The position numbers and the translations under genes are program-made. From Hyphochytrium catenoides (lineage: Eukaryota; Protista; Hyphochytriomycota): a DNA stretch of 64,000 bases. The notes beneath the pieces are model-generated. The model was not told the origin of the DNA and ran no database searches. It saw only the letters and a program-made list of their open reading frames with translations. Position 1 is the stretch's first letter; every line of letters starts with the position of its first letter. Shown one piece after another: positions 1-64,000 of the stretch. The stretch spans positions 13,733 to 77,732 of the forward strand of contig FLMG01004054.1 of the NCBI GenBank assembly GCA_900088475.1, in the 5' to 3' direction.

Positions 1-3000
1 TCTGCTGGCAGAAAAGAGATGGGAGATAATGTGTGAACCTGTGATGACCTCCTCTAGCAAGGTTTATGTTTGCAAGGCTTGTTGTTTGATGACCCAAGCG
101 GCGAGGCTACAAGGATTGACTTAGAAATGAATGAGTGTATCGGTCGAGGTTTTGCAGCAGCACTACTATGACCAAAGGAGGGTCCTCCGTTCTATCTACT
201 AAACTGGCGCAGGACGACCACAATCTTCTTCTTAGCGTTTGAGATTTATCCTTAGCAGTGTAGTCAGTAGCTGTCAATATAATAGTATAATAGAGGGACA
301 GAGAATACCGCCGGCGGAGGCACTACTATTTAGCTGACAGTTTCATTGCGACAGTCGTACATCTGAGCAGGTGCTGCAGGCAAACTTTTACCTCACCCTT
401 CCGTTTGAGAAGTGTTTCTTCCCAAATAAAAGGTGATGAAGGCTTGCAGAGGATTGATGTTGTTTTATTTTTAGCACTTCGACGATGACAATGGCAGATT
501 CACCTCAAGTTATGATGTTATCATCGATGTCCGAAGCCTATTCTTGCAGAGTGGTTTTGATCGTCAGTGAGGCTCCTATCACCATCTTCTCTATTAATAA
601 CATTGATAGTTGTGGACTAGCGTCAGTGTTGTCTAATGTTTTTTGGCGAGAGGGCAAGACTGGAAGTATGTTGAGATTTGTGCGCTTCGGCATGAGTTCT
701 GGAGCCATCATCTCCAACGCTGTTCCCGTCCAAGTTTCAGCGACTGCAGACTAAGGTTGACCTTCCTTCGCTCTCGCGATCCTCACTTTGTTGTGGTGAC
801 AGAGTGGGTCCCATTAGTACTGATGCGCAAGGACTGCATGGAAAAGCACCATCAAGGTTGCGAGGGTGCGTCGTCCAGTGGTCTGGCTTCTTCATCATCC
901 TCTTCATCTTCCTTCATGCTACCTGCTCTGATGGGGTCACGCGACTTCTTCAGCTTCAAGCTTGACGTGTTTTCTCTTTCCCATATGAAATTGAGCTGGT
1001 AGAAGAGCTCTCCAGAAGAAGAAGTGGAGCTAGCTCCCTCATTTATCTGTCCAGTCCGTCCGCCGTCTCGCTCGAAGTCAAAAGAACCTCCTCAGTGAGT
1101 GTCATACGGTCGCTACTTTTGTGGCTCCTTCATAAGTCCACACGATGTGTGTCTCTTTTCTTACGGCTGCTCTGATGATGATGGTCGCCATTGTTATCTT
1201 CCCCACTCACATACAAAGCCAAAAGCAAGAGAATGATGATGATGTAGCAGGAGAGGCTGATAGACAACATCATCATACTCTTCGACGACGACGAAAAAAT
1301 AGTAGTCAGGCTTTCTGCTGCCTGTTACTTCCTTTTCCTTTATGCAAAAAAGCGGATGATAATCGACAATCTTCCGTCCTCGTGTCTGCGTGGTTCTTCT
1401 GTTACTCCACCCTTCCATCATCATCTATTGATCCTGACCCAGAGACAACCATTGCCTTTTACCTAGCTACCATTAATTGTCTCACGCCTTTGAGGCTCTG
1501 CTCTCCTTCAAGCGACCTGGCAGCCATGCTACCGCTAGCAAGACAAGCGCCTGTCTTTGCTTTTTGCGATCGCTCTCCAGCAGCCCCACCCAGTCAGGGT
1601 AACCACAACCGCTATTTTCACTCCTTCGTTTGGCTTCTTATTACCACTCGTCTCTCAGTCTTTAGTAGCACCAAAACCTATCCAATTCTTCTGAGCTCAT
1701 TCTGCCTGCTTTTAGCCCAATCGCATCACGCCATCACAGACGATAGAACTATGTGGCCATCACAAAGTAATGCTGCTGCTGCCAAAGTGGACAGTCGAGC
1801 ATCTCCTTGAGCCACTGATCGGCGGACAATCTGCTGCCCAAAGTCAAGCAAGAAATCCAGCAGCTCCTCCCAACACTCGTCCATTATCGGCGTCGCAATG
1901 GCGTTAGCAGCTGTTCAGGAGGATGCTGGCGCGCAAAATCTGAAGGGCCAAAGGGATCACTGACCTAAAGGTCTTTAAGCCATAGATTTTGTTCCTAGTC
2001 GTACCATCAAGAGGCTCGCCCGTTGTGGCACAGGCCACAATGCTAAGAATCTTGGATCCTTCCCGAAGCATGTCGTGATTCTGTAAGATCCCAGTATTGG
2101 TAGTAATTCTCTCCACGTTTGGGTCAAGTACAACTCTGTTTACACTAGGTTTAATCTTCTCTTAGCGTTCCTTTAGGTTGAGCCTCCTAGTATCGTCGTA
2201 TTTGGGTAGACCAAGGTTAGAGGTGTGTAGTAACCTGTATGTAACCCCCAAAAAGAATGGCCCTTGTGATTGATAGGCAGGAAATTGGGACCCATTTGGG
2301 GAGGTCCGACCCCCCTCGCGAGCCCAAGTCCCCTTGTACTTATACTTAAGTACGGGTTTATTTTCTGGAGGCTTCTCATCCACAACTTGGATATTTGGAC
2401 TTGGGGAGGGTGCACCGGTACTGATACAAGGCCATGGCCCTTTTCCTAGGCAAGAGAGAGACATATTGTAAGTCGGAGAGGAGACAAGCCATAATGATTA
2501 CTGGTGCTAATGCAAGACAGAGAGAGTGAGAGGGAGACAGAGCGACAGAGCGAGAGAAAGGAGGAGGGAGGGAGGACAGCTAACTGTTGCCCTCTTGACC
2601 TGCCCGCCCCTCATCCTCGTCGTCCTTCCCCTTCCCACTGTCTTCTTTCTTCCTTTCTCTCGGTACTTCCCTGGCTTCTTCCTGCTCCGTGTCCCTCCTC
2701 TCCCGCTCTTGGTCTTTCCATTCCTAGCTGAGAAGAGGAAGAAGAAAGTGGCTAACAACTGAGAGAGAGATCTCGTTCTCCGTCATCATCTCGTCCTCTA
2801 CAAAGATGGCTTCTTCCGCGTTGTCTTGTGATCTCATGTCTTCCTTGTTCTGATTGTCCTACGCCGTAGAGAGATAGGACTTGGCTCACCACAGTGCTAT
2901 AGATGGGAAGTGTTTAGCAGCTAGCTTGATGATAAGGATCGCCTGCTGATGATCAGAGGAGGGCAGCAGAGAGACAGAGAGAAAAAAAGTTGGTGTATCT

Positions 3001-3628
3001 TCTTCATTGTTGTTGCCGCTTGTTCAATAATCTCGTCGTACCGTCTGACCCGTTGGGCTGTTCAGCACTTCCACCTCCCCCTCCTCTCTCTCCCCTCTTG
3101 CTGCTTCTTCGACACACAATCTGTACGAAGGAGTGTATTCGTCGAGCATGAGCCATCATGGGCCAGTAACAAGAAAGAGATGCAATGTCCTAGTGGAGCG
3201 ACTAAAGACAAAGGCAAAGGGATTGGGCCAATGTCAAAGGAGCACTTTCGTCTTCCGTACCCACAAATAAAAGGAAGACTGGTCGTGGAGACGCACCACC
3301 TTAGCTTTGTCATGATAAGTCGTCTCTTCAGAACTTGTATTGCCCTCACAGGGTTACTTACCGAAAATCTGACTCGTTGGCTAAGGTGTATTACGGTGAC
3401 CCTGGGTGAGCACTGCTGAGGCCGTTAACTCCCCTGATTGGAGCGGACAGTGTGCAGCTTCTCAAGAGGCACAATAAAAACTTTAGACTGGAGTCAACGA
3501 TTCATACCGATGGTTGCAGCATCAACTTGACGCTGCACTATTCATCAAAGAGCTCGCTAATGCCAATGACCATAAGGGAAGTCTAGCGTTAACTGGAGAG
3601 ACCTCTAAACCGAAGAGAAGCGCAAGAG

Positions 3629-4375
3629 ATGTCCAGACGGCGGCATACCGCAGGTGGAGCCAATTCCCCTTACAGCCGTGAGGTGCCAGAATCGGCGCCG
3701 CAGCCGCCCTCCTCGTCCCTAACCTGCTTGTACAAGCGCGGTCGTTGCAAGAACCCCAGAGCTATAAAGAAAAATGGAAAGCCCCACACACTGTGCGAGT
3801 ACCATCGCCAAAAGCAGATAACATACCAAAGAAATTTTGAGCAGAAAGTTAGGCTAGCCCAAGAGAGACAGCTCGGCAGTGGTTCTGACTCCGAGCAGAT
3901 CGCCCTAGACTTGTCGCCACCGGCCAGTAGTGTGCCTGCCACATCTTCGGATGAGGGTGATCCCAACCTTAACATTTTCCAGCTGTCAGAGGGACCTCCA
4001 ATAGGCTCTCCACATTTCCAAGCCCAGTCAATGCACCAAACCCTATTGCCGCATCATCTATTCAGGAATCTACGATCGGCAGAAAGTCCAACCTTTCAGT
4101 TCTTGGAGCAGCTCTTTCAGACCAACAATAGCGCTTTGCATGCACCTTCAAGGGGTCCAAACCCAAGATCGGTATCCGGGTTGGACCCATCAGTCTTCAA
4201 TCCGAACCAGGCTTTAATCAGCTGGGAAGAGAGATCATTAGAGGGGGAGGGATCAAGCACCGAGATGACCATTAGTGACGATGTGCTGTGTGACGCCATT
4301 GGCATCCTGTGTGACGATGATGATGACCACGGAGAAGATGAACACAAGTTTGACCTTCATTTTCCGTCTCGATAG
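3629..4375 (+). CDS. Intronless putative transcription regulator with a C-x6-C-x15-C-x2-H zinc-binding motif (WRC/C3H-like, oomycete-type)
   Basis: 248-aa ATG-TAG ORF containing CLYKRGRCKNPRAIKKNGKPHTLCEYHRQKQITYQRNF, followed by a low-complexity S/P-rich region and an acidic C-terminus. From recall, this motif is widespread in oomycete proteins. Confidence 0.75.
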   Translation: MSRRRHTAGGANSPYSREVPESAPQPPSSSLTCLYKRGRCKNPRAIKKNGKPHTLCEYHRQKQITYQRNFEQKVRLAQERQLGSGSDSEQIALDLSPPASSVPATSSDEGDPNLNIFQLSEGPPIGSPHFQAQSMHQTLLPHHLFRNLRSAESPTFQFLEQLFQTNNSALHAPSRGPNPRSVSGLDPSVFNPNQALISWEERSLEGEGSSTEMTISDDVLCDAIGILCDDDDDHGEDEHKFDLHFPSR

Positions 4376-4534
4376 CCTTCGGCAAGCGCAGTATGGCGAG
4401 CTAAGTGGCCATATAAGTTACCTGCTATTTATCCGGGACAGTAGAGTCCCATGTGAATAATAAGAATAAATAATTGACTTCTTTTATGAGCTCCATAGAC
4501 CCACATTCTGGTGCTCCTCCGCCTATGATGAGCG

Positions 4535-5780
4535 TCAATTTGTTTCCGGGTAAGAATCCATCATGGACTTCTGTCTTGCCCTCATATGCTGCTGCAGTTG
4601 ATTCTCAGCTCTCTCAATACGGTGCTCTAGACGACGACGACGGCGATCTTGACTTGCCAGTTCCCTCTCCTGGCGCCGCTGTTGCTGATATGGAGTATTT
4701 CCCAAAAGTGCGGCGTCGACCGCGTCGATCCTTTTCTGAATCTCATCAAGATACGGTCTTTCAGCCTCAATTCGGTTCTGCACGAGTGCATTCAATTTCC
4801 GGCAGCTATCGATGCTCTGTCTTTGGCCCACTGCCTCCACGTCAGAGGTAAACCTGTCATAGATCTCATTAGCCCTGGTACCTTCATAAGCCATCTCTCC
4901 ATCTCCGTCATAATCTTCACGGCTCGAGGCATTCCAGCTGTCCACTTTCCCTTTCATATCATCCACGTCCACGAGCTCGTCCCGTTTGGACCCACTCCGT
5001 GCCGTGTGCAGGGAAACGTCTGCAGAGCTAGTATTATGGCGAACACAGTCTTCAGGCCTACCGCCCCGTACTAAGAGGGTAGTCCTGTTCTTTACCTGTT
5101 ATAACAGGTGGAGAAGAAGAAAAACTCAACCTGCTATGATTTGGTACCATTCGTAGCATGGCTCTTACCTCCTGTTGTGATGTGGGACTGCCGAAGGTCT
5201 GTGAAAGACCACCTGTGCGAGCCTCTGTAGGCGTTTTGACAAATCAGGAGAGTGGCTTTAACAGCGCAGACTAACTTTTGGTCTTCTAGGACTCACCTAA
5301 CAAAGCCCTGGCAGGTGGTACTTGGTTGAGGTCAGGATAGGCGATGCTGCGAAGATTTTCCAATTCTCTTTTACAGCTGTTGCCTCGGACATGCTGCGCG
5401 TTCGCATCAGGCAATACCGGATAGTACCTAGGCTGACTGTCGCTGCACCTTGGATTTGTCAGGTTCAGCGGCTGATAATTTTCAATTTTGGAACCGATTT
5501 CTGTCGGGAGAGGATAATGGGGGTCCGCGGCAGAATAGGGATTATGGCTTGCTTGGCGGGCTGCTGCGGTGACTACTGGAGCATGACTCGTATTACTACT
5601 ATCGTCGTCAAACTCAGCAGAGAGCAACGCGTCCGCCGCCTCCTCGTTCTCTAGATATCGTCCAAGGCGAGCTGTTGCTGATGCTACTGGAAGTCTTCTT
5701 GGATTGGCGCCAGTGGTCTCATCCCCCTGGTCAAATGCTGCAGCTAACAGCTCGTCCTCATCTTCTTGTTCATCATCCAT
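4535..5780 (-). CDS. Hypothetical protein, 3 exons, acidic N-terminus and C-terminal coiled coil
   Basis: ORFs 5286-5780 and 4535-4972 join in frame through two canonical introns: TTAG|GTGAGT...CCTACAG|AGGCT and GGAG|GTAAGA...TAACAG|GTAAAG. The middle exon reads EARTGGLSQTFGSPTSQQE. Confidence 0.7.
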
Positions 5781-6800
5781 TGCGGTGTGACGCGTGTTTC
5801 TGCTACCGCAATGGGTGGTTCCTTGATGTCAAGAAATATTGTAAGGTGTTCTATTACTACCAATAGCTGCGGCCTGACATACAGAAGGGACCGCGAATGG
5901 GCAGCTCTTCTGTCGCGCCAAAAGCTTCGAAATCATCAACATATCTGGACATGTAGGTCTAAAGGCCTTTACTTGAAGATTGACCGTGCCTCCATACAAA
6001 GAGTACTCTTCGCTCGTCAAAGCATCAAAATCAGAATGTAATTTTTATAAGTCCTGAAATCGTCAAGCGCTGACGAGTTATCAAACCCAATGGCACTCAG
6101 TTACTGTCTCAAATAGTTTTTTATCACTCCGTTTCACATACTCCGGAGTAGATTTCACCTATCGAAACGTTTTCTTCCAGAGACAAGTTCAGAGAACGCA
6201 TTCTACAGATTCTCGAGTAACCCAGTGTGCAAGGCCTTTGGTATGAGAAATGCTATTATACTACAAGATTCTTCTCAATCTTCTACCAACTTCACGATGC
6301 CCTGAGGCGCGTGAAAGCGCATGGTGGGACCGTGAGCACTAGCCTGGCACAGCGGACGTGGATGAGCTACAGCAGCAGCATGGAAGATGCAGGAAATTTT
6401 AAAAGGCATTGCAGCTCTTTGCAAAACCGAATAGCAACAATGACGTTAGCAGTGCATGGAGGCTAAGTCCTCCACATCAGCGCATTCTAGGCACTCACAG
6501 CGCCTAAGGTTCTATCAAGAGTGACAGCGCAATACTTTCAGTCTAGCAACCTTTTCTACCTCATTGTTGCGTAAACGAATAGCTCTTCTACGCCGAATAG
6601 CTCGTCTACGCTGCGTAGTAAGCCTATCCCCCAAGCTTTAGTGGTTGCGATAGGTAGGTAGGCTTTTGTCCTGAGGATTCATAGTGAGCGCCAGCTAAGC
6701 CTCAAACCACCTGCGACCGCCCTTTGTGTCCTGATTATCAACCTTAGTAGTACAGAGGCTTTTGTCGGTATTGACCATAATGCCCTTCTTTATAGTAAGG

Positions 6801-9800
6801 ATGACGACTACAAGGAAGTCATCAATAAGCGGACTCCGGACAAGTGCCAATATGACTCCTGCTCCTTCTACTAGAGGAGACGCCAAGCTGACCCTGGAGC
6901 GCGTCTTAGGAATTACCTCCTCTCATAACTCTTCGATAGCTATTAACCCCCACACAGGGGAGGTAGCTTATCCTGCAGGATGCGTTGTGGTTATTTACTG
7001 TCCTCGAAGAAACAGACAGGTAATTCAGGGCCATCAGCTTCTGAGTTCGAAAGTTGTGAAACATAGATGGTGCTCTCTAGGTGCGCTTCTTTCGTTCTAG
7101 CAAAAGTGTTTCCTGTTTAAGCTTCTCCCGGGATGGAAGATACCTGGCGGTCGGTGAGAGGGGTCACCAGCCGTCCGTCCTCGTTTGGGACATGGACAAT
7201 GGTGATCTTAAGGCAGACCTCAAAGCGCATAAGTTCGGTGAGTAGCGCACATTGGCGAAACCTGAACTAGCTTTGTCTGATCCCACGCCTGCAGGAGTCT
7301 CTTGCTTGGCCTTCTCAGATGATGCCAGACACCTCGTATCTGTGGGCTTCAGACATGACCGCTACCTCTATCTATGGGACTGGCAGAGTACTAACCAAAA
7401 AGTGTTAGCCTCCAGTAAGATTTCTCAAAAGGTATATGCCTGTTTCCCCTCACCGTTTATTGAAGACGTCAGTTACTAACAACTCGCCGTTAGGTATACT
7501 CAATTGATTTTTCGGAGGACGGCTCTTTCTTCGTCACCTGTGGGGAAAAGCATGTAAAGTTTTGGCATGTCGCTTCCAAGGAAGAGCTCCTTGCGTCTGC
7601 GAAAGGGGACGGGGTTGCCCAGTTGGATGGCCGTGCCGCTGTCATGGCAGCACATAAAGACGCAACTTTTATCGACGTGGCTTGCAGCCGAGGTGAGCGA
7701 AGGGTGTACCCTACCTCTAGAATGGGCGTAAACTAAATTTCAAGCAACTGCAGGAGTTGATTCGGCCCAAGGAAACACAGTTTTCTGTATAACTTCGCAT
7801 GGCGTCCTATGTTCTTTTGGTCCTTCGCGCTTGATGGAGCGATGGGTCTCGCTCGAGACCACTGCGGGCTATTCCCTTTCAGTTACTTCCCAGTATGTGA
7901 TGTGCGGCTGTGCCAACGGCGTCGTGCGGCTCTTTGATCCCTGGACTCTCCAGTACATCACGACCCTGCCTCGTCCACCGCATTTCGGAGGTCCGCCCTT
8001 GCTGTGTCCCGTCAACTCCATTGTTCTATTTTCTTAAATATTCGTCATCCTATCCTCCACATATATTTGCCTTCTTCAATTCTCTCTGGTGTCTCACCCT
8101 GATAATCCCTGACCTCAAGTGCTCCACTAGGCCTCAATGAGCCTCCAAACAACCGACTGGGCGAGAGTGACGCACCTCTCAGTCCCGACGGTAGTCGCTC
8201 TGGGGTGCAGTATGGAGCTTCGATATGCCTTCGAGCGACAGGTATCCTCCTTCCTTGACAAATGTAGAGTATCTTGTGGGGCACTGTGGTACTGTCTTCT
8301 AACTCCCTCTGCTGGTTCCATTAGTCCTGTGCACCAATGGCAGTTACTGAAGGCTTGGCTGTAAACGTGGAGTTTCTCCCTCGCTGGCCCACGTGGCTGT
8401 TGATTTATTTACCTCCCCTATGCTCATTGAGCTTCCCCGACTGGCTCAGTCTATCTTCTAGCATCCCTACTCTCGATGATTTTTGCGTGGCATCTAATGG
8501 TTTGTTCTCACCAGGTGCAAAGGTAGTGGTTTTGTATAGTGATAGGAGCCTGTTCTTCTGGGACGTCAAGGACATAACGAACATTGGACGACATAGATCT
8601 TTCGCTTTTCATAGCGCTTGCATCTGGGACCTCCAGGTGTCGTCACAGGGGACTGCTTCTCGTACCGCGTCTGTCCACACCGGCACAGCGAAAGCGGGAG
8701 GAGTTGATGTCGGCCGAGAACTGCCTCCTGGTAGCTTTGTAACCTGCTCTACTGACAATACGATTCGATTCTGGAACCTGGATGTCAACAAAAGGCGGAC
8801 AGAAGCAAGTGGCGACAGGGACAACACAGAAGACACAAAGAAGTGGCAGATTCCATACAGTAAGGAGCTTCTTCATGTGATCTATATCGATGACCCCAAG
8901 GACTTCAGGGCGGCAGCTATGAATCCCGCCTTTAAGGACCCACAAGAGAACAGAGTTCTTGGAGGGAGTTGCACAAGCCACGGCATGTTGGACACGGAGA
9001 TACCCGAGAAGCCGGATACCGGGGCAGGTATTGAGATCACGATGTCGACCTAGGCCCTCTTAGCTTGATCTATTCACCTTCATCCCTACTCAGAGTAGAT
9101 CTTCTCACGTTACTAGTCTTTGCTTTGCTCGTTAGATTTAATGTATCTTGTAGCATGTACTTGTTGTCTTTCTAGTTCACTCTATTCTCAAGTTTTGCCT
9201 TTATAGGCCTACGCAGTCTCGCCTTGCATCCTGAAAGCAGACATATCGCGTCAGGAGACAAGCAAGGGAACCTGCGGGTTCATGACCTGTCAACTATGAA
9301 GCTGATAAGTCTACAAGCAGCCCATGACACCGAGATTCTCTCTTTAGACTACTCTCCAATCATTGAAGTAGAACATAACAAAGACTCGGTGAGAGAAAGG
9401 CGAGATATTCTCCTGGCCACCGGGAGCCGAGACCGATTGGTCCACATATTTGACGTCAACCGGAAGTACGCCCTTCGACAAACATTAGAGAACCACTCTG
9501 CCTCAGTCACAGCCATTAAGTTCTCTAAAGATGGAAGGCATATCTTCAGCTGTGGAGGCGACAAGACGATCGTTTTGTCGTCCCTTGACGACAAGACAGT
9601 GCGTCGCACGAAGTCCATTGCTGTCCCTTATGGCACTGTCTTTGATCTAGACGTCGATGCAACAAGCAAATACTTGGTCACCTCTGGACAAGACAAGAGG
9701 CTTAATATCTGGAGCATAAACACAGGAAAGCACGTGAGGTAGGCAAAGTACCGTTAAAGTCTTTCCCCCTTGTCTTTACAATGGTCCAAGGACCATACAT

Positions 9801-12800
9801 TGTTTGGTGCGTTTCGCTGTAGAAAGTGCCTACAGTCATGTATCCCTCCATCATTGTCTTGTTTCATCTATGGCCACCTTGGATAAGCCTTTTATTTGAT
9901 GGGCAGTCTTGCTCTATCCTTTGATCCAAGTCCAAAAAGTCCTTGACAGTTCACACTCTTACCTAACACGTTACGTCCTAGGAGCTACAAACCTCAAGGA
10001 GAGGGAGGAGAGCTCTTCAAAGTTCAGTTGGATCCAGCAGGAGTGTACGCTGCAGCTTGTAGCTTCGACAAATGGATCAGGCTATTCGATTTTTACTCTG
10101 GTGCTTGCGTGGCCAAGGTCTCAGGGCATAGTGAACTAATAACTGGAGTGAAGTTCACGCCAGACTGCAGGAGGTAACAGACGGGACGCACAGAGAGAGC
10201 TCTCTGCCATAGAATGATCTTTTTAGCTCTGAGTAATCACACGGAGGACCACCGCGGCCGCTGGGGGAGAAGCCGCCAGGAAGTGGTCCACCCCACTTAT
10301 ATCCTTCTGTTCTCCAATTGTCTCATCGCTTAGGGGACTTAGCCCTGTCTCTGGTGTTCCATATATATCTGATGGTGATACTATCTTCTCTCCCTTATAT
10401 TCAAGCAAATAATTGCCCTAATTTTAGGTTGATATCGGTCGGGGGAGATGGATGCATATTTGTGTGGAGGCTGGCGCCGGAGCTAACTGCGGCTATAAAA
10501 GGAAGACATGCTGAACTCTTTGGCCACCAACCACTTCAGTCCAGCGAGGACGAGATAATGGCAGATAACAAGGACCCAGGGGTGGAGGCAGAGGACCAGG
10601 TGGGGCTAGGAAATGGCACAGGCACAAGACAAATGACTTTCTATCAACAGTAATTCTCCGGTCATACTTATGCAATGTGCCACTTTCTTTTGACAAACCA
10701 GGCTAAGCCGCAGCATCAAATAGGGGGGCGGCTGATAGGACTTACCGACCATGTTGAGGATAGTATACATCTTCTTTCTGAGTCTCCACCTGAGCCACCC
10801 TCCACTAGAAAAGCACGCGAAGGGAAAGTGGCTGGAAGGGGAACTCCAGAGGTAAGACTCTCGCAAGATCATGCCTTGCAACAAGACCTAGCCGATACGT
10901 TCTCAATTGTTTTGATTCATGCTAGCTCTTGAGGGTCTCAGAGTTCTATCAAATATTATCAAACTATCACTGTCAGATTGGCTTGAAGATTACTTATAGC
11001 ATTTTGGCAACTATTTCAGTTTGCATTCACGGCTTTCGTCTTGAAGCCATCCTTCAGTTCGTGCTCACACCACGGTTGGTTGTGCTTGAACCTGTGCAGC
11101 TGAAAGACAATAAGAAACGTAGAGATCACTTGCATCAGCTTCTGGAGAAGAGTGCGCCTTCATTAAGCCAGAAAAGGCCTATCTCGACAGCAGTGGAGGA
11201 AACGGAACGAGCACAAGCGGGTCAGAGTAGAGACACGAAACTGCTCCTCGCTAGCTGTCAACGTTTTGTCTCTCACTTGGAGAGTACCTTACAGCCGCTA
11301 TGCCACTTGACCAAGGGGTTCTTCTCCTTGGTGTCTAAAACACTGTCAATTCCCCCAGACGACCGAAAAGGCCTAACTCTTACCTGTTGTTTCCGCTCTC
11401 CTTCTGCATCGCCTGGGCATTCTACGCCAAACCGAGCTAGATGCCCCTATTTGTCTTCATTGGTACTAGAATCCCTCCGTTCTTGCTTACATCTTATTGC
11501 GGTTGACAGCACTTCTTCTAAGCCTGGTTCCCACTATGTTTGCCTTTGACTGTATAGTGCGGCCTCTAACTGCATTGGACAAGGACAAACTGCCTGCTTG
11601 GGCCAGAACAACAAAACTGCCATCAGAGGGTCCTGGAGAAACCACCAATAAGAACGCCCAGGCAGAAGAAAAGGACAGAAAAAGCACCAAGGTAGAGAGC
11701 AGGTGGGCTCAGCGAAGCCAAGAGGACTATGAGCTGTTCAGCGAACAAACTGCAGGAACAGATAAGTTGGGCGACGCTGTCACTTCTCCAGACAAGCTTT
11801 CCGCAATTCTAGGTGCGACCAGCAAGGAATACTCTGTTTTAGATAGGGACAAAGCGAAAGAAACTTGGAATGAGACAATGATGTCCAAGAACCTAGAGCA
11901 GGATGATGTGCTTATGGATGAGCCTCAAGCATTACAAGAGAGAAGCGGACTTTCTCCTCCACCCTTGACGAGCAGAACAGAGGCAGGAAAGGATGAAGAG
12001 GAGGAGGAGACAAGCAGTGTTGTTTATTATATGAAGTCTGATATGGAGGACAGAGGGCTCACCTTCAACGTGGCTCTAAAAACAGAAGGTGTGCTGCTTA
12101 GTCTGAATTTGGATATCCCACTCTTGGATGTGTGAAAATCGATCCTCCAGTTGCTTTCCTTGAGTGTAGTCGGTGAGAGATCCTCTTTGTGTCCGACTGG
12201 CCGCTATGCCGGTGTGCTTACCGCTCTCTTGTGGATCTCTATTGGTAGTTAAAGAGCCTCAGCCATTGATGGACACGACAAGCGAGGCGGAGGAGCCTCA
12301 AAGTTCCGTGTTGGAGGAACAGTTCAAGCAGAGAGAAGAACAGAGCGGAAAGCAGCTGCAGAGGGAAGTTCTTCTTCTTGAAGCAAGTGATAAAATGGAG
12401 GTCCGTCCCTCTAGTTTCTTCCCATCTCTACGCAAGCTGGCTAGTTTCGTTTTCCGTTGGCGGCCTGGCGTCTTGAGATCCACTAGGTGGATCACACGTC
12501 ACCCTTCTGCCCATCCAGAGTCATTCTAAAGTGAACCTATGAATCGCATTCCATTTCTCAACCACCGCTTCGTTCTTTCCGGTAGGTCGAAAAAGGAGAA
12601 AACGACTTCGATAGGCTCAACCTGAGGAACAGCTTATCCAGGAACTACTTTAAGGGTGCAACAGAGGGCCGAGCAGACAAAGATGACGGAGATAAAGGCC
12701 AGGAGGGAGACGAAGAGCACTCCTCGGCGCCAAAGGTGCTTGCCTCCCCATCTTCCCCTATCGCTGCTAAAGAACAAGGAGAAGGGATAAAATCCCTAGC

Positions 12801-14646
12801 AGAGGAGCGGAAATCGTTGAGGCTCCGACAGAAGCATCAGGCAACAGCTGACGCCGTATCGAATATGACCGAGAGGCTAAGGGATCTAGGCATCCTTCCG
12901 TAAGTGATATATGTCTTCCTCACGAAATGCGACGGGGCAGCAACTTAACAGAGCAATGGAGGGTAGAAGAGGGTAATGGGCCCGAGACCTGATGCCTGTC
13001 TAAACAGTAGTATCCTCGCGTGTGCAAAAATGGACTAATATTGACAATGGTAACACGGTCACTTCAGGTCAGAGCCGTCCTCATTAGATCAAGAGGAGTC
13101 TGGTGCTGGCTCACTGAAGCAGGAGGGCGAACGTCAAGATGACTTGAGTCGTGGTGGTGACGGTGCAAGCAGTCCTCATATCTTTGAGAGGGAGGTCGAA
13201 AAAGTCGCAGACAGAGAACACGGGGGAGACGAAGAGGCTCCTCCGGTCTTCCAGAGCGAATCCCCAACCTCCATTAGTGCTCGCTCTATCAGACTCAAGA
13301 ATAGTGCCCCTGAGGTGAAGACTGAAAAAGATAAACATGCGCTTAGCGGCCAGGGTTTGTCGAGGAGTGTGGAGAGCCTCAGGCGGTCCAGCACGGAGGG
13401 GCAGGGGGTATCGCGATCTCTCTCCGCCTTCATCTCGGGTCACTCTTCGCTTCAGCCAGCGAGGGAGCTCAACGTGTCTTATTCTACAATCCCGAAAGGT
13501 TACAGAAGGTCCTCCCAAACTGTTCACCCCTCGACCTCTCCCGCTAGCTCGTTAGATGGAGAAGTGAACGTTTCGTACTCGGCATTCATCTCTGGTTATG
13601 GCACGGGTACTACTTCTGCAGAAGAGGAAACTGTAGAAAAGAAAAGCAGCGCAGGTGGAGCTGAACAACTTACGGCTGTAGACGTTTCATACTCTACTTT
13701 TATTCCTGGATACACCTCCATAGCGAGGACATCCACTGGGCTGATGGAGGGAGATGTGAAATTGAAGAATGAAAGTAAGGGAGAGGATAACGATCTGGAG
13801 GTAATGGACATATCTTCACCGGAAGGGACCCTTATAGCTTCGAAGGCCAGCTCAGAGCTTCTCAGCAAGGTGGAAAGGGGGCTAAGGAGAAGGAGCAGTA
13901 CTGGCTCTTTGCGAGATGGGGACCAGTCTCGCGATGCGGGATTTGATACTCTAGCTCTCTCACGATCTATGGATATAGCTGCGATTCAGGGGACGGATGT
14001 GAACGCATCCTTCAGTAACTTTATCACGGGGTATAAGATAAGGAACCTCTCTCAAGTCGAGGCTGGTTTCTCCGACTCCTTCGTGAAAGCTCATAAAGCC
14101 AATGAGGGAGTTACTAATGAGGCCAAACGTGAGGAAGCAGAACTCGAGAAGGGTAGTGAGGGAGTAGCCCCTCTAGCTCCAGGGCTGCTGGAGATATTAC
14201 GAAAGGGTTCTACACCCCGGCCTGATACTGAAAAGCAGGAAAAAGATAAGCCAGGCAGTGTTGGTGCAGGGGATGTGGCCGTTGTAACCTCGCCGGGTAC
14301 GGATTTGGCACAGATAGAGAAGGCTCTTGAGACCGTAGAGATCGCTGGAAAAACGGCTGTATCTCAACTTCAAGCCTTCTCTGCACTGCGTGGGACGAAC
14401 GAGACCGAGGAACAAAGGGCGACACTAACAACAATGGCCATGCGACTTCGTTCTGTTTACGAGGATATCGGGAGAACTTTAGAAGAACTCGAGACCCAAG
14501 TAGGTAAAGTGGAAGCGACAGACCGGGAACCGATTATAGGGGAAGAAAGTAATATTCCTTCGGAGCGGATGGAAGCGCTAGTGGACAAATATTCTGATAG
14601 GCTCGTGGAAGCAGTCATCGCCAAACTAAAACATATACAGGAATAG
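6801..14646 (+). CDS. MAPKBP1: MAPK-binding protein 1 / WDR62-like WD40-repeat protein (multi-exon)
   Basis: N-terminus LTLERVLGIT...TGEVAYPAGCVVVIY...[60 protein letters not shown] and GHSELITGVKF are characteristic of MAPKBP1/WDR62. Exons are linked by GT-AG introns. The long low-complexity C-terminal exon ends in a helix (LVDKYSDRLVEAV). Confidence 0.9.
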
Positions 14647-14679
14647 TGGTCACTGAAGACGTTAGCCTAATGACTGTCA

Positions 14680-14701
14680 NNNNNNNNNNNNNNNNNNNNN
14701 N
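14680..14701. other. Assembly gap (run of N)
   Basis: Run of n characters between two convergent 3' ends. Confidence 0.99.
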
Positions 14702-14833
14702 ACGATTTATAGCTGCTTTTGCATGCCATTTAGCTCACAGCGGAAGTGGCAAATAATAGCTTGATGAGTAGAAATAAATAACTAGACGCCTATCATCAGA
14801 CTATTTTTCATCCATGGCCAGGACGAAAGTGGC

Positions 14834-15580
14834 CTAGTCTTCAGCTGCAAGTCCGTCATATGGCGAAAGGCCGTCCTTGTTCTCTATAGTGTCATCCGCA
14901 CCCTTCTCAATGAGGAACTCGCCAATTGTTCCTTCTCGGTCGTATGCCATAGCGTAGTGCAGAGGGGTGTTACCTAACAGAAATCAAAAGGGAGAGACCC
15001 ATCGGAGGAGAGAAATAAGGAAGATTAGTCTCACGCCATCGTACGATGCGGTATCGGACGCCTAAACAAGGTAAGTCTTTAGCTCTCTTTTGTGCTAGTT
15101 CTCCCTCCCTCTAAAGCATTATCCTGCTGTGGTACATTCTGCACTATTATGTACCTCTCTGATTCCTATGGTTGACGTTTGCGCCTCGTGCCAACAGCAT
15201 CTCTGCCATCTTGAGGTTCGTCTGCTGGCAGGCAACGACAAGAAGTGTATTCCCGTTCTCGTCCTCCGCATTGACGTTGAACCCTTGGTTAAGACTCTCC
15301 TCGACCAGCTTCAGACGTCTATTTCGGCATTGGGAGAAGACGGTCTCAATAGTGGGGACCTTGGCTTTCTCCCTTAATTCTGCGCTTTGTTGCTCTTGCT
15401 CTAACTCCGCTTTCTGGGCCTTCTCTTTGACTGAGAGTGGCCGCATTTTATCCAGAGCGACGAGGATCTTGCGAACATGAAGCTTGTGCTCGACACCTTG
15501 AACAATATCAAAGGAGAAAATGAGAAGAAAAAGCGTTTTTGCTCACTGTAAAGGAAGACTGAAGCGATAGGTGGGCCGCT

Positions 15581-15615
<35 letters not shown>

Positions 15616-18600
15616 AGGAAAGAAAGAAAGAAAGAAAAGAGATAGCGAGAGAGAAAAAGAGAGGCAAAAAGAGAGAAAGAGACACCGGATAGAGACGCAC
15701 TAAGGGGAAAAAAGGAAAGGCACATAGATAACGTAGCTTGGGAGAATGGGAAGACTAAAATAGAAAGTGCAGTTTGGGTACCGAGGACGTCTCTCATGTC
15801 TTCCGCCCTTAGCTCAAGCAAGAACTCTCCATCCACGGAAGCCTCGGTGAATGCTTGCTTATATTGCGACAGAGAGAGTGTGTCCAGCCATCGACCCACA
15901 TCCTCGACCGTCCAGTCCTTCACTTGCGCAGGGAAGTCTTGTTCTAGGGCTTTTCTTGCCTCTTCAGCTTCTTTCTTTTTCTTCTCCAACTCCTTTTCCC
16001 TCTTCTTTTGGCTCATCTCTTTTGCCTCCATTAGCGCCTCTACATTCTTGTTCTTTGCTCGAGGAATGTTGGCGGCTGCAGCGGCTGCAGCTGCGGCTGC
16101 AGCGGTCTCTGCAGAGGACGAGACTGCCGAGTTGGTTGTGTCGGAGTTGATTTGCCTTAAGTTCTTGAGCATATTCATGGAGCTCATGTAGGACAAAGAC
16201 ATTGACTGCAGGGAAGTAGTAGTTAGTTTGGAAAAGAACATTACATGGTATTGTTAGACGGGCAATGAGTATCGCAGGAAAGTGAAGAGGGAAATCGAAG
16301 ACAGAGAGAGGTAGTACGAGAGATTCGGGGACAGAAGCATTTCAGAAGAGGTTCCAGTCAGTTTAGCTTCACAAGGAAATCGTAAGAGAGCTGTTTCTTC
16401 AGGTCACGATATGAAGCAGCAGGAAGAGGGCATGTGGAATAGCGGAGAGAGAGGCTGTCCACGGGTACTAGTCAATAACCATGGAGACAAGAGTAAAAAG
16501 GAATCTCTTGGGCGAGTCATTGGAACTTTGGAAGAGGTTTAGGAGTCGAGAGGTAATAAAATATAAAGGATCCCAGGATCTAGTAGATACCTACCATGAA
16601 CTGAAACTTCATTAGCTCCTCCGTGCTCTGGAAGATTGCCTGACTCTTTTTCTCGTTCTCTTGCGCCCGAACTGCGGTAGCAGCAGCAGCGGCAGCGGAG
16701 GTTGCAGTAGCTGTTTCCAACTCAATGCCTAAGCAAATGGGTTAGATAGGTTTGAGCTATGTAGATCAAGACGAGCAACTAAGGCGAACCCTTCGCGCAG
16801 GAACAGTGCTTTTCTTCCTAAGCAACTTGCGGACCTTACGCTCACGAGGTCCTAGATTATGCTCCGACTCCTTCTCGCCTACCTTTTTCTCTTAGGCTAT
16901 CCAGCTCTCTCTTCTGCTCCTCGAGTAGTTCCATTAAGTTCTTCTGCAGTCGCCCAAACTCTCGCTCCTTCCTTATTCTTGTGGCTTCCATATCTGCTAT
17001 TCTCTCTTCTAATGCTTGGAGTGCATTCTTTTTACTCTCAACCTCTCCATAGACCGACGTAAACTGGGCCTCCAGCTCCCTCTTCTTCCGCTCTCTTTCT
17101 GCCCTTTTCAACTGTATGGCCAGCTCTAAGGCATAACTTTCTTGCTCCGCTCTTCCACCTCTCTGACCAGGTGTCTGCGGCTTCTGAGGGCTCTTGTTGC
17201 CGTCACTGGATGTACAACACACCTGAGCTTGTAAACTACGTGCAAGCAACGAGGAAGTACCGCGGAAGAAGGAAGGAAAGAGAGGGAAATGACAAGACAA
17301 CGGAAACGAATGGAAAGAAAGAATCAGGGTTGCTGGATGGAGATGAAAACGTTATCTTATTGGTCAAGGTTCTCACGCACCTGTTCTGACTCAGGCTCCT
17401 GCCTCCTCCTTGCGCCATCTTTTGCTCCTGTTCCTGTGTCATGGCCTGAAGGTCCCGCTCGATCTGATCAATCTCCCGTAGCTCCTGCTCAAGAACGGAA
17501 AGCTCCTTCTCCGAATCCTACCAAGACAAAGGTGAGCTCACCGTCTTATCGGAAAGAGAGTGAATAATGGAGCTGTAGCAGGGCAGAGGCTGCATGAAAA
17601 TCGCAGAAAGGTCAGCATGTGCAAAAGGTCGTCCCGAACGCGCATATGCAAGTTAGAAAAGCATCCTCGGCTTGAGGATAATGAAGTGAATGGGTTATGA
17701 GTACTGCCCAGAGGAGGTAGATTAACAGCAACATGGAACCACCACTTTCGGTAGTGCGCTCCGTAGGGCCGGCGTAAGCCAAAGCTGGCGCATACCTTAA
17801 GGCTGAGGTGAATCTGGCTGACTCTATCCTCTGCCTGTTCCTGAGAGCGGTGAAGAGCGTCTATCTCTTCCTGCTGCCTCTGAAAGGCGAGCTTAGACTC
17901 TTCTATCATACGTAGACCCAATGACAATCGTTCGGGTCCTGAAGGGCAAGGAAGTCAGAAAAGTCGTAGACTATACGTAGCCGCAAGTGTAAATTGCTTT
18001 TGGAAGCAACAGGCCAGGGTCAGAGACAAAAGTGAGGGGTGTACCGGGAGGGGTGTGCTGCCACTCTCTTTGCCTGGTGGCTCGCTTTCTTCCCAAGTGC
18101 CCTCGATATATTCTCTGCACTTCAGTAGCAGCCATCTCAAGAATCCGTCTAGAGGAGGCGTCAAAGCGTGTAAAGGTTCAGTGCAAATAGACAGCCTTGA
18201 AAGTAAAACAACCAAATAGGCTGCACATCACCAACGAAGTATAGAGATAAGATAGAGAGCTGCACAAAGCTCACCTTTCTCTGTATCTGTCCCTTTCTCT
18301 CTTCATCCGGTAGGTCGCCTGTATTTTGGTAGCGCTTTCGTCTTGAACAATAGCCAACTTTTGCCTATTCCACTCTCTCTTGGCATCTTTCCTGCCCAGA
18401 TGTCCACGGAATATTCTTTGTATGACTCTCGAGGCCTTATCTTTCCTCTTTAACCTTGCCCTCTCTCTGCCTCTATGCCCCCTGTATACTTTTTCAATGT
18501 TGACAGCAGCATCATTCTCTCTTTGCTCTTTCCTCTGCTTCTCCCTGAGTCTCTTGGCCCTCTTTCTTCCAAGATATCCTCTTCCAATTCTGCAGAGCGT

Positions 18601-21600
18601 ATGAGCTGCCTCCTGCTCTTGCTCTTCCCTCTCCTTTTGTCTTCTTAGCTCCAGACATCGCTTTCTCCCCATATATCCTCGGTATGCTGCCTGAATGCGT
18701 GTGCAGCAGTAGGACTGATGCCTCTCTTTCTCTTGTGCTGCAAGCAGGGCCATATGTCGCTTTCTTTCTTGATTCGCCTGCATCATCTGGGCGAAGAGAC
18801 ATCTCTGAGCGTGAGCATCTGAACTTTGCGTCTAACAGCTTCAAGCTTGAGACCGTCTAGAAGCTCTTCCAGTCTCTCATATGTCCCTACCACTACCTCA
18901 CCATCCGTATGTCTGCGCGTGGGAGATGGTGTACTCCGTCCTATACCAAATCCCCATTCCTTTATAGTTCTAGTGTTAGCCGGTTCTTCTCCTTACCTCT
19001 TGTTTGACCTTCTCGTATTCTTCTATCTTTAGGATGCCCAGGCGGCTCATCTCTGCCTCTTCTTTCTCCATCTGATCAAAGATGTTGGAAAGCTCAAGCC
19101 TAGACACGACGAACGATTTTTCAAAATCGACAGTTGCGAACGGCAGAGTGGCATCTGGAATGCCGAGTCTCCAAGAACTATCGATAACCTTGCAACTCAC
19201 CTCTTAGGAAATAGTGTTGGTGGTTCCAGAGGTTGTGGCCTCTCCATGATAGGCGTAGAAGAGTACAGAGCTTGGGTGGGAGCAACAACTTTCGTTTCTC
19301 CTCCTTGTGGTCTTGAAGCTGAGAGAAAGGTGGCGGCCATTGGCAAAGCCAGAGTAGGAGGGGACGAAGGACGAGGTTCAGGGGAGAAGGAGTTACTGCT
19401 CATTTCCTTCTTCTTGACCTCCTCCCCGCGAAGGAAATCGTCTGCGTCTCGAGGCTGGGCCCCCATCGACACAAGAGTCTTAATGTTTGTGCCATGAATG
19501 TCCTGATCAACTCTGGAAGGCAGCAGCAAGAGAAGTCAGTCAAAATATCGTTTGACGAGTTGCAAAAAAACGGTATAAGTAAGGAGAGAAGGCTAAAGCT
19601 TAGAATTCAAGGCGATGATGTAACATTGGAGGCAACGTGCAAGAAGGAAAGATTAACGCCGCAAGAACCATAAAGCAACGTGGCGGCATTTGCGTCGAAG
19701 AGAGTGCTGCGCAAAAGACGGAAGTTAGTAGACAAGAGCGGGGCACTGAGAAACACGATAGGAAAAAGTGACTTCACTGCTCAAGCTAGTAATGCATCGC
19801 TCAAGTACCTTTGCACAGTTCTCTCTATGACTTCAAAGACCTCTCGTCTTGTCTGCTTCCTGTTTGACATCTCCAGTTCGAGAGCACGGATCTTTGCAGC
19901 ATCCTCCTCCGCCCACTGTTTCCGTCTACGTTCTTGCTCCTCTTTTAGTCTTCTGATGTACTGATCTTCCTCTTCAATGAGTAAGTCCTTCCCTTTCACC
20001 TCTTGCTCTCTCTCAATCTCAGCTTGAAGCTGCTCGCGCTCTTTTATAATAGATTCTATAAAGTTCTTCCTGTTCTCGATTTCTTCGTCTGCATGAATTG
20101 ATCGCGCAGGCGATGGAGCTGCTAAAGGAATAGACGGCAAAGGCGGGACTGCATGTGAGTCTCTCAACCCGCTATCATTGACCTCCACTTTTGATCCTGC
20201 ATCCGCCTCCTGTTTTGCAGAGTCCTGCAGCGAACTTTCTTGTCCAGATGATAAGACGTCTGAAAGAGCAGAAGGAAGACCCGGAGACGTGACGGGTGAT
20301 GGAGGGGATAGAGATTCCGATGGAATCTCGCTATCCTCCTTGGGCAGCTCCTCTGTACGGCCCAAGCGGTCAAGTTTACTATTCAAGGAAGAGGAGGACG
20401 ATGCCTCTAGAACAGCCCCGAGAAAGTCAAGCACCTCCTTCTTTCTCTCCTGTCTAATCTCATGTCCTCCTTTCATCCATAGAACAAATGTTCCGTGAGG
20501 CCTTTTCAGCACCTCAGTGACCTTCTCCTTTGCTTTGACCGTCAAGCGCCCAGCTTCATCTAAGCCACCTTGGTTCTTTCCGGCACCCCCTGCGGCTTCT
20601 TTTTCTTGTTCCCCATAAGACCATTCGTGGAGTGCTGCCCTCCCTTCAACGAAAGGGTCGACGTTAGAAGCACTTATGAGCAGGTTGTCTGTGGCTTGTA
20701 GTGCGAGGATGGGACACGAGATCTTTGGCAGTTGCTTCCGCATATCTACGCCATGTAGTGCGGACTTGCAAACACGAATTCGACCCTGCAGCAGATTTGA
20801 GGTGGAACCATAATCAGTAAGCGACGAGAGAGAAGAATAAGGGCTTTAGATAGAGCGCAGAAGGCGATAGAATTGACTAGCCATGGGAGAGGGATTCTCC
20901 GAGAACATAGACAGCTGTTCCATGGCAAAAGGAGAGGTTTCTTAAACTAACTAAGCGCAGGGCTCAGTACGTCGTCTACAATCTTCGACAGGCGAGAAGA
21001 AATCTGACAAAATTGTCAGAACATAGGGAGGCCAAGTGAGGAGACATTGCGAAAGACTAGGAAAATTGAGGCCTTGTTAACAGAGAGGCACAACAAAGAG
21101 CAGTTGGGATACCGAGAACTTCTGCGGGCCCTTACCTCCAGCGTGATCGGGTTGGTTATGGCCGTGTAAATGTTTAGAGCAAGGTTCTTGTCCACCCTCT
21201 GGAGGTAGTCATCCGAGAAGATAAACTTTGAGAAAAAAGAGATCGGCAAATCTGGGCGTTTGTTAGAGAGGCAGCCGAAGACATTGATGGAGCTGTGCAA
21301 GATAGCAGCGAGCTGAGCGTCCACCCGGGCAAAGCCGTTGAGAAGGATGAGAGACTTCATGGAACTTCTCAAGCAAATACGCAGATTATGCAAGGACTGC
21401 AGGTTGGGCTTAACATCATTGGTTGTAGGGTCCGAGGACTTCAGACCGTCCGCGCACACATTCTGTGCAGCGAAGCACGAGGCAATGTTGGCACCATTAC
21501 CGATACCAACTAGATGGAAAGGTAGCTGCAGAATAGGCATTTCTCCCTTTGTATGAATATGGCTAATAAGTTCGAGAAGGCGGTCTGCCTGCCATTGGTT

Positions 21601-24600
21601 GTTCATTTTTTCTCCTGAGAGAGACGCATCAAACTTCGTGTCCGCCTGTGCTGGGTAGTTGTATGCCAGGATCTGGGAAGAATAACAGAAAAAGATCAAA
21701 GGGATCCGCTACTTCCCAGACTGTATACAAGGGAGTAACGATCAGGGCTAAGCGCTACGGATAATTAGCTTCTCGCCTCTCTTTCTCTTTCTCTTATTTT
21801 TCCCTTCCCTAGCTCGTCTGTCGGCACTGAAGCCAAAGATGAGAAAGACAACACGATGATGGGTTTGTGATGCTTGCCTAATATTCCCTTACCTGACAGC
21901 CGGCAAACGCAGTAGAAAGTGGCTTCAAAAACACCAATGTGCTCTCTAGGGTGTCGAAGAAGTCATGAACCACAACCAAGCTGCAAGCCTGCCCTGAGAA
22001 GTCCGGGGATCCCAGTATGATATAAGGTAGCTCAGTAGCACCGTCTGCACAGGTAAAGAGCTTCGGCACCCAGACGGAGGAACCAGTCTCACCTCCAGGC
22101 ACAGCTGCTAACTTCTCCATGAAGTTCTGAAAGGTGCAGAAAAGAGAGACCGTGAACTCTTTGAAGGTAGGATATAGCACGTACACGCTTTCTGTCCCAT
22201 CGCTGACCCTCGTACTCATAACGCTGTCGTCTTGTTTGCCTACCCCGTGGTTTACCATAAAATAGGTACTGCTCGCTATATCTCTCTGTCTCTCTCTCGC
22301 ACATATGTACATCTATGGGATTCCACCAGTATGTACCTTCTGTGCGTTTCTCTTCGCGGCGTCCACAGCCTTTTTCTGCTTCACCTCTTCATTGTTTGGT
22401 GCGACAGGACGGCCAGTCTCCCCTTCTGGCTTAATCGTCATTCTAGATATCGGAGGGAAGAGGTTATCTGGGGGCCCCGATGGTCCTTTCTCAAGTTCTT
22501 CTCTGGAATCCTGCAAAAAAGCTGCAAGGTGTTTGAGGCGCTCGTGGCCTTTGCCATGGCTCCAAGCGTAAGCCTCAAGCACGTTCGTGATCCTAGTACC
22601 ATAAGTAACTCAGTCTGTCTGTGTCGCGCATGGGGGGGAAGAAAGAAGGTTTGGAGAGCTAGAGACGCAAGGGAAGCAGTCAAAAGGTAGACGGACGGTA
22701 ATGAGAGAGCAAATGATACTGGCTCTCAGGCGCTAGAAAATGCCAATACACGAACGATTCAGTCGACCCGGTGGAGGAGACTAAGGCATACTGCAAGTGC
22801 AGAGAAGGTTGAGAAGACGTTGCACGAGACAAAAGCAAGAGACAAACAATAGCAGTAGATAGGAAGAGGCCCGCAATCTTTCGTAGCTCCGTCAAAGAGC
22901 GACCAGACTGCTCCCGGCACAAATGTGCTGGTTCACCCTCGATGAGTTGATATCGTACCAGGCACAAAGCTTCGCTGCGCAGTGACTGATGGGCTCGATG
23001 GCAGCAGGATTGAAGCGTGGGTTCCTTACGTAAGGCTCTATCAGCCGCAGCTTCTTTTCTGTGAGTCCTTGCACCTCGAAGGAAGAGAGAAGAGCCAGAA
23101 ACTTCTCTCCGTTAGCCAGCTTCTTCCTTGCTTCTGGCCACCCGACGACATCTTCTCTCTCCCCTAGCATAAGGAGGAGGACCGTGGCTACCATGGACAC
23201 CGCCGGCGGGGGATTCTTAAAACTTCGGAGCTCTGCTATCTCTCCCTTATTCAACTTAGCAAGACTCAATGCAGCTCTGTCAAGTGCTGCCTGCGTTTCT
23301 TGCTCAGAGGATTTGCTAGAGGAAAGGGAAAAAGAGTTCAGAAGAGATATTGAGAAAGGACCATGAGCTAAGAAAGATGGGATCCCCTTGTTTGGGAAAC
23401 AGCTTCCAAAGTACAGTCACTTCAGAACAACCCTGTACAAGGGCGAGAAAGCATTGCGCGCCGAGAAGGATCAGGTTATGATAAGGAGTAGTAGAATTAG
23501 GACGAACAAGCGTAAGGAAGGTTAAGACGAGTCAGACCGGACAGGCAGACAAACTAGACTAAAAAGAGGGTAACAGCCCGCCTTCAGAGGACCGACGTGC
23601 AGCATGCACCTCAAACCTAGAGATCAGGATCCCCATTCTTACTTACCCGACTCCAAACCTCTCGCTATCTTTGTCCTTCTTCCCCTTCTTACTGGCCTGG
23701 ATTTTAGCTCGGGCCTGCTCCCTGGCCTCTTCTATCATGTCATACACTGCGAAACAATTGCGGCAGATGGCTACCTGCTGGTAGTAAACGCCCGGAAACT
23801 CCTCGGCCAGAGTAGCTAAAGTTGGCACAGTCCGCCGAAAAGGGTGCATTTAGAGGAAACCATGTGCAGTCATCCAGCGGATGATGTCAAAGGCTCCGAT
23901 AAGACGTAAGGAAACTGAAGTCTACTTCGAGTTATGCTAGAGCTAAACGGGTAGCCATAATCGCAACGAAGGTGTTCAGAGTAGAGAGGGCTGCGAGAGA
24001 AGCGGAAAGAGAAGGGACTTACAGTCTTCTGCATCTTCGGAAAGGTAGTCACCTTTTTCCTTTCTCTCATAACGTCGCAACAGAAGATCAACTAAGTTTT
24101 TCTCCTGTCTCGCCTGAACGATGTCTTTGAAGGGTATCTTAAACGTCTCAGAGCCAGACAAGGCCCGTTCGTCCCTGATGTCTGCTCCCACGGCACCCCT
24201 TACGTGCCGCTCCTGAACAGGAGCCAAATAGTATATGAGATTAGAGAGGAAGGCAGCCAGACGGTGCATAGGAGGGGGTGTACGTCCTCTCAACATGTGG
24301 CAAAAAAAGAGGAGCACAGACTGTTGCGACTCCGGTATGCATTGTGGGGGACAAAAGATAGATGCATACAGAAGGAGGCGCGCATACCATATTCGAGTCA
24401 CCCATGATTCGCTTAAGCCTGGCCTCTGAGATCTTAGTCTTTATTCCCAAGTGAAGGTCTTTCTGCGCACCGTCAGCATCCAGCTGGGGATAATGGGTGG
24501 AGTGGTGGGGCAGGAAAAGTTAGTCCACACAAGAGGAGCTTCATAAGAAGAGTCGACCCAACAGATTGGCTGAAGAAGGAGCAACTTGTGCGGGGTGTAG

Positions 24601-26634
24601 CTTCCTCTTCCTTGATCCTCATTTATCATCTTTGTAGGGTAACTGAGACGGTCTAGTCGCTCTCCTTACCTTCAGATCATAATGACAAAAATCCCCTGCA
24701 CAGCCGTTGATTTGAGTGGAACCAAGTAACTCCGCAGCTTGAAGCCGCTTCTGGCGCTGGACGTCAATGTAGCGAGAACTCTGGTCGCCTCTATGGCGGG
24801 ACGGAGACGAGAGAGACTTGGCTGGAGCAGTAGGAGAGAGGCTTTCTCCTCCTTCAGAAGGCTTCCGAGAAGCACTTAGCCTGCTATTCTCCTGCATAAT
24901 TTTCGCCACAAGTCCTTCGTCTGGAACAAGAGTGGAGTTTTTCTCTCCTCTCCTCCTTATCCTCTCTTCAATGTTGGAGGGAATATGGTCTGAGCTTAGA
25001 GGGAACCCTTCCGCCATGTGCGTGAAAGGGGTACCCTTACTTCTGGGGTCGCTGGTGGGAGAAGCAGCATAAGCCATCCTCTCCCGTTTCTCCACCTCAG
25101 AGGACTGGAAGATGCTGATCCTCCCCGGGGCCTCCTTCCCAGGTGATTGTTGCTTCATTGGTGGGGAAGAAGACTGAGAGCTATTAGAGAGAGTTGCAAC
25201 TTCAAAGGTCCTTGTGCGGCACAGATGCACTATTCCCTCTCCGTCCAGTAGAAACTCTGCGTCAACATACGTCACTCTGACTTTGTGACAGTTCTCGACC
25301 GCACTTCGAGGCAGCGGAGACATGATTTGCAAGAGAGGGATGGAAAAAGAGGATTGATTATAAGGTGAACGAGATGATGTGCTTGGCGTCAACTGGATGA
25401 TGAAGGCAATCCGGACGCTAAGGGGTGGGGTCCATATGGGCAGTAGAAAGAAGAGAGAATGACGATTCTATAGGGAGTACCCAGGGATGGACGGTAGGGT
25501 TGAGACAAGAATAGAACGGAAGGAGCTTAACTGCATACCTGACGACCGACTTCACAATCTCAGTCATCCTACTGTTAACCCTCGCGGCCATGTTGGGCAC
25601 CCTCTCAAGCTCTCCCTGCTGTACCGCCGTTACCTTGTGACCCTTGGTGCGGGGTTTGCCATCCCCGTCCATTCTGGCAACAGGAAAGAAGAGAGATTGT
25701 GGGGTGAGGTCAAGCAGAGAAAGAGCCGTAAAACTAGGTTTCCGTGTGAGACCCAAGCTGCATAGGTTGATCCGTTTTACGATTGTCAAACCACAATTTT
25801 ATCTTTTCTGCCTCTGGCTTTATCTCCCCCACAAGACTGCACCTCTCCCAACTGTGTGATCCCTTGCAACCTCTTTACCTGTACTCTAGCTCGTAGTTCG
25901 CATAACCTCCTAGAGGCGGGACCCCTCCTTTCGGGTCTGCATAAGCCTGAAAGCAAGTCACCTCTATAGGGATGCGAGACAAGAATTCGCCCACTTCGTT
26001 AAGGTTGACGATCTGCGGTGAGAGATGAGGAGGTGAGGCAACGGTGGAGATTTGTGGCATGTTGGAGACAAACATGAAGTCTAGGAGCTGTCACATGGAG
26101 TCATGGCTAATGGAAGGAAGCAGGTGGCAGCAAGGAGAGAGTGACGAGCGGCAAAGGGATGATTGCAACAGAGGAGTATGTTGGCGAACATGATGAAGAG
26201 CCAGCACCTTGACTGCTCCAGTATCGTAATAAGCTACGAGAATGCTCTTCTTCTTGTTATTCGGAAAGCCCATGGCGATGTGTTCTAAGGCTTCCTTTAC
26301 AGCTTGAGGCGTCAAGTGCTTCTCGCTCCTTCGCTGCACCACGCCCTTGGCGCTTGTAAAGAGCCAACTCTGCATCTGGCCCTCACTGACATGGATTGTA
26401 TCGAGGATCTTTGCCTCACATGGCTGCCATATTTAGAGAAGCAGTCATAGATGGGGCAGTGAGGTGCCGATTGAAGGTGCGGGTGAAAGGAAGGAGGTGA
26501 CGTAATGGAGGTAGGATAGGAGCTAAAAGAAAAAAAAAACATCCGCAAGATGGCAGGTAAGGAAAAGGGGGGCGGGCGGAGAAGGTGAACGTGGACATCC
26601 TGCGACTCACCATATCGTTACCCCTGGAGGCCAT
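14834..26634 (-). CDS. Giant multidomain protein: N-terminal alpha/beta domain, Cys motifs, dynein stalk-type microtubule-binding domain, alpha/beta-hydrolase fold, IQ motifs, coiled coil, SAM, ankyrin repeats
   Basis: A series of minus-strand exons with in-phase GT-AG junctions. MTBD-like: LNKGEIAELRSFKNPPPAV...WPEARKKL...ISHCAAKLCAW (~22958-23290). Hydrolase fold: LVVVHDFFDT, ILAYNYPAQA, HLVGIGNGANIA, PILALQATDNLLI, GGHE. IQ motifs: IQAAYRGYMGRK, IQRIFRGHLGRK and others (18070-18700). SAM: WTVEDVGRWLDTLSLSQY...DGEFLLEL. Ankyrin: GNTLLVVAC, GNTPLHYA, ending at TAG 14834. The start (MASRGNDM|GTGAGT) is tentative. Confidence 0.8.
15583..15640. repeat. (GA)n/(GAAA)n microsatellite inside an intron
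   Basis: Directly visible purine dinucleotide and tetranucleotide run. Confidence 0.9.
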
Positions 26635-26769
26635 GGCCTGGCAGACCCAGGCCCAGTCCTTGCACACTGGGACCTGATTTGGTTCTAAGAAGCTGTTAGG
26701 CTTCAGGTCCCGAGTGATTTGCTGCACTTGAGACATCATGTGTTCAAAAGCGTGACCGTCTCTTCTGTT

Positions 26770-28015
26770 TTACAGCTGCGCTCTCTTCAGGATCCCTTTC
26801 TGATCTTCAACATTCTTCAGGATAGAGCCAAGCATCTGCCCCTCCCTGTCAGGCCACAGCCTCTGAAGCTCGACTACAGCTCGGCATCTTTGGGCAGAAG
26901 CCTGGCAGACAATGAGCTTCACGCGTGTCTTCCCGTCAGCGATACCCCGAAGCCAAGAAGTCCCGCTTTCGGAAAGGAAAGGCGTAGTGTAGAGTTTGGA
27001 CGAAGCTAGTTAAGTAGTGCTTCGGCAGCCATCATTGAGAGAGAACGACAGAGCCACAAATGGGCAGTGGCAGCCTAGTAGAGCAGGCACGATACTATGA
27101 TAGCAAAGGGTGAAGACTAAGAGAGACAGATAACTGAGCGACACGGAGAGTACGAGAAAGGGAAGAAAGAGACACGCATGATACATGGATAGATAGATAG
27201 ATAGATAGAAAAAGTTAGTAGGCGACAGCAAACAAGGTCGAGACAAGCTTAGGCACCCACTCTGTGAGAGAGAGCGAGAGAGCGAGAGCGAGAGCGAGAG
27301 CGAGAGCGAGAGCGAGAGAGAGAGCGAGAGAGAGAGCGAGAGAGAGAGCGAGAGAGAGAGAGAGAGTCAGAGTAGACAGAGAGAACTAGTGAGAGAGAGA
27401 GAGAAAGAGGAGAGAAGCTTGAACACTGAGGCCTGTGGTTCCGAAGCCAAAAAATGGCATCACCGCTCTCCAAATAGCCTATTTTCTCCAAACCAGTTTG
27501 GGGGTTAACACACATCAGCGCTAACATCTTGCCACTTATGGCTTTAGAATAACGGTCTAGGTTAAGTTGTCAGCAAGGGAGACAGTGAGGACGAAGGTCG
27601 TTACATTGATGATGATGGCCACCCTGATTAACAATATATAAAGTGATATCCCTAATACTGCGCACATGGATGGGATTTATTGGGGATGAGGACGATTGCT
27701 TCTAACGCTTCTGAGAGGGCTTGGACACGGCGAACCGGCAGGGAGACAGAACCCTGACAACCTACCAGCGGGAAGACAGAGAGAGAGAGAGACAAAGAGG
27801 GAGAGAGAAAGAGAAAAAGAGACTGAGAGAGGAAGAAACTGTCAGAGGAGACCCAAAGAAGAGGAAAATCCCCACAGGGAGACGCGAAGAGACAAAGGTT
27901 CAAATGAGGAACTCCTGAGATGACCTAGAGGCAATGGTCTTGTGATCACTGTTCTGAAGCGTTGCTTGACTTCAACTTCAGTTAGCTTAGGAAGCATTTC
28001 ACTAATCTGCTGCAT
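26770..28015 (-). CDS. Hypothetical protein, 4 exons, possibly HIRAN-like
   Basis: Four exons join through phase-1 introns: MQQISEMLPKL...RPLPL|GCQGSV...IVLIPNKSHP|SISGKMLALMCVNPQTGLEKIGYLES|ASSKLY...KRAQL* (TAA 26770-26772). The pattern VLIPN..P..ALMCV..KIGYL loosely resembles HIRAN; the domain call is weak. Confidence 0.5.
27188..27400. repeat. Compound microsatellite (GATA)n plus (GAGAGC)n/(GA)n in an intron
   Basis: GATA repeats at ~27188-27208 and GAGAGC/GA repeats at ~27264-27366. Confidence 0.9.
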
Positions 28016-28103
28016 TGCCGCCTTCCATGCTGCTGCTCTCACCCCCGAGTCTGCTTCTAAAACCCCAGAGTTACTACCAGGCCCGATCGAGAGCTGAAGA
28101 CCA

Positions 28104-29380
28104 ATGAGCAGCAAAGGCAAGTAATCGCGACGTCCACGGCCTTTTCACACCTTCATTAAGCCGCAGCCTCGGCAAAGCTATTCTTCTCATCTAGTATCCT
28201 TTGTTTGTCTCGTCACGCTTCTCTCAGTCTCATTCTCAAAATGAACTTTTTGTTAAGCAGGACCTCATCGACTCTTACCTGAATAGGCCCCATCTATCTA
28301 CTGCTTCTCTCCCTACAGACAGGGCTAACACCACTGTTATGGAAAACATGCGGTCAAGGCCTGCCCAAAGTGGTAGATCGCGTGCTTTATACAGAACTAG
28401 GAAAGGTAGCTGTTTGCTTTCTCACCCTAATGGCAATGGGGAAGCTAAGGTCCGTTGTAAGAGTTTGGACCTTCGAGCAGAGTTTGCAATGTGCAGCTCT
28501 TCCTGCGGCCATATATTGCCTACAGAACCTACTGAACCAGCTGGCAATGCAGACCTTGGATTCCACCACCTTCATCATTCTCAACCAGACGAAGATTATT
28601 TTCACTGCTCTTTTTGTCTATTTGATGCTGGGGAAGAGGCAGTCACGGCAGCAAATCTTAGCGCTACTTCTTCTCGTGCTAGGAACCTCTATTATTGTCA
28701 TTGGTAAGCAGTCCGAAGCTACACAAACAAAGAAAGATAGGGTTCTTGAGAGCGACGCTCCACTTGCCATTGGCGCTGCGGTGCTTGCCGGTGCTCTGTC
28801 AGGCTTAGCAGCCGCGATCGTTCAGTCTGCTTTGCAGGAAGCTAAGCGCGAGCCTTCCTTCTACACTCTGGAGCTTGCTTTCTACTCCATGCCTATTCTA
28901 CTGCTGGGTGCCTTCCGGATGGATGGAGGAGGGTCCGTAAGAGCAAGGAAGCTTTCTTCATCACCCGACTTTCCGCCATCACCCCAGCTCCATTGGCTCC
29001 TTCCTGTCGTCTTGCAAGCGGTCGGCGGCCTGCTTGTCGGCCTGGTAGCCAAACACTGTGGAAGTGTGCGAAAGGGGTTCTCCGTTGTCCTGGGCATCGT
29101 CATTTCAACCTTCGTCGACTGTATGCTTTACAATCGACGTCTAAACCTCTCTGCAGTGGGAGGAATCGCCCTGGTTGCTTTTAGCCTCTATCTACATTTG
29201 ACGTACCCGTACAAGTTGGTGCCGCCTGCTGTTCCCAAGGGAGTGAAAGAGAGTACACCGAGAATGTCATATGAGAGGTCTTCAGTATATGAAAGGTGTA
29301 GGCAGCCTCTAGAGAAGCTCCGTCTGTTTGGGATCTACTCCAGAAAGCGCGTTAAGGAGCATCCTCTCCAGCTATGTTGA
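28104..29380 (+). CDS. Nucleotide-sugar transporter (SLC35A / UDP-galactose-CMP-sialic acid transporter family)
   Basis: Motifs YTELGK, ALPAAIYCLQN, TFIILNQTKIIFTALF, GGLLVGLVAKHCGSVRKGFS and about 10 hydrophobic segments. TM1 (GPIYLLLLSLQTGLTPLL) lies upstream of the ORF-track start. It is reachable from ATG 28104 through a GC-AG intron at 28117-28286. Confidence 0.88.
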
Positions 29381-29549
29381 GTGCCAGAGAAATTGGACAG
29401 CTGAAAGAGAAAGGGAAAGGTTGACGACAGAAGAGATTAACTCTCCTAGTTGTCCCGAGTACTCTGGTGGACTGTTGTAGATCGAAGGTTCTCAAGCAGG
29501 CAGGGCCTATAAAGACTTCCCACCATGCCCTTGCTTTCAGCACTCAGTG

Positions 29550-32210
29550 CTACCAGAGGCGAGATGTAGGCTCGGACTCTTTTAGCTGAGCTAGAGCCGC
29601 GATTCCTCCTGTTTTTGCAAAACAGAGCCCGATAGCCGTTTCTTCTTCACATACTTCCTCAGGGCGATTCCTCGACTCCATCTGTTCTGGATTTGTTGTC
29701 GCCCTATGACGCCGCTCACGATGTCGCAGCTCCGTGTCATACTCAACTTCTTCTCCGACTCGTTCCTCTCCCTTTACACTTGGCCTTTCCTCCGTTTTGT
29801 AACGTTCAATATCACCAATACTTACATCGTCGCCCTTCTCTTCTTCTACCTCTTCCTCGGTGCTTACATCCAAATCTTCATCCCCTTCATAACCTCCAGA
29901 CGACTCTTCCTTACCCCTTATTCGCGCTTTTCTCCTGACTGAATTCCTCTTGTTCCACTTTGATGGCGTCCTCCTGGTTGGTGCCTCCGGTTGTTTTCCC
30001 TCTAGTCCTTCCACAGCTTCGATGCTAGGCATAGGCGTTTCTTTTCTCTGTCCATGGGTATAACTTTCAATGTCATTATTGAGCCCTGGGGCCGACGAAG
30101 GGTGAGAAGGAGTGGAAGGATTCTCCTCGTTTGGTGAATCATCAATGTATCCAGTTCCCATCGGTAGGGTCCCGAACTCCTTTTGCCACTCGAACCGAAG
30201 GCCAAGGTGCAGCTTTGCCATAGAGACAAAGTGCTCCCTCTCACTTTGCAGAGGATTGCGGGGATATTGCTGCAAAATCATAGCTACTAGCAAGTCCAGA
30301 AGGTTCCCCTTGTTTCCCTTATCTAAAGCTTCGTTGATCAGTCTTTGTTGTACCGAGAGCATATTCTCATCATCTCCACTTTCCATGTCTTCCCAACCCT
30401 GAGAAAAGAGGTCTTCGAGTTCTCCGATTCTCTGCTGAGCTTTCTCCAGTAAGTCCTCTTCCACAATCACCAATCTCTCTCTCATCTTGTCTATCTTGGT
30501 TTGATCGCCAGGCCGCTCTCTTTCTATTCTCTCCAAAAGAGAATCCCTAAGACGGATAAGCTGAAGACTCAAGTGAGAGTTAGAGCCACAGAGCGCGGCA
30601 GCTTGAAAACGCTGGCAGAAAAGCGAAGATTCTATGAAAGTGTTTCGTTTAGGAGGCTTCAGAGATGAGGAGATATATCTCAGCCAGTAATAGAGCCCAA
30701 GAGTGCCAAAAGAGTGAGATAAAAAGCCAGAAAGAAAGGTACTTCTTAGAGCAAAGAATGGGGCTATTGAAATAGATCTGGGTGGAGAGATCTAGACTTT
30801 AGACAAAGACTAATACCTGGTCAATGGCTAGCTGTGCATCTCTTTGCCTGGCGTTTTGCGCCATTTCCTCCTTCATAGCCATCTTCTCTACTTCCGCTGC
30901 TACTTCTGCTTTCCAAATTAGGTCTTTTGAGGTGTGCCGCAGCATAGTCTTCAGACTGTTCACACTCTTCCATGGCGTAGGGGACGTCACTCGACGCCAC
31001 AGCTCTGCTACTTGCTCTTCGCCTATCCTCTCAGGGTAGCTCACAACGTGATACTTGTCGTCTGGTGTGGCAATGCTGGCACCAAGGAGAAACTCTTCTA
31101 GGCCATCCTGCTCAGTGTGCAAAGCAATTCCTACGGGAAGCAGAGCAGCACAGAGAAAAATATGTGAGAAGTGCACCCGAAGAGGGAAAAGAAGGACGCA
31201 TAGCTAGTTCAGGAAAGTTGAAGAGGAGAACGAAGGAATGGAGGACCTAGAATTGTAGCAATAACGGACGACATCCTCAGATAAGTGCAACTGCTATCCA
31301 ATAGTGAAAGGCTACCTAGGTCGAACATCTCCCCTATGGCGGTCTTGAAGTTTTCTGCCAGGACCTGCTCGACTCTCTCTTTGACAAGTTCTATGGATTC
31401 GTCATCTACGGCCTCATCGCTCAACAGCTTGGTCAAGTTGATAGCGATTAGTGGCATGGACACACAGGGGCGATGCTCTGCCAGGTCGTGAGACGGCTCC
31501 TCCCATTGGGGTGCATCGAGAGCTTTAAATGTGTCCTCTTCTACCTCGGTGTTTTCAAGGACTGCAGTCCTGGTTAAAGGAATTTCCTCAACCTCTATCA
31601 AGTCCTCCCATGTATCAACAGCCAATGGTCTGCCTGAATTCGGACGGCTGGCGGCTTGACCAACACTTTGCTCAACGATCACTGTCTCACTCGCTCGGCT
31701 TATCGCTTGATAGCTTTGTTCAGGTCCGCGTGGTCCATGGGTTAGGTCGCCGCTTCCAGAGGATGATAACGATCGATGGGCGCGGCCCACAAGCCCTGGA
31801 TCTATCCTCAGCGTTAACGCATCCTTCTTTACGACTCGAACGGTCCTGCTGGTTCCCGGCTTAGCCTTCAGAACCTCCATGATGATGCTTAGAGAACTCG
31901 GTATACTGCTCGCTGGCACTTCACCCCTCGCGGAGCTCAGCGCATCTGGGCATCTGGCGCGCAGCTCAGCACATGCAGTAGCTTGGCGTTATCCTACCGT
32001 TGCTCTATCTTGAGTTGTGGGTGAGCCTTGCAGTGTACGTGACCAGAGTTCACCTGGAAGACGCACAGGAAGGTCGACGCTTGCCAACAGAGCAGCAGCA
32101 GCATCAGATCACCTCATCGTCGCCACCACCAAACCTTGAAACACCCTCCATTGCCGACAAGATCAGGGATATTATAAGGTAGGTTTTGAATCCATCGCAA
32201 ATAACCTCTG
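29550..32210 (-). CDS. Hypothetical protein (multi-exon, coiled coil, acidic C-terminus); 5' end unresolved
   Basis: ORFs 31209-31919, 30799-31176 and 29550-30572 join in frame via GT-AG introns (EMFDL|GIALHTEQ; AIDQ|LIRLRDS). Two further short upstream exons are plausible. No known domain recognised. Confidence 0.65.
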
Positions 32211-33152
32211 CTAATTCCCGACCGAGCTGATTACCATGAGAATGATCAGAGCCTGACAAGTTCTTGGAGTGCTGTTGGACGTTCGGCTGATAAGGGTGGA
32301 AGTGGAAGGAAGAGAAGATGATCAACAGCCATGCTGCCTCTGTCTTCAGTTTTCTCCCTCGCGCGTCGAGCTAAAGTAATCGTCAGGCCCCTGGGCAGCC
32401 TGAGATAGCCTAGTGAGTAGATGAGCAGCGCCATTTCCAACACAAAGTTCCGCTCGACTTTCTAGTGTAAGTGAGCTTCATAGTTGGTGAAAGAGACTTA
32501 AGGTATGTGGACGGAGTCTCATGACCTCAGACTATTCAGCTTCTCATTGTTCTTATTGAGGGTGTGCTGGTTTCACACCCCTCAGCTAGACCCTCACTTT
32601 GGATGGTAGAAGCCATCGCCTACCTAAAATTCACTCTTCTTGGTAGTTGGATGGGAGGTGCTTATCAATGAAGCTAAGGCAGCCTGTGGAGGAAGATTCC
32701 TTTTCGATTGCAAAGATTAGCAGGAGTCTACGCCAAGGATCCTCCACATCACCGCAGTCGTGGATTGCAAGACTAATGAACACAATTGACTTGATGCTCG
32801 TAACCCTTTCTTCTATATCACCTCACGCGAACCCTATGGATGCTCCAAAGTGTTGCCCTGACAATGCCATTGCCCACCATCCCGCGCCGTAGCTGAGCCT
32901 TCCAACAAGCAACGCAGACTTACAAATGCAGGAAAACGCTATGTATTTTGTTTAGGATCTGTGCTTTTTGCTCGAATAAGTTCGAGGAAAGCCACGGCAC
33001 TCGCTCTTCTGGAGAGCCTGAAAGATTTTTGGGAGGCAATAGTAAAACGATGAAGCCACGACGTAGACCTTCCACCGCCACTAAGCAAGGAGAAAACAAA
33101 CATCTAAAAAGTCCAGGCACAACACGCTTTCTTCATTAAGGTAACCGCCCGC

Positions 33153-34360
33153 CTATGAGAGCTGAATGTGGCTTGGATAGAGCTTCCCGCAGATTTTCTC
33201 GAGCTCTCCGAATGCCCTGTCCAGGTCATCATTGACGATTGCGTGGTCGAAAGAGCCAGGCAGGGCCGCATAATCCATCTCCGCCTTAGCGTTCGCCACA
33301 CGAAGCCTTATCGTCTCCTCATTCTCCGTTTTTCTACGTTAATGAAGGGAAGGAGGCGAGATCATGAGAGCAAAAAGGAAGAAAGATCGCGAACCATAGC
33401 ATTGGAGAAAACAATATCCAATTAGTGCCTGTGAGAAGTATAGGGTGGCGAGATCTAGTGCTGACCTTCCGCGAAGTCTTTCTTCCAAATCTTCTATGGA
33501 AGGAGGAGCTATCCAAAGATAGTGTGGCTTCAAAGTTGATGCCTTGATCTTTTTAACTCCTTGGATGTCCACTTCAATGATGCAAATCTTGCCCTCTTCC
33601 ATTACCTAAACAAAGGATAAAGAGTCAACTATTGCAATCGAATCGCTCGAGCTCGTTTGGTACCAAGTCTACCTTCCGGACACTGGAGAAGCTGGTGCCG
33701 TACAGGTTACCATGCACCTCTGCGAACTCTATAAATCGGCCCTCTGCAACGCTCTTTTGCATTTCTTCTTTAGGAACAAAGTGGTAATGGATACCATTCT
33801 CCTCACCTTCAGATCGAGCTAGGTAAGATACTTGGGTCTCAGCCTCAGTATGAAGATTGACACGGTCTTACCAGGTCGTGGGTTGCGTGTGGTGTGGCTG
33901 ACGGAGAAGCCAAAAGCGCTGGGATACTTCTTCCTGAGCATGCCTACTAGTGTCCCTTTGCCTACCCCGGATGGGCCCGCGATGACAACAGGCTGAGTGA
34001 TTTTCTGGGTTGCAAATAAGTCAGAAACCCTTCATATGTAGTAATGCATCAGGGATCTTACTTTTTCTGTTCTTGGAACGTAGGAGGTGAAAAAGGTCTT
34101 GGCATAGTTGACGACATTATCCGGCTTGTCGGTCATCACCGAGGTCACAAACGCCGTCAGCATGTGCCGCAGCTCTGGGTGCTTCGCCATGTATGAGCTG
34201 TGCTCCTCGCGGATTTTCAGCTAAACGTAATAGAGAACGTCAGATTCGCGCTTAATTTCAGCTTAGGACGCTCTATCTGTCATCTTCTCCGTCCTACCTT
34301 CTTCTCATTTATAACTGCAATTTCCTCGATAGAGAGCGATGCAAAGTCGGAGCTGCTCAT
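33153..34360 (-). CDS. GUK1: Guanylate kinase with an N-terminal RIIa/Dpy-30-like dimerisation-docking domain (6 exons)
   Basis: Spliced product contains [13 protein letters not shown] (P-loop), [64 protein letters not shown] and [10 protein letters not shown]. The N-terminus [35 protein letters not shown] resembles a D/D domain. Confidence 0.92.
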
Positions 34361-35022
34361 TCTCGTTGACCTGGCAAGGGAGACAGCAGACCTCACGAGA
34401 GCCAGACCGAGGGTCACGCTGTTTGTTGGTCGTCAGGAAGAACGGAAGTCAACTCACAGCACGCGAGCCATGCTGGAAGTCATCACCAATCACCAGTAAG
34501 CAAGACTGAAAGTGATCATGGGGCGGTCAGTGGTGGTGTGTCCTGATCTCTCGATCACTCTGCCTGAAGTTTTGTCTGTGCTCTGATGGCAGCTAGGGGT
34601 CATCCACTACCAAAGTTTGCAGAATGCCGAATACAAACCGCTTCATTCCAGGTACATAACACTAATACTCAATTTATTCTTGATTATAGGCGTACGTTTT
34701 TCCCAACAATCCGTTTTTTGACTTGATCTCCAATACTTCGTTCCTTGATAGGATCAGAGGAGGGACCATCGACAGGAGTGATGGATGATGGACTATGAAG
34801 TGACAGGGAACCTGCTGCCGCCACTGTGAGTTCTGACTTCTGACGGATCGTTACTTGGAGTTAGAGGCTTGAGGCCGCCTCCACCATAGAGGACACAGCG
34901 CTTGGCTTTAATTAAATAACACAAGTGGACGTCTTATCCCGTAAACCCTTGTGGTCCAGCTCGAGTCCCGGTCTGTCTAACAAGGAGCGGAGGGATGATC
35001 TAGACGCTGTCGTCTCGGTGCC

Positions 35023-36147
35023 TTAAAGGTAGTGTCTGTGAGGCGTAGTAGCGTCATCGTGGAGTTCATCCTTCTCAATAAGATCCGGCGAGTCAGTGAA
35101 CTTCGCTAGAAGGTATCGAGCTTCTTCAGGGAATATGCCGCTCTTTTGCATTCTGAGAAAGTTGTCTTGTACCTTTAAGTAATAGTGACGGGTCAGGAGC
35201 TAACGCAAGGTTGCAAAAACAATAATGGCTGTTTACCCAGAACTGGATGCCGTTCATTAGGCACGGACACAGGAGCATAACCACGAGCAGCTTCGTACGG
35301 GGATAGTGGTCCCATGGGCTTAACATCCACGCACCTAACGCCGCCATAGGAGTGAACATTGCAAAGATCATGACCGTAACGATAAGCTTTGAAACGAACA
35401 CCAGGCAGACCCACGCGCCTGCTTGGTTGGCCCAGACGCTAATAGTTTTCGAAGCGGAATTAGTGATGCACAACGCTAAATCGGAAGTTATGGGTGGAGT
35501 CTCACATCATAGATGGCGGATTCCCGTAATCGCCGCTAACTTGTAGAGATCTCCAGCCAAACTCTCCCTACAAGCAGCACAACAATAGGATTAGCGCAGG
35601 CTAAACGTCAGTCAACTTAACGAGCAGATGACATAAAGGGATCTCCTACCGCGAGCCTTTGCTGGAAGTGAAGCCCCAAGAGCATAAGCAACATACCCAG
35701 CGTGACGTCCATCAAGTAGTTGATGAAGTAGAAGGCACACTGATCATAGTACAAGCAAAGCGTTAGAGCAGCTAAGCTAAGGTAGGTTGCAAGGTCGATG
35801 GGAAGATGAGATTAGGCTCCATCTGAAGAGCATACCTCGTCTGCATCTTCTGATTTCGATGAGCTGGAAAAGAACTCGGCAATTAGAATATTCATCATGT
35901 GGCCAAAGAATGCGGCGATACCCTGTTTTGAGGTATCGAGGACCCACACCTAGGCCAGCAGGTGGTATACTCAGAAACCACTGCCATAGATTATAAGCTC
36001 CAAGGAAAGACCTACCAGAAGGGGCCTCTTGTTAGTCTCTCTGTACCTCTTGATGACGAGGACACTTATTGCAGCAATTCCTAGCAGCAACTGGACAAAG
36101 TTGGCGAATCCATCACCGAGGATGTTGCATCGGTGCTCAGGAGACAT
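35023..36147 (-). CDS. STIMATE/TMEM110-YPL162C family membrane protein (multi-exon)
   Basis: CNILGDGFANFVQLLLG, KRYRETNKRPLL|VWVLDTSKQ, DE|CAFYFINYLMDVTLG, WANQAGAW and KLLVVMLLCPCLMNGIQFW|VQDNFL are family hallmarks. Confidence 0.88.
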
Positions 36148-36882
36148 CTTTTGATAAGGCGTTGCCAAGGTCTTTCGCTAGCCTAGCTTATCAAAACGCT
36201 AACTCCTCGTTACCGTGGCTATGCAAGTACTAAGACGAAGACTTGTGGCACATGTCTGTCACTTTATGTTGGTTGCCAGAGCACTTACTGCGACAATAGA
36301 ATCCCTTACTAGTAGGTAATCCTAGTGCCTTGCAAGAAGAGCTTCCCTACTTGGCTTGAGCCTTCGCCTACAAGAAGAGCTATGCAGCTGCAAATATTGG
36401 TCTGGAAGTGGTGGCACATCATTCGTATACTAGCGGCGAATGCCTCGTGCCCTTTCCATCCTCAGCCCTCCATCAGCGTGCGCTGATCTTGCTTGTCATC
36501 CTTGACTGGTCCATCGCGCTTCAACCTAAGAGTAGAAACGGACGCGTAATGTTTCATCAGCCTTGCAAATATTCCTTCAAGGAGAGTTACCATATTTTAT
36601 TAGGGGAAAAGCTCCTTTCTTTCATTGAAAGGTTCAAGTCCTCTTGCATCATGTTGAAACATTTCCTTGACTGATAACTCGGAGAATGTTCTGTTCATTG
36701 AAAGGCAAGTCTTCGTCTGTTGGCCGTCGCAGACGTAGCAGGATGATAGAGCTCAACAAGCACATGATCTTGCTTCTTCCGGCACTAAGATCATCTCTTC
36801 TTGTCCTTTCTTTTTCTTTGTTCGGTGCCAAAGAGAAGGTCCCAGACGTGTCGATGTGACTGGGTTACCCGGCGCGAAGAAG

Positions 36883-37946
36883 ATGAGGTTCAGGGAGCCC
36901 TTCATGTACCAGGACCGATGGATACCAGTGAGAACTGCCATTGCCCTCATGGCCCTGCAATACTTGGTGAGGCAACAAGGATTTTCTTGAAGGAAAATTC
37001 ATGTCTAAACCGCAACATCGCTCACAGGGTTTGCTTTCTGTCGCGGGCGGACTCGCGCCCGAGCTCTTGAGTCTTACCACAACGTTGTTTTATCATGTGA
37101 ACTACATATTGATGATTTGGAGCTTCTACACTGTAGTCCGGACAGACCCAGGGACACTCTATGGTATTGAATGCTCATTGTTGGAAGGAGAAGAGGCGAA
37201 AGAAAGGAATGTTAGGATCTCCCACGAAAGTGAAACAAAACTTGCCTGTTTGGCTAAGATTGCGGAAGCACACCTCGGCCGAAAACCAACGTATTGCGAA
37301 GCCTGCCATGATGCCAAGCCACCTGGCTTCCATCATTGCTCAAAATGCGATGCCTGTATTTTTGGAATGGATCATCATGTAAGTCTGTTCCCTTTACCTT
37401 GGTGAATTTGGGCCTCACTAACGCAAGCCATCGTTTCTGCAGTGCCCATGGGTATGTATTGGTCTTACCTCTTCCTTTCGTCTGGGCTACAAGTCACCCA
37501 AGCTCCTTTGTCTGTAGGTAAACAACTGCATCGGCTGGTTCAACAAGAAGAGCTTTCTTCTGTTTCTGGCCTATGCAGCAACCAGCTGCTTGACTACTTC
37601 TTGGGTGTGCGCCCCACTACTAACGTCACTTCACGACGTTCAGAAAGGGTCAGCACAGAATGCCGGCGATATGCGTCTTCTAACTCTCTTTGCCTGCTAC
37701 TGGGCCCTTTGTTTTGTTATTGGCCTCGTACTGGCTCTCTATTTAGCCTTCCAACTGCGCCTACTGAGCAAGGGCCAAACAACGCTTCAACTCCTAAGAA
37801 GTGGAAGAACAAAAAAGCATCGGGGTATAGGTTTCCCGTTGAGTCAAAAAGTGGCCGACGCCAATATTAGTGACGTCTTTGGAGACAATATTTTCATCGC
37901 CCTTCTTCCAATCAGCCAGCCCGTCTTGTTCGGCGCGAAACCTTAG
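36883..37946 (+). CDS. DHHC-type protein S-palmitoyltransferase (4 exons, including a 9-nt microexon)
   Basis: TDPG motif and the Cys-rich domain CEACHDAKPPGFHHCSKCDACIFGMDHH|CPW|VNNCIGWFNKKSFLLFL, followed by TM segments and GQTT(L)Q (TTxE-like). Confidence 0.9.
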
Positions 37947-38061
37947 GTGGAGTGTCTCTTAGGTTTAATGTCAAGAGTAGCAGGCTGAGGGTGGCGGCAT
38001 TGTCATTGTTATCGGTGACCGGATACTCTCACATCCATTTTACTCTTTATAACACTGAGTT

Positions 38062-39785
38062 TTATTTATCTTTCTTCCTCTTCTCCTTTTTTCGGCGTTT
38101 TCTTTCTTGTTCCTTCTCGTCAAGGTAATGCTTTACCTGAAGGAGTCATGGTCACGAGGAAGTACCATTTGTGGCGTAACAAGAACCAATCAAGGCAGAC
38201 CACACAGAAAGTATTGAAGTAGAATAGAAATGCTTACCTCGTTGTATCTTTGTTCAAACCTAGCGGCTATGTCTCCAGCCATGTTGTACACTGGCTCTCC
38301 GGGTCTATTAAAGGTGTGGGCATTCTTTACCATCAATCTTACATCAGCTGCGAAGCTCTCCAGGTCTTTATATTGACCAGCCGTCCATTTTTCCTACGCG
38401 TTGAAAGCAAGGCTCTTAAATGGGACAGAAGTAGCGAAGAGGACCACTCGGATAGAGTAAGCAAGGGGTGGCAGGGACTACAGCACAAGACCATGATGTT
38501 TGATGAAAGGAGACTAGGTGGCATGCGAACGAGAAGATTATTGATCAGGCAGCTCATCAGTGTGACTTTCTTCTACTTCTACCTTCATAGTCATGAGATC
38601 CATCGGAGTCTGGACGTATGTAAAGTAGTCCGGAACGCCGAGCTTCTTGCAATTCTGTCTCGTAATTTTCTGTGGGTTAATGCGTGAGCTATTGCTCAAG
38701 GCCCGGTGGGGAGCGTAATAAACTTCTTGCGTCACGCTGAACTTCCTGGGTCTCTCCCTCTCGGGTTCTAAAACGGTACCTGAGTAAAAGGATTCCCGTC
38801 ATTTAACTGCCACTGCGGCCATTTCAGACCCAAGAGGTCAGACAAGAGCTGCAGAATTAGTTTCTGAATCTCTTCAGCTCGTTCCTTGTCTCTTCTTTCC
38901 TTTTTCTGAAGGATGCCGCAGACGAGTCCGTTGGCTGTGGAGAAACTCCTAGGTCTCGTAAAACCAGGTTGATTGCTTACCCGCTTCTTTTTGTCTCTTT
39001 TTGCAGCGTCATCGTCCTCGGTGATCTTATTGCTGTGTAGAGTTACTGGGGCGGGGGTGGATACCCCAGATTGGTATGGTGGAGGTTCATTAGAAAGTGC
39101 GTCTCCTGACAGACAGCGTTAGAAGTGGTACAATGAGCTGTTGCCATCTCGGCCTTACCTGAGGCATCTGCCTTGAGCTTTATAACGGGAATGTGTGGCG
39201 TCACTTTAAGGGTGAAAGCAGCTTTGAGATCATTTTCGGAGAATGGTTCGATCGGTCGATCGAAGGGTTCAGACTTTAGCAGCTCCGCTAAGGCTATGCA
39301 GGAGCAGAAGAAGCAGTAAGGTCGGGTCAATCCACTCAAGAGCGACACAGAAGCATTTTTCTAAACTCACAAGCCTTTCCTGGTTTCTCATCTTCTGGCA
39401 TGCGAAGCTCTCGTACAAAATGGGCGTAAGTTCTTGGTAACGATGCCTACAAAGAAGAGAATGAGCTTTTGTTGGGAGACTCAAAATATGGCGCTCTTTA
39501 CCTCTGATAACTGCTGGTAAGGTTCCTTCAACCCGTAATAGGAGAAAAGACCATCTTTTGAAACGAAGGCTGGGTCACTGGGGACTGCGAACGAGAACAA
39601 CTGAGACCATTAGAGCTGATAGACTTCGTTGCATGGAGGGTTAACATACATTCGTTCGGATCTCGGCATAAGTATAGTTCGCTTAGCGGCACTTCCTGCA
39701 CGTCCTCCTCCATAAAATCGCCGTCTCTCCTAACTATCGTCTGTGGTCCATTGCTTTGCTCTGTTTTACCGTCCGACTTTGACAT
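38062..39785 (-). CDS. MED19: Mediator subunit Med19-like domain fused to a C-terminal bromodomain (multi-exon)
   Basis: Spliced N-terminal part LYLCRD...DGLFSYYGLKEPY...SLPRTYAHFVREL...SLAELLKSEPFDRPIEPFSENDLKAAFTLK matches the Med19/Rox3 pattern from recall. A basic stretch follows, then NPFTQ|KITRQNCKKLGVPDYFTYVQTPMDLMTMK|EKWTAGQYKDLESFAADVRLMVKNAHTFNRPGEPVYNMA (bromodomain) and a K/R-rich tail. Confidence 0.75.
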
Positions 39786-40605
39786 TTCGGACGCTCCCAA
39801 GCACGACCGAAGAAACGTTATGAGATGTGAGCAGGTATAGGTGAACCTCGGGAGACGATGGCCGAGGATGGCCCAAGAGAGTTACGATGCGTCGCAAGAT
39901 GGCATCCTTAAAGAGTCAATGATAGGACTTCATTCCTTGGTCTTTGCAAGAATAAGACAGGCAAGCACGCCTGAGTACTGTTCAGTAGTTTGATGATCAG
40001 GAGCTCGTCCAGATTGTTGATCGGCGAGATAGTTTGAGCTTTTCAAGAGTGCTCTTCCAAGTCTAATTGTGGTGTGTGTCTTTCTTGATCGGCTGCATCT
40101 CCGTGCGAGCTGCAGCACCAAACTTCATTTTCTGCTATTTACTGTAAATGTGATTACCAATAACGCGATATAAAATCATTTATCTGCAAACAACCATCAC
40201 CTAACATTCGCGCAGTTCATAGTTCTTTCTTCGCTCCAGCTTCCAGCCCCATCATTCATCACTAGAGGACCCTTTCAAATTCTCAGTGCCCCGTTGTTAC
40301 TCATTGTCGTTTCTGTATTCTGACACTTTGCTGCATGCTGGAGTGGACGCTCTGCTTTGAACGGTGATCATGTGGGAAGGTCACGGCGTCTTTGCCTCGC
40401 CATTGCCAGAGTTCCAGAATGGTCTGACTTGACAGTACGGGAGCCTAATACTAGTGTAAGTACCCGTGGGTTCGAGGACCGTAGCACTTCTTAGGAATAA
40501 TGGAGTACAGTGGTTTTAGAGTTATTTATGAGCAAGCGATTACAAGCACTAGCTCTATGGTGCAGGATTTACCAAAGAAAGGAAAGAGTCTCTAGTGCAT
40601 TAGAT

Positions 40606-41976
<1,371 letters not shown>

Positions 41977-44239
41977 TCAGCAGAGACGTAATTCGGAGAT
42001 TGGAATTGCAAAGCTGAGGGCGACTGGCGACGGGACGGCTGTCGGCAGAGCGGAAGAATGACAAATTAGCGCCAGCAGGACGGTTGCACTGAGCTTGAGG
42101 ATGGGCTGGGTAGTAATAAAGCACAAATCAAATTTTGACTTGATTAATATATGTCGAGGGCGTAATAGTGGTGATTTTTGGGATGTTCCGCGCCGAAGGA
42201 AGGGAGGCCATAGTAGTAGCCGACCTCTCAAGGGGCACTCTCGTTCAGTAATAATATGCTACTATAGTTTAGTACAATGATTAATTATTAGTAATATGCG
42301 CGAGTGAGCAACTACATTCAGGCAGTAGTAGTGATATTGACGTAGTAATTTGGTTTGTATATAACAGCTTGAATGCATTTAACTCTATTAGAGCTTACAG
42401 TAATAGGCATGTGGTCGTTTGGGATACAACCTCCGCTACCATACCCATGCTAGCTAGGCCACCCCTCAAATGAACAGCTTGAATCATATACCGTGCCTGG
42501 GGAGTAACGTCACCACCCCTTCCTTGCCTTGCTAGCCAAACTGCTTCAGATTGATTTTGGGTAAGGCGGGAAGCTCATTTTAACAGTCCCCAAGACTCTT
42601 TGATAACCATCCACCCTATAGATAATAGGTGCGGTTACCTCCCACCCGCTCTCAGTTGTTCCTGAAGATAAGGGCCACATGAGTGTGGGGCTGGGTAGGT
42701 GGTGGGTTTGATGTATATTTAGCACATACGAGAGAGAGAGGTTAGGAAAGTAACCGCTGTGTTGTAGGTGTTACAAGCCACTGGAGGGCTTCCACTGCTC
42801 ATAAGAGACACCCTTGAAATGGATTAAAACGGGTTTACGCCGCTAACAATTGCATAGTTGCTATATCTCTTTCCTCGGTAGCAGATGGCATACCATTGAG
42901 GACTGCCATTAAACACCCAAAAAGTCATTTCGACTCCACCGGCTATTTCAAACATATGAAAAGAAAGAAAGTGACAGTTATTTTTCCCCCCGCCTTCGCG
43001 TGTTGGCGCGATAAGACGACAAGATCTTACATTAAGGGAATAGCTCAGGTAAGGCCCTCAAAGAAATTCAAACCTGGTCAAATCCCCCTCAATCGAGTCA
43101 TTTCCCTTCTGAAGTACAAATTTAGCTCACATCTTCCCAAGCTTTCCGGCCTTTGGCGACTCCTGTCTTCTCAAGGATCCTCGTTTCTAATGAGAGTGTT
43201 GAGGGGAGTTATTTCTACTCTTCTACGTACTAACTTCCATGGTCACAAGAGCTCCTCACTCCTCACTCTCATCACACTCTGCCACTCTTCCCATCTTCTC
43301 ACCTTCTCACCTTCGTCTCCAGTCACATCAAGTGCTCCCATTCCTCTCATTATCCTCTTCTCCGTTCCCTATGGCATCGACAGAGTTCTCTCAGGATTGT
43401 TGCGGATTGTTGCGGTCACATCAGCTGTCACATCTCTTATCACTACCGTCGAGGCTTGGGATCCAGCAGGATACCAAGACCTCTACAGTAGTAGGTCCGA
43501 GACGTACAGCAAGCAGTAGCACGAACTATTGATTATAGTGACTGTGTGCTCAGCTGTTCCTATTCTATAGAGGACGAGTCATAGCTGTCATGGATCATTG
43601 ATTAGGCAGAGGGTTGATGAGTACTGCACTGGTATGATGTTGTCTGTAGAAGAGATCATAAAACTTTCCTGTGAAGTTGTGGTCGCACTGTGTCTGCGCA
43701 CACCAATACACATCCAACTAGACACGTGTACAGTATGTGACAAGAGACCGTGTGTACTGCTTCTTATTTGTTGTTGGCAAGAGGGAGGGAGCGGAAAGAG
43801 CGACCAGCGTGACATGCAATGGGGCTTGCGGGTACATAGTAGTAGGTTTGCTCCCATTATACGATAGTAATAACACGGTCTGTTCTCCTTTGGAACTGCT
43901 GTGTGGACCAGGAGTTGGGCCTAGGAGTTCACTTTACGTACTCATGCAGAAAACAGCAGCATTACACTTCTGTGCACCAGACAGATGTTAAAGGTGGGTC
44001 AACTTGAAGAGCAATACCCTCTGCTGCAAAGGCAGCAAGATGGTCGGCAATCCTATCTCTCTGCTGCTGCTGCTTCATTGCCCCCGCACCCCCAGGAGAC
44101 GCTAACAGATTTAGTGGAGGAGGACTGCTTTAGAAGCAGAGAGGGAATCAGGCAACGGGCTGAAACGTGGACTAGGACCCGGAAAACTGATTATTACTAT
44201 ACTACAGTTCTAGGTTATACTAAGTAAGTTTGCGAAGGA

Positions 44240-44998
44240 AAGTGGGCTATCTTGTTCTGAGGAGAGCTCTTGAGGAAACTCGTCGTCTACTACGTACTGT
44301 AAGAAGAAGATGTAGACCCTAATGATGAAGGATGATAATAATTCGTGATCATCAAATAAAGCTGGCCCCAAGGATACCAGATGGGGAGGGTATATAATAG
44401 TGGCCTACTTGCTAAACAACCAGTTGCTGGGGAGAGAGAGAAGGGAACGGGTTTGGAGCAGTGTGGGGAGTAAGAGCAACCAAGAACGGTGTATACAACC
44501 ACCTAGATTAGTTTTATTGTTGGATCGCACTTACTGGCAAAATAAAAGAGTAGTGCTGTTATTATTCGTAGTTGGGCCGGAAGAAGGAAACCAGTCGCCA
44601 AAAGTTGATGATGATGAAGTGGGCTATCTTGTTCTGAGGAGAGCTCTTGAGGGACTCGTCGTCTACTACGTACTGTAAGAAGATGATGTAGACCCTCCTA
44701 ATGATGAAGGATGATAATAATTTGTGATCATCAAATAATGCTGGCCCCAAGGATACCAGATGGGGAGGATATAATAATAGTGGCCTACTTGCTAAACAAC
44801 CTAGTTGCTGGGGAGAGAGAGAATGGAACGGATTTGGAGCAGAGTGGAGAGTAAGAGCAACCAAGAACGGTGTATACAACCACCTAGATTTTATTATTGT
44901 ATCGCACTTTACTGGTGGCAAAGTAAAAAGAGTAGTGCTGTTATTATTCGTAGGTGGGCCGGAAGGAAACCAGTAGCCAAAAGTTGATGATGATGAAG
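44240..44998. repeat. Tandem duplication, two diverged ~377-bp units
   Basis: AAGTGGGCTATCTTGTTCTGAGGAGAGCTCTTGAGG begins at 44240 and again at 44617. Both units end AAAGTTGATGATGATGAAG and differ by scattered substitutions and indels. Confidence 0.93.
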
Positions 44999-46265
44999 AA
45001 GGCCAGGAGAGACTACTTTAAAGATGGCCACGAGGGCTATGTTATCGCTTCAAGATAATAAGCCTCCTCCTGGCGGGTGAGGTTCACCGGCGCAGAAGAT
45101 AGTTCTTCTAGTGGTGGTCTGGAAAATCAGCGTAGATACTGCGCTCCAACCTTTAGAAGAAGTAAGATTGACTAAAGTAAGCTACTCTAACAATAAAACT
45201 AGAAAATTACCACCCCCACCAAATCTTCTTCCTTCCACAAAATAGTAATAGATGTCGTACTACTCTTGGGGCATGAACTATCAACATTAATGGGCATCAT
45301 CACCCCTATTCTACATCATCATCATCATAATCTCATAGTCTCTACTGAGGTAGAAGGAAGTAAACATACTGAAGATGCTCCTCATCTGTAGGGCGTTGAA
45401 GTAGTATATAAAGGAAGCAGGGTAAACGAGAGGAGCAAAGGACCATCACACCTCCAACACTTGCCGCCGCACTCACCTCATACAGCAACTAGAGGAGAAC
45501 AACTCATGTACTATATATACGTACACGTACGACAAACACTTACTTTCAGGTCCTTCATTGGAGTTCTAGCGGACTCGTACATCTCGTACAAGTACAAGGG
45601 TTATTATACAGGCTACAGGACGACAGTACATGTACAAGTTCCAAACAAAGGACACACTACGATACTAACTTTGCGGGGTTGGGAAGGCTGCATTTCGCTC
45701 CCGAAAGTAATTCCTCTGACATGACTAAGATGCTAAGATGGGACCGCAGACTCTACTCTGTCCAACCTCCTATTTTCGGCACCCTCCCTAAGTTGGGTAA
45801 CCTCGACTACAAACAACAGACATATTCAACAGTAGAATCCGTAGTTCGGTCGGTCGTATGTTGGGGATGTGAAGAAGAAGCGGCCAAATCGCCCTTGTGT
45901 TCGTAGGTCGTGCCGCTTTCTGTGGACTTATAATGCCGCCTTTGTCGGCTGTTTCACCCATACAGAGAATGCAGTTATTTTTTATTGCGTCTCCATTATT
46001 AGGTCTGTCTCGTATCAGAACATATTGGAGACGCAATGCCTGCTAGCGATGTGCTCGTATAAAGCTGCACAAGTGAAGCTCTACCTGTAAGTTGTCCATC
46101 TGTGAGAAGTCTGCTTCCAGTCGCAGCAGTCCTCTCCACACCGTCTTTGAAGGAAGCCAAACATGTGGTCGGTGGGACTGATCAGGCCCCTACCTAGGTG
46201 GCTGTGCGGGGCTTCACCGAGTTCTTGGTGCTTTACACACTTCGTCAGGACCTATTGTTGAAAAA

Positions 46266-49200
46266 ATGGCTAGCCCTGTGGAGGGAGAGAGGGATGTGAG
46301 GTTTCAGGAACCCGAAGAAGGGAGGCCTTCGGGACAGGAGGACAACGGGCAGAGAGCCAAGAAGGGCCCCGGAATGCGGTCCATGCGCTATGACGACACT
46401 CCCTTAAAGTATGTTTTGGTATTGTTCACGTTTCCTGTGTGCATATGATGCGGAGTCTGACGTGCTATTGCAGTGAAGGAACAACTCCTATAACAACGCA
46501 TTGGGTTGGCTACTTGAAAAACTTCGGAGTGTACCGAACAAGGAAAGACCTGCGGCTGCTAATCATTGTGCAGTGGGGATTTACTTGTTTTGCGATATTC
46601 CCGGTCATTCTAGGGGTGTTTCTCTTTGCTGTCATCCCTATGATGCTAACGGTAAGAGAGCGACTGTTTGTTCCCTTGGCGCAGCTAACATCGACACATC
46701 TAGCTCTTTGCTTGCCTCTTCGGCTGGTATGGATCAAGCTATCTAATTGTCAAGCCCCTCATGTGGTACTGCTTCTTGTCCTTCTTAAGGTAAGGCTCTA
46801 ACGCACAGAGTCGGTGCTTTTGGGTTGTTAGTTTTGTCAACCTCAGTTGATACTTCTGACGCGACAAGCTAGTATGTCTCTCAACTGTCAACAATGACGC
46901 ACGTGAATAGTGTTCTTATTTATTCTCGCCTTGGCCAACCGTGGTCGTGTCTGTCTTCTACCGTCTGTTTTTTGTGTGCCTCTTGTGCTGTTCACCCACT
47001 CATCTTCGAATGCGCTTCTTATCGCTGCAATATGCCCCCAGTAATGTGGTCAGCATCACGTTCTTCGGTGTGGGACTTTATCATTATACTGGTGATGACA
47101 GCACAGACTCGACCGCCTATATTATGCTAGGTGAGTTTTCCCCTTACTCCCGTTATCTTCAAGAAGATTGACAATCTCTCTTATGCAAGTGTTTTCGACG
47201 GTCGTTGTCATCGTGACAGCCTTCGGGGGCATTGTCTTTGCCCTCCATTTGCGAGCGCATATTATAGATCTTATGACCGAGTCGGGCTATGTGAGAGCCA
47301 TGCGAGTAGAGACGGACCACATCCAATTAGAGGCAAGGAAGCGCAAGAGGAGAGGTAAGATGTATAAAAGCATATCACACCCTGCCCTTAGCCCTGCTTA
47401 TCAAAGCACCACTTGCTCAATTACCTCAGGTGAGATATCGAGCGGTATGAGAAGTATTAGCATTGGTGCCGATGCAGAAATTATCCAAACCATGCATCAA
47501 TCCCAAGATGAAGCTTTGGCTGCAGCGTTGACGGAAGAGCCACCGAAGACACAGAAGCGTCCCTGGCAGTTCTGGAGACCGCCTCCACCGGACCCGAGTA
47601 AACCACAACGATCCAACTTTATGACAAACTCGGTCATTACGTCAAAATACACTCCTTTGACGTTCATCTTTATTTTCTTGAGGGACCAGTTTAGTAGGGT
47701 TGCCAACCTGTACACCCTCATCATCGTCGTACTTTGTTTCTTTTCTTTTTCTCCGGTATCACCTTCGGCGGCATTAGCCCCGCTTCTTATCGTTATGGTG
47801 ACGGCGGCAATCAAAGAAATTGCGGAGGACCTAAAGCGAAAGAAAGCTGATCGGCAGTTGAACGATCGGCCCGTCTCAGTTTCTGACCAGGACACAGAGG
47901 CTCTTTCCGAGAAAACATGGGACAAAGTCGCTGTAGGTGATGTCGTCATTCTCAGATCTGGGAATATTGTTCCTGCAGATTGTCTTGTCATCTCTACCTC
48001 GAGAGGGGATGGAAGGTGCCACATAGAGACGGCCAGTTTGGATGGAGAAACCAACCTCAAGCTTAAAATGGCTCCAAAGTTCACCAGGAATATTAGGTCA
48101 TCAAAGGAGATCCACCAGCAGTACACTTTGTCTTTACTTTGTGAGCCTCCGTCGGCCAACCTCTTTGAATTCGATGGCACTCTTTTTGGCTACAGAGGGG
48201 AGTTGGCTCAGGACGACTCAAAAGGAACAGGCTGGCAGCTAGAGAAGGAGGAACAGGGAGGAAGCCAGGAAGAAGGAGATAGCGGTGCAGAGGACTCTGC
48301 GGAGGACGTCGTTCGCACGATCTCAATCAACCAAGATAATATGCTCTGGAGGGGGACAGTTATACGGAACACTAAGTGGGTCATCGGATTGGTGGCATAC
48401 ACAGGCAAAGAGTCAAGAATAGAACAGAACTCTGTTACCAAGAAGAGCACCAAGAAAACGAAAACAGAATTGCTGCTCAACGGTATGCTGGTTATTCTCC
48501 TTGTCGTTCTCTTCTCTCTGGCTGTGCTCTGCACCCTGCGCAGGAGCGACTTTGTCCTGGTGGAAACGGACTCCATAGCCAGTGGGCGGACACCGGAGGG
48601 CGTCTGGTACTTAGGAGGAGGAAAATCCTATCAAGAATTCACCTTTATTTCCTACGTCATCCTTTTCAATAGCATGATTCCCCTCTCACTTTACGTGACG
48701 ATGGAGGCGGTGCGCTTTGTCCATGCCAGCTACATAGACAATGACCTCCTGATGTTCGATGAGGCTTCTCAAACGCCTGCTCAAGCCAGAAATAGTAACA
48801 TCAACGAGGACTTGGGGCAGGTTCAGTATATATTCTCTGATAAGACTGGGACCCTCACCTGCAACGAAATGCTCTTTGCAAAGTGTACTATAGCCGGTAA
48901 GGGATATAGCTGCTACTGTCTTCTCTTCGCCTAAGAGCCCGGGTGGCACTGGTTGTCTGTAGCACGAGTCAATTCTAAACCGTTACTCTTGATCGCTCAA
49001 TTTTCTAGCTGATACTCTTCGGGATTTGCCTTACATTACCTGCGCCCCCAAAGCCATCATCTTCCGCTCTTCTTTGTGCACCATCTTTGACAATGGCCCT
49101 CTTACCACCTGTGCTTCTCCATGGCCAGGTCTGCGATACGGAGATGCGGAGACCGATGTACCTCCAAGGCCGGGTACTCGCTTTTACGATACACGATTGC

Positions 49201-52200
49201 TATCTCGCTTGGAAGAGGGCCATAAAAGTGCAAGAGACATCCATCTGTTTCTCCTTCTCCTTACGCTTTGCAATACTGTAGTGCCCGAGCACAGTAAAGG
49301 CGCTGAGGAGGATCTACCTACTTCCTACCAGGCAGCCTCACCTGACGAGCTATGCCTTGTACAAGCTGCCAGGGTAAGACAGAGGAGCCAACAGCGTCTT
49401 ATTTATCTCGCTTTTTTATCTTTTCCCCTTGTCAACAGTCCTCCTTACATGGGCAGTCTCACGCTACTTCGTCTTAAAGCGCCATTCTTATCCATCCCTT
49501 ATTTGTTTTGCTCCTTCTCCTTTAGGACTTAGACTACATTTTGTTGAATCGGAGTGGAAAGCGCGTAAGGATACGTGTTTTGGGTAAGTCTGTCGCAAGA
49601 TCCGCCACTTTATGCTGAGGTCCCCACATCGATCTATTTTTTATCCCTTCTAAGCGTCAATATAACGCCCTAAGACACCTTCCTGTTCCTTTAGACGGTG
49701 GTGCTAACAAAATCTCTCATAGGCACGGAGCAGACATGGGAGGTCCTGAATGTGCTCGAATTTAGCAGTGATAGAAAACGAATGAGCGTCATTGTACAGA
49801 GCCCTGAAGGAAGGCTGCTGCTTTTTTGCAAGGGCGCAGATAGCGTCATCTTCCAAAGGCTCCATAGAGACTCCAGTCAAGCTGTCAAACAAGTTACCAA
49901 GGGTCACCTTTCTGACTATGCATGTGACGGTTTGAGGACGCTCTCTATGGCCTGGAAGGAGCTACAGCCAGCACACTACCATCAATGGAACGCCGAGTAT
50001 CACGCCGCGTCCACTGCTTTGGCTCATCGAGCAGAGAAAGTGGCCGAGGTGTCGGAGAGAATGGAGAGGGAGCTTTACCTCATTGGGGCCTCTGCCATAG
50101 AAGACCGCTTGCAGGATGGAGTCGCTGACACCATAAGTTCACTGAGGGAGGCAGGCATTAAGTTCTGGATTCTGACAGGTAACGCTGAAGGGCTTCATTG
50201 GGGCGCATGTATCAGTCAGAAATGCAGCTCGTTATCAGGGTAGTTCTAACTCATGTTTGGATTTCAGGAGACAAAAGAGAAACAGCGACTAGCATCGGTC
50301 TCTCGACTCAGACCATTACTGAGGATATGGAGATTCTCATCCTGAATGAGCACAAGAAAGATGAGCTTAGAGCGCGCCTGGAAAGATTGCATGAAGAGCT
50401 AGTGGGAGGAGACGAGGAGGAGTTTTTCCGCAGTGCAAGCTACCAATCTATGCTTTGGCGAGCACTAAAGAACCTCATTAAATACTTCTGGGGTCAGGTG
50501 TGGCTGGTGATGACGGGCAGAAAGAGCAAAACTCAGAAGTCAAAGCGGTAGGTCGTGGTCTGCATCCATATGTGGTTGCCGCAGTCTGTCCTGCCTTTTT
50601 GAAGCATTATCCAGTAGCCTATTTAAAGTTCAGAATTATGGCAGTGACATCAAGTTTGTTTATCACAGGGCTCGACCAAAGAGGACAGTGGAGCGACACA
50701 GAGAGCTTGATCGCAAGCAGTCAATGAATGGACGGAATGGCGTGGTTCGCATTGAAGCACCGCCTCGGATGAACTCTCGTCTGAACATCACTGTGGAAAG
50801 CCCTCCAGCCCAAGCTGAGATGAACCATGAGGCTGATTATGTCAATATTGAAGAGGTAGGACAACCGTGGACCTCTTGTCATACGATGTGCGCCGTAAGC
50901 CATTTGTGTGGAACGTGTCATCTGCGTTTGTTCACGTGATTTTTAGAAGAGTAGCTGATTTGATGTTGGCCCTTGGTATCGGCAAAGAGTTCCTGCTCAA
51001 GGTTCTGGAGTGCATTAGTCCGTTCTATTTCCACCCTTATCACGTCTTTCTGTTGACGTCAATATTGACTCTGTAGGTTTTGGAGGGCTCTGAGTTTGAG
51101 ATGCAGGACCTGGATGAGACCGATGACTCTGACATTCTAGAGGTGGAATACGGCATGGTCATCGACGGACCAACCTTAAAGCTTGCATTAGAGAGCGATG
51201 TAAAATACCTCTTCGCTTCCGTTGCACGTATCTGCAAATCAGTTATATGTTGCCGATGTAGCCCATCGCAGAAGGCGGCTGTGGTCTCACTAATTGCAGA
51301 ACCCGCCCTCGCCTACAGTGCTGGCAAGATTGCCCTTGCCATTGGGGACGGAGCAAACGATGTACCAATGATATGTGCAGCTAACGTCGGTGTTGGGATA
51401 AGCGGAAAGGAGGGAAGGCAGGCAGTGCTAAACAGCGACTTTGCTATAGCACAGTTCAGATATTTGAAGAGATTGCTGCTGGTGCATGGGAACTACAGCT
51501 ACAAGCGCATGGCCAAGCTCATTCTCTTCTCCATTTTCAAGAATGTGGCCCTTTGCTACTCTATCTTCTTCTATGCGAACCAAGACAAGTACAGCGGTCT
51601 CCTTCCCTACTTTGACGTGCTCTTCACCTTTTACAACGCCCTCTTCACCACTATTCCCATCGTGTTCGTCGCCATGTTGAATCAAGATATCAGACCTGAA
51701 GGGTTAGAGCAGTATCCTGCCCTGTACTCGAACGGATTGCTCAGTCGATCGTTCAATATTGCATCGTTTCTAGGTAGGACTCTAGAGCAAGACTGATAGC
51801 GGTCAAAGGAACAATAGGCTGATGCTGCTAGCTCTTTTACGTTTCCTTACTGCCCTCTTACTGACTGCAATCTGGACGCCGCTGCTTCCTAGAGGCCGTA
51901 GATATTCTGTCCTCCGCCCTTTTTGTTATCCAGAAACTAACATACGGTCATTTGCTCGATCCCGCTCTTTCAGGGTGGTTTTTGTTGGGCGTGTGGCATG
52001 CCTGGGTGATAAATATTGTGCCCTGGAGCGCAGAGAGCTATGACGTCACAAAGGCTTTTCCTGAAGGTGCTGTTGCAGCGTCGTCCGGTCTATGGGCGAC
52101 CGGTATCGCAGCTTATATCTGCCTGATAGCAGCCTCCACACTTCAGGTAGGTATTTCTTCACGCTATAAGCTTCCTGAGTAGCGCCAGCTCGCTTCAAAA

Positions 52201-53166
52201 GCCCTACCCCGCCCCTTTGTTGCAAAACTCTACCTTGACCGCATTAACCTTTGCATGTCCAATTCCTTTACTGGTGCTTTTAGTTTCTCTATCGTCTCTC
52301 TGCGTGCACTCTTCACCAGCGCGGAGATCTTCTCCATCGCGCTTCCGTACTGAGACAATGTCCCTGCTTCTCTTTGATGTTTCGGTCTCCTTTCACAGGT
52401 CTCTATCATGACGAGCAACTGGACAAAGTACAATGTTGCGGCCGTTTTTGGAGTCATGGTGATTCTCATTGCCATCCTGTGGCTTCTCTCCGTCATCTCC
52501 ATCTGGTTTCCTTCCGTCAACATCTTCAACTCTTACGCTGCATTGGGGTTGATGCAAGAGCTATTTAGTGAGCCTTGGTTTTGGCTATCAATCCTCTGCG
52601 CCAGCGTGATGGCTTGCCTCCCAAACTACATCCTAAAATGTAAGATAGCCTGCTGTTTCCCTCGACTCTCCCCAAGTTCTCGGAAAGGTCTGATGATGTC
52701 GAAGCATTGGTCGTACTCTGTTTGAAGCCATTCGTTCTCAAAGTCTTCATGGAGCCTCCTGGCACTTTCTCATGTTGTGCGTTACAGTCGTCCTCCCTCT
52801 TTTCTGGAGTGGCTTTATTATCGACTTCTTCGGTCCCTTCGACACGCAGCGAAGGTCGACATTACCCTTCGCCACCATCTGCACAGCTACGTCGCTATGA
52901 CCCTGATTGCGCTGACCTTCCGTTGCTCTGGCTTTCTCCTCCCAGCCTGGCGTGTGCTGTTTTACCCGGAGCCCTCCCACCTCATGAGCGAGTGGCAAGT
53001 AGCTCAAATCACTTCAGAGAAATATAAGAAGAAGAGCGAGCGGCCTGCTCCAGCGAGGCGCTCGCAAGACCGCTTGCGGGAGCTCGTCCGGGGCTTCGAG
53101 TTTTCCTACAACGGAGAGAAGAAAGAGGAAGTGACACCTTCGGGTCCGCAGTCACCAGAGGAGTGA
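46266..53166 (+). CDS. P4-type ATPase (phospholipid flippase) with an extra N-terminal membrane module (multi-exon)
   Basis: NSVITSKYT, ETASLDGETNLK, IPLSLYVTME, IFSDKTGTLTCNEM (phosphorylation site), YQAASPDE, EFSSDRKRMS, KGAD, IEDRLQDGV, WILTGDKRETA, CRCSPSQKA, AIGDGANDV and a C-terminal GFEFS (GFAFS-like). Confidence 0.95.
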
Positions 53167-53699
53167 CCGCGTGTCCCGATATTAAGTCGTCAGATGCCTA
53201 CCTCCGTCCTGGAAGTGGACTGTATGCCGAATCTCCTTTCTTTTCCTTGACTTGCTGTTCCTTCCTAAACGTTAACTCTCAAGTTTACAGAAGATCCCGA
53301 CCAGAAGCACATTCCCAGCCTGCTGTGCACTGCTTTTTCAAAAGTTATAAACGATAAAGGTCTTCATCTGTGGCATGATAATGGCCGACATCTCTAGAGA
53401 TCTAACTTAGAACTGGCTAGGTGAGTTGACATCTGGCTTCTATACCGTCAGCCGCAGCTTCTCTGCACCCTAGTGGTTGACCAGTAGGTGCTTCAGATTG
53501 GTAGCTGCACATGATGGTGAGGCTGATCGGAACAGTCAGCTTGCAAGCCCTAATATTATGACAGATATTCTATTTAGTTATTCCTCTTCTTGGCCGATCT
53601 AATTTTACTGCCAAGCAGGTCTATTTTCTATCTACAGCTGGTTTACATCCAAGGAAATTATGGCAGCTCCATCTTAGTCACTGCTTATCTTGGTGAGGC

Positions 53700-54964
53700 T
53701 TAGACGGGTTCACCCGATAGAGCGGTTGCCAGCTTCAAGACCCTCTGCAACTGCATCGACTCCTCAAAGTATTTCATCGCATCCTCCACAGTGGCGAGCT
53801 CCTCGTCACCGTCACTAAACGTGAGCAGGAACCCCTCGGCCCCATCTAAATCATCCGTGTACTCCTGTACTTTTCCGATAATCAGTCTGCGGCCGCTTTG
53901 CTTAAGGAAGGTGCGACCCACATTCTCTTTGGGCTGGGGTTGAGCTGTCCGAGCTTCACTGGTTAGGGCTAAGAAGGTGGAGATGGGGGCATCCAGTCTA
54001 AAGGAGGAAGGTTCCATAGACATCCAGATAAGCTTTTTCACTTCTGTTTCGTACAGACTCTCACTGTATCCAGTATTATAGACCACTGTGAAGCGGCTCT
54101 CTCGCTCTTTGAGCGACGAGGATGCATCGCTAAGCTCAATCTCTTTGGGCGGGGGTACTCGCTCTACAATTAACCCGTACACTATGGGAAAGCCGTGGTT
54201 CTTGATAATCTTTCCGACAAGCTTTTCTGACTCTTGGGGCGTCCCGTCTCTCTGTGCGATTTCATCCAGTACCCCGTAAAGCGTGTCCTTCATTTCTTGA
54301 ATGCTAGCCCGCAGCTGGTCAATCAGGATGCGCAGTTGTCCGTTGTTCTCCCTCCTCCTCGCCTCTCTCCAGTCATTGTCAGTCGGGTGATATTGTCCAT
54401 CTGCAGTGAAAACCTTGACAGAGGGCATGGTGGCAAGGCGACCCAGGGAAAACCGACAGTTATCTATGAGCCCATCACTCTTGGTAGGTCGTTTGGGAAC
54501 ATATCGCGACACCTTTCTCAGCTTGGGAGGCTTCAGCCAGAGCATGCTGCCTTCGAACTCGCTAGCGGCCTTGTCTGCTAAATACTTCTTGAGCTCATTC
54601 TCATACCGAAGCTCTTCAATGTGAGCCTTTGCGCGATAATCCTCCCGTACACTCATTGGAACCTTCTGCCATAGGGAGTGAATAAAGAAGTTGAACTTCG
54701 TGTTGCTTCCCATGCTTCGGGACTTGAATTCTGGGTTCTCATTGAAGATAGCGGCACGTCGGTCTCGGCAAAAGAGAGCGAATGCAGGAAGGGGAAGAAG
54801 TGGCTTCCTCAATTCTATTCCAGACAGAGCGCTGTGGTCTACACATTAGGTAACTTTAGTTCGTATTCTGAAACCAGACCTTTGTTAAGTATCAACTTAC
54901 CAGCGGCGCGGGCCATAGCTGGATGCGTCTGCTCAATGTGGGAATAACCTCGCTTCGTCGTCAT
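53700..54964 (-). CDS. HMG-box protein with coiled coil and two Tudor-like C-terminal modules
   Basis: KPLLPLPAFALFCRDRRAAI...LWQKVPMSVREDYRAKAHIEELRYENELKKY is an HMG box. A short first exon (MTTKRG...ARAA) joins via GCTG|GTAAGT...GTGTAG|ACCAC; the true start could lie further upstream. Confidence 0.8.
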
Positions 54965-56733
54965 ACCTCCTTTTTTGCGCTCTGTGGTCCTACCCAGACA
55001 GTAGAATCTACTTTTATATCTTGGCCCAGTCTGTCCCCTCAAGCAGGCGTATATCCCTGCACAAATCCTCTTCCCTAGGGCATACGAATAAAAAGCCAAT
55101 CGCTGGCCACTCGAAGGAAAGAAAGATGAAACTATCTGGCTCTTGCTTCTCTGTAGTCTTCTAGGGAAGGCAAATCGGACGGCGAAATCCCTCCTCGCGT
55201 AGGAACGTAGCAGATGGTAAAGGAGAAATTGCTGATCAACCCGGGTAAACGCGCTGCGGCCGTTGGCCAGGCGCTGTTTTGTGGTGCTATGGGCTGATGC
55301 CGCTCTATGGCGACGGCTGCTGATTGCTCCTCTTTCCAGGTGACGGTGTTGCTGCTGTTGCTGGCGGCCTACTGCTGCTGCTGCTGCTGCTGCTGCTGTG
55401 GCTTTGAGGAGATTCTCTCCACGCATTGAGTCTGGCAGCAGCGGCCAAGCTGTCCGCAGCAGGAGGCGGAGACCGAAGACAGAGAGACGCAGACAGTCCA
55501 GGCTCACAAAGATCTGCATAATATTGTGTACAGTAAGATAACCTAGGGCAGATTCGTAATGGCAGTTGGCAGTATCACTGATAGTCGGTTCCATAAGACG
55601 GAGACAGCCAGCGTGACTTCAGGACAAATGCACATACCGCAGTTATTCTGCATACAGTCTACATGTACGATGTCCTTTGGTGCTGTTTGTACGTGTACCG
55701 TGAACGTGTCAGTACGGCGCTGTACACACCTCCCAGCGCGACAACCGTTTCACCGTCTCGTCCAAGGGGCAGCAGGAGAGAGAGAGAGAGATGATGACAG
55801 AAGAGGAGAAAGAAGAAGAAGAAGACCACGCAGCACCGCCCGCCGTCTGCCGCCCTGCCCACCACCTGCCGCTGCTGCAGCTACTGCATCCTTCTTCCTC
55901 CTCCTCCTCCTACCTCCGCGTCGTCTTCTTTCCTTCTCGCTCGTCGTCGTTCAGCAGGAGGAGCCCAGACGCGCATCCTCCTCCTAGCGCTACTACTGCG
56001 TAACAGCAAGAAAGAGGAGATTTGTTGAATTGTTCGTTGCTAAAAATGGAAGACTTGCAGCTACCGGCTCGCTCTCTTTTTCTTATACTAACATAGCAGG
56101 CGACGGGCGGCGACGTGCGAAAGGGCAGACATTAGCGGCCTATTAGATGCTCATTCTAGCTCCAGCACCTTCTTAGCAGTCGTCGTCGGTACTTCTAACA
56201 CTATTGCGATGATGTGTGTCACAATCAATAATAAATAAAGCGGGGGCCGCTGTCTTGTCCTCCTAGAGAGTGATGATGATGCTGGTGGCGAGTATGACAG
56301 TGGAGTTAGATAGGTACCACCTTAACGGGAAACTACTATGATCTGTCCTGGCAAAGACTATGTTTAGTATGACCTTGGTCTGTGAACTAGAGTGCGCTGC
56401 CGCCGTTTGGTACACTCTTGCTATCACGAGACAACTACTACCATATCTAACGACTGCGCACACACTAGCAGGTAGATTGCCCAGAATCTATAAGTAAGCA
56501 GAGTGCTGCAGTCACTTCATCTCCACGCTTTTAATGGCGACGACTTGGGCCGTCCACAAATCTTCCCTCATCATCATTGGTGTACCAGCTGTGCTGCTGC
56601 TTCCAACAACAACGTCGATGGACGAGGGTCGGCACAATCGAAGCTGAGGATAGAGTGGTCATTCAACCAGAGATGACGGTGCAGTATATAAAAGAACGCC
56701 ACAGTGCTTCTTTGTTGAACGTGCTAGGTCGTG

Positions 56734-59700
56734 CTACTCCTTTGGGGTACTGACGCCAACTAAAGGAGCAGCAGGGGCTCCATACCATCCGGTTCTGGTA
56801 TGAGGTGGGACGTTATTCCGCCTGAATATTTTGACCCCAGAACCAGGGCTACCAAGCTGTACGCCGACTGTAACTACCAGCGAAATATCCTCCGGCGGAA
56901 GGCGCACAGCGTTAACCAACCCATTTCGGTCACTTTTATCTTCCGCTACATAAAATTCCCCTGTTGAGTCTTCATAGTAACAAATCTCGGCATGAAGAGC
57001 GTTCAGGAGAATTCCTGCTGGGAAAGCTACTTTGCGCGAGCTTCTATCAATAACAACGAACTTTGCTGGACTTGATACGGTGGCTGCGGGTACTGACAGG
57101 GGCCTACTGGGAATCTCAGGCGGCAGAGCAGACGCGGAGAGAAGGTAGTTGGTGGAAGACTGGTCTGCTCCACCATCCTCCTGCTTTATCAGCGGTTCCT
57201 CCGCTGGCCTCAGTGTGGCGTTCTTATCCTTAAACTTCGTATTATCCTCATCATCCGTCTTACTTGGGGAGGAGCTTGTCAGCAGCTGGTCAATCCTCTT
57301 CCAACCTTCCATTTCGGAAGGAGGAAGATTAGCCCTAAGGTCAGCGTTAATAAGTGCCATTAGATGGAGTCCCTTTTCCTTGTGGCTGTAGTCTGCTGGC
57401 GCGTTGGACAAATCGAGACCAAGAGCATCTGCGGCGTCGAAAAGACTAGTTGCCCTCGACATATGGGAGCGCCGGAGTCGTGGAGGTGGGCTGTCTTTCA
57501 TCGCCTCCCCAATGACGTGCAAGATAACAATCATTACAAGCAGAGCCGGATCAATCACAATGTCGGCGACATCATTCTCAAATGCCACAACAAGTGCGCC
57601 GGCAATTGTTGGAAGAATCAAACAGATCCCAAGAAAGGCACGCACCCACCGCTCCCAACGCCTGAAGATATTGTACTTAATGCGGTCACCGGTGGCCGTT
57701 AGAACAGTCGCGATTGAAAGGTTGGCCAGTAGGGTCGAAAAAGACACGAGGTCCGTCTGCATGACCCCTTGTAAGTCCATCATGAAGCGATATACCTCGT
57801 CCACGCCGTCTTCAGTACATTGCAAATCTGGCCGTAGTGCTGTCACAAGCCGGCATGCTGCTGGCAAGATCAATACGAGCCGCTCAAGGGCCGACAGCTG
57901 TGCATACACTTCTTCACCCACCTCTAACTGACTAAGATAATAGTCGTCCTTGGGTAGGAGGCCAGCACGAGCCAACTTCCAGGCTGGCACTGCGCGGTAG
58001 AGAATCTTGTTGATAACATGCCAGACGACATAGAGTGATAGAACGTTACCAACGATAAGCAGTCCGTTGTAAAAGCTCTCTGTATGTCCACGAGTACATT
58101 GAATCTGCGAGGAAGGCGAGTATGAAGGGAGTGACCGACAAACTGATTTGACATCGCAAGAGCTAACCCAGGATGACAGAAATGCCGAGCCTTGTAGAGG
58201 AGAAGAGGCGGATGCTGAGGTGTTATCTAACGCCTGGTACACTCTTTGGTCGTATTCAGCGAGAGCAGCTTGGAGGTGGCGACCCGTAAGACCAGCAGCG
58301 CAAACGAAGGGGATGTCGACGCCAACAGAAGTAATGGTACCCGTGAGTTTCAGCAAAAGGAAGCGCTTACCTCCATCCAAGACTGCTGGTTCCATGCCAA
58401 AAGAAGGTTGGGAAGCTGAGGGGTAGGAAGAGGAAGCCAGAAGGAATGCTGGGGCTTGGTTGAGGTCCTTGAGCTCAGTCTTTGATTTACAGAACCATGA
58501 ACTCATGCGAGGAGCGACGGCAAAGACGGCATCTACGGCAGCAGCATTCTTCAATGGCTGGGCAGCAGAGGCGTCAGTCTGGGAAAAGGAGTAGAAGCCT
58601 TCCTGTGTGGTCGTGTGGTAGCGGAAGGCCTCGCTATAATTAGTCCATTGCGCCATATGAGGTCCCTGTAGCTGTACACATATCCGCACCTCAACTGTCT
58701 CAGAGCCTGCGACGCTGTTATTGGACGATGCAGCCAGGGCTACTCTACCCACAGAACAACTGGAAAGAGAGTTCTCGGCAGCTGCTTTGCTCAACAGCAA
58801 ACTGATGTCACTCATCCCGTTGAGGCCTGAACGAGAAGTTACCGTTGAGGGCTGGGAGGAAGAAGGGAAAGTCCATTTAGCTTCCTTTACCACCCGACTT
58901 AGCGCAAAGTCACCCAGAGTTATAGCGCCGTTGTCGCTGTTGCTTGATGTGAAGGAAGACTTGAAAAGTGCCCTACGCCCGCTGTAACGCGCGGGCTTGT
59001 AGAGCTTGCTGGCGATCTTCATGTGGACCGCAGCCTCCGAAGAGGCAGAGTACCATTGGCAAATGCTGGCAGCATAGCCTGCCGCAGCAGGCACTGTACA
59101 GGTGTTGAGGCCTAGCGCCGATTTGCCCGGAATGTATGTGTCAAATCTTGCCATTGACATGAGGACACCGCGGCTAAGGAGGTGCAGGCTTTCAGGAATC
59201 TGTGCAGCACCTACGAGTCTTGTACTCGGTTGGGGCGCTTGTTCCTTCAGTTTCCACCTTGGTCGACAAATCTGCCTGAGTGTGAGATAAGGCGCTAGAG
59301 ACTATGATCTTCAGCCTTCGAATAGCCTCTGCGTACCGCTCGGCCTCTCCCCCTGCAGTCTCGTTGACTCCATCCGAGAAGGAAACGCTGCTGTCGTACA
59401 CCGCTGCTCATGGTGTTGCTCTTGCGACTCTACTTTGGGTAATTGATGCCCAGATAAAGGAGGAGGCACCCACGTTGACCTCTAAAAATCTGCTGCTGCC
59501 TAGCCATGTGTCCGCGATACCCAGGCCCATCGTGTTCGCTGGCAGAGAGAGAGGAAGAGTGAAAGCTTTGGTGTAAAGAGCGTCAGAAATGTCTCCGACC
59601 TTCACCTTCGAAAAAGATCTAATGGAAAGTGACGGGCCAGCAAAGCGGAGGAGCAGGCCGTTGGAGGCATCGGCCTGCAAGCTCTCTAAGTATCCATCAA

Positions 59701-60841
59701 GCAAAAGAACTGCTTGACGCACCCGATCCTCTATTCTCAATTGTCCCCACTTTGCTGCTACGGAGCCGGGCAGCAGAGATCGCCCCGCTGTGGACAGATA
59801 GGAGTACGCTTGCGCCAAACCTCCTCCTTGCTCGCACCAGGCCCGGAGGGTACCCATTGCAGCCTCAGCGTCTGTCAGAAAGTTGGCAGATGATGAAAAG
59901 CCAGGGACTTGCAATAGGGACAGTCTCACATCCAAGATGAGCGCCTCGCACGATGTGAAATTGGAGACCAAGAGTGAGAGACAGTAAGCGCAGCTCATTA
60001 TTGATCTTTGGTTAGGAAGAAGAGGCTCTTCTTCCTCTATTAAGAGCTCCTTCCGCCCCATAGTGTAAGTTCCCATTACTCCCGATGTTCCGTTGATAAA
60101 CCATGGATCTGATGTGAAATCCTCTAGAGATTCTTGGATGATCGCATTCACCCCTGCGATCCGCTGCTGCTGAAAGGCACTCCCAGAATTCAGCAGCTCA
60201 AAGTAGTCCTGGCTACCAGGCAGGCTGTAGCTCGCAAAGGACTCTATTCGTCCTTCTTCGGGGAAGGAAAGGAGACCATTCGAACCGATATAGTAACCTG
60301 CCCGTGCCTGCAAAGCTGGCACGACGACTAAGCGCAAGTAAGTATCCTCCTCTGTTAGTAAGCAGTAGCCCACACCCAACCTTATGTCGGAGCCGCTGCT
60401 GCTGCTGCTAGTGCTGCTGTTTTGCCAGTATTCCTCGGTAAATCCCAGGAAAGAAGAAGGTCCACCCAGGAAGTATTCCTTATCGGTACACTCAGTCTTC
60501 GTTAATGCTCTTCGAAGCCCACCGATGCGAATATCACCGTCCGTGGAGTAAAGGAACAGCTGGCCTTGGACCGCTAGGTTATCATCTTCCTCATCTCCTT
60601 CAACAAGGAGCTCCCCTTCGTCACTCTCAATGAAGGACTGGTTCACACCTGCCATGACAGGTGGTGAGGAGGAGGGCCTTGAAGAAGAGTGTTGATTGAT
60701 CACTATCAGTCCTCCTCTCACTTCGGCGTCAATTGTGAAGAGGAACCAGTTCTTCACAGGCCCCAGGACCGCCCATAGATTTGCCCCAACAATGAAGAGC
60801 TCCAGGGAGAGGATAGTAAGTGCAGAACGCCGCTTCCTCAT
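56734..60841 (-). CDS. Large membrane protein (N-terminal TM, long luminal region, C-terminal multi-TM), split across two long ORFs; one intron or pseudogene
   Basis: The 508-aa and 808-aa ORFs have continuous protein-like composition, N-glycosylation sequons and hydrophobic segments at both ends. They can be joined by a phase-1 GT-AG intron at 59295-59433 (~1322 aa). Confidence 0.65.
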
Positions 60842-62272
60842 CGTTACTTTCTGTACTAAGACGACTTTAGGTTGGATAATAGGAGAGGTTATAGCGGCTG
60901 CTGCTGCGGCAAGGAAGTTGATATCATGAGACAAGTAGCGCTCTTCTGATCTTTGGATGCTTGTTGACTGCTTCTAGGCTATTTGTTTGGCTGCTGCTGC
61001 GGCGTCGCAGAATGATTGTAGTGAGTCAAAAGGCGAAGACTTTGCTCGAATCGCCGTTATTTATTGTTCACAACCTTGATACAAAGATAGCGCTGCCTAG
61101 GAGGAAGAAACGAGAATTGTGGTTCGTTAGTCTCTCTGCTTCCACCGTCCCAGTGGTTGTCGCCTGTGTGTTTTTTGTGGAGCTTTAAGCCGTCATGCTA
61201 AAGATAGGAGAATGACGGCCACTAGCTCTTTCTTCCATAGTCACCTAGCAGGTTATGGAATACGTACTACATCACAGTCACCACGATACTTCCAGAGCGG
61301 TCCTTCCTTGCTTATGTGATGAGCGGATGGAGCGATGCTGCGGCTACTACTGTCTGTGCAGAGAAGCGCAAGGCATCGTAACCGGGGTCTTGCCTCGTCC
61401 AACGGGATCAACGGGAAAGGAGAAGAGGGTGAGAAAGAAAGAAGCAACCAGAAGGGCCTAACAAGAGGGCTTGGACGTCCAAACAGCAGCAGATATGATG
61501 ACGCCAAGAGGAAGGGCAACAATGAAGAAGAAGAAGAAGAAGAAGAGCAACTAACAAAGAGGAGGAGGCGAAGAAGATCGAGAGTCTGGCAGCAGCTACT
61601 TACTGGAGAGGAAGGCGCTGAGAGCAGTTTGAGGAGGACGTGGGGACCTCCTCAGGGGGAAAGAAGGGGAGACTGCTGATAGCACGGAGGACGGAGAGCG
61701 TGTTATTAGTGATGCACCAACCCCAAGGAAGGAGGAGGAGGAGGAGAGGGAAGGTCAACCCAAGAGTCGCCCGTCCCAGCAACAGCTTCACAGAAACTGC
61801 CGTCCAGTGGGTGGGGCATGACTGTGATGTCAGCTCGTTTTATACAAATAACCGGAGTTACTGGTTGAAGGGCATGGGCCACCCAGACCCACCCATCCTT
61901 GGCTTCTACAGGCATGACCATGAGCAGTAGTAATATAACTAAGGGTAGGGACATTCCTATGTGTGTGTTTGCTAAAACTCACCATTAAGTTTCATAGTAG
62001 TATGCCTCTGAATGGTGGATTTGTTAAGTCACTCCAGGCGTAAGTGTAGTACTTATACTTATTTTGTAAAAGTGTGGTGGAGTCTATTAGCTGAAGGTTA
62101 CCAAGTATGGTCTATTAGCAGCTGGTTACTAAGTATTGTAAGTATCAAGCACGGAACGAGCATGAAACGGACATCACGGTGAAGATCAAGTGCCTGGCGC
62201 TGGACCTAACGCTCCTCGCCATCTGGAGCTGGCAAATGATCAACAATGGGCTGGGGACTCCAGGGAACGAGG

Positions 62273-62471
62273 GCTTGTTCCCTGACAGTGGACAGACTCT
62301 GCAATAGAAGCCTGTCGCTCCTCCGGCTAAACGCCCTTCCCATCGCCCTACTCCTTCTGCCACTTGACCTTGAGTGCTTGTTCCCTGACAGTGGACAGAC
62401 TCTGCAATAGAAGCCTGTCGCTCCTCCGGCTAAACACCCCTTCCCATCATCGCCCTACTCCTTCTGCCACT
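62273..62471. repeat. Tandem duplication of a ~100-bp unit
   Basis: GCTTGTTCCCTGACAGTGGACAGACTCTGCAATAGAAGCCTGTCGCTCCTCCGGCTAAAC occurs at 62273 and 62376. Confidence 0.92.
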
Positions 62472-62580
62472 CCTCCTGGACGACAGTGGTGCCATTCCTC
62501 CTGGAGAAAAGTGGCACTGCTCCTGGACGAACAGTGGCACTCCTCCTGGACGAACAGTGGCACTCCTCCTGGACGAACAG
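62468..62580. repeat. ~23-bp minisatellite, about 5 copies (CACTCCTCCTGGACGAACAGTGG)
   Basis: Directly visible head-to-tail copies with no spacers. Confidence 0.88.
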
Positions 62581-63094
62581 GCGAGGGGAGGGGATGGCCC
62601 AGCACAGGATAGATAGGAAGTATGGCATACTACAAGGCCCTTCTTGATTTTTCTCCTGCGCCCGAGTTGCACTTCGGACGAGTGGTCCACTTCTTGTTGT
62701 TGTTAGGCAGGAGCCTCTGCACCTTCTTTCCTTTCCTCTTTTGTAGCTTAGGCTGCGCCTGCAGCCCTTTCGAGGCTAGCAGCATGCAACATGTCCGACT
62801 AGCTAACCAGAAGATCTCTGTGGTTACTTTTTCGTCCCATGAACGGAGATATGCTAAGCTGAACTAACCTAGCTGAACAAATATTGCTATTCTTAACAAG
62901 ATAGTTAAATCTCTTGCAATATCCATTGTTACTTGAGCTCTTTTTGTCCTTTCTTCGTACTCAATCAGTTTGCTAGCGTCGACAACAGCGACTGAATGAC
63001 TTGAAGTTGTCATTTGCCAGAATAGCGGCCTGGCGTTCTCTTTCTGTATCGATCTAAGTTGTCCCAAAACCCAACATTAATCGACATAGCTGCA

Positions 63095-64000
63095 ATGACA
63101 TCATCACTGCCGTTATCTCAGGAAATGACGTATATCGGAGCGCGGGGCACTGTATGGCAGCCGATATCAGTAGTTCTATTAATTGTGAGTCTAACGGCCG
63201 CCCCCCTGCTTTCCTTCCTGCTCTGGCGACGGAGGAATCACTTCCCAATCAACTCCATGCCAATATTCCTTCCTATCGTTACCCAGATTGGCGCCTCACT
63301 GTACATTGTCAACCTTCTGAAGACAATGATCTCTCACTCCGCAGTCAACTGTGGAGTCTTTCATGCGCTTTCATACTTTGGTACGCTGTAGCGAGCATGT
63401 GACTCCTGCTATTTCTTTCGTGTTGTCTGACCAATTTATAGCTTTTCTAAGGGTAGTTAATTGCTTCCTGTCATTCACGGCATTCTAGGCACGCCACATC
63501 TGCCGTCGGTCATCTTCCGCTTTTTCACCTTGCTCATAATACCTAACTCACACATTTTTGGAAGAACAGATGTATTCCCTTTCTTCACGGGGACCATGCT
63601 CCAGCAGTTCCGAACCTGGTTTGTTTTCCATCTTCAGAAGAGCATGTCCTCACATCAGCAGAACTGCTTCACACGGTTCTCACCGATAATAAGCGACAAG
63701 AGCATCGCTCTTCTGCTTATGACAAGTGGTCTCTTGCTGTTCATTCAGCCTTTACTGCTACTTGTCAATCATCAAGGTGTGCTGGACAAAAGCGCTACAT
63801 ACTTCATAAGAGACAGAGCGAGCTTGCAACGATCCAGACCTTGTCTAGTTCGCACGGAAGAAGAGGTATGAGAATAATGTAATAGTGGGCGTGCCTCTGT
63901 AACTACTGATGATGCCTTGGTGGTAGCTGTTTTCCATCTTTATTTGAGCGAGCAGCACCGAGAAGGTGCCAGCCCCTTGTTGTAAGTCGGTCAAGCCCTG
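63095..64000 (+). CDS. Multi-pass membrane protein, 7TM/GPCR-like (resembles the TM region of 7TM-RGS-type proteins); truncated by the window end
   Basis: TM1 is followed by WRRRNHFPIN, then TM2, an extracellular Cys (AVNC), TM3 with QFRTWFVF, and TM4. Intron TTTG|GTACGC...GAACAG|ATGTA is in phase; the next donor is at ~63866. Confidence 0.6.

Follow-up and report, generated by a model that had tools for sequence, protein, structure and literature searches.

A Hyphochytrium catenoides bromodomain protein whose N terminus weakly resembles plant-type Med19

Introduction

Animals use separate BET proteins to couple acetylated chromatin to Mediator. MED19 itself has no reader domain in human (PDB 7emf chain S), and plant MED19 is without a bromodomain: AtMED19-1 is a protein of 221 aa made up of a core and a K/D/R/H tail. 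Polybromo-1 combines six bromodomains with BAH and HMG domains. In the human PIC-Mediator assembly, the +1 nucleosome is contacted by MED19 and MED26 (Chen et al., cited in PMC9986247). Bourbon's criteria for Med19 include a basic region downstream of the core (PMC2475620).

Here we describe a gene in the window (the whole 64,000-nucleotide stretch of H. catenoides DNA that was analysed; all positions refer to it) predicted to encode one bromodomain behind an N terminus that resembles Med19 weakly. With BRD4 and other BET proteins the predicted protein shares the reader fold, exon 8 aligning with BRD4 BD2 and exon 7 with BRD4 BD1, but it has one bromodomain rather than two, no ET domain and a length of about 312 aa. 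Its likeness to polybromo-1 is confined to the bromodomain. If the Med19 resemblance reflects homology, the reader would be part of Mediator, whereas BET proteins are separate partners. That Mediator here contains a histone reader of its own is thus a possibility, as yet unproven.

Gene structure

Positions 39785..38062 of the minus strand can be read, from the sequence alone, as nine exons that join into one open frame of 312 aa (model A); a look-up of RNA sequencing runs came back empty. Splice analysis gave a second version with an alternative in-frame linker and 357 aa (model B). The features of the locus are as follows.

38062..39785, minus strand: complete coding region from ATG to TAA, in nine exons; 312 or 357 aa
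39650..39785, minus strand: exon 1, residues 1-45, acidic/polar N terminus; begins at the first in-frame ATG after a stop
39502..39584, minus strand: exon 2, residues 46-73; LFSYYGL (39549-39526) aligns with plant MED19 'LIshYKL'
39371..39446, minus strand: exon 3, residues 74-98; SLP (39443-39435) coincides with the L-P of plant MED19, which is nearly invariant
39159..39293, minus strand: exon 4, residues 99-143; the motif IEPFSENDLKAAFTLKVTPHI (39252-39190) holds nearly all of the Med19-like signal
38981..39045, minus strand: exon 5, linker, acidic then basic (KRDKKKR); an alternative start at 39105 would add 20 residues
38906..38980, minus strand: intron 5, 75 nt, stop-free and a multiple of three
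38780..38905, minus strand: exon 6, remainder of the basic linker, presumed first bromodomain helix and 'NPF' shelf
38583..38669, minus strand: exon 7, ZA loop, in which lie PDYF (Tyr codon 38627-38625) and PMDL, from Pfam and PDB alignments
38238..38393, minus strand: exon 8, final two helices of the bromodomain; the acetyl-lysine-anchoring Asn in HTFN occupies 38309-38307, from Pfam and PDB alignments
38062..38136, minus strand: exon 9, K/R-rich tail EKEQERKRRKKEKRKKDK and TAA, from the spliced translation

The ATG at 39785 is the first Met of its own open stretch and has an in-frame stop upstream; the TAA stop at 38064-38062 is overlapped by an AATAAA. All eight introns (65, 55, 77, 113, 75, 110, 189 and 101 nt) have GT..AG ends, and their junctions are phase-compatible even though six of the eight shift the frame. 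Retention of any intron other than intron 5 leads to a stop within 3-40 codons. When the long ORFs of the window were used as the codon-usage reference, the in-frame per-codon log-likelihood was positive in each of the nine exons (0.12-0.29 bits per codon, with tubulin at 0.31) and near zero or negative in the introns. As a gene model, the predicted bromodomain protein is real. The sequence-only reading, which had linked these pieces by in-phase splicing into one gene, is confirmed by the GT..AG introns, the fitting phases and the coding-type codon usage of every exon. The strings that it had picked out (GLFSYYGL, SLPRTYAHFV, IEPFSENDLKAAFTLK, PDYF, HTFN and the K/R-rich tail) are all present in the spliced translation.

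The two models differ in the linker. Intron 4 has a second in-phase acceptor, which would move the start of the next exon from 39045 to 39105, and the 20 codons gained in this way look coding. Intron 5 can be retained with the frame kept. Because of this acceptor and of the stop-free intron 5, the length of the linker is uncertain, with up to 45 residues more than in model A.

An alternative is that two adjacent genes, a small Med19-like one and a bromodomain one, have been falsely joined by in-silico splicing. The open stretch at 39118-38771 (frame 0) has no Met, and the first Met of the bromodomain half lies inside the domain, in exon 7; there is no in-frame Met upstream of that exon. A single gene is the simplest reading because the bromodomain half is without its own start codon; for that half to be a gene in its own right, a further exon upstream would have to have been missed. 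Exons 4 and 6 are separated by 254 nt, most of it open in phase, the exon 4 donor is in phase with both candidate acceptors, and every other junction is in phase as well. Two features point the other way. Retention of intron 4 adds 38 codons before a stop and gives a 181-aa product without the bromodomain, and the 189-nt intron 7 is long and its donor, GTAGAA, weak. The exon 7/8 junction restores a continuous Pfam match (described below), which speaks for one gene. We regard a false join of two genes as very improbable. The 181-aa product also allows a variant of this alternative, in which the same locus yields, in addition, a Med19-like-only isoform through retention of intron 4.

Bromodomain

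The spliced bromodomain core (residues 186-274, an 89-residue query) scored 60.7 bits on Pfam PF00439 (E 1.4e-16; curated cut-off, 21.7 bits) and covered profile positions 23-80 of 84 without a break. Taken singly, exon 7 matched the profile at 26-43 and exon 8 at 47-82, with 16.8 and 34.7 bits. The spliced score exceeds the sum of the two pieces, which confirms the exon 7/8 junction.

Alignments to PDB chains agree with this assignment. The ZA loop 'KKLGVPDYFTYVQTPMDLMTMK' aligns to BRD4 BD1, with PDYF..PMDL on BRD4 'PDYY..PMDM'. The Asn of HTFN aligns with the conserved acetyl-lysine-anchoring Asn of BRD4 'YKYN' and polybromo 'KTYN'. Exon 8 scored 25.6 bits against BRD4 BD2, and its best single-domain match in PDB was polybromo-1 bromodomain 2 (22.1 bits; 'NAKTYNEPGSQVF' aligned with 'NAHTFNRPGEPVY'). 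Membership in PF00439 together with the key residues indicates that the bromodomain is genuine, and it most likely binds acetyl-lysine on histone tails.

It had been proposed from the sequence that the domain is complete and that it retains the acetyl-lysine-binding Tyr and Asn. The alignments to BRD4 and polybromo bear out both residues. An intact bromodomain is supported by the 60.7 bits of the core, the PDY Tyr and the anchoring Asn. Exon 6 alone, an amphipathic L-rich stretch followed by NPF, matched no profile and no PDB bromodomain, and the Pfam alignment begins at position 23; the assignment of the first helix, and with it the description as a complete domain, is for this reason presumptive. 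None of the pieces matched an ET domain, and the bromodomain count is one. With a single bromodomain and no ET domain, the protein is not a BET protein.

Resemblance to Med19

The N-terminal region had been called Med19-like by eye. Pieces of exons 1-4 gave no match in Pfam or PDB, MED19 chains included, and the spliced N-terminal core (residues 47-135) matched no Pfam family at E values up to 10 and no PDB chain. As a control we used the 89-residue core of Arabidopsis MED19, with the sequence taken from supplement file 3 of PMC6770253. This core likewise misses the Pfam Med19 and Rox3 models, so the Pfam negative is uninformative on plant-type Med19. With the Arabidopsis core, 108 short plant MED19 sequences were collected, several of them named 'mediator subunit 19a' at their source, and no precomputed Pfam domain was present on any of these fragments. 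Since both the core and the fragments go unmatched, surveys based on Pfam will miss plant-type Med19.

An unbiased Smith-Waterman comparison, in which the entire spliced protein was set against the Arabidopsis core, gave a collinear alignment over residues 58-131 with three gaps and a score of 45, and reproduced what had been seen by eye. This score was reached by 13-26 of 3000 shuffles (P of about 0.004-0.009) and exceeded by 1 of 441 six-frame stretches of the window. One 90-aa stop-free stretch at about 49009-49278 on the plus strand, which we take to be a chance resemblance, scored 47 by Smith-Waterman and 23.3 by hhalign against plant MED19. That such a decoy scores like the candidate means that the pairwise signal is weak.

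Alignment A1 comprises 75 of the 108 plant sequences; its best match in PDB was human MED19 (7emf_S and 8t1i_N; E 6.5e-4), so A1 is a true Med19 profile. Against A1, hhalign aligned residues 58-133 collinearly over 76 columns with 26% identity, a score of 27.7-28.4, a probability of 35-43% and P from 2.5e-4 to 4e-4. For a single comparison fixed in advance, a P of 3e-4 is good; across a library of 20,000 families it would amount to an E of about 5-8. The resemblance was originally picked by eye among many genes. None of 700 shuffles reached 27.7 (mean, 11.3; standard deviation, 2.2; maximum, 19.1; z of about 7.5), and the reversed sequence scored 9.6. Among the six-frame stretches of the window the highest score, 24.7, was that of exon 4 itself, followed by the best true decoy at 23.3. 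HMMER with a profile of 81 plant MED19 sequences gave 6 bits, confined to the last block, and 3 of 3000 shuffles scored higher. A plant model built by hmmbuild --enone was too narrow and left the window protein unmatched.

Nearly all of the Med19 signal comes from the one 21-residue motif, IEPFSENDLKAAFTLKVTPHI. Residues 109-145 alone scored 23.4 by hhalign (P 3.7e-4, z 6.1). Residues 30-108 alone scored 13.1 (P 0.14; reached by 30 of 200 shuffles), in a collinear register. In the last block, IEPFSENDLKAAFTLKVTP, all eight plant positions that are invariant or nearly so (I, P, F, L, A, F, L and P) are conserved; across the whole core, the window protein conserves only 7 of the 16 invariant ones. 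Most of the block common to plants and human, 'G..ELTG..[DN]LI[ST]HY.L....FC.K', is lost: only L, S, Y, L and some hydrophobic positions remain, with substitutions at G, E, G, D, F and C. The plant last block was also tried as a PDB query; it did not find human MED19 and returned only chance matches to YggS at 14-17 bits.

The resemblance to plant MED19 (Arabidopsis MED19a/AtMED19-1 and relatives) consists of collinear blocks, L-[IF]-S-x-Y-x-L, ten residues, SLP, L-x-x-L-[IL], I-x-P-F-x4-L-x2-A-F-x-L-x3-P and a basic low-complexity stretch. The identity of the window protein to these proteins is low (about 26%); the 'GPRELTG' block is missing from it, as are 9 of the 16 invariant residues. With human MED19 it has in common the L, S/T, Y and L of 'NLITHYNL', kept in LFSYYGL, and a basic tail; it matches no MED19 chain in PDB detectably. 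In the spliced translation, a basic stretch, KRDKKKRKKERRDKER, follows the core and another, EKEQERKRRKKEKRKKDK, ends the protein. Basic stretches are common in unrelated nuclear proteins.

These data leave two readings of the N terminus close together. The protein may be an ordinary single-bromodomain nuclear protein with a lineage-specific N terminus unrelated to Med19, the likeness being a short motif plus chance, and its reader docked onto some other chromatin complex. The missing Pfam and PDB matches and the 6 bits with the plant HMMER profile are in keeping with this, as are the limitation of the signal to 21 residues, the loss of the universally conserved Med19 block and the natural decoy of the window, with its hhalign score of 23.3 and Smith-Waterman score of 47. 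It is harder to reconcile with an hhalign score higher than that of any of the 700 shuffles or any unrelated natural stretch in the window, with the collinear register of the weak N-terminal blocks, with the full conservation in the last block or with the basic region that follows the core, as it does in Med19. We give an unrelated N terminus somewhat less than an even chance. Homology of the N-terminal region to Med19, judged from the same alignments, has about an even one. The earlier description as Med19-like is therefore upheld in part: the collinear alignment to the plant profile and the basic region speak for it, while the lack of Pfam and PDB matches, the loss of the plant-human block and the HMMER score of 6 bits do not.

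A possible role at Mediator

In the explanation that we favour, a single gene encodes a small nuclear protein of 312-357 aa, in which about 100 N-terminal residues are followed by a basic NLS-like linker, a single canonical bromodomain and a basic tail. The N-terminal region is most likely a docking module, and we read it preferentially as a Med19 core of plant type that has diverged strongly. We consider this explanation as a whole (one gene, a bromodomain reader and a divergent plant-type Med19 docking module) to be evenly balanced between right and wrong.

If the N-terminal region is a Med19 core, the reader would sit on the Mediator hook, which touches the +1 nucleosome in human complexes. 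The contact of MED19 with the +1 nucleosome provides a plausible mechanism for the bromodomain fusion. In this stramenopile, a relative of the oomycetes, the protein would then be a Med19 hook subunit with its own bromodomain, and Mediator would read acetylated +1-nucleosome tails directly, without a BET-type adaptor. This further step is tentative, and in our estimate somewhat more likely to be wrong than right. Residence of the protein in Mediator is possible. A role in Mediator is an attractive, unproven possibility that draws mainly on one 21-residue motif.

Were it true, this Med19 with an acetyl-lysine reader of its own would offer a natural experiment in which chromatin reading and the Mediator-nucleosome contact are fused. 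It would also supply a Med19 candidate for a group in which the subunit was reported to be difficult to detect (PMC2475620). Should the Med19 likeness be due to chance, the gene would encode one more small bromodomain protein, of modest interest.

A lead from Plasmodium was set aside. BDP4 co-precipitates weakly with Med31 (PMC9088918), and its core complex is of the SWIB/CHD1 type, not Mediator (PMC7145593).

Relatives and neighbouring genes

A HMMER search with the exon 4 piece gave 0 matches in 1.84 billion representative proteins, and a word search with it gave no candidate among proteins of 0.55-1.75 times the query length (longest stop-free piece, 116 aa). No relatives of exon 4 or exon 8 were found in the metagenome collection. 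In the ESM Atlas, exon 4 led to unnamed clusters only and exon 8 to plain bromodomain clusters. These searches covered exon pieces, and the word search a range of target lengths below that of fusions of 300-400 aa; within this scope no second species with a Med19-bromodomain fusion was found. Among the papers searched, no description of a Med19-bromodomain protein was found.

An intronless beta-tubulin ORF of 446 aa lies at 40606-41946 on the minus strand, 820 nt upstream on the same strand as the bromodomain gene. Its exact product is absent from the public collection. The best full-length named match is from Phytophthora cactorum, and the 96% identity between the two places the genome near oomycetes. 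The P. cactorum gene just downstream of beta-tubulin (L001:12032-13130) encodes 298 aa with no Pfam match; it bears no relation to the bromodomain gene, and synteny is therefore absent.

On the other side of the bromodomain gene, a convergent multi-exon gene, fragmented in the ORF list, occupies 37001-37946 on the plus strand. Its last open stretch stops at 37946, only 116 nt from 38062, and the 3' ends of the two genes must therefore nearly touch or overlap.
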